A DNA stretch of 64,000 nucleotides. Source: Eledone cirrhosa. Its lineage: Eukaryota. The notes under the pieces are model-generated. The model saw nothing but the letters and a program-made list of their open reading frames with translations, was not told the origin of the DNA and made no database searches. This document shows positions 1-64,000 of the stretch, one piece after another (position 1 is the stretch's first letter; each line of letters starts with the position of its first letter). The translations under genes were made by a program, and so were the position numbers. The stretch is taken from assembly GCA_964016885.1 (NCBI GenBank), contig OZ024740.1:374976001-375040000 (forward strand), in the 5' to 3' direction.

Positions 1-19
1 TGCATATTCTATAGAAGAA

Positions 20-161
20 TGTGTATACATGTGTATGTATTTATATTTGTATATAGGTATATATATGTATATATATGTATATATATATATATGTTTATAT
101 ATGTATGTACGTGTCTATATGTATGTGTGTGCATGTATGTATGTGTGTATGCATGTCTATG

Positions 162-194
<33 letters not shown>

Positions 195-341
195 ATATAT
201 ATATATATGTATATATATATGTATATATATATGTATATATATATATCTATATAGATATATATACAGATACCCCCCCCCACACACACATATTTATATATAT
301 ATTTATATATATATATATATACATATATACACACACGCACA

Positions 342-400
<59 letters not shown>

Positions 401-410
401 TGTATATATA
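20..410. repeat. (TA)n-rich microsatellite; similar tracts at ~8140-8300, 8680-8770, 10920-11560, 45640-46010, 46810-46917, 47350-47590, 54560-54660, 61330-61497, 62590-62826
   Basis: Seen directly. These tracts produce the [12 protein letters not shown] pseudo-ORFs in the ORF track. Confidence 0.98.
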
Positions 411-479
411 TTTCGTTTCTGAATTTGTTTAGCAAGATTCTTTATCTGAAAACGTGTGGTTGAAACCGATATTTGAATA

Positions 480-1172
480 ATTTGGGAGGGTCATGTTGCC
501 AATAGGAAACAAACACACCTCTAGTTTTCAGTCCAATTTATTATAAATTAAATTATAAATTAAAATTTTTTTAATAAATTTCCGCTTGGTTGGTTCCACA
601 ACCGGACGATTGTTCATATATTGTCAAAGTTCTTTCGTCACACATTATTTGACCTCTTCAGTGACTGGTGATTATTTTCTTTGTTTTGTGCCTCTCCTTT
701 GTTCTGTCCTACGTCATCTTGTTTTTGTGCGTGTTGTGTGCTTAATTTGCGCATGTTACATCCGGGTGTCTGTTTGTGTTTTTATGTGTTTATTTATTTG
801 TTTATTTACATCTTACTGGTTAGTTGTTTGTTCTATATGTGTGTGTTTTCATTTTGTCCTTAATTGTAAGTTGTGATGTTGCTATTCCATTCATGTTTTC
901 TATTTAATTTTGGTTGGAGTTCATTTATGTTCATTGCCTCTGTGATTTGTCTAAATATTGCGTCTTTTCTGTGTGTAGATTTTATTTTTATTTCTAAGTT
1001 CTCTAATTTGCCCTTATGTTCTATGTTAGCATGTTGGTGGAGTACTGATGATTAATTTCTATCTGAAAGCTCTCACCAGTGTTCATTTAATCGTTCGAAC
1101 GATTAAATTTGAACGAATAAATGAACGCTGGCGAGAGCTTCAAGATAGAAAAGAATAATCAGTACTCCACAA
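480..1172 (-). mobile_element. 3' fragment of a Penelope-like element (GIY-YIG C-terminus plus 3' tail) with a short 5' inverted duplication (1035-1100 vs 1110-1172)
   Basis: The minus strand translates as ERLNEHW*ELSDRN*SSVLHQHANIEHKGKLENLEIKIKSTHRKDAIFRQITEAMNINELQPKLNRKHEW. The R..EH and EA..I....P.LN motifs match PLE GIY-YIG domains. An HHR lies downstream. Confidence 0.7.
623..665 (-). ncRNA. Minimal type I hammerhead ribozyme motif
   Basis: GTCA CTGAAGA G GTCA-aataatgtg-TGAC GAAA GAAC TT|TGAC: 4-bp helix I, intact core, 4-bp helix II, minimal helix III, CUU triplet. Confidence 0.65.
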
Positions 1173-1299
1173 GATGGGTTCATATCCAATGGACACAGCG
1201 GCGTAATCATTAGTTGCTACACAGGTAAATGTGTTGATCTAGAAATGATCAACTAAAGGGAAATAGATCTAATGTATTTACATGACAGACTGAAGTCTA

Positions 1300-2030
1300 G
1301 GACAATTAATAATTAAGATGCAGCTTGGTTTTATGCCATGCAGAAACACAAGAAACGCCCGTTTTAATCAAGACTACTCCCAACCAATTCCATAGCTATT
1401 CCTTATTAGACTTTGTTGATCTAAAGAATGCCTTTTACAGATTATCCGATCCGTCATCTGGTGCTCCTGAAGGAAATTGTTGTAGAGAATTGACATGAGA
1501 GAGCAGTAGAAGTGACGTACAGTAGGGCGGTTAAAAATGTGTGAGTAAGAAGTGTGTTTAGTGGAACTTCACAGAACAGGTTTAAGTGCATCAGTGTCGA
1601 TTTCCTAATCTACTTCTATTTATTATAGTCTCCCAGGCCAAAACAGAGGAGTTTAAATATGGCTGCCCATATGTTTTTTTTCATGGTGCAAATAATCCCG
1701 GCACATTGCTGAATGTCTGGAAGAAGTAAACAATATATTGCGGGAGTGGAAATTCGACTTAGAATTAAAAAGGGACTAAGAGCAAACTTAGCCAAAATTA
1801 AAGTGTTAATAAGTAGGAATGAAGATAGGTGTCTGATCCAATAATGGATATGACCTTGTTTCACATGGTGAAAAGAATTAGACAAAATATCTATACATAG
1901 TATACAATGCAAATCGTGTGTGCCTATCATAATACCAAACTTGCTCTGGTTAACCGAGTTAAATGTTTATAAGGAATCTCACGAATCATCAACTTTGATG
2001 GACATTTAACGCAGTGATAGTTTTCAGAAG
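1300..2030 (+). pseudogene. Highly degraded LINE reverse-transcriptase remnant
   Basis: FVDLKNAF-like motif near 1412; frames are broken throughout. Confidence 0.35.
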
Positions 2031-3760
2031 GTAAAATTCGTATTAGCGTCGTTATAATCACTATAATCCTGATAGTAACACTGGATCACCATCTTCAACA
2101 GAAGGAAACAATCTGCAACCATCTCGCACAGGTTTAGCTGCATGAACCTACAATATTATAGTTATGGTAGACATTGAAAATAAGGAAAATATTAAATATA
2201 TACTGACCCGAATACCTCCCCGTGATTCCTGGAAAAGTCCAGGTAATGCTCGCGAAAATTATAAGAAAAATAAAACAATTCATAGACAAGAATATGAATG
2301 TACAGTTGAGAAGAAACACAGAGCATTTGGAGTATACACAACACTAAATTGTAGATATGCTCTTCTGTCAAATTCGTGATAATCTCTCTTGTGTTTTACC
2401 TCCATACAAGTCACGGAAGGGAAACGTCAACAATGTAATTATTGCACAAACGACCAGTGGTAAATATATATTGGATATTGTAAACAAAGACTAAAATAGT
2501 AGCCCGATGGCTACCATCAGCGAAAGAATGACATCTGGTTATTACTCCAACCACACCTCCATGAAACATGATGTTGTACCCATCCCGATCGAGAATACAC
2601 TACAGAAGAATGCGTTAAGCACAAATAGGAGTGAACATATAGAAATTGATGGATCTAAACAATATTGGAGGAAATGCAAAAAAAGAAAAAATGGTACAAA
2701 ATTAAAACACCAGCCAACCACAGCCCGGCTCCCTTCTCCCTAGTGGACTTTCTTTTTTTCCTTATCTGAGTATGTCACACCTGTTGATGACATGCAGCTT
2801 TTTACTGACATAACTTTGTGATCCTTAATCGTTAACAAAGGACGTTCCCACGCCTAGAATTAGATGCCGTAAACCGTTGATTTTGACTTGAATTCCCCGC
2901 CAGAGTTCGCTATATACCATGCTGCAAACACATGGATACACCGTAAGCCTGCCAAAGAGCCACGCGTGTTTTTTACTGGGGCTGCTTATTTCCGAATTTA
3001 TAGAGCTAATCCTATTAACGTGTTACACGATATAACGTTAGAAAGTTAAAAAGAAATGGTAGATGTCCACGACAATCAACAGCCATCCAATTGTGTAAAG
3101 GTTTTTATATGTATGTACATATATTAACTTCATCATTTAACGTTTAACGTTTTCACACACACACTCAAACACACAAATAGGCACGCGCACACACATACAC
3201 ACACACACACGGGCGCCTCATACACACACACACACCCACACCCACATACACACACACACACGAGCACAGAAACACGCACACACACACCAACACACACATA
3301 AACACGCACACACACATATATAAATACATACAAACAAACGTACATAATCTGATTCTGGTACTTATTGCCTGATGTAAACATCTTATCAAGGTTGGGCACC
3401 TTGCTATTATCAACAACATATATAATATGAAATAGATATTTACAGAGTTTAACCTATCCTGATAAGTAATTGATTAATTCGTTCGTCGATAACAATAACA
3501 CAGTTAACAAGAAGATAGTAGAAAATAGATTTAGACACCTAAAATATCGTTCGACACCCGCATTATGATATAATCTGCAACGTGATCTAATCCCACCAGT
3601 TATTGACGATTTGAGTGCCCCGTTTGTCAAGACACCGGTGTGCTTGGACGATCTAATATTACTATGTGAATATCTCTCTCTCTCTCTCTCTCTCCCTATC
3701 TCTCTCTCTCTATCTCTCTATATTTCTCTCTCTTTCTCTCTCTCTCTCTCTCTATCTCTC

Positions 3761-3834
<74 letters not shown>

Positions 3835-4010
3835 GAAAGAGAGAGAGAGAGACATCCTGGAGTGAGACATATTGCCTTTAATGCGCTATAATGTCCATGA
3901 CCAGTAGACAACTGATGAAGGAAAATGTTCTCCCGTTCTTGCTTTCCTCTGTTCATAAGTAAACCTTATCCAGCAACTACAAATACCCTGTTTATTCATT
4001 TGTATTATAT

Positions 4011-4043
<33 letters not shown>

Positions 4044-4869
4044 ATATATATAAACGTGAGGTTGTGAGTTCAAATTTCAGACTGCGTGATTCGCTGTGTC
4101 CTTGAACAAGACGCATTATTTTCGGTTGCTCAATGCACTCAGCTCTACAAATGAGTTGCGACGTCATTTGTGCCGAACTGTATTGGTCCTTGCCTTTCCC
4201 TGGGACACCATTTATGGTGTGGGGATGGGAGAAAGCTATACTTCACAGGAGAACTTTCTAGGAGCAAATCCCATAGTAATTCATGAGCGAATGTGGTCTC
4301 TACCTATCTTTTTATATATATTCATAGATAAAGATTATATCTATATTATTATCCCTGTGAATTGAAAAAATGAGAAACATATTTAATCGATTTTAAAGTG
4401 CATCCATCATCAGATGACGTGAATATCATTCAATCAACCACAAGGAAACATGTTGTTGAATGGATATACTTTTGGAATATGCTTAGAAAGATATAACAGA
4501 TATATATTCATGTTTATAAACGTTTGTGAAGTCTTAGTTACACACACACATACTAGCTTGCTCGCTCTATCTCTCTCTATATATAATATTGTATATCTAT
4601 CTTCAACAACTTTTCTATGCTATCATTGGTTTCCAATCACGCATGTGGCTTTGATTTTGCGATTGCACTTACGTGCACATGCGTGATTTCTCTACATAAA
4701 ACAAACATGGCTGACGTTTTTTACATGAGCTCTCGTTCGTTGCATAGGGGATATCCCTATGTCCGAATTAATATTTGTTTTTCTCTCTAATACAACATGA
4801 ATACCTGTTTTTCCTTTAATCTAGGGCTTGGACATATCCAGGATGCTCCATTGTATATGCATATGTGTG

Positions 4870-4905
<36 letters not shown>

Positions 4906-4969
4906 TATATATATATATATATGAGTGTGTGTGTGTGCATGCCGGTATGTGTGCGCGTATTTGTGTAAT

Positions 4970-5004
<35 letters not shown>

Positions 5005-5521
5005 GATTGTGTGTGTGTGCATGCAGGTATGTGTGCGCGTATTTGTGTAGGGCAGTGATTGTAGGTGTGTATGTATGTGAGTGTCCACCCTTGGTTTTCT
5101 GTGTCTAAATATAAATAATTAATATATTTTAGATTTACCCTACATATTATTTTCATTATAAATGTTACGCATTAGTATGCATTTTTGATAATAAAATACA
5201 TGGAAATTACCATACTGATTTATCGAATTCATTTTCTCTTCGTATTTATAACTATTGATGAGATTCTCGTTAGAATAATGTAGATATGATAGGTTTTTAT
5301 TAAATAAATTTACCAAATGTATGATGGTTTTGACTATATCAAACATTAATGAATGTATACACTGCTCTCGTTTATCATTCACACTGACCTCATATGTCAG
5401 AGACAATCCCCTATTAGACAAAGCTATTATACTGTTTATTATTTCAGAAGGCAAAAAAGCAGCATTTAGAAATTCATACAATCCAATTTTAAGCAATGGG
5501 ATTCCAAAATGTATCATCAAT

Positions 5522-5639
5522 TATAAATTCAGAACATTGATTAATATTTGTGAAATATACATATAAAAGTACTCTATGTATAAATTCAGAACATTGATTA
5601 ATATTTGTGAAATATACATATAAAAGTACTCTATGTAAA
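5522..5639. repeat. 59-bp direct tandem duplication
   Basis: tataaattcagaacattgatt...tactctatgta occurs twice back to back. Confidence 0.9.
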
Positions 5640-8141
5640 TAAGCATATCTTAATTACGAAAATGTGATGTACTCTTTCATATAAAATTGATATAACCACA
5701 AATAATAATTGTTCCTACTTTAGGCACAATGCCAGCAATTACCCAGTGCATTACTAATAATGCTTGTTCAATGCTTCTGTAAATTACCCTCTCTAATTAC
5801 ATGAAGTCGGCCATTAAATTACTGATCAGACGAACATATGATGTTGTATATATATATACTACATTTATTAATTATAAACTTTCGGCATTTATTTATATCA
5901 AAAATTAAATGTATGTCATTGTTATGATTAATACGCCAATGGCATATTACGCTTTACGTAATTATGTTTAAATGCCAGGCTTGCTTCTGTGATCTGGTTG
6001 GGTAACATAAGGTTAGTGGCACAAGCGGAGTAAATTGTAGACTAATTTCATAGTCACTGCTAAAACATGTTTTCTTCTGGGTAAGATTATTTATCTTAGA
6101 TCAATTGTTATCTACCAGACTATTGATTAAAGACATCCTATGTGTTGTCATCTCCAACATTATGCGCTATACTATTTGATATTCTGATTATATGAATAGG
6201 TTCGAGCACAATGCAAACTATCTAATACGAAATAAATACAGAAAGAAACGCATTAAAGTTTGCACATAAAAAAAATCAGGAAATAATATAGATCGAAGTA
6301 ATTTAAAAAATCATCCATTGAAATTCTAAGCCACTAGAAATAACTTGGACATGCCACACGGAATATATGTTCCATTTTGAAAGAGACATTGTCTATAGTC
6401 TATATAACAAGGGTTTAGAATCAATGCGTCATTTTAATAATTTATTTGTGTGTCAGAAACAGGGAAACTGAAAATATACTAACAAAGGTTTATGCTGATA
6501 TGCCGTAATAGAATACCTGGACAGACAGAAAAGCTGGAGGTAAGAGGAATTAGATGTAGTGTGCAGTCGAAAAGACTGCTAAGGCATGGGTATAAGTTAT
6601 AGAGGGGTGGTGTTCGTTGAGTGAAGGAAGCTACAGAAGAGGAAGATATGTATGCAAACAAAATGGCGGTATAGAAGGAATCGGATATGTACTGCAAGAA
6701 AGAAGTCTATACTGGTATAGACATTTATGTGTATGGATAGTGATTGGCAGGAGACCCCAGTGGAAGAAGATGCAATAGAGGACAAGCAAAATTGTTCTAG
6801 ATAAAAAGAAAAACAGGAAATAAGATGAATCAGATTTAGTGTGGGAGAGAGAGGATTGTGCTTGCCTAGTCTTGTGATATTAATGGAGGATGTTTATTAG
6901 GTGAAGGAATGTCAGGTGATAGCAGAGTTAGAGGTAAACAGGAAGATGCTTGTTGTACGAAACGATTGCAGGATGCTAAATCTCAGAGGAGAGATGGCAG
7001 AGGATTTTGGAAGGAAGATGTAGAATAGGTAAAGGCAAACGGAGAGATGCTGTAATGGCGGTGACTCATCTAACCTGTGAAACTATGAAAAAAGCAAAGG
7101 AAGAAAATGAAAACATGTGTGCTTTACTTTATATATATTGAAAATATATATACTTTGAATATGCTGTTAATATTTACTCCATATATTTTCAATATACACA
7201 TTATATTGCATATATACACTATATATATTTACATATACACTCTGTATATTCTAATTATAAACTCTGCTCATGGATATTCCGTGCTTAAAACAAGGAAAGG
7301 GATCTCATAACAAATAAAACAAAATAACTTGATTATATTCATGTGTCCGAACACACCGAGAAGATGGATCTTACGAAGTGGGAGAACAAAAGACTGAAAT
7401 ACAAGCTGATAACATCTATGAAAGGTAGTAATGGATTAACTTTCAAAAGAATCAGACCTCAGAGATTAAAAACATAAAGTTACGTAGAATTACAAAGGAG
7501 GGCTTACTCAACAGTGGTGAAATATTTGCATAATTCTTTGATCGATGAATATTTTCTATGGAGGTTATATGTGAATTGTTTCGTGTTATATGTAGCAAGA
7601 GGAAAGGCCATGCCGGGATCATCTCGTTGATTCGGTGTATGTTACTGATGCTAGAAATGATATGCTTTGAGTATGTGAACATTATTTATTGTATATAGAT
7701 AGAAAAGTGGGGATGAAAATTATTGAGAATCGACACTTGATGTCTTTGTCACATCCTTCTTAGCCGTTAGTCAACAACTTGAAACAATGCACGTGTTATT
7801 TATATTAGAGATGTATGTTATATTTCAGAAATAAAATTCACAATTTGCCTCGATTCACTGCAAGCATTTTCAAAGTATAATATGTTTTATTTGGCACCAC
7901 TTAGACTATAGAGATGCAATGAATAGTTTCTGTGGTTTATATATCTTTTTATAATTAAATTTGCCATTGACAATAATGTAAACATCCCGCCTGTTGTCTG
8001 ACAATAACAAGGCGATTTGTAACATAATATCCATTTGATATTCATTTAATGGATTTACAGAATATTTTAAACACATGGACTGACATTTGTTTCAAGAACG
8101 AACTGCATTCATCATTACGTAAAATTCGCGACTAACATATA

Positions 8142-8216
<75 letters not shown>

Positions 8217-8557
8217 ATATATATGTGTATACATATATATATATATATATGTATATATATATGTGCATATATATATATATGTGTATACATATATATATAT
8301 ATATCATAAATCATGTCCTTAGAATTATTAGATAAAATATATACCATTTCCTCTTCCAATTAGCATAATTAACCATATAAAAAATCAATTAGACCAAGCT
8401 TTAAGAAGAAAGGCTCTTATGAAGAAATCTCCGACAAATAACCGAAAGTGGCCTCTTCGCGGTGGCCCCAATATAGTATTTATGCAACATTTCGACAGCA
8501 TGTAGAAACTGACTAAATATACCATCAACCATACACAATGTGTACATACCGTAATTA

Positions 8558-8636
8558 TATCTCTACCATGGTTTCATCCGTATTTTTAGACATCCAATTA
8601 ATAGGAATGTCTTGAGTTAGGATTCATCAGGAGACA
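8558..8636 (-). ncRNA. Type I hammerhead ribozyme motif with palindromic helix III
   Basis: TGTCTC CTGATGA ATCC...[AGACATTCC-tattaatt-GGATGTCT]...GGAT GAAA CCATGG TA|GAGATA. All three helices pair; GUA triplet; helix III is the palindrome ACCATGGT. Confidence 0.8.
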
Positions 8637-8674
8637 AACTCAAAATCAGACATTTAGTTTCCAAATTGATCGCG

Positions 8675-8748
<74 letters not shown>

Positions 8749-8966
8749 ATATATATATATATATATATATGTATATCTGCGTTTTTAGAATAGTAATAAC
8801 ATTCGATTCCTCTGCAACTATACAAACCGACTCTTTAAGCCATGTGAGTAGAATGACCCCCGTAATTCTACTCACATAATTGCAAACTAACTGAAAATCA
8901 ATATTCGAAATACACAGATATACATTTTATTTTTGTAATCAACCATGTAGAGCGGTAGAACTATTT

Positions 8967-9024
<58 letters not shown>

Positions 9025-9275
9025 TATATATGTATGTTCTTCTGGTTTTATAGTTTCACAGATTTTTTTCTCAATAGAGTGAGAGTCGGTTTCTTACATC
9101 GACACAGGTCTCTCTCATTGGAATTTACACAACATCAACTAGGTAGATTATGTATGCATGTCTGCATGCATGCATGTGTAGATATGGATCTTATTGTATG
9201 TGTGGATGTGGATGTTTTGAGTTGTATGTGGACATGCGTATATGCTTTGTATCTGTACATGTGTATATGCAGTTA

Positions 9276-10922
9276 TTAAATGCAAAACCTTTGGAATCTT
9301 TTACATAATTTTACTGTTCCATTAATGGATTGTACTTGTAATTTCCTAACTAGTAGTGTTCCTTCTGTTCCTGTGAAACCTAGCTTCTCAAGATTTGCAT
9401 TTAGGCAGTTACTAACATACACCAGTGCCCCAATAATCAAAAGCATACATCTGATGGTGTAATCAGGTTGGAGTATATGCAGATTTCTCATCAGTTCTGA
9501 AAAATATTCTCCTTTTGGCTAATCTTTGATATTATATTGGCATCTGCTGGGCAGCTAATTTCCACTACTGTGTATTCTACCTTCTCCCTGTCCCTTATCA
9601 TAATATCTGGTCTGTTATGCCTGCATTTTATTGCCGTTTTTACTGGAACATTCCAGCAGTACTGTTTCATATTATGTACGTGAATGTCTTCCACATTGTT
9701 GTAGCTTTTAATGTGTTTATTATCGCGACTATCTTTTTTACGAACTGCATTGTACAGTGTTTTGGCTACTACATCATTCCTCGTAGGTAGATAGTACCGC
9801 GATGACATCTTTGGACAACTGTAGTGACATGGGTGATATATTCAATGTTAGTTCTGCAGAGTCTCACTTGTTATCACATCTAGGTGTTTTGACTGCATCC
9901 CTATCTCTTTTGTGAATCAGGTATTTCGTGTTAATCTCCTGTTCTTGGATTGGAAAAGCGTATCCTTATCTATATTACACTCACTCTGGAGCTTCCTGGC
10001 AACATATCCATGCATGATTTTTTGCTGATAAGCATGCAGTTTTTCATCCATGGATTCACAGCGATACTGCTGAGCGACTTCCCTGGGTGTCGGTTTTTTA
10101 TTATCACAAAGGGTATATCTCTCCAGGAGTTCCTTCCCAACTCCCATGATCGTATCTGTTTCATGCAGATAGACTTGCTCGAGAGACGGGCTCCTTCGCT
10201 TCGAGGTTCGAAGATGATGTCGGAGGGATATGATGCGACATTCAAATGCTGCCTGGACTGATGTTAGGCCTCTGCTTCCCTGATTACGTTTCAAATAAAG
10301 GCAATCTATGTCACTGTTGATGTGGAAGTATCCGGTGTTGTTTAGTATTTTTCGAATTCCAACATTAATGGCTCGGATTTCGTCTATCGTCCAATTGAGT
10401 ATTCCAAACGTTGGTGTTACGACAGGCACAACAAACACATTGTGAGCCACTGTTTTGTTTTGCGCAGAGAGTTCCGATGAACAAATCTTTCTTAATCGGG
10501 TGTAGTATTCCCTGGTTATACGTTCCTTATTACAGATGCCATTATAGGATATGTTCTCATCTATCCCCAGGTATCTGTAGCAGTCCTCATCAGATATCGT
10601 TGAAACAGTTAGGCCATTGACGACAAAATTGTTAGATTGGGTTGTTGTGTTTCCCCTCTTTACAGTCATGTATCAGCATTTATCTTGGCCAAACTCCATT
10701 CCTATATCCTTTGGGAACGTTGTAACAAGGTCAATATTTTATCCCATCCATGTTCTTTGCATAGAGTTTCAGATCGTCCACAAAGAAATTATGGGTTAGG
10801 TTCGTATTTGTGTCCTCCTGTGTGCAAATGATGTATCCCTCACGTTTCTTGAGCAGAAAGGACAAGGTGTTTATTGACAAGATGAATAATATCACAGAGA
10901 GACTGTCCCCCTGAAATATGTT
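9276..10922 (-). mobile_element. 5'-truncated non-LTR retrotransposon with restriction-like endonuclease (R4/Dong-type), frameshifted
   Basis: RT motifs [17 protein letters not shown] and YRYLGI; CCHC-region remnant; endonuclease motifs HNRPDI and VEISCPAD in ORFs 10731-11033, 9917-10669 and 9491-9808. Confidence 0.85.
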
Positions 10923-10936
10923 TGTATGTATGTATG

Positions 10937-11013
<77 letters not shown>

Positions 11014-11114
11014 GTATATATATATATATACATACATATATATTATATATACAATATACACAACGTATTATATATATATACAACATAGATATATATATAT
11101 ATACATATATATAC

Positions 11115-11166
<52 letters not shown>

Positions 11167-11172
11167 AATATA

Positions 11173-11207
<35 letters not shown>

Positions 11208-11208
11208 T

Positions 11209-11248
<40 letters not shown>

Positions 11249-11346
11249 GTATATATATGTATATATATATATATCTATGTTGTATATATATATAATATGT
11301 TGTATATATTGTATATATAATATATATGTATATATATGTATGTACG

Positions 11347-11414
<68 letters not shown>

Positions 11415-11416
11415 TG

Positions 11417-11447
<31 letters not shown>

Positions 11448-11454
11448 CTATCTA

Positions 11455-11510
<56 letters not shown>

Positions 11511-12239
11511 GTATATATATGTATATATATATATATATATGTGCGTGTGCGTTCGCACGTGTTTGTGTGTGTATCTGTATGCATGTGAGTGTTACTTTTA
11601 ACACTAAGTTAGTGCATCACGCCTGCTTGTATATATATATATATTAGTGTATGTATATACGTACGTTTATACAGTATAGGGCCCTCGTCGTCTCCCCTCG
11701 ACTTGCTCCGATCACGTTGATAGAGAAAAGTCGATTAAAATTATGTATTATTGGAATTTGAAGGATATTGGGAAAGGATGAATTAGTTAAATACATAAAA
11801 CGAGCAAGAAAAATAAATTCGGTTTCATGTATATGCAGCAATCGATTGAAGTTTCAAGACCGTAGGGTGTTAGTGATATACTATAGGAACGCAGCGCAGT
11901 ATATCCTTTGGCTAAACGTGAAATTAGATCGAATGCAGCCGGTGAAGTTAGAACCGTTCCCAGGAGAGCATTACCGCTGGAGATGTTGGAAGTAGAACAA
12001 GTGTTAGTAGTGATGATGTTGAAAGTGGATGTACTGGCTAAATTCATAAATGAATGGATCAAGACGATGATATGAAGCACAAGCCTGTCTTAATACCAGA
12101 AACAATTCTGAGCGTTTCAAAAGTTTAGAAAAACTCCGCAAGCAACGAAACATTAAAACGTCGGGGCAAAAACAACAACAATAATATTGATAATATAATT
12201 TTAAAGAAAGATTATTATTACTTAAAGCGATGCAGTGGA

Positions 12240-13435
12240 TAATTTTAGAATCACGACTGTGTATACATTTCATGAAGAGAATGAAATTCTACCAGAAGAG
12301 CTAAATCGGTGAAAAAAACAGCATTAGCACAAAATTCAACTGCTGATTAATAAAGCAATCCTTGCACATTGTAATATACGGCACAAGAACTTAACCATGG
12401 CAAGACTGTAATATACAAAAGCCTAAGACATGGTCCCCAAAAATTGGATATTACACTGTCTGAAATTTTTTCAGTTACCAGGATTAAAGAATTAACTCCC
12501 TGGTAGACAATTTATCACACCTCTTATTTGTCATCTGCATAAACCTCCTTACCCAGCTCCTTTGAAATGTGAAAATGTGATATGTCTTAGATGGTATTAA
12601 GACAAACCACCTGTTATTCATTGATGATTTAAAGTTATTTGCGAAGAAAATTGGACGAAATTGACAGCTTAATATCCATATAAACCAGGTTATTCAGGAC
12701 ATTTGGATGGAGTTTGGGATAAATTAATGTGAAACATAGAAAACTAATAAAAAAAAGTAGAGTGATTCAGCTTGAAAATTGCCAGGCTATTATAGAAATT
12801 GGATAAGAAGGATACAACTATTTTGTAGTCTTTGAGTTGGATATGATCAAAGAGAAATAAATGACGATGAATGACCCTTGTATTGTCATCTAAAGTGAAT
12901 GGAGGGTAACAGATAGATGAGCTGTATCTCTTATATGCTATGGGACAGGAGTTATTAATAGAGGAGAGATGTATTGGAATGTTTGGTAGGAAATTAAGGG
13001 AATAATGTTTGGTAGGAAATAAGGGAATAATGAGCATAAAGGACTCTACCCAAAGAGTTGTGTCGCAAGACTGTGTGTTGGAAGAAAGAAAGTGGGTAGA
13101 GGAATAAAGTGTCAAAATTGTGTCAAAATCGAAGAAACAACTTAGCTTGGTGCCTTAAAATATAAGGGGTAGCATCATACCAAGGAAAGAGATCGCAACA
13201 AACTGAAATTAGCTGAGGCAAGAGGCACATGATGAATGCAAGACGAGAGTGAAAAAGTACTTGAAAAAGAATGGGAGGATAAAGGTATACGTGGACTGTA
13301 CATGAGATAAAGTAGGCATTAATTTGGAATAGAGCACTTCGTGGCGATCTGAAAATATGCACGGAACCACTTACGCGCTGCATCTAGGAGCAGGCTCTCC
13401 GATCAAACTACATTAAACATCATGTTGACAAAATA
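12240..13435 (+). pseudogene. Degraded R4-like LINE RT fragment
   Basis: NHLLFIDDLKLF near 12605 and EQALRSNYIK near 13388; many stops. Confidence 0.55.
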
Positions 13436-13594
13436 TTTTATTTTATTATGTCTGCAATCTTTCGTTGAATTAAGCCACAATTTATGATCCGGATGTTGAA
13501 AAAGTTTGAAATAAAATTCCAAGTCAAAGATCACGGTTACAAAGAAATATTCATCTTTTCATGTGTTTATTTTTATTTGTGATAATTTATGAGT

Positions 13595-14615
13595 ATTCTT
13601 GCTTTGAAGACCTCCGAAAGGCAGAAGACCACGTTCCATGTGACCCACTTAGGAAAGTTCTTCAGGTTTATGGGATCGATGGTCAGCTTCTTATTGTCCT
13701 AAGGTCTCTATATAAATACCTGCGTATTTGTGTTCAGATAAATGGTGATCAATCGAAAACATTCAATGTGGGATACGGACTCCACCAAGAGTATGTATTG
13801 TCACCTCTCTTTATCATTATGTTCATGATTTTCATAAATAAGCTTGATTTGTGCAGCTAGGTTAGAAGTGGTTTTGTGACTGACAGGTGTCGGATCAGTC
13901 AGCTGGAATTTGGAGACCACTTAGTATTACTTAACTCGACATAAGGTGATATACGACTTGCAGTTGATAGGTTTTCTGCAATAAAAATCAATGTTGACAA
14001 GGCTGAGACACCCATCCTCTGTGCAGTCTATATGTGAGTGGAGTTATTCTGAAGCAGGTGGAGAAATTCAAATATTTCGAGAATGATTTCACAATAGATG
14101 GATGGCAGGTGGCTGAATTAAGTGTAAGAATTTCAGGAGCTGGTGCAGTAGTGCATCAGATTATGCATTCCGCAATCGGGAAAAATGGACGTAGGCCAAA
14201 CATTCTTCAATTCGGTATTCGTGCGAAACCATTCCTATGGTCATTAACCTCTGGTTATAAGACAGGGAATATGATCAAGAATGCAAGCGGCCAGAGAAAA
14301 GGGTTACTCGATAGAGTGCGTAGCTTAGAGATCAGAGTGAATCCTGGTAGAGCCGCTACTTCTCAGAATGAAGAGATCATAGATCCGATATTGAGGACAT
14401 GTGGTTATCATCTCTCCAAAAAGAATCGCTGGTCATATCTTTCGGACCAAACCAAGCGACATGAGACCCAGAGTTAGTCCCCGAGCAGGACGGTTCAATA
14501 GCATTCATGAACAGAGCTGGTTTAGTTTCGCGATTCAGCCGGATATGTTAGAGACGGTTGCCTCCGACAAGTCCCGTTGATGGAGTATTTGAGGTCTCTG
14601 CATCTTCGAACTCTG
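13595..14615 (+). mobile_element. Degraded RTE-type LINE 3' portion
   Basis: RT remnants DLRKAEDHV, GLHQEYVLSPLF and VEKFKY; ends at the (GAA)n tract. Confidence 0.6.
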
Positions 14616-14617
14616 CA

Positions 14618-14813
14618 GGAGGAGGAGGAAGAAGAAGAAGAAGAAGAAGAAGAAGAAGAAGAAGAAGAAGAAGAAGAAGAAGAAGAAGAAGAAGAAGAAG
14701 AAGAAGAAGAAGAAGACGAAGAAGAAGAAGAAGAAGAAGAAGAAGAAGAAGAAGAAGAAGAAGAAGAAGAAGAAGAAGAAGAAGAAGAAGAAGAAGAAGA
14801 AGAAGAAGAAGAA
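14618..14813. repeat. (GAA)n trinucleotide tract of ~65 units with one GAC interruption
   Basis: Seen directly. Confidence 0.98.
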
Positions 14814-16147
14814 ATACATTATGCATCTCCTATAATCTCAGTTAATTTATTTTTCAGTTAAATTGCCTCTTCAGGTTCAAAATGTTACCGCCCCTTCACT
14901 AGACGTATTATATTGAAAGACGAATTTTGACTGACCATTCCGAAAATTTGGAGGCTATATTAACGTAACTCCTTTGAATACCTCCTAAAAGAAACCTTTT
15001 CCTTTAATTGTTGAGTTAATACTCGTGATATTAGAACAATCTTTCTGTGGTTTGTCTCAATTTTAATATTGTAATCTAAGCAACATAAGTGATTTGTTTT
15101 CGACTTGAAAGGGAATTCTAGGCAGGGTAATATGACAGTAGAAGAATTTACATTTTGTAAGCAATATATAGATTTTTTCAATTATTCTGATTAGTATAGA
15201 TGAGGTGTAATTTAAATTATGTCGGATTATTAACTGAGGAGTGGTTGTTTATATCGAGTTTCCAAAATTATGGTTGCTGAACGCATTCATTGGTTGTCAA
15301 TATGTTTTAAGTAGTGGCAGCACTTTTGTATTTAGAGTGAATAGGAAGTTGTAAGTCCGCAGATAGATATTTTGCACCTAGGTTGCTTCCTATACTGTAA
15401 CTTACGATATGTATGTTATGTTGTGTATCACATTTCCCCGTGAAGCTACCGAGATACGCATGCATTTATGAAAGAATTATCTGTTGACTTCAACAAAACT
15501 CGTATTCCAAGCAAACAAGTGTTATTGATTCACACACAAGTACACATATATACATATATGTGTATGTGTGTGTGTGCGCATGTGTTTACGTGTATGGAAT
15601 ATTAAAAATATCTGCGCATACGTATGTGCTGTTATAACTAATCACAATGAAACACATTTGATTGAAAGATTATTTTGTGGTTTCGTATGTTTCGAATTAG
15701 ATATACTACATTCGATATTTGACCGAAGCAATATGTCTACTTCATTTATACATGTGAAATGAAAATATACACTGACCAATACATATTTCTATATTGAAGT
15801 AAATTAAAACGGTGAGATGAATTGGTAAGTTTAAGGGGTACGAAATCTCTAAAGCAGTTCAAACGTTGTGATATATAAATTCTCTGGATGCATTCCCAAT
15901 TTAAAACAAACCCATCCCATAGGCATACGCATACATTCTTGCCAACTGCAAAACTATGTCTTCTCGTTAATTGTTTTCACAGAAAAATACATTTTGATAT
16001 ATCTGTAGTGAGAATAGTAGCAAATAAAAATAGAGGTAAAGCTTATAAGTATTAAATCAAAACCTTATAAAATAAAATCATCAGAAATTGTATACATGAA
16101 CACATACATGAATACATATTTTAAAACAAACACACGACATATACGAT

Positions 16148-16335
16148 AATTGTTTCTACTTTAGGCACAAGGCCAGCAATTAACCAGTGCATTACTGGTA
16201 CTTTATTTTATCGACCCCGTAAGTATGAAAGGCAAAGTCAACCTCGGCGGGATTTGAACTCAGATCGTAAAGGGACGTAACTATGCTGGAAAGCATGGCG
16301 TCCGACCCTCTACCGATACTGCCAATCCACCGCCT
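16148..16335 (-). mobile_element. tRNA-derived SINE with Nin/Deu-domain-like core
   Basis: Box A tggcagtatcgg, box B gagttcaaatcc, core gcctttcat...ggggtcgataaaataaagtaccag. Same family as the copies at 34066, 36268-36853 and 37605. Confidence 0.8.
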
Positions 16336-16859
16336 TATATGACATATACGATAATGTTATCATAGCATACATTGAGCACACGGCCGATGCGTTGGAACAC
16401 ATCTATTTAACATGTCTATTGGAATAACGAACCCGGATCTGCGGAGTTATAAAGCAAATCATTTAACTAGATACTTCTTACTTTTTTACTGCTTTCAATC
16501 GTAAATCTACGGCAATGTTTGGTTACTACCTACAGGTAATATCGTCGATCTCATCGACCAGAGTTTCCAGTCTAGTGAATATGTTATTGATATTTCTTTG
16601 ATGAAAATATGCGTCATAAACAAACAGTGAATGTTATACCATCCACACTACCGGAAATGTAACCAGAATAACGCGTTGATTATCGAAAGAGTTAGTGCCG
16701 TCGAAATTGTGATTTTTTCTCCGTATCGTACGAGCTTCTGCATGATTTCTCTCTACCGCATTTCAGTCACAACGCATTCGACAACCCATATCTATAAATG
16801 TATATCTCAGCTGCAATAAAATGAGAGAGGAATGTTCCTGTTGAACCTACCCAGTAATG

Positions 16860-17760
16860 TTTAAACTACGTTTTGGCAAATAGATGTAAGGTGGTTGTGG
16901 AGATCAAGTTAACTGATGAATAGTGCTGTTTTCGCTACTGACGCAACACAGTGGATCAAGTATTCAAACTGTAGAAGGTCTTCTTGTACTCGTTAAAGTA
17001 ATGCCAAGAAGTGTATGCTTGATTCGTAGAGCTCAAAAAGGCTTACGATCGTGTTCTACGAACCCTCGCTTGGAAGTTTCTGTAGCAGTATGTGATCGAT
17101 GGGCAGTTTCCTGTTGTCAAGATGTCTCTATACGAATGTCCTAGGATTTGTGTTTGATTAAACTGTGCTAAATCTTAACCATTCTGTGTGGGACTGTGAG
17201 TGCAATAAGGTGTATACTCCCACCTCTCTTGTTTATATTCTTCATGAAGCAAATCAAGATGTCAAAAGTTATTTATTTGCTTTTTTCAAGTTCTATGTTT
17301 AAACTACTAGAACGGAAGTGAGCATAACATCAGTTCGGGCAAAGAAAGTTGTGTTTCACCCCTTCGTACTATATAATTGTCGCATCCACTGGCAGAAATT
17401 TCATTTCTTTTACGGGGACGAGAAATACATACCAAATATATGACAATGCATTCCATTCAATCGTTAGATATTCCGCCAATACAGCATCCTGGATATGTGA
17501 TTATTACCATATCTAAACACAACTGTTGAACACGTTCCGACGTGTGGCCACAGTACCACACAATTTTGCTCAACATCAAAATAAATTGTTAGTGCCTAAC
17601 AAATTGTCCTGACCTCACTCGTTAGCTCCACATTTCATTCTCATGAAAAGATTATGGAATGATTCGGTTTCGAGCATACTTGTCAAGGTTATTAGATCAA
17701 TGGTACAGCTTGCTCGAGAATTTAACAAACTTTTCACAGACACGGATACATTTAATATAA
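16860..17760 (-). pseudogene. Possible piggyBac-like transposase remnant
   Basis: Frameshifted YNKRGGV(D)T-like and DN..T..LF/CGTV-like motifs only; no TIRs seen. Confidence 0.25.
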
Positions 17761-19235
17761 TTTTCGTAGAGATTAATTTGTGTGACACTGCTGGAACGTT
17801 GAAATAAATGTATCTTAAGAAAGCAACTATGAAACTTACTCAGAAGGCTTGAATCGATACAAGGTTATGGTAAATGATAACTGCCCATGATGCCATTCCA
17901 TGGCATCGAACTTGGAACCTTATAATTTCGAAGTTAACTTTTAAATATTCGGGCATACTTTGTCCACAAAGTAAATTATATACAATATCCAATTATATCG
18001 CTTATACGTTAATTACCGACGATGGTGATTTCGCACTGCGACACCATATCTGAGCCCGAATAAAAATCTTTGATCGTATGCCAATAGAGATAACCTGGTA
18101 CCTTCCGAGATTCAGCCATTTTGTTCGCTTATATTTTCCTCTTCTACTCAGTTCTCTTTCCTTCAGTATCGGTCACTCTCCTTATGCACATAAGTATATG
18201 TGTGTGTACGTGACTGTCACTGCGTATGTATGTATGTACAATGACGGTGATAGGTTCTCCTAGCGACTATATGTTTGGATATGTTACTTTAATTACTTCA
18301 TGAAAATTGGGAAAATTCCAGAACTCTGCAATAGATTGAATGATGGTAAAAGTAAGTGAAATTACGACTCTGATAGCTCATCCTTTAACATTTGTAATAT
18401 GATACAGATATTTTATCAGTCAAACAAAAGGACATCGCGTTCATTCTGCAAATTGAAATGTCCATTATCTATGCAAGGCAGATGAAATTTTACAAAAATA
18501 TATTCGTGTGGCACACGTCTGTTTGTTAGTATATTTCTGTTTCCTAATAAGCACAACAAATGTTTATTTAAATCAGGAATTACAGGCTAATTAGATTTAA
18601 AAAAATCCCTGTGTAATATTTCTGAAAATACAAAAGCTATGTCTATTTTATATCCAATAAATCTTGATAGAATGTGGAGGTTTTGTGAACATAATATTAA
18701 AGAATGGATGATGAAAGTTTCATTAAAAACAAATGTTTATATATACCTGTTTCATGTTGATATATTTAGTGTCACTATGAACTAAGTAACGACGCAAAAA
18801 GATGTTGGAAATAGGCATTGAATTATGAGGGTGCTTTAGACTTTGGAACATATATGTTATGCCTTTGATAATTGTAATATTTGCTAGAGTTGGTACATTT
18901 AACATTCCTATATTCCAATACGTTTCTTTAACAAAACATTGCTGACGTATAGTAGATATTATTTATAAATTTCTGAAATCGTATTCAACAAACCTATAGA
19001 ATTATACACACTATTTTGATGATTTAAATGTGATTTGAGGTGGGAATATATATATCTATTAAATAAGTAAATGGTTCCTCATATCGACTTAATGTTTACT
19101 GATTGACATTGTACTGACATAGGTAACATAGATCTGTAAACTGTCTCAGCATCACGTAAGTTTGTGTCCATATATTTATATATGACGTGGTCCACTGTCA
19201 ACTACTATCATGCTGTACAAGTTTGGTAGCGACAT

Positions 19236-19510
19236 CTTCTTGGTTGTCCATCGTAAACGATGATGACATCTTCTTCATTATTGTTCCCGTCTGCCGTGGG
19301 CGCAAAGGTGGCTGTGGAGGCCGATACTTGACTTGCAGCTCCGGGGACAGTGGTGGCAGTGGAAGAGACCGGATTCGCTTGGAGCAGCTGCTGATGCATT
19401 TATCCTCATTTGACGGGTCTCGGTGACGTCTACCAGTCTCTTCTCTTCAAAAGAGTCTTCGGCGCGTCCGGTAAGGGCTCGTCACTGAGTCCTGTCCTGA
19501 GGGCCATAGT
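19236..19510 (-). mobile_element. 3' end of an RTE-clade LINE (C-terminal C2H2 zinc finger plus 3' UTR)
   Basis: A minus frame reads QDRTQ*RALTGRAEDSFEEKR...FHCHHCPRSCKSSIGLHSHLCAH, followed by gtcatcatcg...cgatggacaa, typical of RTE 3' ends. Confidence 0.75.
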
Positions 19511-19807
19511 AAGTGGTTATATAGTATGTTTAACAAAAACATAATCGAAAATAATATTGCAAACGGAAAACTAATACATTAAACATAACAAATCTTTTGA
19601 AAAGTCCAAAACCTATTCTTTTTTTTATGTAAAAGGCAAATGTATATAAACATTAGCTGCTTTTTTTAACTCTTTATCACTTTTCAGATAAAACATGATT
19701 TCTAGAAAAATCCTTAATTATCAAACATTTTCATTTCCTCACTCTCTCTTCACACACCCACACACCCACATACACATACACACATATATATATATATATA
19801 TATATGT

Positions 19808-20634
19808 ATGATTGACCTCGATGTCACGTGATTGATTCTTTTTGAATTTGCCACCGACGCAGTAGGCAGTGATTTTCTCAATGGCTAGGAATTCAGTCCA
19901 CGCTTTGCTATTTTCTATCCACTGAATTATTTTTGTATAAGTTTCCAGAGTCCACGCTTTGCCTGGATACTTAGCTGAGAATAAACTTCCCAGACGACGA
20001 AATGCTTCTCAATATTTTCTTCGGAACATATATTTATTCCATTTCAGAAACTAATTAGTTGGGAGTGAAATTTTAGTAAGTAAGTTAATTTTATAATTTT
20101 CTTATTTTACGTCTCTCATATTATTGTTCTGCAACCCCATGCATTGAACCACAAAGTTACTAAGACAAAACTTATATATTTGCTAGCATGATATGCATCT
20201 GTATGTATATATATGTTACTAGATATTAATTCTTTATAATTATCTCCAAATTATTTGTCGAGCAATATTGGCCAAGACTGCTGCTATGGTAGCAGGCAGG
20301 CCGCTGTCTTCTTAACAAACCACTTTCCACTGATTGACTTCGATGTCACGTGATTGATTCTTTTTGAATTTGCCACCGACGCAGTAGGCAGTGTTTTCTC
20401 AATGGCTAGGAATTCAGTCCACGCTTTGCTATTTTCTATCCACTGAATTATTTTTGTATAAGTTTCCAGAGTCCACGCTTTGCCTGGATACTTAGCTGAG
20501 AATAAACTTCCCTGACGACGAAATGCTTCTCAATATTTTCTTCGGAAAGTATATTTATTCCATTTCAGAAACTAATTAGTTGGGAGTGAAATTTTAGTAA
20601 GTAAGTTAATTTTATAATTTTCTTATTTTACGTC
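19808..20634 (+). mobile_element. ~521-bp tandem non-coding HHR repeat (retrozyme-like family A), about 1.6 units
   Basis: Direct repeat with period 521 (19985 vs 20506), one HHR per unit, flanked by TA tracts, no ORF. Confidence 0.8.
20506..20587 (+). ncRNA. Family A type I hammerhead, intact (the sister copy at 19985-20066 has a core mutation, CAGACGA)
   Basis: ACTTCC CTGACGA CGAAATG...[ATTTTC-TTCG-GAAAGT]...CATTTCA GAAA CTAATTAG TT|GGGAGT. Confidence 0.85.
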
Positions 20635-20743
20635 ACTTATATATATATATAGCGAAGGAAAAGTGGTAAGGAACCAGGTGGACCATAACGCACCAAAGTA
20701 CTCAATACTTAGGGTAGTAGAGTGGGTAATAGGAGTAAGTAAG

Positions 20744-20838
20744 ACCCCGACGGCTGAGCTCAAGCCGTTTCGACGGCTAATTCTGTACTGAATGAAAAAT
20801 CAGTTCTGGTATTTAAATAGCCGAACTTGTCAAGGGGC
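20744..20838 (-). ncRNA. PLE-1 pLTR hammerhead with U3-A8 core variant (second copy at 24321-24415)
   Basis: GCCCC TTGACAA GttCGGCTA...TAGCCGtC GAAA CGGCT-tgagctc-AGCCG TC|GGGGT; GUC triplet. Confidence 0.75.
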
Positions 20839-21174
20839 AATTCCATATATGGTCAAAGAGATAATCACCAGGATTGGTCATCCCACAAGGTAGTAGTAAT
20901 TCAGCGATGGCAGGTTGGTGGGGGAGGTAGCCAAACGTGCCAGTAGGAGAAAAGGGGAGAGGGGGCGGAGTAGACCCATTCATGCGTTGGTGGTGCCAGC
21001 TACAGCTGGGTGTGAGGTCAAAGAGGACGCCGGGGAGGGGGAGGAGGTCAAAACGGTAAGTAGAACGATGAAAATGTAAAACTGTAAAAGGTACTGAGAG
21101 AGAAAAGAAATATAAGCAGAATCTGGTTACTAAGACTTAATTCTCTCGCTATTGCTAGGCTGAAGAAATGCATA

Positions 21175-21390
21175 AATAAGTAAATAAGAAATACATAAAT
21201 AATATTCCACATAAGTAAATAAGAAATACAAAAATAATATTCCACATAAGTAAATAAGAAAAACATAAAGAATATTCCACATAAGAAAATAAGAAATATG
21301 TAAATAATATTCCACATAAGTAAATAAGAAATACATAAGTAATATTCCACATAAGTAAATAAGAAATACGTAAATGATATTCCACAAGAA
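21175..21390. repeat. 35-bp minisatellite (~6 copies) in the PLE-1 3' UTR
   Basis: atattccac recurs at 21202, 21237, 21272, 21307, 21342 and 21377. Confidence 0.92.
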
Positions 21391-21977
21391 AAACATAAAT
21401 GAGTAAATAAACAAATAAGTGAGTAAAAGGATGGATAGATAGATTTAAAAAAAATATATATATATATATATATATATAATGTAGTATAAAAAAAATAAGA
21501 AAACAAATGATAATGATAGAAAAAAAAACCTAGGTGTGACGGAGATAAAGGGACCCTTATGCGGGTATAAGTGCGTGTATCGTACGGTGACGGGTCAACA
21601 GAGAGGGGGGGTCGGAATACTACAGAGACCACCACGAAAAAAAAAATAAATAACGGTTTCTACCCCAAACACCGGGCCAGCAACCACCCAGTGCAGGAAA
21701 GTAGACTAGTACGAGAATATAATTCAGGGTCCCGCAAAAAAATACTGGTGCTAACTCTAAGGTTACCGCCACGAAACAAAATGTCTTATACAAGCTACAT
21801 GGAAAGTCGTACGAATTAAAAATAAAGAACGGAAAATTAATACAGGAAAAAGGGAGAAAAGGGAAAAAGGGAAAAAGAAGAAAGAGATACTGGATCGATA
21901 AAAAAAGGTGTAAAAGAAGATCTTACGTCTCCATAGGCAAGCAGGGGTTACCCATTACAAAATAGGCATGTGGGGTG

Positions 21978-24150
21978 TTATAGGCTACCCCCCGGGTCAT
22001 TATGGGGTTTGAGGGCGAGGTAAGTCCTACGTAATAGGTGTTTACATGCAGTAACCAGTTCATCTTTCTTGTTAAGGAGTTGGTCCGTCGAAAACAACAT
22101 TTGTAATGTTTCCTCCGAGCATAAATTGCACGGACGGCGTCCCCCCGTGTAGGAGTTGGCTCTGGATAGTAATTTCCAAGTGAGATCATAGTTGATGTTG
22201 TTGTCCTTGAGGTCCCATATGTGGCCCGAATGTGTAGTGGCGTGACGCCGGGCCGGGTTTCGGAAGGTATGTCTGTGTTGGTATAGCCGGGTCTTGAAGT
22301 CGCATGCGGTCAATCCTATATAAGCTTTGTTGGAGGTGTCCGTGCTCACGTTGCACTGGTAGATCACATTACGGTCTCTGCATCTGTTGTCGAGGGGGCA
22401 ACTTGATCTATCAGGACAGTTGCACCACCTGGTCGGCTCTCCACTGCTATTTGGGTTGTTTCTTCCATCGGGGTTGAGTTTTTTGTTGTTGGAGGAGACG
22501 ATGTTTTGTGCGAAGTTAGGTGTAGTGCTGTAAGAGAGTTTGATGGTATTTTTGTTAATTATGTTGTGGTAGCGGTGTTGTGGTGGGAAGTGTTTTTTCC
22601 ATGAGCCTAAAGAAAATGTTCCCGATGGGAGTTGTCACCTCAGCGTTGTGGGGAGGATTGAACAATGTTACATTTCGTGAGCGGCGGTGTCGCCTGCTGG
22701 TTCCGCTAATGGGAGCTGGACAGTAGGATATTTCCTCCCGGAAACCACTCCGCTTGAGGGCCTGGTTGTAGTAAGGCGCGTGTTCATCGAATATCCTCTC
22801 ATTAGCTGACAAACGGGATATACGGAGGGAGATGTTTTTGACCAGGTTGTTGGTGATATTCTTGGGATGGTTAGATCGGCGGTGGATGTAGTGCAGGTTG
22901 TCATTGGGTTTCCTGTATGGGTAGTACAGGTCATTGTTGAGATCGAGGGTAACGTCCAGGAAATTAACTCGGGTCAGGGACGTCTGTAGGGTTATTTAAA
23001 ATCCCCAGTCGCGGAAGAAGCTGATTAATTGTTTACGGACCCGGTCTGTACTACTGGCGTTGTACCCTTTACGGGTAAGGAGCCCATCATCACGGTACAA
23101 TCCACCACCAAAAGCCGGAAACATATCGGTGAGTTTGGCTATCAGGAATAATCCTATAAGATCTGTGACCTCCGCCGAGTCCGTAGCGCCCATGCTGACG
23201 TCGAAGGGTGAGTCGGGAGCTCTTTTTATCCATTTGGAGTTGTCAAAGAGTAAGACTGTCTTCCTGGCGTGGAGGATGATTTTTCTTTCCTGGTCGGTGA
23301 TGGGCACAAGTGCTTCGGCGAAGTCCAAGGCGGCAGTGAGTAGCGGTAAGGTGATTGAAGCGTAGTAGCTCTCTATGTCGAACTGGATAAATTTAGTGTC
23401 TCGTTTATCCTCCAAATTGCTGAACCATGAGACAACTTCCTGGGTGTTAATCCATAGGCTAAGTCGGGCGTGTTGCTTGACTTTAGGTCTCACGCGGTCT
23501 AGGATTTTTTTGCTGATTCTCCCTATGTCGGACTTTGTTGGATTTATAAGCCTGATAGATGGTTTACGGTCGAAATCAGATTTGTGGTCCTTCAGTGTGA
23601 AGTAGGGTGTCCGTGGGTCTAGGGGTTCGGTGCGGTCGGCGACCCCGAGGCTAGGGGTAATTTGTTGTCCATCTCGATTAATGTCCTCGAGGCATGAGTG
23701 GTTGGCCTTTTTATAGGTGGAGTTTAGACTGTTCCTGATCAGTGTGTGGTATCTGTCTGGGTTGACAAAGTATAGGTTCCCAGTTTTATCCTAATGCGCC
23801 ATGATGTCATTGGTGTTATCATACTCTGTTTCAGTTGCTACGGAGTTTTTGTAGGAATCGGTTGTGTCTGGGTTTGAATGTAAGGTTCTTGACCAGTTGG
23901 AAGAGGTCATTCTCGAAGGGTGAGAGCAAAGGGTTCGGAGGGGGAGATTTGTAGGTAATAAATCCGAATCTCCCCTTGGTATCGAAGTCCTGAATGTCGC
24001 AGAATCTGTCGTAGAAAAAAGTTCTCCATCTAAGTCTTTTCGCAAATAGGTCGATTTTTTGCGTGAGCATCCGAAGGTAAAGTTTTTTCGGTGGGATTGG
24101 GATGTTCTTGGTAGAGAAGTCGATATTGTGTTTTCGGATGGTGCGGGTGC
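21978..24150 (-). pseudogene. PLE-1 RT + GIY-YIG endonuclease ORF, interrupted by stops and frameshifts
   Basis: FSTKNIPIP, DKTGNLY, QFDIESYY, MGATDSAEV, LYRDDGL, VNFLDVTL, CNC..CPL..C, IYQC..YIGLT..FKTRLYQH, WDLK, CNLC. Confidence 0.9.
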
Positions 24151-24593
24151 AACAAAATGAGCTCGGCGGAAACGGATACGGCGTGGTAAGGTCGGATAGT
24201 GCTCTACTACGGGGATAGGAGCTAGATAGCGAAGGAAAAGTGGTAAGGAACCAGGTGGACCATAACGCACCAAAGTACTCAATACTTAGGGTAGTAGAGT
24301 GGGTAATAGGAGTAAGTAAGACCCCGAAGGCTGAGCTCAAGCCGTTTCGACGGCTAATTCTATACTGAATGAAAAATCAGTTCTGGTATTTAAATAGCCG
24401 AACTTGTCAAGGGACAATTCCATATATGGTCAAAGAGAAAATCACCAGGATTGGTCATACCACAAGGTAGTAGAAATTCAGCGATGGCAGGTTGGTGGGG
24501 GAGGTAGCCAAACCTGCCAGTAGGAGAAAAGGGGAGAGGAGCGGAGTAGACCCATTCATGCGTTGGTAGTGCCAGCTACAGCTGGGTGTGAGG

Positions 24594-25380
24594 TCCAACT
24601 AATTAGTTTCTGCAATGGGATAAAGACAGTTACGTAATCTAACTGTCGAGAATTCATTGCGTCATCAGGTAGTCTATTCTCAGCTAAGTCTCCAGGCAAT
24701 GCGCGGACACTGGCGGCTCATATAAAAATAATAATAATTCGGTAGATGGAACAGCTAGCGAGGACTAAATTCCATGCACTGAAATCCTCACTGCTTCTAG
24801 TCAAATGGCCGATTCTAAAGAATCAATCACGTGACACAGAGGCTAGTCAGAAGGAATGGGATGGTAAGATGACTGACGCCTACTAACACCCCCCAAAAAA
24901 AATTTTTTGGAAGTGGTTTTGGCAGGTTTGCTCGACAAATCAGTGATTTGGAGATAAATATAGATAATTTAATATATCAACTAACATAAGCGCACAGATG
25001 CACGCCTATGCCAGCAAATACACAGGTTATGTCATAGTTCCTAGGTGGTTCAATGCAGGAGGATGCAGAACAATAATATAAAAGACGTAAAATAAGAAAA
25101 TATTTTTAAAAAAAATTTTTTTTTTAAATTTTTTAAAAAAATTTTTAAAAAAAATTTGTTACTTACTTACTTAAATTTTCACTCCAACTAATTAGTTTCT
25201 GCAATGGGATAAAGACAGTTACGTAATCTTGCTGTCGAGAATTCATTGCGTCATCAGGGAGTCTATTCTCAGCTAAGTCTCCAGGCAATGCGCGGACACT
25301 GGCGGCTCATATAAAAATAATAATAATTCGGTAGATGGAACAGCTAGCGAGGACTAAATTCCATACACTGAAATCCTCAC
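24594..25380 (-). mobile_element. Family A partial tandem (second subfamily), HHRs at 24594-24673 and 25181-25262
   Basis: ACTCC CTGATGA CGCAATG...CATTGCA GAAA CTAATTAG TT|GGAGT; homologous to 19808-20634. Confidence 0.8.
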
Positions 25381-26300
25381 ATGGTGGTGATTTCCTCGTG
25401 AAAGTCATCCGGTATTTATCAGATAGCAAACAGTGTTTGAATTAATAGATACCAGGGGACTACATATAACCATTAGTTTGTTGAGCCCCTTATTGTTTCT
25501 ACCCCTCTCCAGCACTAAGGTGACGGTGGGAACTAGTCTCCCATATCGCACCCACTTTACGAGTGTTCATATAGTTAGCAAGTCATAAGCATGAAGACAA
25601 AGTTTGAGAATCCTTTCCCTTCCTCCCTCCACTCTAGCAAACGTTGTGATGGTGGTTGTAATAGTATTAAACAATGTATCATCCCCTGCCTATTAGATTT
25701 ATAACTCTAAATCGATAGGTGTCGGTGAAAGTTATAGGGTGGGAAATAACAGTAAATCAAAGATTGAATAAAGAATGTAGATTAAATTAGTAATTAAATT
25801 AATAGGATTTAAGTAAATAAAATTTATATTTTAACAAATATTAAATATAGGGATTAATGAGGCTATGAGGTGACTAGGCGAAGAGAGATATACAAAAAAT
25901 AAATAAAAATGTACATACAGTAATTTAAAAAAAAATAAAAATAAGAGCAATGGAAATATGGAGAGAGGATTAGTGCAAATAGTGAAGTGAACATAGAAGA
26001 CAAAAATAGAAGAATAAAGGAGGATAACGAAAAAACGAGCGAGGCATATATGTAATACAGAATATTGCATGATATATAATATAACATATACTAGGTATGT
26101 AACTGATCTGACGCCTTATCTGAAACAGCTGCGTTAAGGTAGATTTTGTGTGCAATCATATTCGTAGTGAATGTTTCCCTCGGAGATAAATATTTCCGTA
26201 TTTATTATTAACATTTACAGTCAATTGTGGCGTGCGTGTGTGTGTATATATATATATATATATGTATATGTGTGTGTGGGTGTGTGTGTGGGTGTGTATG

Positions 26301-26415
<115 letters not shown>

Positions 26416-27366
26416 GAATTATAAATATCATAATTATATATCACTTATCTTACTTCATGCGCATTACATATTTTATGTAATTTTGGAAGACATGCTCCTC
26501 CATTGAAAATATACTAATATATCTTAATGGTAGATAGAATATTTAATATCTTACTGCTAATCATGGATTTTCACGTTCATATTAATAAGCCTTCGTACGA
26601 GAAGATAACATAAGCCTATACACTTATCACATCATGAAAATGTTATCTAATATCCATGTGCGACAATTCAAACCGTCAGAGATTTTGCTGTGAGGTTTAT
26701 ACAGTTATCGATTCCGACTGGATTCCAAACTTGTGTCTGGTTTGGGAACTGAGTTCATTAAGTATAATCAATTTTTATTCATCAATCACCAAACTAGAGC
26801 ACATTTTCTAGAGGTTTATACTTGTGCCAACACACAGTGATATATCTATCAATCTATCATCGAATTATTTATATATACATACACACATACAAGCACACAC
26901 GCAAACAAACACGCACAAACGCACATGCACGCACACATGCACACATATTTATACGTGTGGGTAATTGTAACCGGGTGTGTGTATGTATGTTTGTGCGTGC
27001 AAGTGGAGTGTGTAGCCCACTAATGAAGAGCGTCGATTTTAGGACCTTCAGTGAGTGTACATCACGGTTACGAATGCTACATTTTCACACAACCGTAATC
27101 GGTTTGATTATAATACGGACTTAATGATGCAGGTTTTGAGTCGTGAGGAAATCACCTCGTGCAAATTCTAACACAGCAAATGATTGAAAATGCTTCGATT
27201 TATGTGGCACATGTCATACATGAATGCAAGAGATGGACAAAACACATTGCATAGTAGTCGTCAATCTGAGTAAAGATATTGAGAAAATAATTGAGAATGT
27301 ATAAATGTATATGTATAAAAATATATAGAGCCGCATGATCGCTATTCGTTATATATCGATCACATT

Positions 27367-27396
<30 letters not shown>

Positions 27397-27402
<6 letters not shown>

Positions 27403-27646
27403 GATATTAATAAATGGAAACTATATTTATAAAACCATATTTATTTCATTATACATATTTCAGGGATACCAAATTAAATTATGGTATGCCTTCAAAGGGG
27501 TACGTCAAAGGTTATTTGTAAAACTGTTATATATTGTATTTTGTCTGATGAATGCATACCATAATTTAATTTGGTATCCCTGAAATATGTATAATGAAAT
27601 AAATATGGTTTTAGAAATATAGTTTCCATTTGTTAATATCGTATAT
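27397..27646. repeat. Foldback: ~98-bp inverted arms with a ~55-bp spacer; degenerate HHR core at 27540-27595
   Basis: Arms 27397-27494 and 27549-27646. CTGATGA..ATACCA/TGGTAT..GAAA is present but helix I is poor. Confidence 0.8.
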
Positions 27647-27732
27647 CTACTCCAAATACTTGTCGAGTGCTTTATATCAGTTATAAAAATATTTACTTGT
27701 TGTATCCCAACAATTTTAATTAGAACTTTTGC

Positions 27733-27778
<46 letters not shown>

Positions 27779-27838
27779 CATATAATATATATATGTGTAT
27801 GTGTGTCTATGTGGGTGTGTATGTGGTGTGTTTCTATG

Positions 27839-27881
<43 letters not shown>

Positions 27882-29173
27882 TTGTGTGTGTATGTGTGTG
27901 TGTGTGTTTGTGTGTGTATGTGTGTGTGTGTGTGTGTGTGTTGAGAGAAAGAGAGAAAGAGAAATTGATAGAGATTGAGATTAGCACATTTCAAGTGTAT
28001 GTTTACTTTGTAAAGAAGTGACACACACAAAGAAAAAAACTTATATGAGATTGTTTTATTTTTTTTTTAGAGAGAGCCAATATGATTTATATATAGATAA
28101 GAAAGAATATATTTTGTTTCTATTTCACATTAAAACAATCGAGTATTTTTCTTTTTTTCTGGCTAAGGCAAACCGTCAATTATCTAAACGAATAATGTAG
28201 ACTGTATGTATAATTTACCTTATGAGGAAAAGTTTTAATACAAGAGTTATTTTCACGAATTTTCAATTATTTGCTCCCCACAAAATGTATATTTTTATTA
28301 TAAACGTTTGTGTTTTTATACTTTTTGTATGTTTGTCTGCGTTACTAATGAGGAGATGATTATATATGACATCAGTAAAAATGCAAACGATATATTATTT
28401 CCTCAATAAGTGTATACACACACACACACATATATATATATACACAAATATATGTATATAGAATGCGAGGTGGGGGCGATAGAGACACATAGAGTAGGAG
28501 AGAAAGACAGAGAGAGGCGTAAGCGACAGACATTGTGTTTATGGTGTGTATGTATAATATTTGAATTATTACCCATAAAATGTACGATAAAATATATCTA
28601 AGTTCGCCGATAACAAGGACTATAATATTATGCAGCAATAGATTTCTGACGGCTATATGAAAATGATTTAGTGTGAATATTAATATAGAAGCCAATTCTA
28701 TGAATAAAGAAATATTCTTTAGCCTCGAATTATTTTCAGTCCAGCATCTAAAATAAGTCTTGCTTGCAGTGTTTCAGGAAATTCATATATCATACATTTC
28801 CTAAATAAAGCTAACATAGAATTTTGCTTTTTCATCATAACTGTACACGCTTCTATTGTTATTTCCTCATAATTATAACGATCGTTGGCATGAATCTTGC
28901 ACAGGATCATTTTGTTCACATCAAAGATGATGATGTATTGAAATATAAACCTGATTACAAATTTTATGTGGCACTAGAATATAACTCAGTAATATTCATA
29001 CTTTTATAGGTGCCATTTATGTTGCTTTCATGTGACGTTTCCAGTGCTTCTACCTTAATATAAATATACCATACAAATAAACAGGACAATCCGAATGCTA
29101 CTAAATATACTATCATTTAGACATATATATCAACGTCCAAACCTTCCATCAGACACGTAAGCCGACTAATCCC

Positions 29174-29207
<34 letters not shown>

Positions 29208-30019
29208 TAAGGGTATAGATCACTATTTTCATCGTTAAGACAACTTAAGCTCCATAGCCTCGTTCACTCTTCGTTCTGCAGAAGCCAATAGTTATAGCTA
29301 GAGCTTTCATGTGTCAAAATTAGGTAAGACAAGGATTCATATTAGTGTTGTTTATTTATACACCCACGAACACGTCAATGCAACCAGAATAATTCAGCAA
29401 TAGTGGAGAAAAGAACCCCGAAAATTAGCAGTTAAATTACTCCAACATAGGCGCTTTATTTCAAGCCATATCTCTTCAGGAAATACAATAAAACAATAAT
29501 TTGTTTAACGTCAAAAGCAAAATATCAAGAATAACACAAGATTCTTACTACATAAACAGAGAGCAGTGAACATATGTTTTGGATGCGTATATGTGCATGT
29601 ATGTTAGTGTCTATATTATTGTATCGCTGTCATCAACAGTATCAATTTAAACCGATATCACAGTATGGACACTGAGTATCGTCTTGCTTTGCATCTCATT
29701 GTCTTCCACAATATTTAGTTATAGCAGTGGCTACCAGCACGCTTTTCCTCTTTATGCAACGCTATCATTATATTTGTTTTTCTATTCCTATGAAAAATTG
29801 ACCCACTTCACCAAAAAAGTAAATCGTTTGGCTTATATGTCCTACCTTTAATACTGTTCGCGAACGTGTTTCTTCCGTCTGGTAAAATACTACAAGTACA
29901 GTGCCTGACTACGTTGTTGCACATTGTGAGGTGGGATATTTTACCTGTTGCTAATATTTCATTTCATCTCTTACATACACGGTTGTCTAATGTTAACTGA
30001 TATATATATATATATATAT

Positions 30020-30147
30020 AAGTTTATCCCGGTTTCATCGGGGGTAACCACAGTAAGTAAGGTACTCAATACAAGGCAGAGTATAAATATTTAATATACA
30101 AATGGCTTCTACAGGACTAGAACTCTTTCATTCGGGAGAAATCATCA
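30020..30147 (-). mobile_element. Short PLE-tail-like repeat with partial HHR (same family as 47677-47860)
   Basis: Sequence similarity to 47677-47808; flanked by TA tracts. Confidence 0.65.
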
Positions 30148-30774
30148 TATATATATATATGGGGGGGGGGGGCGTGCGGCTGCATGGGTGCGTGCGTCAT
30201 TGTGTGTGTTTGAGAGTGAGTGAATGTATATGAACGTGTCTATCTATATATCTAAATGGCTGACTAAGACACTTGCTTTTTCTGCAAAATACTTTTTCCT
30301 TTCCCTCCTCTTTCCCCCTCTTTTTCTTTTTCTCATTCTACCTTCTGATGAAGGATCTGTGACCGAAACTTAAAGTCATTGGTTTTATTATGTCAAGAGT
30401 CAAACTAATATAGTTTGTCGTCGTAAACATTATGCAATCTCGTTGAACATACCTTTAGTTGTATTCTATATTATTTGTGTCATGACAAATTGAATCATTG
30501 AAGACAAGAAGTATCTTTAATTTGGGTTCATATTATGCTGATGTCAAATAATTTCAGTAAACTTGCATATATCACTTATGCATCGAACTTTGTTTTACGT
30601 CATTTTTCATAGCAGTAAAAATATGTTTCTTCCTCGTGAAATATAAAATTGTGTTACGTTCCGAAGGGTTTGTGTTCTAGGCAGAATCATGATCCAGTTA
30701 GTTATATATTATACTATGTAATATTCTGTACTAGTGTGTGATGCATCTCAAAGATCCTTGTATAAAGTTTCATA

Positions 30775-30931
30775 AATGGACACACTAGAAGGGGAAAACC
30801 AAGGTTAACGTATGTTGATGCCCTAAGGACAGACAGTGGTCTGTTGGAGAGGCAGGACATGGCAGCGATAATGAGGGACAGAGACCGCTGGAGAGAACTA
30901 GTCCATGGTTCTCGGGAATTTTACCCGCCTT
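30775..30931 (+). mobile_element. 3' end of RTE-type LINE (same family as 46030-46810 and 56111-56668)
   Basis: Shared 3' terminus ...ggaattttacccgcct. Confidence 0.8.
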
Positions 30932-31674
30932 AGATAGATAGATAGACAGTGAAGAAATGAGATTGTCTGGTGTAGACAACTATATGAAATGTTAAGTAAG
31001 AGATCAAGAATAAATGCAGCAATCGAATGTAACGAAAACCTACGCTCAATCTCAGATTACCATGATACTTTATTGTTTATAGTTATTCCGAGCAGACAGT
31101 CAATACATGTCGATGAGTTGGAAATCAACGAACATATGGAGGTGACTCAGATTGTACACGATCAGAAAAATGTGTTGATGTATTGAGATTATACATCACT
31201 ATTGTGCGATTATTTCGACTGGGATTGGCTTCAGCTATCCAATATCAAGTTCTGTGTAGAATTGGCAATGCATATACTATAGTCGATTCAGTCGATTAAA
31301 TGTTTTCTCATACAAATATTTTGCTTAATCAAAAGGAAATAATCATAAAGCAGTATGATAGCAACACAAATACTGGTTCCATCGCTTCAATTCATTTTAA
31401 TAACAACAGAGAAGGTGGTATAGTGACAACGAAAGTATTATGATGTCAATACTATTAGATCTCATGAGCTTCGATGCACTCAAAATATCACGTTATTTTA
31501 TGTAATTCTATACACCATTCAAATATCTGTTATGCTTTTATTAAGAATGTTGCCGTTTAGAAATGTTGTACAAGATCTCTATGACGTATGCTTAAAGTAA
31601 TGTGTGTACTTCTTTAACAATGCTACCTGGTATTAAGTAGAAAAGTAGTTTATTAAAATTATGCCTCAGCAGCG

Positions 31675-31722
<48 letters not shown>
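31675..31722. repeat. (GTA)n microsatellite
   Basis: Seen directly. Confidence 0.95.
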
Positions 31723-32999
31723 TCGACCGCTCGGACAATACATATGATGTTTAGTGGGGCTACTACTGCATGGAGATACTCATGTTGGTACTTAGACACC
31801 ACATCCCTTAGTAAATGTGTAATGCCCACCAAGGCAGCTGGTTTTAGATCTGTTTTTTTATCCCCGGAGTATTTTCTTAAGATACCCCTTCTTTGTTAGT
31901 AGTATCACGCTGTAAACGCTTGTAACATCTGGAAATATCTTGGTGCAGTTTGCTGGTTAAGACCACATTCGTCAAGCATCGATCACAAAGTCAGTATGCT
32001 ATTTTTTTTTTATTTCCTTTCAATGCCATGTGTTGCTTTCAATGAAGGGATTCACCAATAATGTGGCATACAAGCTTGTTCGTGTACATAACTAGAATAT
32101 CAGGCGTTGTGTGTTCAACACTGACATTCATTTAGATAGTGAAGAATTATAGTACTCTAAGTTCGTCTCTGTCATCAAGGCTACTCCATCGAGGATGCTT
32201 GGACATTTTATCGGACACCTGTTATCGATATTCTTTAACATATTGATCATGGGTGGTACAACTTATCATGTCTTCGTTTATAATTTGTCTGGTTTTTAAT
32301 ATTGCATGTTTTCACAATGTGTTGGTCACTTACTATATTAACTCTACACTGACGTCACGTCTCACGTTTCAATATATATATCGGGTTATCTATACGACCT
32401 AAATATTTGACTGTTAAAAGTTTGTTTTTTCCCGCTCACACACGTATACTAAAAAATTGACGAAATGCGCCTTTCCTCATCCAGCCGGTGATTACTTGGC
32501 AACGACTCGAATTCTCGTCTAACGATTGAAAACAGCATCAACGCCCGACCACTACAACCATCAACAATGTCACCACTGTCAGTTCCTCTAATACAGAGAA
32601 CAAGAACAACAGCTTCAATACTACAGACAACTGTAACAGCATCAGCAGCAACAATAACGGTAACAACAAGAGCAGCAACAACAAGATCAGCCTCTCCAAC
32701 AACTCAGCCACATTCGCAGATACGACTGCGAAATCCACTAAAGTAACTAGAGACAAACTTTTAACATAAGCCGCCCGATTAATCAAGAGGCAAAATACAA
32801 AGGGGAAATAGCTGTTCTGATTGAAGTGTTGGTGGTGCGAATGGCAACAGAACCCGAGGTGAGGACCGTAATGTGCTAGCGAGCAATAGGCTTTTAAAGT
32901 GGTTCTCCTCCCCAAAAATACACCAATTATAGAGATCGAACAATTCTATTTCCACCAGCACCCAGACAGTAATAAACCTCATATTTGTTCTCTTATAAC

Positions 33000-35450
33000 A
33001 TAACTTTTATAAGAGGAGGACGCTTAAAGTTTCATGGCCTGGAAATTTGTTGAGCGATCTCGGCTCACTAGATATGGATGTGTTTACCGACAGCGAAGGC
33101 ATGATTTCCGGCACGCATTAAAGCCACCATTTTTGACGACAATGAAATCTTCGTATCTCTTGGTCTACCTATAATGGGGTACGAGGTGGCAGCTCTGTTT
33201 GGGAAATGTCTGGATCTCATGGAACGGCTGATCTCCCTGGAACGGTACCATTAGTTGGTCGTCCTGGATGTACCCAATTGCAATGGTCGTTCCTTTAGAA
33301 ATATGACTCTCTAGACCCCGACTGTAGCTGCACAGCTGAATTTTTTCGGGCGTCAGAAAGCCTTTCTATGGAGGTCCCACCTTTTTCTGTTCCAGGTTAC
33401 TGAAAAGCCATCATTGACTCACACTGTGATTGTGTCAAAGTAGTAGATAGAAGAACGGGAAGCAAAGACCTCACGATTCTTAAGAGAGTGTTTAGTGTAT
33501 AATCGATAGCTTTTGGTAAGCGCGTGGCGATAAAAAATATATATAGAAAGAAGGGTAATAGCTTAATTATAAGAGACAAGTAGGCCTTGCATTGCAACCG
33601 ATGAAAATTGCATTATGCTATTTTGTTAATGCATAACTCGAATTTTGCATAGTTAGAGGCATTGTCCATTCTCTTTATAACGAAGGACCAACAGCTATCG
33701 GATGGGCCCACATTGCAAAGACGAATCGTAACAATAAGACCTCACAAAGAGCACATGCTGGCGGTTTCAAGACAAATGTTTGCGGCTTTTGGTAGAGAAT
33801 GATGGATCGGAGACAGTAATCGACACCATTTCCTAACTCGATCGACTAATTCAACTGTCATTGACACGCAGAATACTACGAAAAGCTGAAAAGAATTGCC
33901 GAGATTCGAGAAAACCTTTCCTCCCTCCTTGAATACACGAGTTTTCACAGTTCTGCGCGAGAGGGCGTAGTCACATTGTTGGAGAATGACAAGAAAGAGT
34001 TATCTCATTGGCAATTTTTGACACATACATCTGCTAAATACAAATTTTAATATTTTGTCCAACGTCGGTGAATTGGCAGTTTTCGGTAGAAGGTCTGACG
34101 CCATGCTTTGCAGCATAGAATTAGGGCCCTTTATGATCTGAGTTCAAATCCCGCCGAGGTTAACTTTGACATTCATCCTTACGTGGTCGATAAAATAAAA
34201 TACCAGTCCACACTGGGGTCGATTTAATCGGCACCCCCTCGTCCAACGTGCTTGGTTGTTGTTGTACGTCTGGTAGGGGAGATGCAGACGTGCGCCATCC
34301 TCACCAAATCCATTTACAACCTCTACCACATGTGATACGTCATAAAAATGGTAGGAGTAAACCTGGCTTCGGTAGGGTCCTGATCAATTCGCATGAATCG
34401 AAAGCTTTCAATATGATCGAACATCAATACCTTGATGCTCTCCTCATAGCGCCAGACTTCTGTCCCGTCTTCAGAGGCTGGATCGCTACAATGTATAAAA
34501 TCATACTCTCCCTGCTCAATGTCACCGGCCAGCTATCTTAACCTTTCCAGATTGCTGTCTTATTCCGTTAACAATGTCCTCTCTTTTCCATTCTGTACAT
34601 ACTGAACCTCGAGTCATTACTACAACATCACCTGGATGGTGTCGAAATCGAGAAGATCGGGAACTTCCTAGGTGAATACATAAGGTTGACGGGAGCAAAT
34701 ACCGGCCTGGAAAGTTCAGTGTGTTTGTAGCACGGTGACTGTAGAGGCAAATCTAGTTTCGTGTGGAGGTAGCCAATGCGTACATCGCGTCCGTCATCCT
34801 TTAATACATGGCCGTCTTGACTTGCCCCATCACACCTTACTAAATTGGATCGCCTTCTCTTAAGCTTCTTGTGGAAGTGACAGGTTATATTGTTCAGACT
34901 GACCATCTGCAGCCAGGGCACTCTCGGCTGAGGCTGGGTATGCCGAGTCTGATGATGCGCAAACATGCTTAGAGGCTACGGAATCTTCAGGTATTCTTAA
35001 ACAGAGAAGATATATGTTCACCGTTTGTGAGATAAGTCTTTCCGCATCTGGTCACTTTGACAAAGCAGCAATTCTGAGTCAGGTGAAAGTTGAGTCTGGG
35101 AACATGGCATCTGCAAAAGTGCCAAGTGCTCATTGGCTTCTACTCATCGGGAAACGGAATTAGTTTCACACTGGAGTTCTAAAGAAGAACGGAAGTGGGT
35201 GAGTGTGACGATGTTGTGGAAGAGGTTCTAGGCGTCGACGAAATTGAATTGAAGAGCCGGGGATCATTAACAACTTCCAGAAATCCCTCGTTTGTCACTG
35301 CTACCGGGATGCACTGCCGGTTTGAGGCCTACTCTGCAAGTATGGAAGTGCTGTGAATCGCACCAGTTCCAGATGCGCACAGTGGGGGGAAACGGTAATG
35401 CACGTACACGTCCTGTGTTCGTACATCACTGACTTGTGGTTTTTTTCGAA
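33000..35450 (+). pseudogene. Degraded L1/Tx1-type LINE ORF2 (APE endonuclease + RT) interrupted by a SINE
   Basis: APE-like LVVLDV..SFR..L*TP..QLNFF near 33255; RT-like SKAFNMIEHQYL and PLFSILYILNLESLL. Confidence 0.5.
34066..34255 (+). mobile_element. tRNA-derived SINE
   Basis: Box A, box B and the conserved core seen at 16148. Confidence 0.8.
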
Positions 35451-35639
35451 CAGTTATTATCAGAAGTAGGACAGATTGTTATTGTTATTATTATTATTGT
35501 TAGAACATTCCTTTGAGTTCTGCTTCTTTCTAAATCATGCCGAGTGGGAAACTAGCACCTGAGGACAAATTTAATAATTCACACATGTTACAATGAATGT
35601 TCACATAAATGATGCCATCATCGCTCAATCAATAGTAAA

Positions 35640-36265
35640 TTTCCTTGCAAACTTTTGAATCGAAAATGCCCTTCTCAGTACTTTGGCAGTTCCAGTCAGC
35701 ACTCGTTTTTTTAATGTATGGCTTTCCAGGTATCCGGTCCAAAGCGGTTTTCATTACATTTCTTTAACATTCTAAGTGAACCGACTGTCACTTTTATTAT
35801 ACAGGCCAATAAGTTGCCACATTTTCTCAATTTCAATTGATAGATCTTTATACTTACTGAGCTTTCCGAACACTTTCGAGATGTTTCGATCTGATGGAAT
35901 GCTCATGAAGCATGTTTTCTCTTTATGGCTCTTCACAATTATACCAGGTCTGTTGGTCTTCATTATTCTGTCAGTATTCAGAGAGTAATCCCATAAGCTA
36001 ATCCATGTGGGTGATGGTTGTGCCATTTTCCCTCAGTTTTCAGACCATAAAACCTGCACATTACTCAGTGTAAGTATTGACCGCTCTATCATTACTCGTT
36101 TTGTATTCCTGGGAAGAAAATACCTTGCAGCCTGAAACCAGGGTGTCTATTGTCTCAATATGCTCATCACAGAATCGACACATTTCGTCAGTTCCATTTC
36201 TGATCATATTGGCTTGAAGGTTGCACGTTTGGAGTCATTGGTTTTGGGCAAACAACATAAAACCT
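35640..36265 (-). pseudogene. R4-like LINE C-terminal fragment (CCHC + restriction-like endonuclease)
   Basis: CRFC..ETIDTLVSGCK, LWDYSLNTDR..NRPGII, KYKDLSIEIEKMW. Confidence 0.75.
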
Positions 36266-36267
36266 CA

Positions 36268-36853
36268 GTGGTTTAGCAGTATCAGTAGTGCGTAAGACAC
36301 CATGCTTTGAAGCATAGAGGTATGGAACTTTACGTTCTGAGTTCAAATCCCACCGAGGTTAACGTTGCATTTTATCCTAACCGGGTCGATAAAATAAAGC
36401 AGCAGTAATGCACTGGGGTAATTGATGGCTTTGTGTCAGAAGTAGAAACATTATTACTATGTTCAGAAGCGCGGTGGATTGGCAGTATCGGTAGAGGGTC
36501 TGATGCCATGCTCTGACGTATAAAGTTACGGCCCTTGCCATTCTGAGTTCAAATCCCGCCGAGGTTAACTTTGCCTTTCATCCTTACAGGGTCGATAAAA
36601 TAAAGTACCAGTAATGCTCTGGTAATTGCTGCCTTGTGCCAACAGTAGAAACAATTATTACTATTTTCAGTGGATCGGCAGTATCGGTAGAGGGTCGGAC
36701 GCCAAGCATAGAGTTACGGCCTTTCGCGATTCTGAGTTCAAATCCCGCCGAGGTTAACTTTGCCTTTCATCCTTACAGGGTCTATAAAATAAAGTACGAG
36801 TAATACACTGGGATAATTGCTGGCCTTGTGCCATCAATAGAAACAATTATTAC
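36268..36853 (+). mobile_element. Three head-to-tail tRNA-derived SINE copies
   Basis: Box B gagttcaaatcc near 36339, 36545 and 36734; each unit ends in agtagaaacaattatta-like sequence. Confidence 0.85.
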
Positions 36854-36899
36854 TGTTTTCATCATTATTCTTGGAGTCGCAGTCATTTATCTTATTTAA

Positions 36900-37560
36900 G
36901 TGGAAACTCTGTTGAAATGAACACCAAGCCGCTACCTGCATCCTCAGATGTTCACACCGTATCGGCAGGTTCTTGCTGTTCCCAGCAAGCATGCCTTTTG
37001 TAGTGTTTCAAAAAAAAGGGACTGGACTAATTTTCGTTAACCATCCATGAAAACTCTTTGTGATAGTACCTAGTGCTCCTATAACAATCATGACGACCTT
37101 GATCTCATCACAGTACCAAATCCTTTTTAACTCCCATTTTTAATCCTGCTATCGGTTAATTCCCTGCTTTTCCTTTTCTTGTGTCAAAGGCGCAGGCTAC
37201 ATCTACAATCAGGCACAATCTTTTTTTCTTGTCAAAAACCAACAGTTCAGGCCTATTGTGTTCTAATTTCTTGTCTGTCTGTATCCTGAAATACCATAGC
37301 ATCGTCACTTGATCATTTTCTCTTACCGACTCTTGCTTATGCTCTTACCACTTCTCAGAATGTGGTATATTATTTAGTTTACATAAATGCCAGTGAATCC
37401 CTTTTCCTATTATATCATGCCTCCAACCTTTATAGTGTGTCTCGGCTAGATGTTTATACTCGGATACGATGTTCCCCTTCTCCCTTTTCCGCAGATCCTA
37501 CACAGTGAGCTAGCATCCACCCTTATAATATTGTGTTTCACCCACTTCGTTCTGAAGATT
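36900..37560 (-). pseudogene. R4-like LINE C-terminal fragment
   Basis: LWYFRIQTDKKLEHNRPELLVF and ELKRIW..VVMIVIGALG. Confidence 0.7.
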
Positions 37561-37604
37561 TGTTGTTGTTATTGTTGCTACTACTTTTTTTATTTTTATT
37601 CTGT

Positions 37605-37815
37605 GCGATGGATTGGTAGGATCTTTAGACAGTCGGACAAAATGCTGTTTACTATTGGTTCCGGACCTTTACATTCTACGTCGTTCAAAGCCTTACATTT
37701 CATCATTGCGGGGTCAATAAAATAAGGTACCATATTGCACTGGGGTCGATTTAACTGACTTTCCCGATCTTGTTCTAATATCTTACCTTGTGCCAAATGT
37801 AGAAAGAATTATTAT
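37605..37815 (+). mobile_element. Diverged tRNA-derived SINE (other diverged copies at ~53460-53640 -, 53700-53915 +, 55722-55930 -, 60493-60597 -)
   Basis: Core gggtc(g/a)ataaaataa.gtacca..gcactggggtcgat is retained. Confidence 0.65.
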
Positions 37816-37829
37816 TATACAAATTGCAT

Positions 37830-38390
37830 TTTCTAAACCGAGGAGTAAATCACAACCAACGACCTACGGTCTTATGGGATACTTTTATCAGCTCGGTTTT
37901 CAAGTAGATTCTTAAAATGTGGTTTTCTATAGTAAGATTCCTTGAACATCAATCTGACATCGATAATTTTATTTTCATCATGATTGTAAGAAGTGTGGCC
38001 ACTGCCACTAACGCATTATCAACTTTTCTTTTCAGGACTTGCTGTTTCACAATCGGGTTCTATTTCGTTTTCACGCACTTTGATATCACCCGGAGACAAT
38101 ATATCAATTACTGAACAGAATTCCTTTCTTCTTTTTTATTTTGACGAATGCAATGGCTGGTACTTTTGCCTCAATTACTTCATCACATTGAATGTTGAAA
38201 TCGTACAACCACATATCTTCCATCATTACGTTCACTGCACTAGGGTGGTCTCCATACAAACTATCAGCTCTGTCCAAATTATAATTTCCAACGAACAATG
38301 CATGCAATATATTCGTGTAACAATGTGTATTTTCTTTGTGCAAATTTACTGTTTTCGTTTACTACGTGGATAACGCTTACAGGTTTTTCA
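37830..38390 (-). pseudogene. R4-like LINE C-terminal fragment
   Basis: LYDFNIQCDEVIEAKVPAIAFV in ORF 38104-38343. Confidence 0.55.
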
Positions 38391-39208
38391 CTACATAGTC
38401 TGCATATAATATTTCGATATTCTTATCTGTAGATTATTTCATATAATTTGGTCGTTCGTCTGCTGCGTAGATTAAGACATCAGTTCTAACCTTTAGGTAT
38501 GATTTCCGCATACATTCTCATGTCACTTTCTCATCCACGCTGTTACTCCTATTTCTTATTTATTGTCTATACGTAATCTTAACGATACAATATGTCGTCT
38601 TTTCCTCTATTCTGATTTATGTATATTTATACTTCTTAAGGCTTAATCCAAACAAAGGCTTTTCCAAAAACAGAAGTGTGCTTGAAATATTATCTACGTA
38701 CCATTTCGTTTTTTCCTTCTCCAATTCGGTACCTTACTGTATTTTTCTTGAATAGATAAAGCACCTGTTCCATAGATTTTCATTGAATTCCACGTCTTCC
38801 TCTCTCTATTTATTTCGAAGATCTTCCCTATTAAAATTGGGTAAAACTACTTCATAATTCATTGCGTATATCATCCATGTGATTATTGCTCATATCATGT
38901 GTCTTTAATACCAGTTTCAAAATTCTCTGGTATTTCTTTTCACACAATGATTAATCATTGCTAAATATTTAATCAATTTTCTGCTGTCATTCATTACTTC
39001 CCCACTATAGAAAGCTTTCATATTAGTTGATTGTTTATATTCCATATCACTTCATTTATTACAGAACATTTATAATTATTTCCTAAATAAATCAACAGAT
39101 TTAGCAGTACTTTTTGAAAATACAATAATTTAATTGAGCTCATTTTATATCACTTCAGGATGTTGGAGGTCCTTATGCCCACACTATATAATTATATATA
39201 TAAATATA

Positions 39209-39239
<31 letters not shown>

Positions 39240-39319
39240 GTGTGTGTGTGTGTGTGTATCTATTTGTGTGTTTGTATGTTTGTGTGTGTATTTGTGTGTG
39301 TGCGGGTCTGTGTGTGTGT

Positions 39320-39462
39320 GTATGAAAATAGCCATGACCTCGACGGCTGACCTCCGGATCTAGCTGCCGAAACTCTTTTCATATTACCCACTCTACATCC
39401 CTAAGAGCTGAGTAGTGTGGTGCGTTATGGTCCACCTGGTATCTTACCACACCCTTTTTGCC
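39320..39462 (+). mobile_element. Solo tail related to the PLE-1 pLTR
   Basis: ggtgcgttatggtccacctgg is the reverse complement of 20674-20694. Confidence 0.75.
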
Positions 39463-39509
<47 letters not shown>

Positions 39510-39520
39510 TATGTATATAT

Positions 39521-42500
39521 GGTAAATTTCTTTAAGTCGTTTGGAAGCCTCGAAAATGCAGATGGGTAAATCTCTGGGTAACAAGATCCGGTGGTGGAGC
39601 GAGAGATGTAAGTGGGTGTACGTTGAGATGCGTGGCGTGTATAAGACATGTAGAGGAATGAAGGAAAGAGCGTAAAGGATAAAATAAATGTAACAACACG
39701 AGAAAGAGTTACCTTGGGAGAGATTTAATTGTCCCTATATGGTGTCCTCCGATGTTCGTTGTTTTGAATATCTGAGGTATTCGGCAGAGCGCGCGTGCGC
39801 TTGAAATGGGATCGATCAGACAGAGGTCAGCGGCCGAAGTAGTTATTTCGATCGTGGGAGTGGGGTGGAGCTATCTGTCAGTCCATGCTCTGCCTGTTTG
39901 GTGAATGTTACTGTGTGTGTGTGTATGTGTGTGTTGTTGTCTCGTTTGAATATGTGTGTGGGTTCGTGTGTTATTGCTTTGTTCCTCTGTATTGGCAGTG
40001 TAGTATGTTCGTATGGTGGAATGCTACTGTGCGTATGTGTGTGTTTGCTTGTGTTCTTGTCTCGCATGTGTGTGCGTGTGCGTGTGTTGGTGCATCGTTT
40101 GTTAACTTAAACCAACCACCTCATTTCGCTTCTCTCGGATCGCTTATTTAATTGTGGCCCTAGGCGTTTGATCCAAAGTGCTTCCTTGATACGTAACGTG
40201 CCGACGTTTCTTTCTGCCGCTACAATTGTGACAATGGGCCTTTCGTCTTTGTTTCCGCATTTGGCTTCGTGTTTCTGGAAAGACGAGACCCTAGTTTTAG
40301 TGTGTTCCTTGATCCGGATGTGCAACGGCGGATTGTGCTACATATATAGTATTGGTTGCACCTGTTTCATTCTATCTTATACAAGACGTATGTGCGTAGG
40401 CAACAGTTCGCATGGCGCATCGGGCTGTCTCTGAGGGAGCACGCGTCAGTTGATTTCCCGGGTTTCCTGGAGAGGCATCTTCGCAGCGAGGGGCCCGATT
40501 GGGCCAGGTGGATGTCGAGGCGCTCCCTCCGTATAGCATTTCGTATAGCGTTGGTGGTATTCTCGCCCAGGTGTGGCATTTTAAGGAAGCACTTGCCTTG
40601 GGTGCCTCTCTGTTTCTTGTGTCTGGTGTCTCCTACTCTGTCTTTGAGCGAGGTAGGGTACCCATTGGTTTCCAGCACCTCGAGGAATCGCTTGGTATGA
40701 GTGACACCACTCACAAGATCGCTACATCAGTTTTTGATTCGTGCGATCTCGTTCGTGATCTGTTGACACTGTTAGGGAGGGTGGACTTCTAGTGGATGAA
40801 CAGATCCCTGTAGGCTGCCTTTCGGTAGAAGTTGCAGTGGATCCCTCCCTGTTCCGCGATGTTGATTCGGAAGTCGAGGAGGGCAAGTGAACCGTCTTCG
40901 TTGGGGTGTTCAACATTGAAGTCAATGTTCTCGTCCGTGTTGTTGAACGTCTCATAGATTCTGTTCCCCATGTCTTGGGAAGATGTGAGGATGAGGATAT
41001 CGTTCACGTACCTTGAGAAAAAAACTACGGCGTTGGGGTGGCAGGCGTTGAGTGCCTTGCGCTGGAGGCTGTCCATCTAAGAGATCGCCAGCACACCCGA
41101 CAGGCTTGATTCCATGGGCAGTCCCGAGGTTTGTTGGTATGTTTGGTCAAGGAATCCGAAGTAGGTGTTGTCGACGACGATGGATAGGAGTTGGTGGATG
41201 TCAGTGGTGGTGAGCCCGAACCAGTGTAGGTCGGTGGATTGGACGCGTTCCATCAGTATATTGACGGCCGGGAGTGCCGGGACTAAAGTGTAGAGAGCGA
41301 CTACATCAAGGCCGAAGGCATATCTGTTATTCTTTCTGGTGTCGGGATCCATTTGATGCAGGTGCTTTCACACCACCTCGGAGCTGTTAACGTGTCCTGG
41401 CAAGGTGTCTAAGATGGGTTTGAGTATTCTGGCTAGGAGCCATGAAATTTTGTAGGGTGGTCCTTTCACGCTCGATACAATGGGCTTGATCTTCAGGTCG
41501 GGTCCCTGTTTGTGTGTTTTCACGAGGTGGTAAAAGGCGGGTAGTCTGCTGTTCCTCGTGAGAAGGTTGTATCTCTGCTTCTTCGCCAGCTTCCGCCGGT
41601 CGCAGATGTTGGTCCAGGCGGCGTTGATGTGCTCTTCTATCTGCGTGGGCGTGATTCCCGTGACCTTGGAGTAGAGGTTGTCATCTTCAAGGTGTTGGCG
41701 GTTCAGGGTGTTGTAGTCCTCTCTGCTGATGACGCAGAATTTTTTCCCTTGTCGGTGGGGAGGTAGATGAGGTTCTTCGATATTAGGTTGGAGAGAGTGG
41801 TGAGTTGAGATTTGTGACGTTGTGTGTTGTGCGTGTGTGTGTGTTTGTGTAGAATATACGAGATGGAGTATTTTAGCCTGATAACTTTAGTGTCGAGTTC
41901 GTGCTTTGTGGTTGGGGGGTGGAGTGGGCTGTTGCGGTGGTAAGTGGGAAACTTGGGTGGGTTGTGTGGGCGCTGTTATTTTCTGTGGTGCTGTTGATAG
42001 CGGTCACCCATTTAAGTTGGTAAGCGGCTCGACAAAATTTGCCTCGATGTTGAGTTTGAGTCTGTCGTCGAGTCGTTGTGAGACGATGAACTTGGTTCCG
42101 AGGTGTAGGAGTTTCAGCTCGTCGCTCGTGAGAGGGCCGGTTAGGTCGGTGACCAGGTGCGTCGCATCATTGAGGTGTGGCTCGGTGTTGGTGGATGCGG
42201 CGGTGGCGGTGTTAAGTTGTTGTTTTCCACGTGGTTCTGGTCCGTCTGTTCGTTAGTGTCGATGTTCTCGTTGTGGGGTTTAAACAAGATACACTCATAT
42301 TTTCGTTTGAGCCGTTTTTTCGTATTGGACTCTGGAGTGGTAGCACTGGTCGATTGCGTTAGTGATTTTCAGGAGCATGTCGCTGTGTGCTATTGACAGT
42401 CCATGTGTCCGCTCTGAGAGTGTCCGCTTATGGACGTGTAATTGGCGGTTGAGATGTACCAGGATCTGTTTAATACAGGTGCGATGTATGCGGTTAGTGG

Positions 42501-43045
42501 TGTTTTGGAAAGCTGGTGTACGCAGACTTACTGGTAAGCGGATGCTCCTGATGGTGTTGGGGATGACATCGTTTTTTAAGGCAGCGTTTCAGGAAAATAA
42601 TTTGACAGCCAGCATTGGCCCATTTCTTCGACAGTCTAAACAGTTCCCTTACGGATGCAAACAATTCCTGGCTCAGGTGTAAGGATAAGAGATTATTGAA
42701 GTTTGCTTGAAGCATTGTGGAATAATAAGGTAAATATCTTTAAGTCGTTTGGAAGCCTCGACAATGAAGATGGGTAAATCTCCGGGTAACAAGATCCGGT
42801 GGTGGAGAGAAAGATGTAAATGGGTGTACGTTGAGATGCATGGCGTGTATAAGACGTGTAGAGGAATGAAGGAAAGAGCGTAAATGATAAAAATAAAAAT
42901 AACAAGACGAGAGAGAGTTACCTTGGGAGAGATTGAATTGTCCCTATATATTTCGGATTCACATCCATCAACTGGGTTTTTCTTCCGGCAGGGGGGGAAG
43001 GTTGTCTGCCGGAAAGGTGAGAAACGTGTCCTCCGCTGTTCGATA
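39521..43045 (-). mobile_element. Penelope-like element PLE-2, near full-length with pLTRs, pseudogenised
   Basis: N-terminal FLKRCL; RT motifs LDVVALYT, QTSGLPM, RYVND; GIY-YIG motifs VLYKIE, HIRIKEH, IKEALWI..PQLN; repeats at 39521-39760 and ~42695-43045. Confidence 0.9.
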
Positions 43046-45637
43046 GACTCAAACTCAACATCAAGGCCAACTTTTGTCGAACCGCTTACCAACTTAAATG
43101 GATGACCGCCATCAACGGCGCCACAGAAAATAACAGCGCCCACGCAACCCACCCCAAGTTCACCATTTACCATCCTGAAAACCCACTCCACCCCCCACCC
43201 ACCAACCACGAACTCGACACTAAAATCATCAGCCTAAAACACTCCATCTCGGATATACTTCAAAAAACACACACACGCACAACACACAACCTCACCAAAT
43301 CTCAACTCACCACTCTCTCCAACCTAAAATCGAAGAACCACATCTACCTCCCCTCCGACAAGGGAAAAGAATTCTGCGTCATCAGCAGAGAGGCCTACAA
43401 CACCCTGGCCCTCCAACACCTTGACGATGACAACCTCTAGTCCAAGGTCACGGGAATCACTCCCGCGCAGATATAAGGGCACTTCAACGCCGCCTGGACC
43501 AACATCTGCGACCGGCGGAAGCTGCCGAAGAGGCTGAGATACAACCTTCTCACGAGGAACAGTAGACTACCGGCCTTCTACCACCTCGTGAAAACACACA
43601 AACAGGGACCCGACCTGTAGATCAGGCCCATTGTATCGTGCGTGGAAACCACTCTACAAAATTTCTTGGCTCCTAGCCAGAATACTCAAACCCATCTTAG
43701 ACACTTTGCCGGGACACGTTAACAGCTCCGAGGAGGTGTTGAAGCGCCTGCATCAAATTGATCCCGACACCAGAAAGATTAACAGATATGCCATCAGCCT
43801 TGATGTAGTCGCTCTCTACACCTCGGTCCCGGTACTCTCGGCCGTCAATATACTGATGGAACGCGTCCAATCTACCGACCTACACTGCTTCGCGCTCACC
43901 ACAGCTGACATCCACCAACTCCTATATATCGTCGTCGACAACACCTACTTCGGATTCCTTGACCAAACATACCAACAAACCTCGGGACTGCCCATGGGAT
44001 CAAGCCTGTCGGGTGTGCTAGCGATCTCTTAGATGGACAGCCTCCAGCGCAAGGCACTCAACGCCTGCCACCCCAACGCCGAAGCCTTTTTCTCAAGGTA
44101 GGTGGACGATATCCTCATCCTCACATCTTCCCAAGACATGGCGAACAGAATCTATGAGACGTTCAATAACACGGACGAGAACATTGACTTCAGTGTTGAA
44201 CACCCCAACGAAGACGGGTCACTTGCCCTCCTCGTCTTCCGAATCAACATCACGGAACAGGGAGGGATCCACTGCAACTTCTACCGAAAGGCAGCCTGCA
44301 GGGACCTGTTCGGCCACTACAAGTCCGCCCTCCCTAACAGTGCCAAAAGAGGATACACCACGAACGAGATCGCGCGAATCAAAAACAGATGCAACGATCC
44401 CGCGAGTGGTGTCACTCATACAAAGCATTCCTCGAGGCGCTGGCGATGAACGGGTACCCTATCTCGCTCACAGACAGAGTAGGAAAACACCAGACACAAG
44501 AGACAGAGAGGCACCCAGGCAAGTGCTTCCAAATAATGCCACCAACGCTATCCGCAAAGCTATACGGAGGGAACGCCTCGACATCCACCTAGCCCACTCG
44601 GACCCCTCTCTGCGAAGATGCCTCTCCAGTAAACCCGGGAAATCAACTGAGCGTGCTCCCTCAGAGACTGCCCGATGCGCAATGCGAACTGTTGCCTACG
44701 CACATACGTCTTGTATAAGATAGAATGTAACATTGCAACCAATACTATATATGTAGCACAATCCGCCGTTGGACATACGGATAAAGGAACACAGTAAAAC
44801 CAGGGCCTCGTCTTCCGGAAACACATAGCCAAATGCGGAAACAAAGACGGAAGGCCCATTGTCACAATTCTAGTGACAGAAAGAAACCACGGCACGTTAC
44901 GTATCAAGGAAGTACTTTGGATCAAACGCCTAGGGCCACAATTAAGCAACCAATCCGAGAGAAGCGAAATGAGGTGGTTCGTTTAAGTTAACAAACGATG
45001 CACCAACACACGCACACACAAACAAGCCAGACAGCAACACACGCACACACACACATACACACAGTAGCATTCCACCATACGAACATACTACACTGCCAAT
45101 ACAGAGGAACAAGGCAACAAAACACGCACCCACACACACACTCAAGCGAGACAACACACGCACACACACACACACAGTAACATTCACCAAACAGGCAGAG
45201 AATGGTCTGACAGATAGTGCCACCCCACTCCCACGATCGAAAGATCTACTTCGGCCGCTGACCTCTGCCTGAACGACCCCATTTCATGCGCACGCGCGGT
45301 CTGCTGAAAACCTAGGATATTCAAACCAACGAACAGCGGAGGACACGTTTCGCACCTTTCCGACAGACAACTCCCCCCCCCCTGGAAAAAAACTCCGTTT
45401 GATGGATTTGAATCCGAAATATATAGGGACAATTAAACCTCTCCCAAGGTAACTCTCTCTCGTGTGTTATTTTTATTTTTATCCTTTACGCTATTTCAAC
45501 GTACACCCACTTACATCTCTCGCTCTATCACCGGATTTGTTACACGGAGATTTACCCATCTCCATTGTCGAGGCTTCCAAACGACTTAAAGAAATTCACC
45601 TTATTATTCCACAATGCTTCAAGCAAACTTCAATACA
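43045..45637 (+). mobile_element. PLE-2 second copy, 5'-truncated, head-to-head with the first
   Basis: PSDKGKEF, SLDVVALYT, GLPMGSSLSG, VDDIL; inverted homology to 39521-42070. Confidence 0.9.
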
Positions 45638-45640
45638 CTC

Positions 45641-45741
<101 letters not shown>

Positions 45742-45885
45742 CACATATATATATATATATATTTATTTATTAAAATAACAAATTAAAATAAATATTTGCT
45801 CTACGGTTCTTATATATTTGCTATATATTTATCCGTATCGAGCCCTCTTTGGATTTAAGTCTTCAAATTTATTATTATTACTATA

Positions 45886-46008
<123 letters not shown>

Positions 46009-46029
46009 TTTTTTTTTTTTTTTTTTTTC

Positions 46030-46810
46030 TAAGGCAGGTAAAATTCCCGAGATCCATGGACGAGTTCTTTCCAGCGGTCTCTGTCCCTCATTACCGCTGC
46101 CATGTCCTGCGTCTCCAATAGACCAGTGTATGTCCTTAGGGCATCAACATACGTTAACCTTGGTCTTCTTCTTCTAGTGTGTCCATGTAGGGGCTCCCAA
46201 AGGAGCACTGAGTGCAATGTCAGCTCTGGATGTTGGTGAGCATGTCCAACCAACCTCAGTCTCCTCTGGACGAAAAAGGTATCGGATGCTCAATTTGCCG
46301 ACGACATAGTTTTGGTGACAAATACAGTGAAGGAGGTAGAGGAATTGATGCGGGAGGTTGAGCCTGTGTCGATGAGTGTGGGGCCGAGAATGAATGGGAC
46401 TAAAACAAAATATCTGGTAGAGAATGTTGAGAAGCCAGAGAGGATCACTAATGTAGGCGGGAAGCTGCTAGAATTGGTAGAGGGCTTCCTGTATTTGGGA
46501 GCAAAGATTGGGAATACGGAAGATGATGTGGTTGAGAGGAAGAGCAAGGCCTGGGCGGCGTGCCACAGCTTGAGATCCGTGTGGAAGTCGGACCTTCGTA
46601 GAGATCTGAAAATACGCCTCTTCATTGCTGTAGTGGTGTCTGTGCTGCTGTATGGGTCTGAGACTTGGACACTGACCAAGAAACTCACTCAGATGGTGGA
46701 TGGGTGCTACACGAGAATGCTGAGGATGGCTCTGAACATTAATCAGTATACACTGAGGATGAAAATCTCAGAGCTGTATGGGAGCATCCCAAGAGTCAGC
46801 TCAAAAGTGA
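46030..46810 (-). mobile_element. RTE-type LINE insertion with inverted 5' part (46030-46270 on -, 46271-46810 on +)
   Basis: FADDIVL, FLYLG, LLYGSETWTLTK; the two parts are contiguous in the uninverted copy at 56111-56668. Confidence 0.85.
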
Positions 46811-46815
46811 TATAT

Positions 46816-47272
<457 letters not shown>

Positions 47273-47347
47273 CTACATATGTATACGTGTGTGTATTCAT
47301 ATGCATACTAGTATTTCAGTATACATATGTGGATGTACATTTTTAAC

Positions 47348-47493
<146 letters not shown>

Positions 47494-47513
47494 GTATACA
47501 TATATATATATAT

Positions 47514-47582
<69 letters not shown>

Positions 47583-47676
47583 TATATATAGTTGAATAAA
47601 TGAACAGAGAACAAAGAACAGAGAGGCAGTACAAATGTTATAGTTTTTAGTTTCACTCCTGAGAGTATATATATAG

Positions 47677-47856
47677 GTAAGTTATTCCGGGTTCAATCGG
47701 GGGTAATCACAGTAAGATACTCAAAACATACCAGAGTATAAATGTTTTAATATAGAAAAGCTACTAAAGGAATAGAAAAGTTTCATTCCTGAGAAATCAT
47801 CAGGAAGCAGACTTCATAATGGTTTCTCACGAATGAAACAGTTCTAGTCCTGTAGA

Positions 47857-47860
<4 letters not shown>
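47677..47860 (-). mobile_element. Short PLE-tail-like repeat with HHR (47760-47808 on -) and an inverted HHR half (47816-47859 on +)
   Basis: Three-copy consensus GCTTC CTGATGA tTTC-tcmc-GAAt GAAA CAG-ttctagtc-CTG TA|GAAGC. Confidence 0.65.
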
Positions 47861-47935
<75 letters not shown>

Positions 47936-47972
47936 CCCTCTCTCTCTCTCTCTATCTCTTTCTCTCTTTATT

Positions 47973-48045
<73 letters not shown>

Positions 48046-48054
48046 TTATATATA

Positions 48055-49960
48055 TGGGATAACAAATTATCGTTATTGGTAATTCAGTTAGACGTTGTGA
48101 GTACTCGACGTCGTGAATAGTTTTAACGTACGGCTTTGTTTGACTCAACAAGATGCTTCCATAGTTATGCAGCGAGTTCGCGGTAATTTCTATGCAGGTT
48201 ATACTTGGAGAAATTGTAGTTAAAGAATGAAGAGTAACATGGTTGGCTGTACAGTAAGGGCTTTATTTAGGGTACTGACAATTCTTTCGTTCATCAGGTG
48301 AGTATAGAGTTCACTAATCACTTGAGGGTGCATCATTCGATCTCCAATACATTATTTACCGTTGGTCAACACAACAGCGTACGTAGATATGAAAGTAAGT
48401 CACTCGAAGCAAGATTTATATAGAAAAATAGCGTATAATCAAGACAATAACATCAATAATAAAATAGCGTATAATCAAAACAAAAACATCAATAATAAAA
48501 CGTATAGTAAATAGGTAGAGAAGTTACAGATGTCAAAAGTAAAAAGTAAAATATAAGATAGGGTACATTAAAAAATTAGAAAATGAGAAAATAGAAAAGA
48601 GAAATAAATAAATAAGTGAGAGCGTGTAAGTAGATCTTAGTAGTTTTTGAGTAAGTGTTCTTATAAGCATTCGTTGGAGGGTTTAGTGCTAACATGAGAA
48701 ACCAGATTCGAGATGTACATACATACGTGTAGAGGGTCCGATAAATGAAAAGACAATACATTAGAGATTAATTAGTGGATACATGTATGATATTTATGGG
48801 CTAGGGATGACGGAATATTTGATAAACGCTTGTTGTAAATGTTTTGCTGATTGTTCTATCTCAATGGGGTTGATGCTGTTTCAGGGAGAGTTTGTGAAAG
48901 AAATGTTTAGAGATTTATGATCCAATGACCAGTTGGCCGTTTGATAACTAATAGCAATGCGATGGTGTGTATTCTATATGTTAAAATCTAGGTGGTTTCG
49001 TACTAATTTAGGGATTGCCGGTTCAAATCATGGTAATTTGAAGTTTGTGAATCTTGTATCTATTTTATGCTTATAGATATTTTATGCCTATAGATATTTC
49101 TATTTTGCTGTTAAGCAGCATCCCATCGTACCTTAAGATATGTAGTAGTTCTAAATTACAAAGCCCGAGGTGGGACATACCGTTGCTGTAGGCTTTTGCT
49201 AGCGATAATTTTGACCAGCTAATCTTATATTCTAGGTTTTTGTCCTTAAGCTGCCAGATTTTATTGGCGAGCGTCGTAGAGTTCTCCAGTGCACGGTTCT
49301 ACATGGAGTGTCTGTGTACATACCACCTTTTCTTGAACTCCCCAGCCGTGGAACCTATGTAGTGCTAAGTCGAATTGCCTGAATTCACGGTACACAGGTA
49401 TACCATAATCGAATCCAGGCATCTATTTCGTAGTGGGCACTTTCCGGTAGATGGCAATTACAATTTCAGGTTTTATGTTGTACAGGTTCATCGTTGCGGT
49501 TTTGTAAGTTGTTGTGGCTGGGTTGTGATTTAGGTCTATTAATGCTTTGTTGTGATGCGTTCTGATGCGTTTGTGGTTGTGATGTTGTTACTTGTTGGTG
49601 TTTTGTATTTGGTGCTATCGTACGTGTTGGTTGGTTAATTTATTTAGAGATATGTTTGTAGTTGATCTTGCGTATGTGCGATTCTTTGTTGGCTGCAGTA
49701 GAGTAGGAAGGTTGTATAGTTGTTTCTATTGAAGATTTTATGGTATTTGTGTAGTGTAGGGAAGTGCTTATCTTTTAGTTTAAAGAATGTAGATGGTAGT
49801 TTAGTTTGTAGAGGAGTTGAATATTGGATTGAACCATAAGTACCTTCTATCTCTGAATATTCTATAGTTTGTGTGGGTCCGCATAGGAAGACTAACTCAA
49901 GAACTACTTACAGGCTCTCACTTATTTATTTATTTAAATTTTCCATTTTCTTATTTTTTA
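48055..49960 (-). mobile_element. Old, degraded PLE-3 3' half (GIY-YIG plus tail) with a short 5' inversion (49905-49960 vs 48570-48625)
   Basis: KCPLRNRCLDSIMVYLC..YIGSTAGEFKKRWYVH..STTLANKIWQLK; minimal HHR remnant at 48273-48304. Confidence 0.8.
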
Positions 49961-49981
49961 TATATATGTAGGTTTGGAAAA

Positions 49982-50061
49982 GCTATCTGAAGAGCAATAA
50001 CTTTCCATTGGAAATACTCTGAATTTCCAATCTTTTGATTAACGAAACCGTCGGTCATGGC
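49982..50061 (+). ncRNA. Type I hammerhead motif with partly decayed helix II
   Basis: GCTAT CTGAAGA G...[TTGGAAAT-actctga-ATTTCCAA]...C GAAA CC-gtc-GG TC|ATGGC. Confidence 0.6.
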
Positions 50062-50133
50062 ACTAGAAGAGGTAAATATTTAAATCGTATTTTAATTTAT
50101 TTAAAAGATTGTTTAATGTTTACTTGTTCCTCT

Positions 50134-50225
<92 letters not shown>

Positions 50226-50701
50226 AGATATATATATATATGTACATAAATATATATATAAGAATATGAGGTTTTTAAAAATGAAAACAAAATGTGATGT
50301 TCTATACGAGTGAAAATACAGGTAAAATAAATAAAATAAATAAAAATGCAAGTGGAGTCTTTTTTACAGTATTCATTGGTTTCCTTTGCGGGATTCACAG
50401 TTCGTATTCTTTCAAACGTAGAATAAGATGAAGTGTTTTTGTTTTTATTCGCGTCTGGTTGGTGTTCGAAAGTTATTTCTGCTTTATGCGGAATCAGTGG
50501 CCCGAATTGCTCGACATGACAGTCGTCAACCAGCCCACCATCTGATTCTACTTTTGAAAAGAACAAGAACTGTGAAACCGGTACGGGAAACAAATAAATA
50601 TCTTTTAAAAGGCTACATTTGGATTTTCGATTCCTTTTCCTTATATATATATATATATATACAACTCGAAAAATCTAACTGTAGTTTTTTTAAGAATATT
50701 C

Positions 50702-50767
<66 letters not shown>

Positions 50768-51123
50768 TCATATATACATAATATATATCACGATAAATCA
50801 ACGGATCCATAGACTCTCTAGTGTGTTATCTTTTCATCATATTGCGTTATAAAGGGCTCGGGATTCCTTCTCCTTTGAGCACATTACAGACAGGGAATAG
50901 CGAGAGTCTATGGTTCCGTTAATTTATCGTAATATTTCGCTCCTTATAATTTCGCTCTTTGGTTGAGCACACTTCTCTGTGTGCTTTGGGCTGCCCTTTA
51001 TAGCAGCTTCTTCCTCAGAGACCACTGGTTACTGCGCTAGACACGCTGTGAATTCTCTCTCCCACGTGTGGCTGGACGGTCGCTTTAGATTCTCTTAGTG
51101 TTGTCTGAATTGTATAGCCTTAC

Positions 51124-51202
51124 ACACGCTGATGAACCATGGACATATCATTTCTGTCAACAACTTATTTGGTGAAACAGATCTTTTTGGAGTTGTACGT
51201 GT
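51124..51202 (+). ncRNA. Type I hammerhead ribozyme motif
   Basis: ACACG CTGATGA ACCA...TGGT GAAA CAG...TTG TA|CGTGT; all three helices pair; GUA triplet. Confidence 0.75.
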
Positions 51203-51313
51203 CATACGGTCCAATAGACTTTTGTTAGCAATATTAAGTTCTCCACGCTTTTGTATATCTCCAATACCATTTATGGAAACAGCTAGATGATATAAAACGG
51301 AGTATTCGTATCA

Positions 51314-51400
51314 AAATAAAGATCCGAATGCATGGTATACATTTCCAATCATTTTCAATCATGATTGGAAATCTATACCATGCCTTCGGATCTTTATTTT
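51314..51400. repeat. Short foldback with ~40-bp arms (others at 50790-50930 and 50370-50600)
   Basis: aaaataaagatccgaa..ttccaatcat pairs with atgattggaa..ttcggatctttatttt. Confidence 0.85.
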
Positions 51401-51408
51401 TATATATT

Positions 51409-51482
<74 letters not shown>

Positions 51483-54400
51483 TATATACATATATATACC
51501 ATATTGGAAGAATATGTTTTTCTATAGCGATGGATTCGCTATTCATATAATTTAGCTTTATCTGGCCACGATAAATTTGTTTGTTCTAATTAATCAATTT
51601 TAGACATTAATCTTCTTTTCCACAATTGTTAATTGTTCGTGTATATTTTAGATACATTCCATATGCAACATATCTAATTACAGTTCCTAAGAACTTGTTT
51701 CTGTTACGTTTCAGGTGGTAATATGATTGATGGTCCGAGTGATCTTCTTCGTAATCTGATTCATTTAATTACAATGTTTCTACCCAAATTATTTACTGTT
51801 AATAATTTCATATATCTGTATAAGTATTACCTTTACTGAATTTATTTTCACTATGTCATCCTATTTCCTCATGTAAATACACCACATCTAACTGTTGTTC
51901 TCTACTTGACTATCAGCCAATCTTGTTCAATAATGCATTCGCCATTCGCCCGCTGAATGTCCTAAATTTTACATTTAATATTACCTTTGAACGTATTCTT
52001 TCACTTAGATTCCGTCTTGATTTAAAATGTTACCGACGTAGTGACATCCTATGTCTTGCACACAGTAACTGCTCTATCTACTGATAGTGTTTGATCCCCA
52101 ACCTGTATCATACCAGTCTGAGGAACGTTGTTTAAATCCCCATTTCATCTGTTATCATTATATGTTTCAACGTTGCAAGAGACGATTAGTTATTTCAGAT
52201 TGCATGGCCATCAAAATTATTATTTAGACTGCCAAAACTATGAAGCCCGTCCTACGCAGAGAAAGGAGTTACATTCCTCATTGCGCGAAAAGTGAATTTC
52301 AAGATTAAGGTAAAGAGAAAATATGTAGTTCGGAAGAGACTTTCATACCAGGTGTATTTATCTGGCGTTAGTTCAGACCTAGACCTATGTTTAACTTAGT
52401 GATTCACGTTAAAACTAACGACTAAAGCCAGTTCACAACATTTATTTGTTCTATAACAGGAAACGCATGTGGAATATTGTCGAAAACTTCCCTGGCCATT
52501 TTCTGTGTTTTATACCCGGTAAACCGAAATGGATTAGTAGGTAGAGATGTTAATAATATTATAGAGCGAGAGGAATAGAAGGCGAGAGGGATAAAGATGG
52601 GGATGGAGAGATAAAGATAGCGATAAAAAGAGCAAATAATTTCGAATAAAGAGGAAAAAAGAAATTATACATTATAACGATGTGGCCAAATATTACATAA
52701 CTGGCAGATGTTAATATTGTAATTATTAAGAATTAATTCGCAAAGGCACTGAACTAACAAAGTAAAATTTCACATGACGGATATCTATACGTGGCGATGT
52801 TTTTGTTTTTCCTTTTTGTTTTGCATCCATCTACAAACAATAAAATATTTATCTACACTGCCATATCGTATATTCGAGTGTGTGGAAAATACAATTCTAA
52901 GAATCTTGATAGGGTAAATTCACTGAGCTTTACGATAAATAATATTCTATTTTCAATCGAGATGTAGAAATATATATAATATCACATGAATACCTATCCA
53001 ATCTCACCAAGAAAATGCGTGGACGTTTTTATACGAACTCAAAATGCAAGTCAGCGGAACGTATTATATATATAACACTTTTTCGTGAGATATGTGCATT
53101 TGCATGCTAAGAATGCACGGCTTTTCTTCATTAATTGTATTGTTCCTCAAAGTAAATTTAGATGTTAATACATGACTATTGAGATATGAACTTTTGTGAT
53201 ATAATCAATCTCTTGGAATATCTCTAGGATTTTATTTGGTATTAACAAGCATTAAATTATATTAACATATGTAAAGTATGTATAAGGTTTCGCAATATTC
53301 TTTCATTTGCGTCCACATATACATATGAAAAGCAGAAAAATATCTGGGCTGTAGCAATTAGACATCACTGAATATATTTCGTAATAAATATCATATATAG
53401 TAAAATAAAACGCTAATATTCTAACGTTTAGTCTGCAATGAAATTAGTTTGAAATATAGTCTCTTATTTAGGCACAAGGCTAGTCTCTTATTTAGGCACA
53501 TATTGGGGGATGGTAAAATGGAATAAATCGCGCACCAGATTGTTATGATACTTTATTTTATCGACTTCATATGGATGAATTCATAACGTAAAGGACGGTA
53601 TCTGAATACTACAGACGGTCTAACAATTCTTCCAAAAGATCATTTAATTTGTTTGAACTATAGAGATGTGCAATAAATAATTACAGAGTCCCTTGTGACA
53701 AACATATTTTAGAAAATTAGGTTATAATATTAGTGAAAGGTAAGTTTCTTCTGGCTCTTAAATTCTGAATTTAAACCCTGGCAATGTCAACTTTGTTTTT
53801 CATCCTTCCAGAGCCGATGAGACAAAGTAACATTGAAATAATACGGTTGAATTAATCAACATTGCTCTGAAACCGAATTTGCTTTGCAGGCCTTGTACCT
53901 AAATTAGATGTCAATATTAATGAAAATATATTTGAAGCTTTCAGGCTGTTGTTAAAAAATGAAAATTAAATAAATACGTGTTAGATTAATATTCATTCTA
54001 TGAGTAATCATGTAAAAATACGATACTGATCTTTTGATACTCGCATGTTTTCTTTTTTAGTTTTTATTCGGTCATTAAAATATCTGAACGATAAGACCTG
54101 TTTAATGAATTTTAATCAAGTTTGATAAATTAGGAACATAAATGTATTATAGTTGATTTTGATATTGAAAGGGAAATTGTTATGAACATGTAAATTATTT
54201 TATGCGTTTTCAGGACATTTTATATCGTGTAAATGTGACATTTCAGCGAAATCTGTTTATTGAAAACGCTCCGGAATGTTTACTGTGTCTTGTTAAATAT
54301 GTAAAAACGTAAGAGAATTGAATCATTTAATATAAGTTGTATTAGTTTAATGAACATACCTACGAAAAAACTATTGTTAACTTTGTTCTCTCGATGCAAA

Positions 54401-54564
54401 TAGTATAATACATTTAATATATGTTTGGTTTGTCGTATGATAGAAAATATAAATTTAATATTGTAGGTATAACTGTGTATATATATATTATCTAAAATTG
54501 CATAGTATAATATATATATATGTATGCGTGTGGGTGGTGGGGTTGTACACACACACACACAGAC

Positions 54565-54662
<98 letters not shown>

Positions 54663-54830
54663 GACTATGACTATATATAAACAACTATCTGGTTGTGAAA
54701 CCAACCAACCAACCAGAAATTTATAAGTTTGTAGATTTGTAAATTTATAAATTTATAAATATATAATAAATTGAAGTGAAAGCATCTGGTGCGTGTGTTT
54801 CTTATTGGCAACATGACCCTCCCAATGTAT

Positions 54831-54925
<95 letters not shown>

Positions 54926-56110
54926 CGTGTACATATTATATGAACTTTTGTGTGTGTAGGTACAAGTAGGTGTAAGTATACTTACTTGCATTGTGTATAT
55001 GTCCATCTGTATATTGTTCATATTTGATTGATGAGGGTAGGAAATGAAGGCTGCCAACACTTCTTTTCGTTGTCAGATTAGAGTATACATTCAGAGATAG
55101 TCCCAAGCCACTCAGTATTAATTTACAAGTTGATAAAATATACCCATTCTCACTTTACTCAAATACTCAGAGCACCACACTAGTATATATTCACACCGTA
55201 CCCTACGCCAGAACATAGAATACATATCTCCATCGAGTGTCTATTAAACAATTTTTGATCAAATTAACTCAGAAACGAAATAAAATTAGTTCGTGAAATA
55301 TTCAGCTAATAAAGAATATAACACATTCTACTTGCTGAAGTAAATTTGTTTCAGTGAGCAAGACGCTAAGAGTGTGATAAGAATTTGACATAACGAAATA
55401 AATGATAAATGGCAAGTGTATTTGAATAGCTAAAAAGACTTTTCTACGATGTAATTTAATGCATAACATATCAAGAAGCCCCATGACAAGCCAGTGCAGC
55501 ACTGAAAATGCAACAAAATCTTGATGAAATATGGATGTGGTAATAAGAGAGACATGAAATACGAAAGACCTGAGGATAATAGTAGATTTGAAGTGAACAC
55601 GGCACAACTGAAACACTGGGTACCGAAAACACGAACAACTGAGAATAACATTTGAAAACAATTCGACTCGACCTTAAAGTAAGCCGCATATACATGCACA
55701 ACAATTTCAGGTCAAAATATTTGTTACTACTTTAGGCACACGAAAAGCAATTTTGGGGGAAGGCAAAGTCAATATAATCGACCCCAGTGTATAACTAGAG
55801 CTATACGTTATATGCCCCGCAATGATCAAAGGCAAAGCTAACATTGGCAGGATTCTAACTCAGAGGGTAAAGGACCGTAAATCAGTGCTGCAAAGCATGT
55901 TGTCGAACGATTTACCAATACTGCCAATCCAAAATAATGCGATACGGTGTTGCAATCACAATGGGCTCCTGACTTTAAGGATCCCTTACGAATATTACTA
56001 ATAAGCACAAAATGTCAGGGCAAATATTTCCTTAAAACCACTTGTTCAACAACTGTACCTTCCAAACGCTATCATTTAGAGTAAATGTCAACAACGAATA
56101 TATATATATT

Positions 56111-56668
56111 TGTATTTGGGAGCAAAGATTGGAAATACGGAGGATGATGTGGTTGAAAGAAACAGCAAAGCCTGGGCGGCGTGCCACAGCTTGAGATCCG
56201 TGTGGAAGTCGGACCTTCGTAGACCTGAAAATTCGCCTCTTCATTGCTGTAGTGGAGTATGTGCTGCTGTACGGGTCTGACACGTGGACACTGACCAAGA
56301 AACTCATTCAGATGGTGGATGGGTGCTACACGAGAATGCTGAGGATGGCTCTGAACATTAATCAGTATACACTGAGGATGAAAAACTCAGAGCTGTATGG
56401 GAGCCTCCCAAAAGTCAGCTCAAAAGTGACACAGAGGAGACTGATGTTAGCTAAACATACTCACCGACATCCAGAGTTGACATTGCACTCAGTGCTCCTG
56501 TGGGAGCCCCTATATGGAGACAGTGGAAGAGGAAGACCAAGGTTAATGTATGTTTATGCCCTAAGGACAGACACTGGTCTGTTGGAGACGCAGGACATGG
56601 CAGCGATAATGAGTGACAGAGACCGCTGGAGAGAACTTGTCCATGGATCTCGGGAAATTTACCCGCCC
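56111..56668 (+). mobile_element. RTE-type LINE 3' fragment ending in (TA)n
   Basis: LLYGSDTWTLTK, GRGRPRL, DRDRWR in ORF 56252-56893. Confidence 0.85.
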
Positions 56669-56747
<79 letters not shown>

Positions 56748-57030
56748 ATACTTGGGGAGGGTTATATTTGTGTAATATTGCCATAATTAATAACAGAGCA
56801 CACTCACTGTTTGGTTGGTTTTCGCTTTTCGCTTCTGTGTCTTTTGTATCGGTTAATTTAATTTATTCGGTCCTCAATGTTGCCATTGACTGACCAACGG
56901 TCAAATATACAAATACAATATAGACATAAACACATATATATATAGTCTATCAAATATATATATAGGGCGGGTAAAATTCCTAGATATGTATATATATATA
57001 TATATATGTAGATAAATCTACCAAAAAATA

Positions 57031-57069
<39 letters not shown>

Positions 57070-57074
<5 letters not shown>

Positions 57075-57867
57075 GACGTAAATAAGAAAGTTATGAAAAT
57101 TGACTTACTTACTAAAATTTCACTCCAACTAATTAGTTTCTGTAAGGGGATAAATATAGTTACGTAATAACTATAGAGAAGCCTTACGTCATCAGGGAGT
57201 CTATTCTCAGCTAAGTTTCCAGGCAATGCGGGGACACTGGGAACTTATATAAAAATAATTCTGTGGATGGAAAAAGCGAGCGGGGCTAGATTCCAAGCCA
57301 TTGAAAAATTCACTGCCTTCTTGGTCAAGTGGCAAATACAAAAGAATCAATCACGTGACACTGAGGTTAACCAGCTTGGAGTGGGGGTGCTATTAAGACA
57401 GAGCCTAGCTACTACTATCAGTCACATTACGAATTTGGCAAATTTTGCTCAACAAATAATTTGGAGATAATTATAAAGAATTAATATATCTACCGACATA
57501 TGTATACAGATGCATACCTATGCTAGCAGATATATATGTTTTGTCTTAGTAACTCTGTGGTTATATGCAGGGGAATGCAGAACAATTATATGAAAGACGT
57601 AAATAAGAAAGTTATGAAAATTGACTTACTTACTAAAATTTCACTCCAACTAATTAGTTTCTGTAAGAGGATAAATATAGTTACGTAATAAACTAATTAG
57701 TTGGAGTGAAATTTTAGTAAGTAAATTTTCATAACTTTCTTATTTACGTCTTTCATATAATTGTTCTGCATTCCCCTGCATAGAACCACAAAGTTACTAA
57801 GACAAAACATATATATCTGCTAGCATAGGTGTGCATCTGTATACATATGTCGGTAGATATATTAATT

Positions 57868-57872
<5 letters not shown>
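57070..57872 (-). mobile_element. Family A third subfamily: 521-bp partial tandem (57071 vs 57592) plus inverted arm 57690-57872; intact HHR at 57122-57200
   Basis: ACTCC CTGATGA CGTAAGG...[TATAGTTA-ttacg-TAACTATA]...CCTTACA GAAA CTAATTAG TT|GGAGT. Confidence 0.82.
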
Positions 57873-57929
<57 letters not shown>

Positions 57930-58024
57930 TTTGAGTTTATGTTGGTTGTATACCAACACCTCAGTATGCAGGCTGGAGCACTCGACGAAGTGCGCAGGTT
58001 GGTTTGGTTACTCCGGAGTAGTGT

Positions 58025-58559
<535 letters not shown>

Positions 58560-58582
58560 GTGTATGTGTGTGTATATATATA

Positions 58583-58904
58583 TAATTGAATAAACAAGAG
58601 AGATGAACACTAATATAAACATACATGTGTTCGAACCGTAAGGACTAAAATGTGCTGGGGTGAAAAAATACTAACTTCAGCAATATAGAATGTTATCCAA
58701 AACTTTAAATATTGAAATTAAGAAAAATTAAGAAAAATAACGAACCTATATTGGGCAAAAATGCCTGGTAACAACTAGACTGTTAAGGATAACATTCTAT
58801 ATTGCTGTAGTTAGTATTTTTTCACCCCACCAAATTCTAGTCCTTACGATTCGAACACATGTATGTTTATATTAGTGTTCATCTCTGTTGTTTATTCAAT
58901 TATA
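58583..58904. repeat. Foldback repeat family with ~115-bp arms; related array at 61500-61902
   Basis: ataattgaataaacaagagagatgaacactaatataaac occurs in both orientations at both loci. Confidence 0.85.
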
Positions 58905-58972
58905 TTGTACGGGTCGGAAAATCTTTATTCTTAGAGCTGTTTAATCGTAAGGGACTACCCTAAGTTCTTAAC

Positions 58973-59018
<46 letters not shown>

Positions 59019-59037
59019 TGTGTGTGTGTGTGTGTGA

Positions 59038-59082
<45 letters not shown>

Positions 59083-59641
59083 GGCGTGTGTGTGTGTGTA
59101 GTATGTGATTGATTATTTGCTTGTCTGTAATGTAATACTGCCTAAAGGGAGCAAAATGTGAATATATTTTGAAAGGAAGTTGCCCGTGAAATGGGAATAC
59201 AGATGGAATAAAACAAGTTACGTATAAACCGAAGCAATGGTTCCAGAAATACTGGATACTTTCATAAACAGAGATAGAGAAGTATATACTGATTTTGAGA
59301 GAGTAGATTGAAAGAGAGACATAGGGAGAGGGAGAGGTGAGAGAGAGGAGAATGGAAGAGTGAGAGCTGGTGGTGTATTTATATATGTGAGTGTGTGTTT
59401 GTATATGTGTGTCTATAACCAGTGTATATAGATCAGAGACACCCATATATATATATATATATACATGTATACAGACACACACATGTATATATATATATAT
59501 ATATACATACACACACTATATATATTGGCCTTCCAGTTTCATTTCACATTATATGCATGTCTGTGTATCTAAAGTTTTTTTTAAGTGAACGCGCGATTTT
59601 TATAAATAGTTTGAGGTGAACGTGACACAACCGGTCATGGG

Positions 59642-59678
<37 letters not shown>

Positions 59679-59679
<1 letters not shown>

Positions 59680-59825
59680 CGAAGGAAATGTGGTAAGGAA
59701 CCAGGTGGACCATAACGCACCAAAGTACTCAATACTTAGGGTGGTAGAGTGGGTAATAGGAACGAGTAGGACCCAGAATTAGCCGTCGAAACGGCTTGAG
59801 CTCAGCCGTCAGGGTCCTACACGTT

Positions 59826-59830
<5 letters not shown>
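59679..59830. mobile_element. PLE-1-family tail (minus, 59679-59774) fused to an inverted HHR 3' half (plus, 59775-59830); diverged relative at ~59890-60060
   Basis: Near-identity to the PLE-1 pLTR sequence in both orientations. Confidence 0.85.
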
Positions 59831-59875
<45 letters not shown>

Positions 59876-60089
59876 TATATATATACAAATGAAGAAGGAT
59901 TTAGTTTGAAACTAATTTGAACATTAGTCAACAGAGTACTCGATACTTGACTTGGGGGTAGTAGAGTGTGGTTATATTATAAAGATTCGGGGCTCACCCT
60001 CTAGTATTAACTGTTGAAACGGCATGAGCTCAGCCCTGGTATCCCGACTCTATATAATATATATGTATATATCTATATATCTATCTCCA

Positions 60090-60217
<128 letters not shown>

Positions 60218-60242
60218 TCTCTCTCTCGCGCTCTCTCTCTCG

Positions 60243-60290
<48 letters not shown>

Positions 60291-60293
60291 CTC

Positions 60294-60408
60294 TTTTACT
60301 CTTTTACCTGTTTCAGCCATCCGGCTGAGGCCATGCTGGGGCATATATATATATATGGTGCCCCAGCATGGCCTCAGCCGGATGGCTGAAACAGGTAAAA
60401 GAGTAAAA
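60294..60408. repeat. Perfect 50-bp inverted repeat around a short (TA)n spacer
   Basis: ttttactcttttacctgtttcagccatccggctgaggccatgctggggca and its reverse complement. It resembles the end of an abundant octopus repeat (from memory, not searched). Confidence 0.9.
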
Positions 60409-60433
60409 AAAAAAATAAAAAAAATAAATAAAA

Positions 60434-60473
<40 letters not shown>

Positions 60474-61344
60474 ATATATATATTTATATACATAATTGTT
60501 TCTATTTTTAGGCACAAGGCTAGCAATTATCCAGTACATTACTGGTACTTTATTTTATCGACCTCGTTAGGATGAAAGGCAAAGTTAACCTTGGCAATGA
60601 TACTATTTATAATTATGTATACACTATATACAACTATAAACGGGAAAGGTCAGTAATTTATTATTACCTTATTACCAGTAAGAAAAATAGCTCAATGTAA
60701 ATACATCAGATGTTTTACAGAGCAGGAATATAAATTACACAATAATCAAAATTATGTTCAAATCATGTTATTGCTGACAATCGTTTCTTCCAAACTTGTA
60801 TTTGCTGTCATCGGAGCACTACAATGTTTTTACATATAGTTAACCTCCTATTCAACTGAACAATCATGTACACACATGGGTATTAATGCTGTCAACAACA
60901 GTTTAGTACTTACAGAGTAGAATGTATGCGACATATACTACAAGAGAATTATATAATAATTAAAATTAAAAAAACAACACAGAGTGGAATGCATGCGACA
61001 GTTATCACAAGGGAATAGTATAATAATTAAAGAGGCATTAAGGAGAAAGGTTACTCGTAAAACGAGGACACCAGCAGTACATATGCAAGCGTGTAGAAAG
61101 TTCAAATGCGTCAGGCATATATATGAAGGAGACACGCAATGGTACTAGGCATATATAATTACTGTATGGCAAAGGTATCACATAAAATAACATAGGTTTA
61201 CAAGCATAACACGCAGGCAAACGTGTTTATGTTCAAAATACACAAACATATATCTTGTAATATATGTCGCATCCATTCCACTCTGTAAAGACGAAACAAT
61301 AATATTCATGTTTCCACATGATTGTTCAGTATATATATATATCA

Positions 61345-61497
<153 letters not shown>

Positions 61498-61898
61498 CTG
61501 AGTTAGAAACTAGTAGCTCCAAGAAAAAAAAAATTTCCGATCCGTGTAATATAATTGAAGAAACAAGAGAGATGAACACTAATATAAACATACATGTGTC
61601 CGAATCGTAAGGACTAGGTTTGCTAGGGTGAAAAAATACTAATTACAGCAATAAAGTTTGCCAGTCTTAATTTAAAGTAGTATATTAAGAAAAATAATAA
61701 CAAACCTATATTGGCCAAATGCCTGAAATATAATTGAATAAACAAGAGATATGAACACTAATATGAACATCCATGTTTAAATTAAGTCTGGTAAACCATA
61801 TTGCCTGAGTTAGTACTTTTTCACCCTAGCAAACCTAATCCTTACGATCTTGACACATGTATGTTTATATTAGTGTTCATCTCTCTTGTTTATTCAAT

Positions 61899-61940
<42 letters not shown>

Positions 61941-61943
<3 letters not shown>

Positions 61944-62585
61944 TATGTATACGTACATACATATATGTATACAGACGTACAGTAGTATATGTATATATAT
62001 ATATATACATACATGCACACATATATATATATGTACGTATGCATTCACCGAACATTTATTATGATGCTCGGTGTTTTTGTAAACAAACATCCCGAATTAA
62101 GCCGTACGGTGTCTAGCAACCATCGTTGCTCATTTGTTCAACCACCGTTGCTCATTTGTACATACTACTGTACGTCTGTATACATATATGTATGTACGTA
62201 TACATACTCATATTTAAGTAACAGCCGTACTAAGAGTGAGAAATGAAATTTCGTTTCATTTTTCCGTTTATCGTTTTCGGTACCCCGGCCGATTAACTCA
62301 CTCGATATGCAAATGAGGCTGCTCAGCCGTTAATATCCATATGGAAGTATATACTTTCAGACGTTCCACCATCTGTCAGGAAGGTATACTTTGCTGACGA
62401 TAGCTAATAAGCTTGAAACTAGTACAGCGTTCCTTTATCAGTATTGAACAAATGAGCAACGATGGTTGCTAGACACTGTACGGCTTAATTCGGGATGTTT
62501 GTTTACAAACACACCCAGCATTATAATAAATGTTCGGTGAATCCATACGTACATATATATATATATATATATGTGTGTGTGCATG

Positions 62586-62664
<79 letters not shown>

Positions 62665-62761
62665 TACTGTACCTCTGTATACATATATGTATGTACTTAT
62701 ACATACTTATATTTAAGTAACAGCCGTACTAAGAGTGAGAAATGAAATTTCGTTTCATTTT

Positions 62762-62770
<9 letters not shown>
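61941..62770 (+). mobile_element. Family B ~500-bp partial tandem (62162 vs 62661) with inverted arm 61941-62141
   Basis: Direct repeat atactactgtac...gaaatttcgtttcattttt; inverted copy of 62445-62710 with a shorter TA tract. Confidence 0.8.
62378..62434 (+). ncRNA. Family B minimal type I hammerhead
   Basis: AGGAA..TTG CTGACGA tAGCT-aata-AGCTt GAAA CTAG TA|CAG..TTCCT. Confidence 0.7.
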
Positions 62771-62825
<55 letters not shown>

Positions 62826-62828
<3 letters not shown>

Positions 62829-64000
62829 CAATATATTTAGAAACACACAGATGCATGCGGACACACACATATATACATGAATGCATCCTCCGCACCCAAC
62901 TGTGAGTTAAGGGTGCCAACTTCACCGGTGTTGCTCAATGAATGACCGGGACAGACCAATTCAGTTGAACTAGACTGAACCAGTATCAGAGTTAAAAATA
63001 CATTATGAAGAGAGAAGAAACATTTAGATATAATTAGTAATAAAATGTATCATACCTAAACTGCTCCTAAATTCCTCGACTACGTAGTTTCGTGGCATAA
63101 ACAAAAACAATATATCATAAAGATATAGAGTCCCTGCGAGGTCTGCCGACTTATCAAGAGGATACCTCATTTTACTAGTCTCAAGAACGCGTCTACACGA
63201 CGTGAGAAAGAATCCCAAAAGGCGGAGGGGGAGATAGTCACGCGATATAACGGTCGAGAAACAGAGCTAAGCCTCTTATAACCACGAAGAAAATAACACG
63301 GAGGCGGAGGGGGTATTCATATCGAGGCCGCAGAAGAGGTGGTGAAGAAGGCTAGAAGTATGAGTAATGGAAGCTTTCCAGTTGTCCCCACACTTCAAAG
63401 ATTGCTCGACCAGAGGGAGTTATTAACAATGAGGAATTTAGGAGCAGTTTAGGTATGATACATTTTATTACTAATTATATCTAAATGTTTCTTCTCTCTT
63501 CATAATGTATTTTTAACTCTGATACTGGTTCAGTCTAGTTCAACTGAATTGGTCTGTCCCGGTCATTCATTGAGCAACATCGGTGAAGTTGGCACCCTTA
63601 ACTCACAGTTGGGTGCGGATGCATTCATGTATATATGTGTGTGTCCGCATGTATCTGTGTGTTTCTAAATATATTGTTAATAACTCCCTCTGGTCGAGCA
63701 ATCTTTGAAGTGTGGGGACAACTGGAAAGCTTCCATTACTCATACTTCTAGCCTTCTTCACCACCTCTTCTGCGGCCTCGATATGAATACCCCCTCCGCC
63801 TCCGTGGTATTTTCTTCGTGGTTATAAGAGGCTTAGCTCTGTTTCTCGACCGTTATATCGCGTGACTATCTCCCCCTCCGCCTTTTGGGATTCTTTCTCA
63901 CGTCGTGTAGACGCGTTCTTGAGACTAGTAAAATGAGGTATCCTCTTGATAAGTCGGCAGACCTCGCAGGGACTCTATATCTTTATGATATATTGTTTTT
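62826..64000. mobile_element. Family C: 598-bp non-coding HHR unit (minus, 62826-63430) joined head-to-head to a circularly permuted plus copy (63431 to window end)
   Basis: 62826-63077 is inverted at 63431-63680, and 63103-63430 is inverted at 63674-64000; taacaat occurs at both ends of the left unit. Confidence 0.88.
63073..63162 (-). ncRNA. Family C type I hammerhead with U3-A8 core variant
   Basis: TCCTC TTGATAA GTcGGCA...TGCCAC GAAA CTACGTAG TC|GAGGA; helix III is the palindrome ACTACGTAGT; GUC triplet. Confidence 0.85.

Follow-up and report, generated by a model that had tools for sequence, protein, structure and literature searches.

The tertiary Watson-Crick pair C3-G8 of the hammerhead core, on which the initial annotation of this locus relied, is established (PMC3884650), and natural U3-A8 variants of it have been reported in Penelope-like elements. 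In Schistosoma mansoni, Cervera and de la Pena (2014, PMC4209133) described U3-A8 as a catalytic-core covariation in about 1,300 Penelope-element hammerhead hits; U3-A8 in such hammerheads is therefore not new. The type-I motifs of the S. mansoni Cercyon elements lie in the pLTR on the sense strand, mostly in scattered truncated copies and inverted pairs, and have a helix III that is minimal, absent or a very short palindrome (a dimer design), and the Penelope-element hammerheads of that report cleave poorly in vitro. In the Poseidon element PAc of Anolis carolinensis, which belongs to another clade, a C3-G8 hammerhead occupies the pLTR-ORF junction (Frangieh et al. 2024, PMC11167929). There, the role of the 3-8 pair was demonstrated by single mutants and a double mutant in which the swap of C3 and G8 rescues cleavage, which is protein-dependent and dispensable for insertion in vitro. 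The elements of the Hydra clade (Craig et al. 2021, PMC8557442) are shorter than 3 kb, carry a canonical hammerhead, and share the DKT change, a CxCX5C linker, a C-terminal endonuclease and (TA)n targets. Finally, the animal non-LTR retrozymes (Cervera and de la Pena 2020, PMC7229834; Li et al. 2026, bioRxiv 10.64898/2026.07.22.740005) are short non-coding hammerhead repeats, which are thought to be mobilised by Penelope-like elements.

Here, we analysed a window of 64,000 nucleotides from Eledone cirrhosa (assembly GCA_964016885.1, contig OZ024740.1, positions 374,976,001 to 375,040,000). Its minus strand contains a Penelope-like element of 3.95 kb with Hydra-clade features and two 377-bp pLTRs, which form a direct repeat (20646-21022 and 24223-24598; 96.8% identity over 377 nt). 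The 3′ pLTR adjoins a (TA)n run (20634-20645) at its 3′ end, while the 5′ pLTR corresponds to the 3′ portion of a partial tandem copy lying upstream. The element unit is 3,577 bp. A mini-insertion at 59681-59830 also lies inside (TA)n. A repeat search also found six copies of a 35-bp tandem repeat in the element's 3′ untranslated portion (21141-21420, no strand assigned). The single ORF is broken (21978-24376, minus strand), as judged from the stop-to-stop ORFs and the homologues. An N-terminal piece (in frame 24376-23831) is followed by two RT pieces (23790-22996 and 22995-22555), which are bounded by an in-frame TAG (23793-23791) and TAA (22998-22996), and a frameshift precedes the C-terminal piece (22634-21978). 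The translation of the first RT piece starts with DKTGNLYF and thus has the DKG to DKT change. The C-terminal piece contains the CxCX5C linker, CNCPDRSSC, followed by a stretch (...NVIYQC...AYIGLT...) that we assign by eye to a GIY-YIG-like endonuclease. The search for protein homologues gave 605, of about 700 amino acids and with 40-54% identity. Neither the four ORF pieces nor four homologues matched any Pfam family, and the local Pfam library did not reproduce the precomputed labels of the homologues (PF26215, PF28514 and PF00078). A sequence search of the PDB returned nothing for the RT profile, and a single match at chance level for the endonuclease piece. The translated features show a C-terminal-endonuclease Penelope-like element with the marks of the Hydra clade, from whose described members it differs in its longer unit and in the U3-A8 core of its putative hammerhead.

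The hammerhead-type motif in the 3′ pLTR runs from 20838 to 20744 on the minus strand (95 nt), where sequence reading, a structural descriptor and constrained folding all delineate a type-I shape, with three helices around the core and an open-ended helix I. Five base pairs form helix I, between GCCCC (20838-20834) and the 3′ strand GGGGU (20748-20744). The core box that follows is UUGACAA (20833-20827), which was the principal claim of the initial annotation and is indeed present in both pLTRs. As compared to CUGANGA, only positions 3 (U3, 20833) and 8 (A8, 20828) differ, while U4, G5, A6 and A9 are kept, and a Watson-Crick U3-A8 pair is possible in both copies. Helix II (20826-20772) comprises the G10.1-C11.1 pair, a U·U mismatch, a bulged U, and CGGCUA/UAGCCG enclosing a 38-nt insert (1 + 6 bp). 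The claim that helices I-III are paired holds with the qualification that helix II contains this mismatch and this bulge close to the core. GAAA (20771-20768) supplies G12, A13 and A14, and together with U16.1 (20750) and C17 (20749) completes the A15.1-U16.1 pair and the GUC triplet. The predicted self-cleavage site lies between C17 (20749) and G1.1 (20748), at GUC|GGGGU, as had been proposed. Helix III (20768-20750) consists of six base pairs, ACGGCU/AGCCGU, closed by the 7-nt loop UGAGCUC, and its whole stretch is a near-palindrome (GGCUUGAGCUCAGCC). Both this hairpin and the 38-nt helix II insert, which has an apical stem of its own, distinguish the motif from those of the S. mansoni Cercyon elements, with which it shares the type-I form, the sense strand of the pLTR and the U3-A8 pair, as well as the predominance of scattered truncated copies and inverted pairs. 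Folding under hammerhead constraints yields -26.4 kcal/mol, as compared to -27.7 kcal/mol for the free minimum (a gap of 1.3 kcal/mol), and free folding (z-scores of -1.48 and -0.92) is not better than that of shuffles.

The corresponding motif of the 5′ pLTR (24415-24321, minus strand) carries private changes. A G16.2 to U substitution creates both the UUC triplet and the helix III mismatch (C·U at 15.2-16.2) noted in the initial annotation. In addition, helix I reads GUCCC, and the helix II insert has one change. Neither of the helix changes was seen in 39 other sampled copies. The 3′ pLTR motif represents the commonest form in this sample, as 21 of the 39 full-length copies match it exactly over 102 nt.

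Where do related elements carry their hammerheads? As a comparison set, we ran the descriptor on the RT sense and antisense strands of 78 related loci from metagenomes. C3-G8 hammerheads were found 31 times on the RT sense strand and three times on the antisense strand, and each of the other letter pairs 0-2 times; U-A yielded one doubtful match. In 11 loci, the cleavage site is located 484-504 nt upstream of the RT match, and a looser pass added three more at 497-518 nt, as well as outliers at 672 and 716 nt. The site-to-RT distance of the window element is 536 nt (24326 - 23790), against about 490 nt in the relatives, and puts the candidate motif at the canonical-hammerhead position of the related elements, comparable to the pLTR-ORF junction in PAc. 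In the alignment of the relatives' hammerheads, the rows of which were chosen by a pairing descriptor, 93.7% of the cells are paired, as compared to 65.7% in shuffles, and 10 of the 12 pairs change on both sides. The relatives and the window motif are alike in being of type I, upstream of the ORF and with a helix I of 4-5 bp. In contrast, the relatives have CUGANGA, mostly GUA and units of about 2.4 kb, and in helix III they have a short palindrome of the ACAGNNCUGU type, which leaves no space for a loop. From 23 of these canonical hammerheads we built a covariance model (R1), which recovered canonical hammerheads elsewhere in the window.

We then counted the letter pairs at positions 3 and 8 across the Eledone genome on the same scaffold, which is the addition of this work to the published record. 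U3-A8 occurs 4,611 times, C3-A8 1,384 times, U3-G8 33 times and C3-G8 10 times. U3-A8 is therefore the majority state of a family with more than 6,000 full motifs and about 48,000 3′ halves in this one genome, and the description of this variant as tolerated but uncommon, although correct in that it is natural (PMC4209133), does not apply here as to its rarity. The C3·A8 and U3·G8 sister states, the latter being a wobble found in 26 of 26 copies of one old subfamily, are a further difference from the S. mansoni Cercyon elements as reported. Among 100 copies sampled without constraining the core, A8 is present in all, whereas 75 have U and 25 have C at position 3. Thus, A8 is fixed while position 3 flips, whole subfamilies have an unpaired C3·A8, and the covariation is incomplete: the covariation of positions 3 and 8 proposed for the family is visible against the C-G state of the metagenome relatives, but not within Eledone. 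The other core letters are well preserved in these 100 copies, with the UGA of the 5′ box in 98, A9 in all and GAAA intact in 87, the losses being scattered, and N7 varies among G, U and A, as a hammerhead predicts.

The helices were scored in 123 copies from this genome (115 distinct rows), in the parts outside the search patterns. In helix I, 92-108 of the 115 rows have standard pairs, as do 112 each at 15.1-16.1 and 15.2-16.2. Diverged subfamilies share the same scaffold, but differ in the helix II insert and in the flanks. Covariation within the family is not significant (87.9% paired, as compared to 87.7% in shuffles), because the helices hardly vary. The exact 18-mers of the window subfamily comprise 103 with U-A and none with C-G, C-A or U-G, which says only that this young subfamily is uniform.

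A single U3/C3 split of the subfamilies was rejected (AU p = 0.017). In clade Y, the C3·A8 subfamily S1 occupies the basal position and, with a median pairwise difference of 6.1%, is older than the nested and more numerous U3-A8 subfamilies (2.6-3.5%). The subfamily tree is unrooted, as the metagenome relatives are too distant to serve as an outgroup, so that only nesting and relative ages indicate the direction of change. On this basis, a C3·A8 mismatch seems to have been repaired later by U3 in at least one clade, with A8 as the fixed state. Since the C3·A8 subfamilies reached 1,384 copies, proliferation does not need the 3-8 pair. We tentatively consider, as a somewhat doubtful extension, that one Penelope-element superfamily may preserve a natural stepwise series at this pair: U·G in the oldest subfamily, then U-A together with unpaired C·A (two older subfamilies, over 1,300 copies), and finally U-A in the youngest and most numerous ones. 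If this series is true, then the ribozyme is not required for transposition but has been repeatedly repaired, and cleavage would raise copying success in a graded manner.

Taken together, we favour, with a probability of roughly 0.6, the interpretation that in this motif the Penelope-like element carries a type-I hammerhead of its own, in which U3 and A8 stand for C3 and G8 and which is predicted to cut the element's transcript after GUC (20749|20748). The U3-A8 Watson-Crick pair would replace the C3-G8 tertiary pair, and the ribose of residue 8 and G12 would thereby stay placed for acid-base catalysis. Cuts at the successive pLTRs of tandem or read-through transcripts may then produce unit-length RNA, which could serve as a template, perhaps in the form of circles, for the reverse transcriptase of the element. 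The near-palindromic helix III would be compatible with a monomeric hairpin as well as with a dimer, as is the case for other type-I hammerheads of animals.

This interpretation has to be weighed against the failure of every hammerhead model to report the motif, its unremarkable free folding, the U·U mismatch and bulged U beside G10.1-C11.1, the near-invariance of the family's helices, the proliferation of the C3·A8 subfamilies, the poor in vitro cleavage of the published Penelope-element hammerheads (PMC4209133) and the protein-dependent cleavage of the Anolis element, dispensable for insertion in vitro (PMC11167929). In addition, no start at the cut site (p274) was seen among 30 copies that had been sampled through their 3′ part. 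As the initial annotation had anticipated, standard searches miss it: Rfam gave no hammerhead match at the gathering score or at E ≤ 10, and the motif is absent from the 34 matches of R1 in the window at E ≤ 10. These results and the weak z-scores are what a chance look-alike in an AT-rich repeat would produce. However, the descriptor (helix I ≥ 4 bp, helix II ≥ 5, helix III ≥ 4, GAAA, UH), applied with all 16 letter pairs at positions 3 and 8 to both strands of the window (128 kb), had this motif as its only match. No U-A or C-G match arose in 40 dinucleotide shuffles of the window, nor any match in 2,000 shuffles of the pLTR. With the position shared with the canonical hammerheads of the relatives and the retention in thousands of copies from several subfamilies, a chance origin is ruled out for practical purposes.

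Two other explanations accept the hammerhead ancestry of the motif. It may be a relic with little or no cleavage, in which G8 was lost in the family ancestor and the scaffold is either kept by descent among young copies or retained as a folded RNA for another step, such as RT binding or the joining of two cDNA arms via palindromes. The invariance of A8, the abundance of unpaired C3·A8 copies and the flipping of position 3 at least twice agree with such a loss. Of the 30 sampled copies, 26 are two-armed mini-insertions, the axis of which falls on an imperfect palindrome within the helix II insert. Insertion of the Anolis element in vitro without cleavage (PMC11167929) and the success of Naiad elements without canonical hammerheads (PMC8557442) point in the same direction. 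Nevertheless, every other catalytic letter, the GUC triplet and the three helices are kept across subfamilies differing by up to about 10%, although the helix II insert has diverged, and the youngest and largest subfamilies carry the paired U3-A8. Moreover, two random changes would seldom create an exact compensating pair (by our own count, 1 of the 78 transition pairs among 13 core positions), and we regard the relic as rather unlikely. Slightly less probable still is a hammerhead whose activity requires either the dimerisation of two motifs or the binding of the element's protein, in which case single-copy RNA would stay uncut. The near-palindrome of helix III, the short palindromic helix III of the relatives, which corresponds to the dimer design of PMC4209133, and the protein-dependent cleavage in PMC11167929 would fit this arrangement, but the helix III of the present motif, with its 6 bp and 7-nt loop, is able to close intramolecularly, unlike those of the relatives.

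Searches that require CUGANGA (Rfam, or RNAmotif with "cuganga") score this whole family, both full motifs and 3′ halves, as ribozyme-less, and such misses could feed claims of Penelope-element lineages without hammerheads. Among the papers searched, none names C3U and G8A together with a hammerhead, and the hammerhead figures and lists in the supplements of PMC4209133 and PMC8557442 may already show such motifs. The coexisting U-A, C·A and U·G subfamilies provide a natural mutant series for the role of the 3-8 pair in cleavage and for that of cleavage in retrotransposition.

The repeats flanking the window element and the two-armed mini-insertions are of the same general kind as the animal non-LTR retrozymes, from which the present motif differs in its location within an ORF-bearing, though broken, element of the autonomous type. 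The long arm of the two-armed copies begins within p227-p255 in 25 of 26 cases and at p270 in the remaining one. One mini-insertion in the window starts at p274, a single case that does not constitute evidence. In four contig sets, the word depth over 20651-20786 is far above that over the 5′ half of the motif, consistent with the mini-insertions.

The element lies on the minus strand, where its two pseudo-LTRs (pLTRs) form direct repeats (20646-21022 and 24223-24598) that are 96.8% identical over 377 nt and enclose 3.2 kb of broken coding sequence. The flagged span extends from 20744, where the 3′ pLTR motif has its 3′ end, to 24415, the 5′ end of the 5′ pLTR motif; both copies are on the minus strand. 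An N-terminal ORF piece is in frame at 24376..23831, and is followed on the same strand by reverse transcriptase (RT) pieces at 23790..22996 and 22995..22555, delimited by in-frame TAG and TAA stops, and, after a frameshift, by a C-terminal ORF piece at 22634..21978. This copy of the element is dead, its reading frame being broken by two stops and by at least two frameshifts. A search with the 264-residue RT piece gave 605 homologues, each about 700 residues long (40-54% identity), some with a precomputed PF00078 label, and a Pfam search of the ORF pieces gave 0 matches. The translation of the RT piece starts with DKT, a CNCPDRSSC (CxCX5C) linker can be read directly from the element's translation, a GIY-YIG-like stretch is recognisable there by eye, and (TA)n adjoins the 3′ end. 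Craig et al. 2021 (PMC8557442) list these marks for the Hydra clade, a group of Penelope-like elements with a C-terminal endonuclease; the unit, at 3,577 bp, is longer than the "<3 kb" stated there.

Further features occur in the window. A degraded second Penelope-like endonuclease region at 49074-49802 (minus) matches the C-terminal piece at 33% identity (tblastn E 2e-29) and is without a long open frame. A fragment at 39379-39450, beside (TA)n, matches at 86% identity the portion of the pLTR lying downstream of the cut site. The open frame at 46240-46917 (plus), which has a LINE-type reverse transcriptase look (…FADDIVLV…) and (TA)n at its end, is unrelated to the Penelope-like element.

In the 3′ pLTR motif, the helix I strand GCCCC precedes the core UUGACAA. 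Helix II consists of a G-C pair, a U·U mismatch, a bulged U and CGGCUA/UAGCCG around a 38-nt insert, and is followed by GAAA, by helix III (ACGGCU/AGCCGU, loop UGAGCUC), and by C17 with the 3′ strand of helix I, GGGGU. The cut site is predicted at 20749|20748. The 5′ pLTR motif differs by G16.2 to U (yielding UUC and a helix III mismatch), by a C to U change in helix I, and by one insert change. The minus-strand sequence agrees with the initial annotation on the core, the helices, and the GUC and UUC sites of the two copies; its statement that helices I-III are paired holds, except that helix II is imperfect beside the core. The hammerhead-constrained fold (−26.4 kcal/mol) is no more than 1.3 kcal/mol above the free MFE, and free folding of the motif is no better than that of shuffles.

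A descriptor admitting all 16 letter pairs at positions 3 and 8 matched a single time across the two strands of the 64-kb window, at the 3′ pLTR motif, and gave 0 matches in 40 dinucleotide-shuffled versions of the window and in 2,000 shuffled versions of the pLTR. The covariance model R1, made from alignment A3 of the hammerheads of metagenome relatives and run over the window without filters, returned 34 matches at E≤10; the U3-A8 motif is absent among them, and Rfam lists nothing for it. Standard tools therefore miss the motif, as had been claimed.

We compared the place of the motif with that in related elements. The relatives, obtained via alignment A1 (the RT piece and nine homologues), comprise 78 metagenome-contig loci (253,395 nt) oriented with the RT on the plus strand. 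The descriptor found C3-G8 cores 31 times on the sense strand and three times on the antisense strand, and every other letter pair 0-2 times; the single sense U-A match (L072) is AT-rich and off-place. In 11 loci, 484-504 nt separate the canonical cleavage site from the RT match downstream, and a looser pass gave 497 nt for L095 and L099 and 518 nt for L070, with outliers at 672 nt (L057) and 716 nt (L061). After this pass, the scanned regions of most other loci still yielded no hammerhead-like motif; these loci may be without one, or the descriptor may overlook it. In the window's element, this distance amounts to 536 nt. Among the relatives' motifs, helix I has 4-5 bp and helix II 4-10 bp, GUA is the usual triplet, and helix III is a short palindrome of the ACAGNNCUGU type. 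The 23 motifs in A3 are 93.7% paired, versus 65.7% in shuffles, and both sides change in 10 of 12 pairs, values that overstate the independent support because the rows were picked by a pairing descriptor. We consider the motif to be the element's hammerhead homologue, with a probability of about 0.9. In the relative L031, the expected place, some 498 nt before the RT match, holds CUGAUAA (C3, A8) flanked by weak helices, possibly an A8 variant outside the window's genome.

How common is the U3-A8 core in the 3.0-Gb E. cirrhosa genome? The 18-mer of the window's subfamily, GCCCC+UUGACAA+GUUCGG, occurs 103 times, and its C-G, C-A and U-G versions 0 times each. A sister subfamily, marked by ACCCC, numbers 207 copies, and of the first 100 listed 99 are U-A; its helix II insert is divergent, while the stems and the core are unchanged. 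On a common scaffold (core, GNUCG, 28-58 nt, CGAAACGGCUUSAGCUC), we counted 4,611 U3-A8, 1,384 C3-A8, 33 U3-G8 and 10 C3-G8 copies, the last chosen by eye among 83 matches. The remaining 73 were rejected as chance CUGANGA words beside mini-insertions. A sample with an unconstrained core (UUACCCC, seven free letters, GNUCGGCUAU) comprises 5,409 copies; by eye, the first 100 listed have U3 in 75, C3 in 25, A8 in 100 and UGA in 98, with G, U or A at N7. The motif's 3′ half (CAGAAWUAGCC, eight free letters, GGCUUGAGCUC) occurs 47,820 times, and is thus about 8-9 times commoner than the 5′ half (5,409 copies). Of the first 100 3′ halves listed, 87 retain an intact GAAA; the losses are scattered, nine of them at G12, which lies in a CpG.

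For the order of the 3-8 states, we used 120 fetched copies and three loci from the C3-G8 pattern search, a stratified rather than random set holding all 10 C-G, 13 of 33 U-G, 40 of 1,384 C-A and 60 of 4,611 U-A copies. Helix I (ACCCC/GGGGU), the helix III 3′ strand and GUC are kept though not fixed by the search patterns. In this genome's family, the helices are too uniform to reveal covariation (87.9% paired versus 87.7% in shuffles). In a weakly resolved tree of 116 columns with positions 3 and 8 masked, the backbone runs from subfamily S7 (U·G; median pairwise difference 10.4%) through S4/B (U-A; 8.6%) and S5 (C·A; 8.8%) to S1 (C·A; 6.1%). Nested in S1 are S1′ (3.4%), S3 with the window's copy (3.5%), and S2 (2.6%), all U-A. 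The U3·G8 wobble pair is present in 26/26 genomic copies with the S7 insert signature; examples of this old subfamily are L162, L164, L168, L169, L171 and L173. Forcing the U3 and C3 subfamilies apart on one branch lowers the log-likelihood by 39.7 units (AU p = 0.017), a test weakened by groups named after seeing the tree and by the dropping of evident single-copy mutants; the subfamilies may also have recombined. We propose that A8 is old in this family, that the unpaired C3·A8 state may have lasted through two subfamilies, and that U3 would then have re-formed the pair in the lineage of the youngest, most numerous subfamilies. The simplest account of the scattered C-G copies is single A-to-G changes in C·A copies.

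Does the motif cut? Cervera and de la Pena (2014, PMC4209133) report pLTR hammerheads in every Penelope-like element that they examined. The C3-G8 pair is established, according to PMC3884650, which cites Martick and Scott 2006 along with two biochemical studies. For an Anolis element, Frangieh et al. 2024 (PMC11167929) report loss and rescue with C3G/G8C, and cleavage that is protein-dependent and dispensable for insertion in vitro. The U3-A8 variant is already in print; as far as our literature search reaches, only the genome-wide mix of U-A, C·A and U·G subfamilies on one scaffold goes beyond print. Real self-cleavage by the motif has roughly an even chance. The retention of all other catalytic letters, the kept or restored 3-8 pair, the scaffold conserved while the insert diverges and the competitive fold point to cutting, and are set against the success of the C·A subfamilies, the helix II defect beside the core, the low in vitro activity of published Penelope-element hammerheads, and copy starts that are not enriched at the cut site (0/30 sampled). 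The observation in the initial annotation is confirmed, and its interpretation finds partial support.

On both sides of the element lie inverted pairs of tandem repeats of about 520-590 bp each (19873-20642, plus; 24594-25380, minus). A canonical hammerhead (CUGAUGA or CUGACGA, a helix II of about 50 nt, GAAAC UAAUUAG UU|GG) is present in every unit; R1 places these hammerheads at 20506-20587, 19985-20066, 25180-25263 and, in part, 24596-24669. The last minus-strand unit stops 1-3 nt from its own cut site (GUU|GGA), exactly at the 5′ pLTR start (24598), and the same repeat lies upstream of a truncated pLTR at a second locus (L020). The arrangement may have arisen by template switching onto a cleaved RNA resembling a retrozyme (a short non-coding hammerhead-bearing repeat), or by co-transcription.

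Among 30 genomic copies found by the last 103 nt of the pLTR (L109-L138), 26 are two-armed mini-insertions of about 210 bp with the layout [reverse complement of p294..~p230][~p230..p377] in pLTR positions. Their axis is at an imperfect palindrome (AUUCAGUACAGAAU) within the helix II insert, and they carry the hammerhead 3′ half only. The window has one inside (TA)n at 59681-59830, the long arm of which begins at p274/275, the predicted cut site.

A canonical type-I hammerhead at 47079-47150 (plus) has CUGAUGA, a 7-bp helix I and a CUAG palindrome in helix III; it scores 37 bits with Rfam Hammerhead_HH9, under the gathering score of 52, and 30.1 bits (E 1.5e-6) with R1. Further canonical R1 matches (E 1e-5 to 0.03), all five missed by Rfam at gathering score, lie at 8558-8636 (minus), 51123-51203 (plus), 57121-57201 (minus), 58075-58131 (minus) and 58360-58416 (plus), and the match at 57121-57201 is of the type seen in the element's flanking repeats.

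Follow-up and report, generated by a model that had tools for sequence, protein, structure and literature searches.

A rare 5' junction between a retrozyme-like repeat and a Penelope-like element in Eledone cirrhosa, and family-wide insertion ends that point to Penelope-type mobilisation

In the window, the whole 64,000-nucleotide stretch of Eledone cirrhosa DNA analysed here, a copy of a tandem hammerhead repeat that we call family A runs on the minus strand straight into pLTR sequence of a Penelope-like element (PLE) that we call PLE-1, with no TA spacer between them. This is a real, rare 5' junction of two known kinds of element. On its own it does not settle how retrozymes insert; the stronger result comes from the ends of family A insertions across the genome, which point to mobilisation of a Penelope type, with priming at internal sites downstream of the ribozyme. 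The features discussed below are:

19809..20637 (+): subfamily B of the retrozymes, a separate insertion of 1.6 units flanked by TA at either end, 74% identical to family A
20638..20651: (TA)7 tract, with PLE-1 and subfamily B tail-to-tail on either side
20652..24595 (-): PLE-1 overall, adjoining family A at 24595
20652..21019 (-): 3' pLTR of PLE-1, which includes the long tail end and a hammerhead-like motif (GUC at 20751-20749)
21978..22634 (-): frame with the PLE-1 linker (CxCX5C) and C-terminal GIY-YIG endonuclease, from ORF motifs
22996..23790 (-): reverse transcriptase frame of PLE-1 (DKT, YRDD), interrupted by stops and frameshifts
24223..24595 (-): 5' pLTR of PLE-1, a truncated upstream copy with 10 substitutions in 374 columns relative to the 3' pLTR
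24594..24596 (-): junction; the +1 G is family A only, GA is common to family A and PLE-1
24597..24674 (-): junction-side hammerhead of type I (CUGAUGA, long stem II, GAAAC, palindromic stem III, GUU)
24597..25185 (-): full family A unit from predicted cut site to predicted cut site, 589 nt, 35% GC, non-coding (no ORF of at least 150 aa)
25186..25380 (-): 5'-truncated upstream family A unit with intact hammerhead, 195 nt, by comparison with the downstream unit
25381..26090 (-): old hammerhead-bearing repeat D, 60-70% identical to its paralogs

Structure of the junction and of its two partners

On the minus strand, the family A core beside the junction consists of CUGAUGA (24668-24662), GAAAC (24610-24606), the palindromic stem III and a predicted GUU (24599-24597). 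Behind the GUU come G at 24596, GA at 24595-24594 and then PLE-1 pLTR sequence, which matches the 3' pLTR from 21019 on. The initial annotation had described this direct continuity without a TA spacer and had placed the end of the unit within about 3 nt of its predicted cleavage site; both descriptions agree with a three-way alignment display, in which family A breaks off at +1 to +3, just beyond the predicted cut rather than at it. At 24596 the G agrees with family A and mismatches PLE-1. At the equivalent place nearly all of 101 distinct PLE-1 pLTR copies have T, and only one of the 101, the window copy, is joined to family A there. The proposed TTG/GA microhomology holds for the GA part, an exact overlap of 2 nt, and not for the longer match, which reaches 4 of 5 positions only if one mismatch is allowed.

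The junction is single-copy: it was the sole spanning match among 40 scored candidates, and a filtered pattern search of the 3.0-Gb genome matched it once. This excludes a composite element that is mobile as one unit. A simple nested insertion, with the remainder of the same family A copy beyond PLE-1, is also excluded, because the far-side copy is subfamily B in inverted orientation, as the initial annotation had read it. Among the short unitigs and RAD reads listed none bridges the junction, so independent read support is absent; the outer join of family A (25380/25381) is bridged by one contig. No RNA run was listed among the sequencing data sets that matched. Across that outer join, repeat D is broken a few nucleotides before its own predicted cut, an unexplained coincidence, and relative to its paralogs ~95 nt of its tail and its TA tract are gone where family A begins. 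No continuation of the paralogs of the D flank was found across the far side of the element cluster.

Family A is tandem and non-coding, with GC under 50% and many dispersed copies: the genome has 4,369 occurrences of an exact 23-nt anchor and 13,339 of a 16-nt anchor common to the subfamilies. The hammerhead core, stems I-III and GUU are present in both window units, which differ by 4 substitutions in 195 nt, and the stem I strands covary between family A subfamilies. In the junction-side hammerhead, the 5' strand of stem I has one private C>A change and the 3' strand is cut short by the PLE-1 join. Rfam at gathering score gave no matches in the window, and a single-strand fold of one family A ribozyme was no better than shuffles (z -0.7) and therefore carries no weight here. 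Presumably the palindromic stem III reflects a dimer form. The classification of family A as a retrozyme-like type I hammerhead tandem repeat, putatively moved by Penelope-type machinery, is supported at the sequence level.

Non-LTR retrozymes were defined by Cervera and de la Peña (2020; PMC7229834), who considered PLEs likely to mobilise them; the main text of that paper contains none of the words "inverted", "tail" and "microsatellite". As characterised in the sections of the literature cited here, metazoan non-LTR retrozymes resemble family A in being non-coding tandem units with low GC, a type I hammerhead in each unit and thousands of copies. Family A units are longer (520-590 nt) than the 170-400 nt given in PMC7229834, and lie within the 51-972 nt range of Li et al. 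(2026; bioRxiv 10.64898/2026.07.22.740005). Several other retrozyme copies show features of their own. At L244-L249 (G000:C2:312.61-312.66 Mb), family A forms a tandem array that is tens of kb long and in which an internal deletion recurs, a local satellite-like amplification. A copy at L237 (G000:C4:15411360) carries a run of A-to-G changes resembling an edited RNA template, and a third retrozyme subfamily is present in the window as a head-to-head pair (57058-57884). An ORF near one retrozyme copy (L057) we take, from its motif, to be reflectin-like, which is in keeping with a cephalopod host.

PLE-1 has a reverse transcriptase with a DKT motif, a CxCX5C linker and then a C-terminal GIY-YIG endonuclease with CxxC and CxH around conserved E and N; CCHH is absent. 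It uses (TA)n targets and occurs as partial tandems and with inverted arms. All these traits, together with the 5' truncation of the inverted arms and a tail at one end, are shared with the Hydra clade of EN+ PLEs in the sections of Craig et al. (2021; PMC8557442) used here, in which inverted arms and a one-end tail are described. PLE-1 differs from that clade by RWR in place of the RWK motif, a U3-A8 hammerhead core, a unit of ~3.6 kb and, in the window, a broken ORF. Its hammerhead-like motif (20749-20830 and 24326-24410, minus) has three stems and GUC, and in the copies listed U3-A8 replaces the C3-G8 core pair, possibly as a compensatory variant. Pfam reported no families on three PLE-1 frames. 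Read from motifs and architecture rather than from an RT tree, PLE-1 would be a Hydra-like EN+ Penelope element. A 22-mer from its pLTR occurs 249 times in the genome. The 5' 790 nt of the window copy (23800-24590) have 16/790 private substitutions, compared with 17/2,259 elsewhere in the element, and fewer relatives were available for this 5' part. Short PLE-1 tail fragments lie in TA tracts at 59665-59820 and 39379-39475.

Insertion ends and breakpoints across the genome

We surveyed family A ends at the first 100 listed of the 4,369 anchor places, all on contig C1, representing 58 insertions; 100 anchors were scored, and 4 were skipped at locus edges. The arm continues into a next unit at 28 anchors and terminates at 72. 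Every one of the 72 terminal arms ends on a (TA)n or CT/TA tract at one of two fixed tail sites, either the short site at about +82 (43 arms, 2 of them with internal deletions) or the long site at about +205 (29 arms), and none ends at the ribozyme cut. Head-to-head pairs make up 35 of the 58 insertions, and in all 31 of those with both ends resolved (L096-L164) a short tail is paired with a long one. PLE-1, which has two tail sites of its own, likewise pairs a short with a long tail in 26 of 28 hand-picked two-armed loci. Abnormal family A ends are rare: an arm is broken mid-unit in 1/58 insertions (L129), and of 23 single-arm copies two have no microsatellite at their 5' join (of 8 flagged at first, 6 were cleared on inspection). 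Overlaps of 0-2 nt are the commonest at family A 5' joins (18/35).

Because tails lie at fixed sites on (TA)n and arms are paired short with long, family A appears to have moved with a Penelope-type footprint of internal priming. The two-tail rule suggests that two fixed sites serve for priming at both ends of a TA break. The footprint does not single out PLE-1. Until now the insertion of animal retrozymes has been argued from co-occurrence and pLTR homology, as in the sections of Li et al. (2026) cited here, and the family-wide ends contribute a direct footprint, in which each arm uses one of two fixed tail sites, on (TA)n, under a rule common to a Hydra-like PLE in the same genome. It argues against cleaved linear ends as reverse transcriptase start sites, which they would be almost never. 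Mapped ends of this kind, with two tail sites, (TA)n targets and head-to-head arms, set family A apart from retrozymes as described in the cited sections of the metazoan papers. Our searches, which left most subscription papers outside the literature covered, found no published work on retrozyme-PLE junctions or retrozyme tail sites. The nearest parallel is the Anolis PLE of Frangieh et al. (2024; PMC11167929), for which the sections consulted describe two reverse transcription start sites downstream of the hammerhead, AT-rich targets and no need for ribozyme cleavage; that system is an autonomous Poseidon element in vitro, whereas here the sites are genomic, belong to a non-autonomous repeat and are used strictly one per arm.

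The 5' ends of PLE-1 were traced at the first 100 of its 249 places (101 arms; some re-fetched loci were perhaps counted twice). Nine arms ran off the locus, and the 92 resolved ones meet an inverted PLE-1 arm (59), a TA tract (15), other sequence (17, some of which are later insertions) or family A (1). Non-TA sequence thus follows 18/92 of the 5' ends. The one family A case is a second family A-to-PLE-1 join (L200/L263; G000:C2:378433000-378442000, minus, 5570-6774), in which a 72-nt piece from mid-unit, ending at about +325 and without TA on either side, meets the PLE-1 5' end with a 3-nt overlap and a short duplication. At a further locus, which came to light through the mid-unit control described below (L258; G000:C2:347163000-347172500, minus), a related retrozyme broken at +302 is joined to PLE-2, a distinct Penelope family with an RT 46% identical to that of PLE-1. 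Between two TA tracts this locus contains a retrozyme arm, a 47-nt fold-back, a 54-nt inverted piece and a PLE-2 partial tandem (pLTR pair of 1,083 nt, 96.9%); both outer ends are on TA at long tail sites, and ~280 nt were lost at the PLE 5' join. With both arms at the long site, it has the look of a retrozyme pair that was already resident when a different PLE trimmed it. Joins of retrozymes to PLEs therefore recur in three cases, each at another position, and involve two PLE families; only two join family A to PLE-1, and one of these is the case originally picked. PLE-1 tail pieces lie within ~3.4 kb of family A at 15/58 loci.

The initial annotation had suggested checking whether breakpoints pile up at the cut site. 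We used patterns filtered for copies in which both the +4 and the +5 letter differ from those of the family. Five of 4,369 subfamily A copies pass this filter, which recalls ~56% of random breaks in that subfamily: four are point or 1-nt variants, and the fifth is the window junction. Over all subfamilies, 10 of 13,339 pass, comprising five real breaks at 0 to +3, four small variants and one chance match. The five breaks (the window, L225, L229, L230 and L231) have five different neighbours, namely PLE-1, a TA tract, a SINE-like repeat and two others; L231 ends at +1 on the TA tract, and at L230 the SINE-like repeat is joined at a cut site through the same G+GA. At a mid-unit control site 16 of 7,765 copies pass, of which three are breaks to foreign sequence (L250, L253 and L257) and 13 stay in the family. 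Corrected for filter recall (25% and 19%), the break rate is 0.15% at the cut and 0.20% at the control, a ratio of 0.74 (95% CI 0.14-4.8) that rests on small counts (5/13,339 versus 3/7,765) and one control site. For subfamily A alone the control pattern gave 7 matches and no foreign breaks, with ~48 control anchors per 100 cut-site anchors in the sample. The counts are compatible with a few-fold excess at the cut and exclude a pile-up, and the position of the window break beside the predicted cut site is probably due to chance.

Origin of the junction

We give about an even chance to a single insertion during which PLE-1 cDNA captured, at its 5' end, an uncleaved (multimeric or circular) family A template. 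PLE-1, which ends at its long tail site, would have primed there on the (TA)n tract at 20638-20651, and copying would have halted in the upstream pLTR, where the element stops. The cDNA end may then have paired on GA inside family A and copied the 784 nt present today, through the intact ribozyme site, before being joined to repeat D; the ~95 nt and TA that the target lacks relative to the D paralogs would have been lost at that step. An uncleaved template is probable, since the +1 G is found in family A and not in PLE-1; the GA overlap fits such a template too, and the captured copy runs through an intact upstream ribozyme site. For the purified Anolis PLE, the cited part of PMC11167929 reports that ribozyme cleavage is unneeded and that RNA left unprocessed serves as the main template. 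Both ends of the window family A piece are abnormal, and one event explains both. Private substitutions are similarly frequent in family A (5/635) and PLE-1 (33/3,049; p = 0.67), a comparison that depends on the relatives sampled; such equal ages would allow one event or two close ones. Counting against capture, no empty allele or ortholog was seen among related organisms' contigs, none of which reached the unique flank, and the counted head-to-head joins are all within one family (35 in family A, 29 in PLE-1).

A resident family A copy with a normal tail and TA could instead have been trimmed: PLE-1 would have landed in the TA, and its 5' join or a later deletion would have removed at least 80 nt of tail together with the TA, closing on GA with no RNA chimera. 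Shared TA neighbourhoods (15/58) and frequent loss of TA at PLE-1 5' ends (18/92) make such a history easy, since both elements target TA. Resident tails have been trimmed at 5' joins elsewhere (18 nt at L128, ~95 nt of D in the window), the loss at L258 is larger, and the SINE-like repeat at L230 makes the same G+GA join. Nevertheless, trimming needs a second uncommon event, the loss of TA at the family A 5' end (2/23), and L200 has the identical double anomaly. We regard it as somewhat unlikely. Repair could also have come last, if PLE-1 inserted first with its own 5' arm and TA and the DNA between D and PLE-1 subsequently broke, repair then leaving a deletion with family A as filler. This would likewise derive both abnormal ends from one event, and it accords with the fact that 59/92 PLE-1 arms have an inverted partner arm, which the window PLE-1 lacks. 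Endonuclease-independent L1 insertions, as described in the cited part of Sen et al. (2007; PMC1920257), accompany target deletions. Like 5'-junction chimeras of L1, they resemble the window junction in that foreign sequence is joined, via short microhomology, at a retroelement 5' end or at a deletion. However, none of the 58 sampled insertions is a family A copy with both ends abnormal, and the ages fail to separate family A from PLE-1; we consider filler repair quite improbable. Capture of an uncleaved template is favoured over trimming and filler because both family A ends are abnormal, in the window and at L200, while only 2/23 single-arm copies lack the microsatellite. The weights given to capture and its rivals are our judgement and were not computed.

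The initial annotation had PLE-1 reverse transcriptase jumping onto a family A RNA at its self-cleaved 3' end. That the enzyme jumped between templates while PLE-1 inserted remains a fair reading, to which the second join at L200/L263 contributes; the self-cleaved end, in this form or with the RNA ligated to it, is very improbable and largely refuted. In its favour, the break is no more than 3 nt from the predicted cut, a TA tract follows the +1 end of L231, and the confidence interval for enrichment extends to 4.8-fold. Other reverse transcriptases can add one untemplated G at a jump, which would favour such an end, but the added G and a chance GA would together have to rebuild the next three bases of family A, and exact ligation would give no extra G. 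Chimeras of U6 and L1 have recurrent joins at the exact cyclic-phosphate end; the window join, unlike these, keeps bases past the predicted cut and has no recurrence there. Moreover, the PLE side lies ~270 nt from its own ribozyme motif, there is no pile-up at the cut, 0/72 sampled terminal arms start there, and in the other fusions the breaks lie mid-unit, at +325 and +302.

The mobilising partner of family A

The junction had also been taken to identify PLE-1 as the autonomous partner of family A, which goes beyond the data; PLE-1 is a candidate partner and not identified as such. Family A has no similarity to the PLE-1 pLTR (best E 3.7-9.9) or to PLE-2 (best E 0.29) in a comparison that covered these two elements, whereas the retrozymes in the cited sections of Li et al. 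(2026) are homologous to PLE pLTRs. The tail lengths and ribozyme type of PLE-1 differ from those of family A, and the PLE-2 ribozyme (GUU, AATT-centred palindrome) is nearer to family A's in type. PLE-2 makes a like join, and more than 20 hammerhead types are present in 1.18 Mb of fetched loci.

It is conceivable, though we think it unlikely, that PLE-1 reverse transcriptase handles family A RNA in vivo. The two joins would then be jumps between co-bound RNAs, and PLE-1 would insert family A from uncleaved or circular RNA, whose two fixed sites would serve for priming at the two ends of a TA break. If true, this would give a named retrozyme-PLE pair without pLTR homology. The window holds more inverted-arm structures at 40759-44350, 58035-58456 and 61922-64000; the first of these contains RT-like frames from a further element of PLE type.
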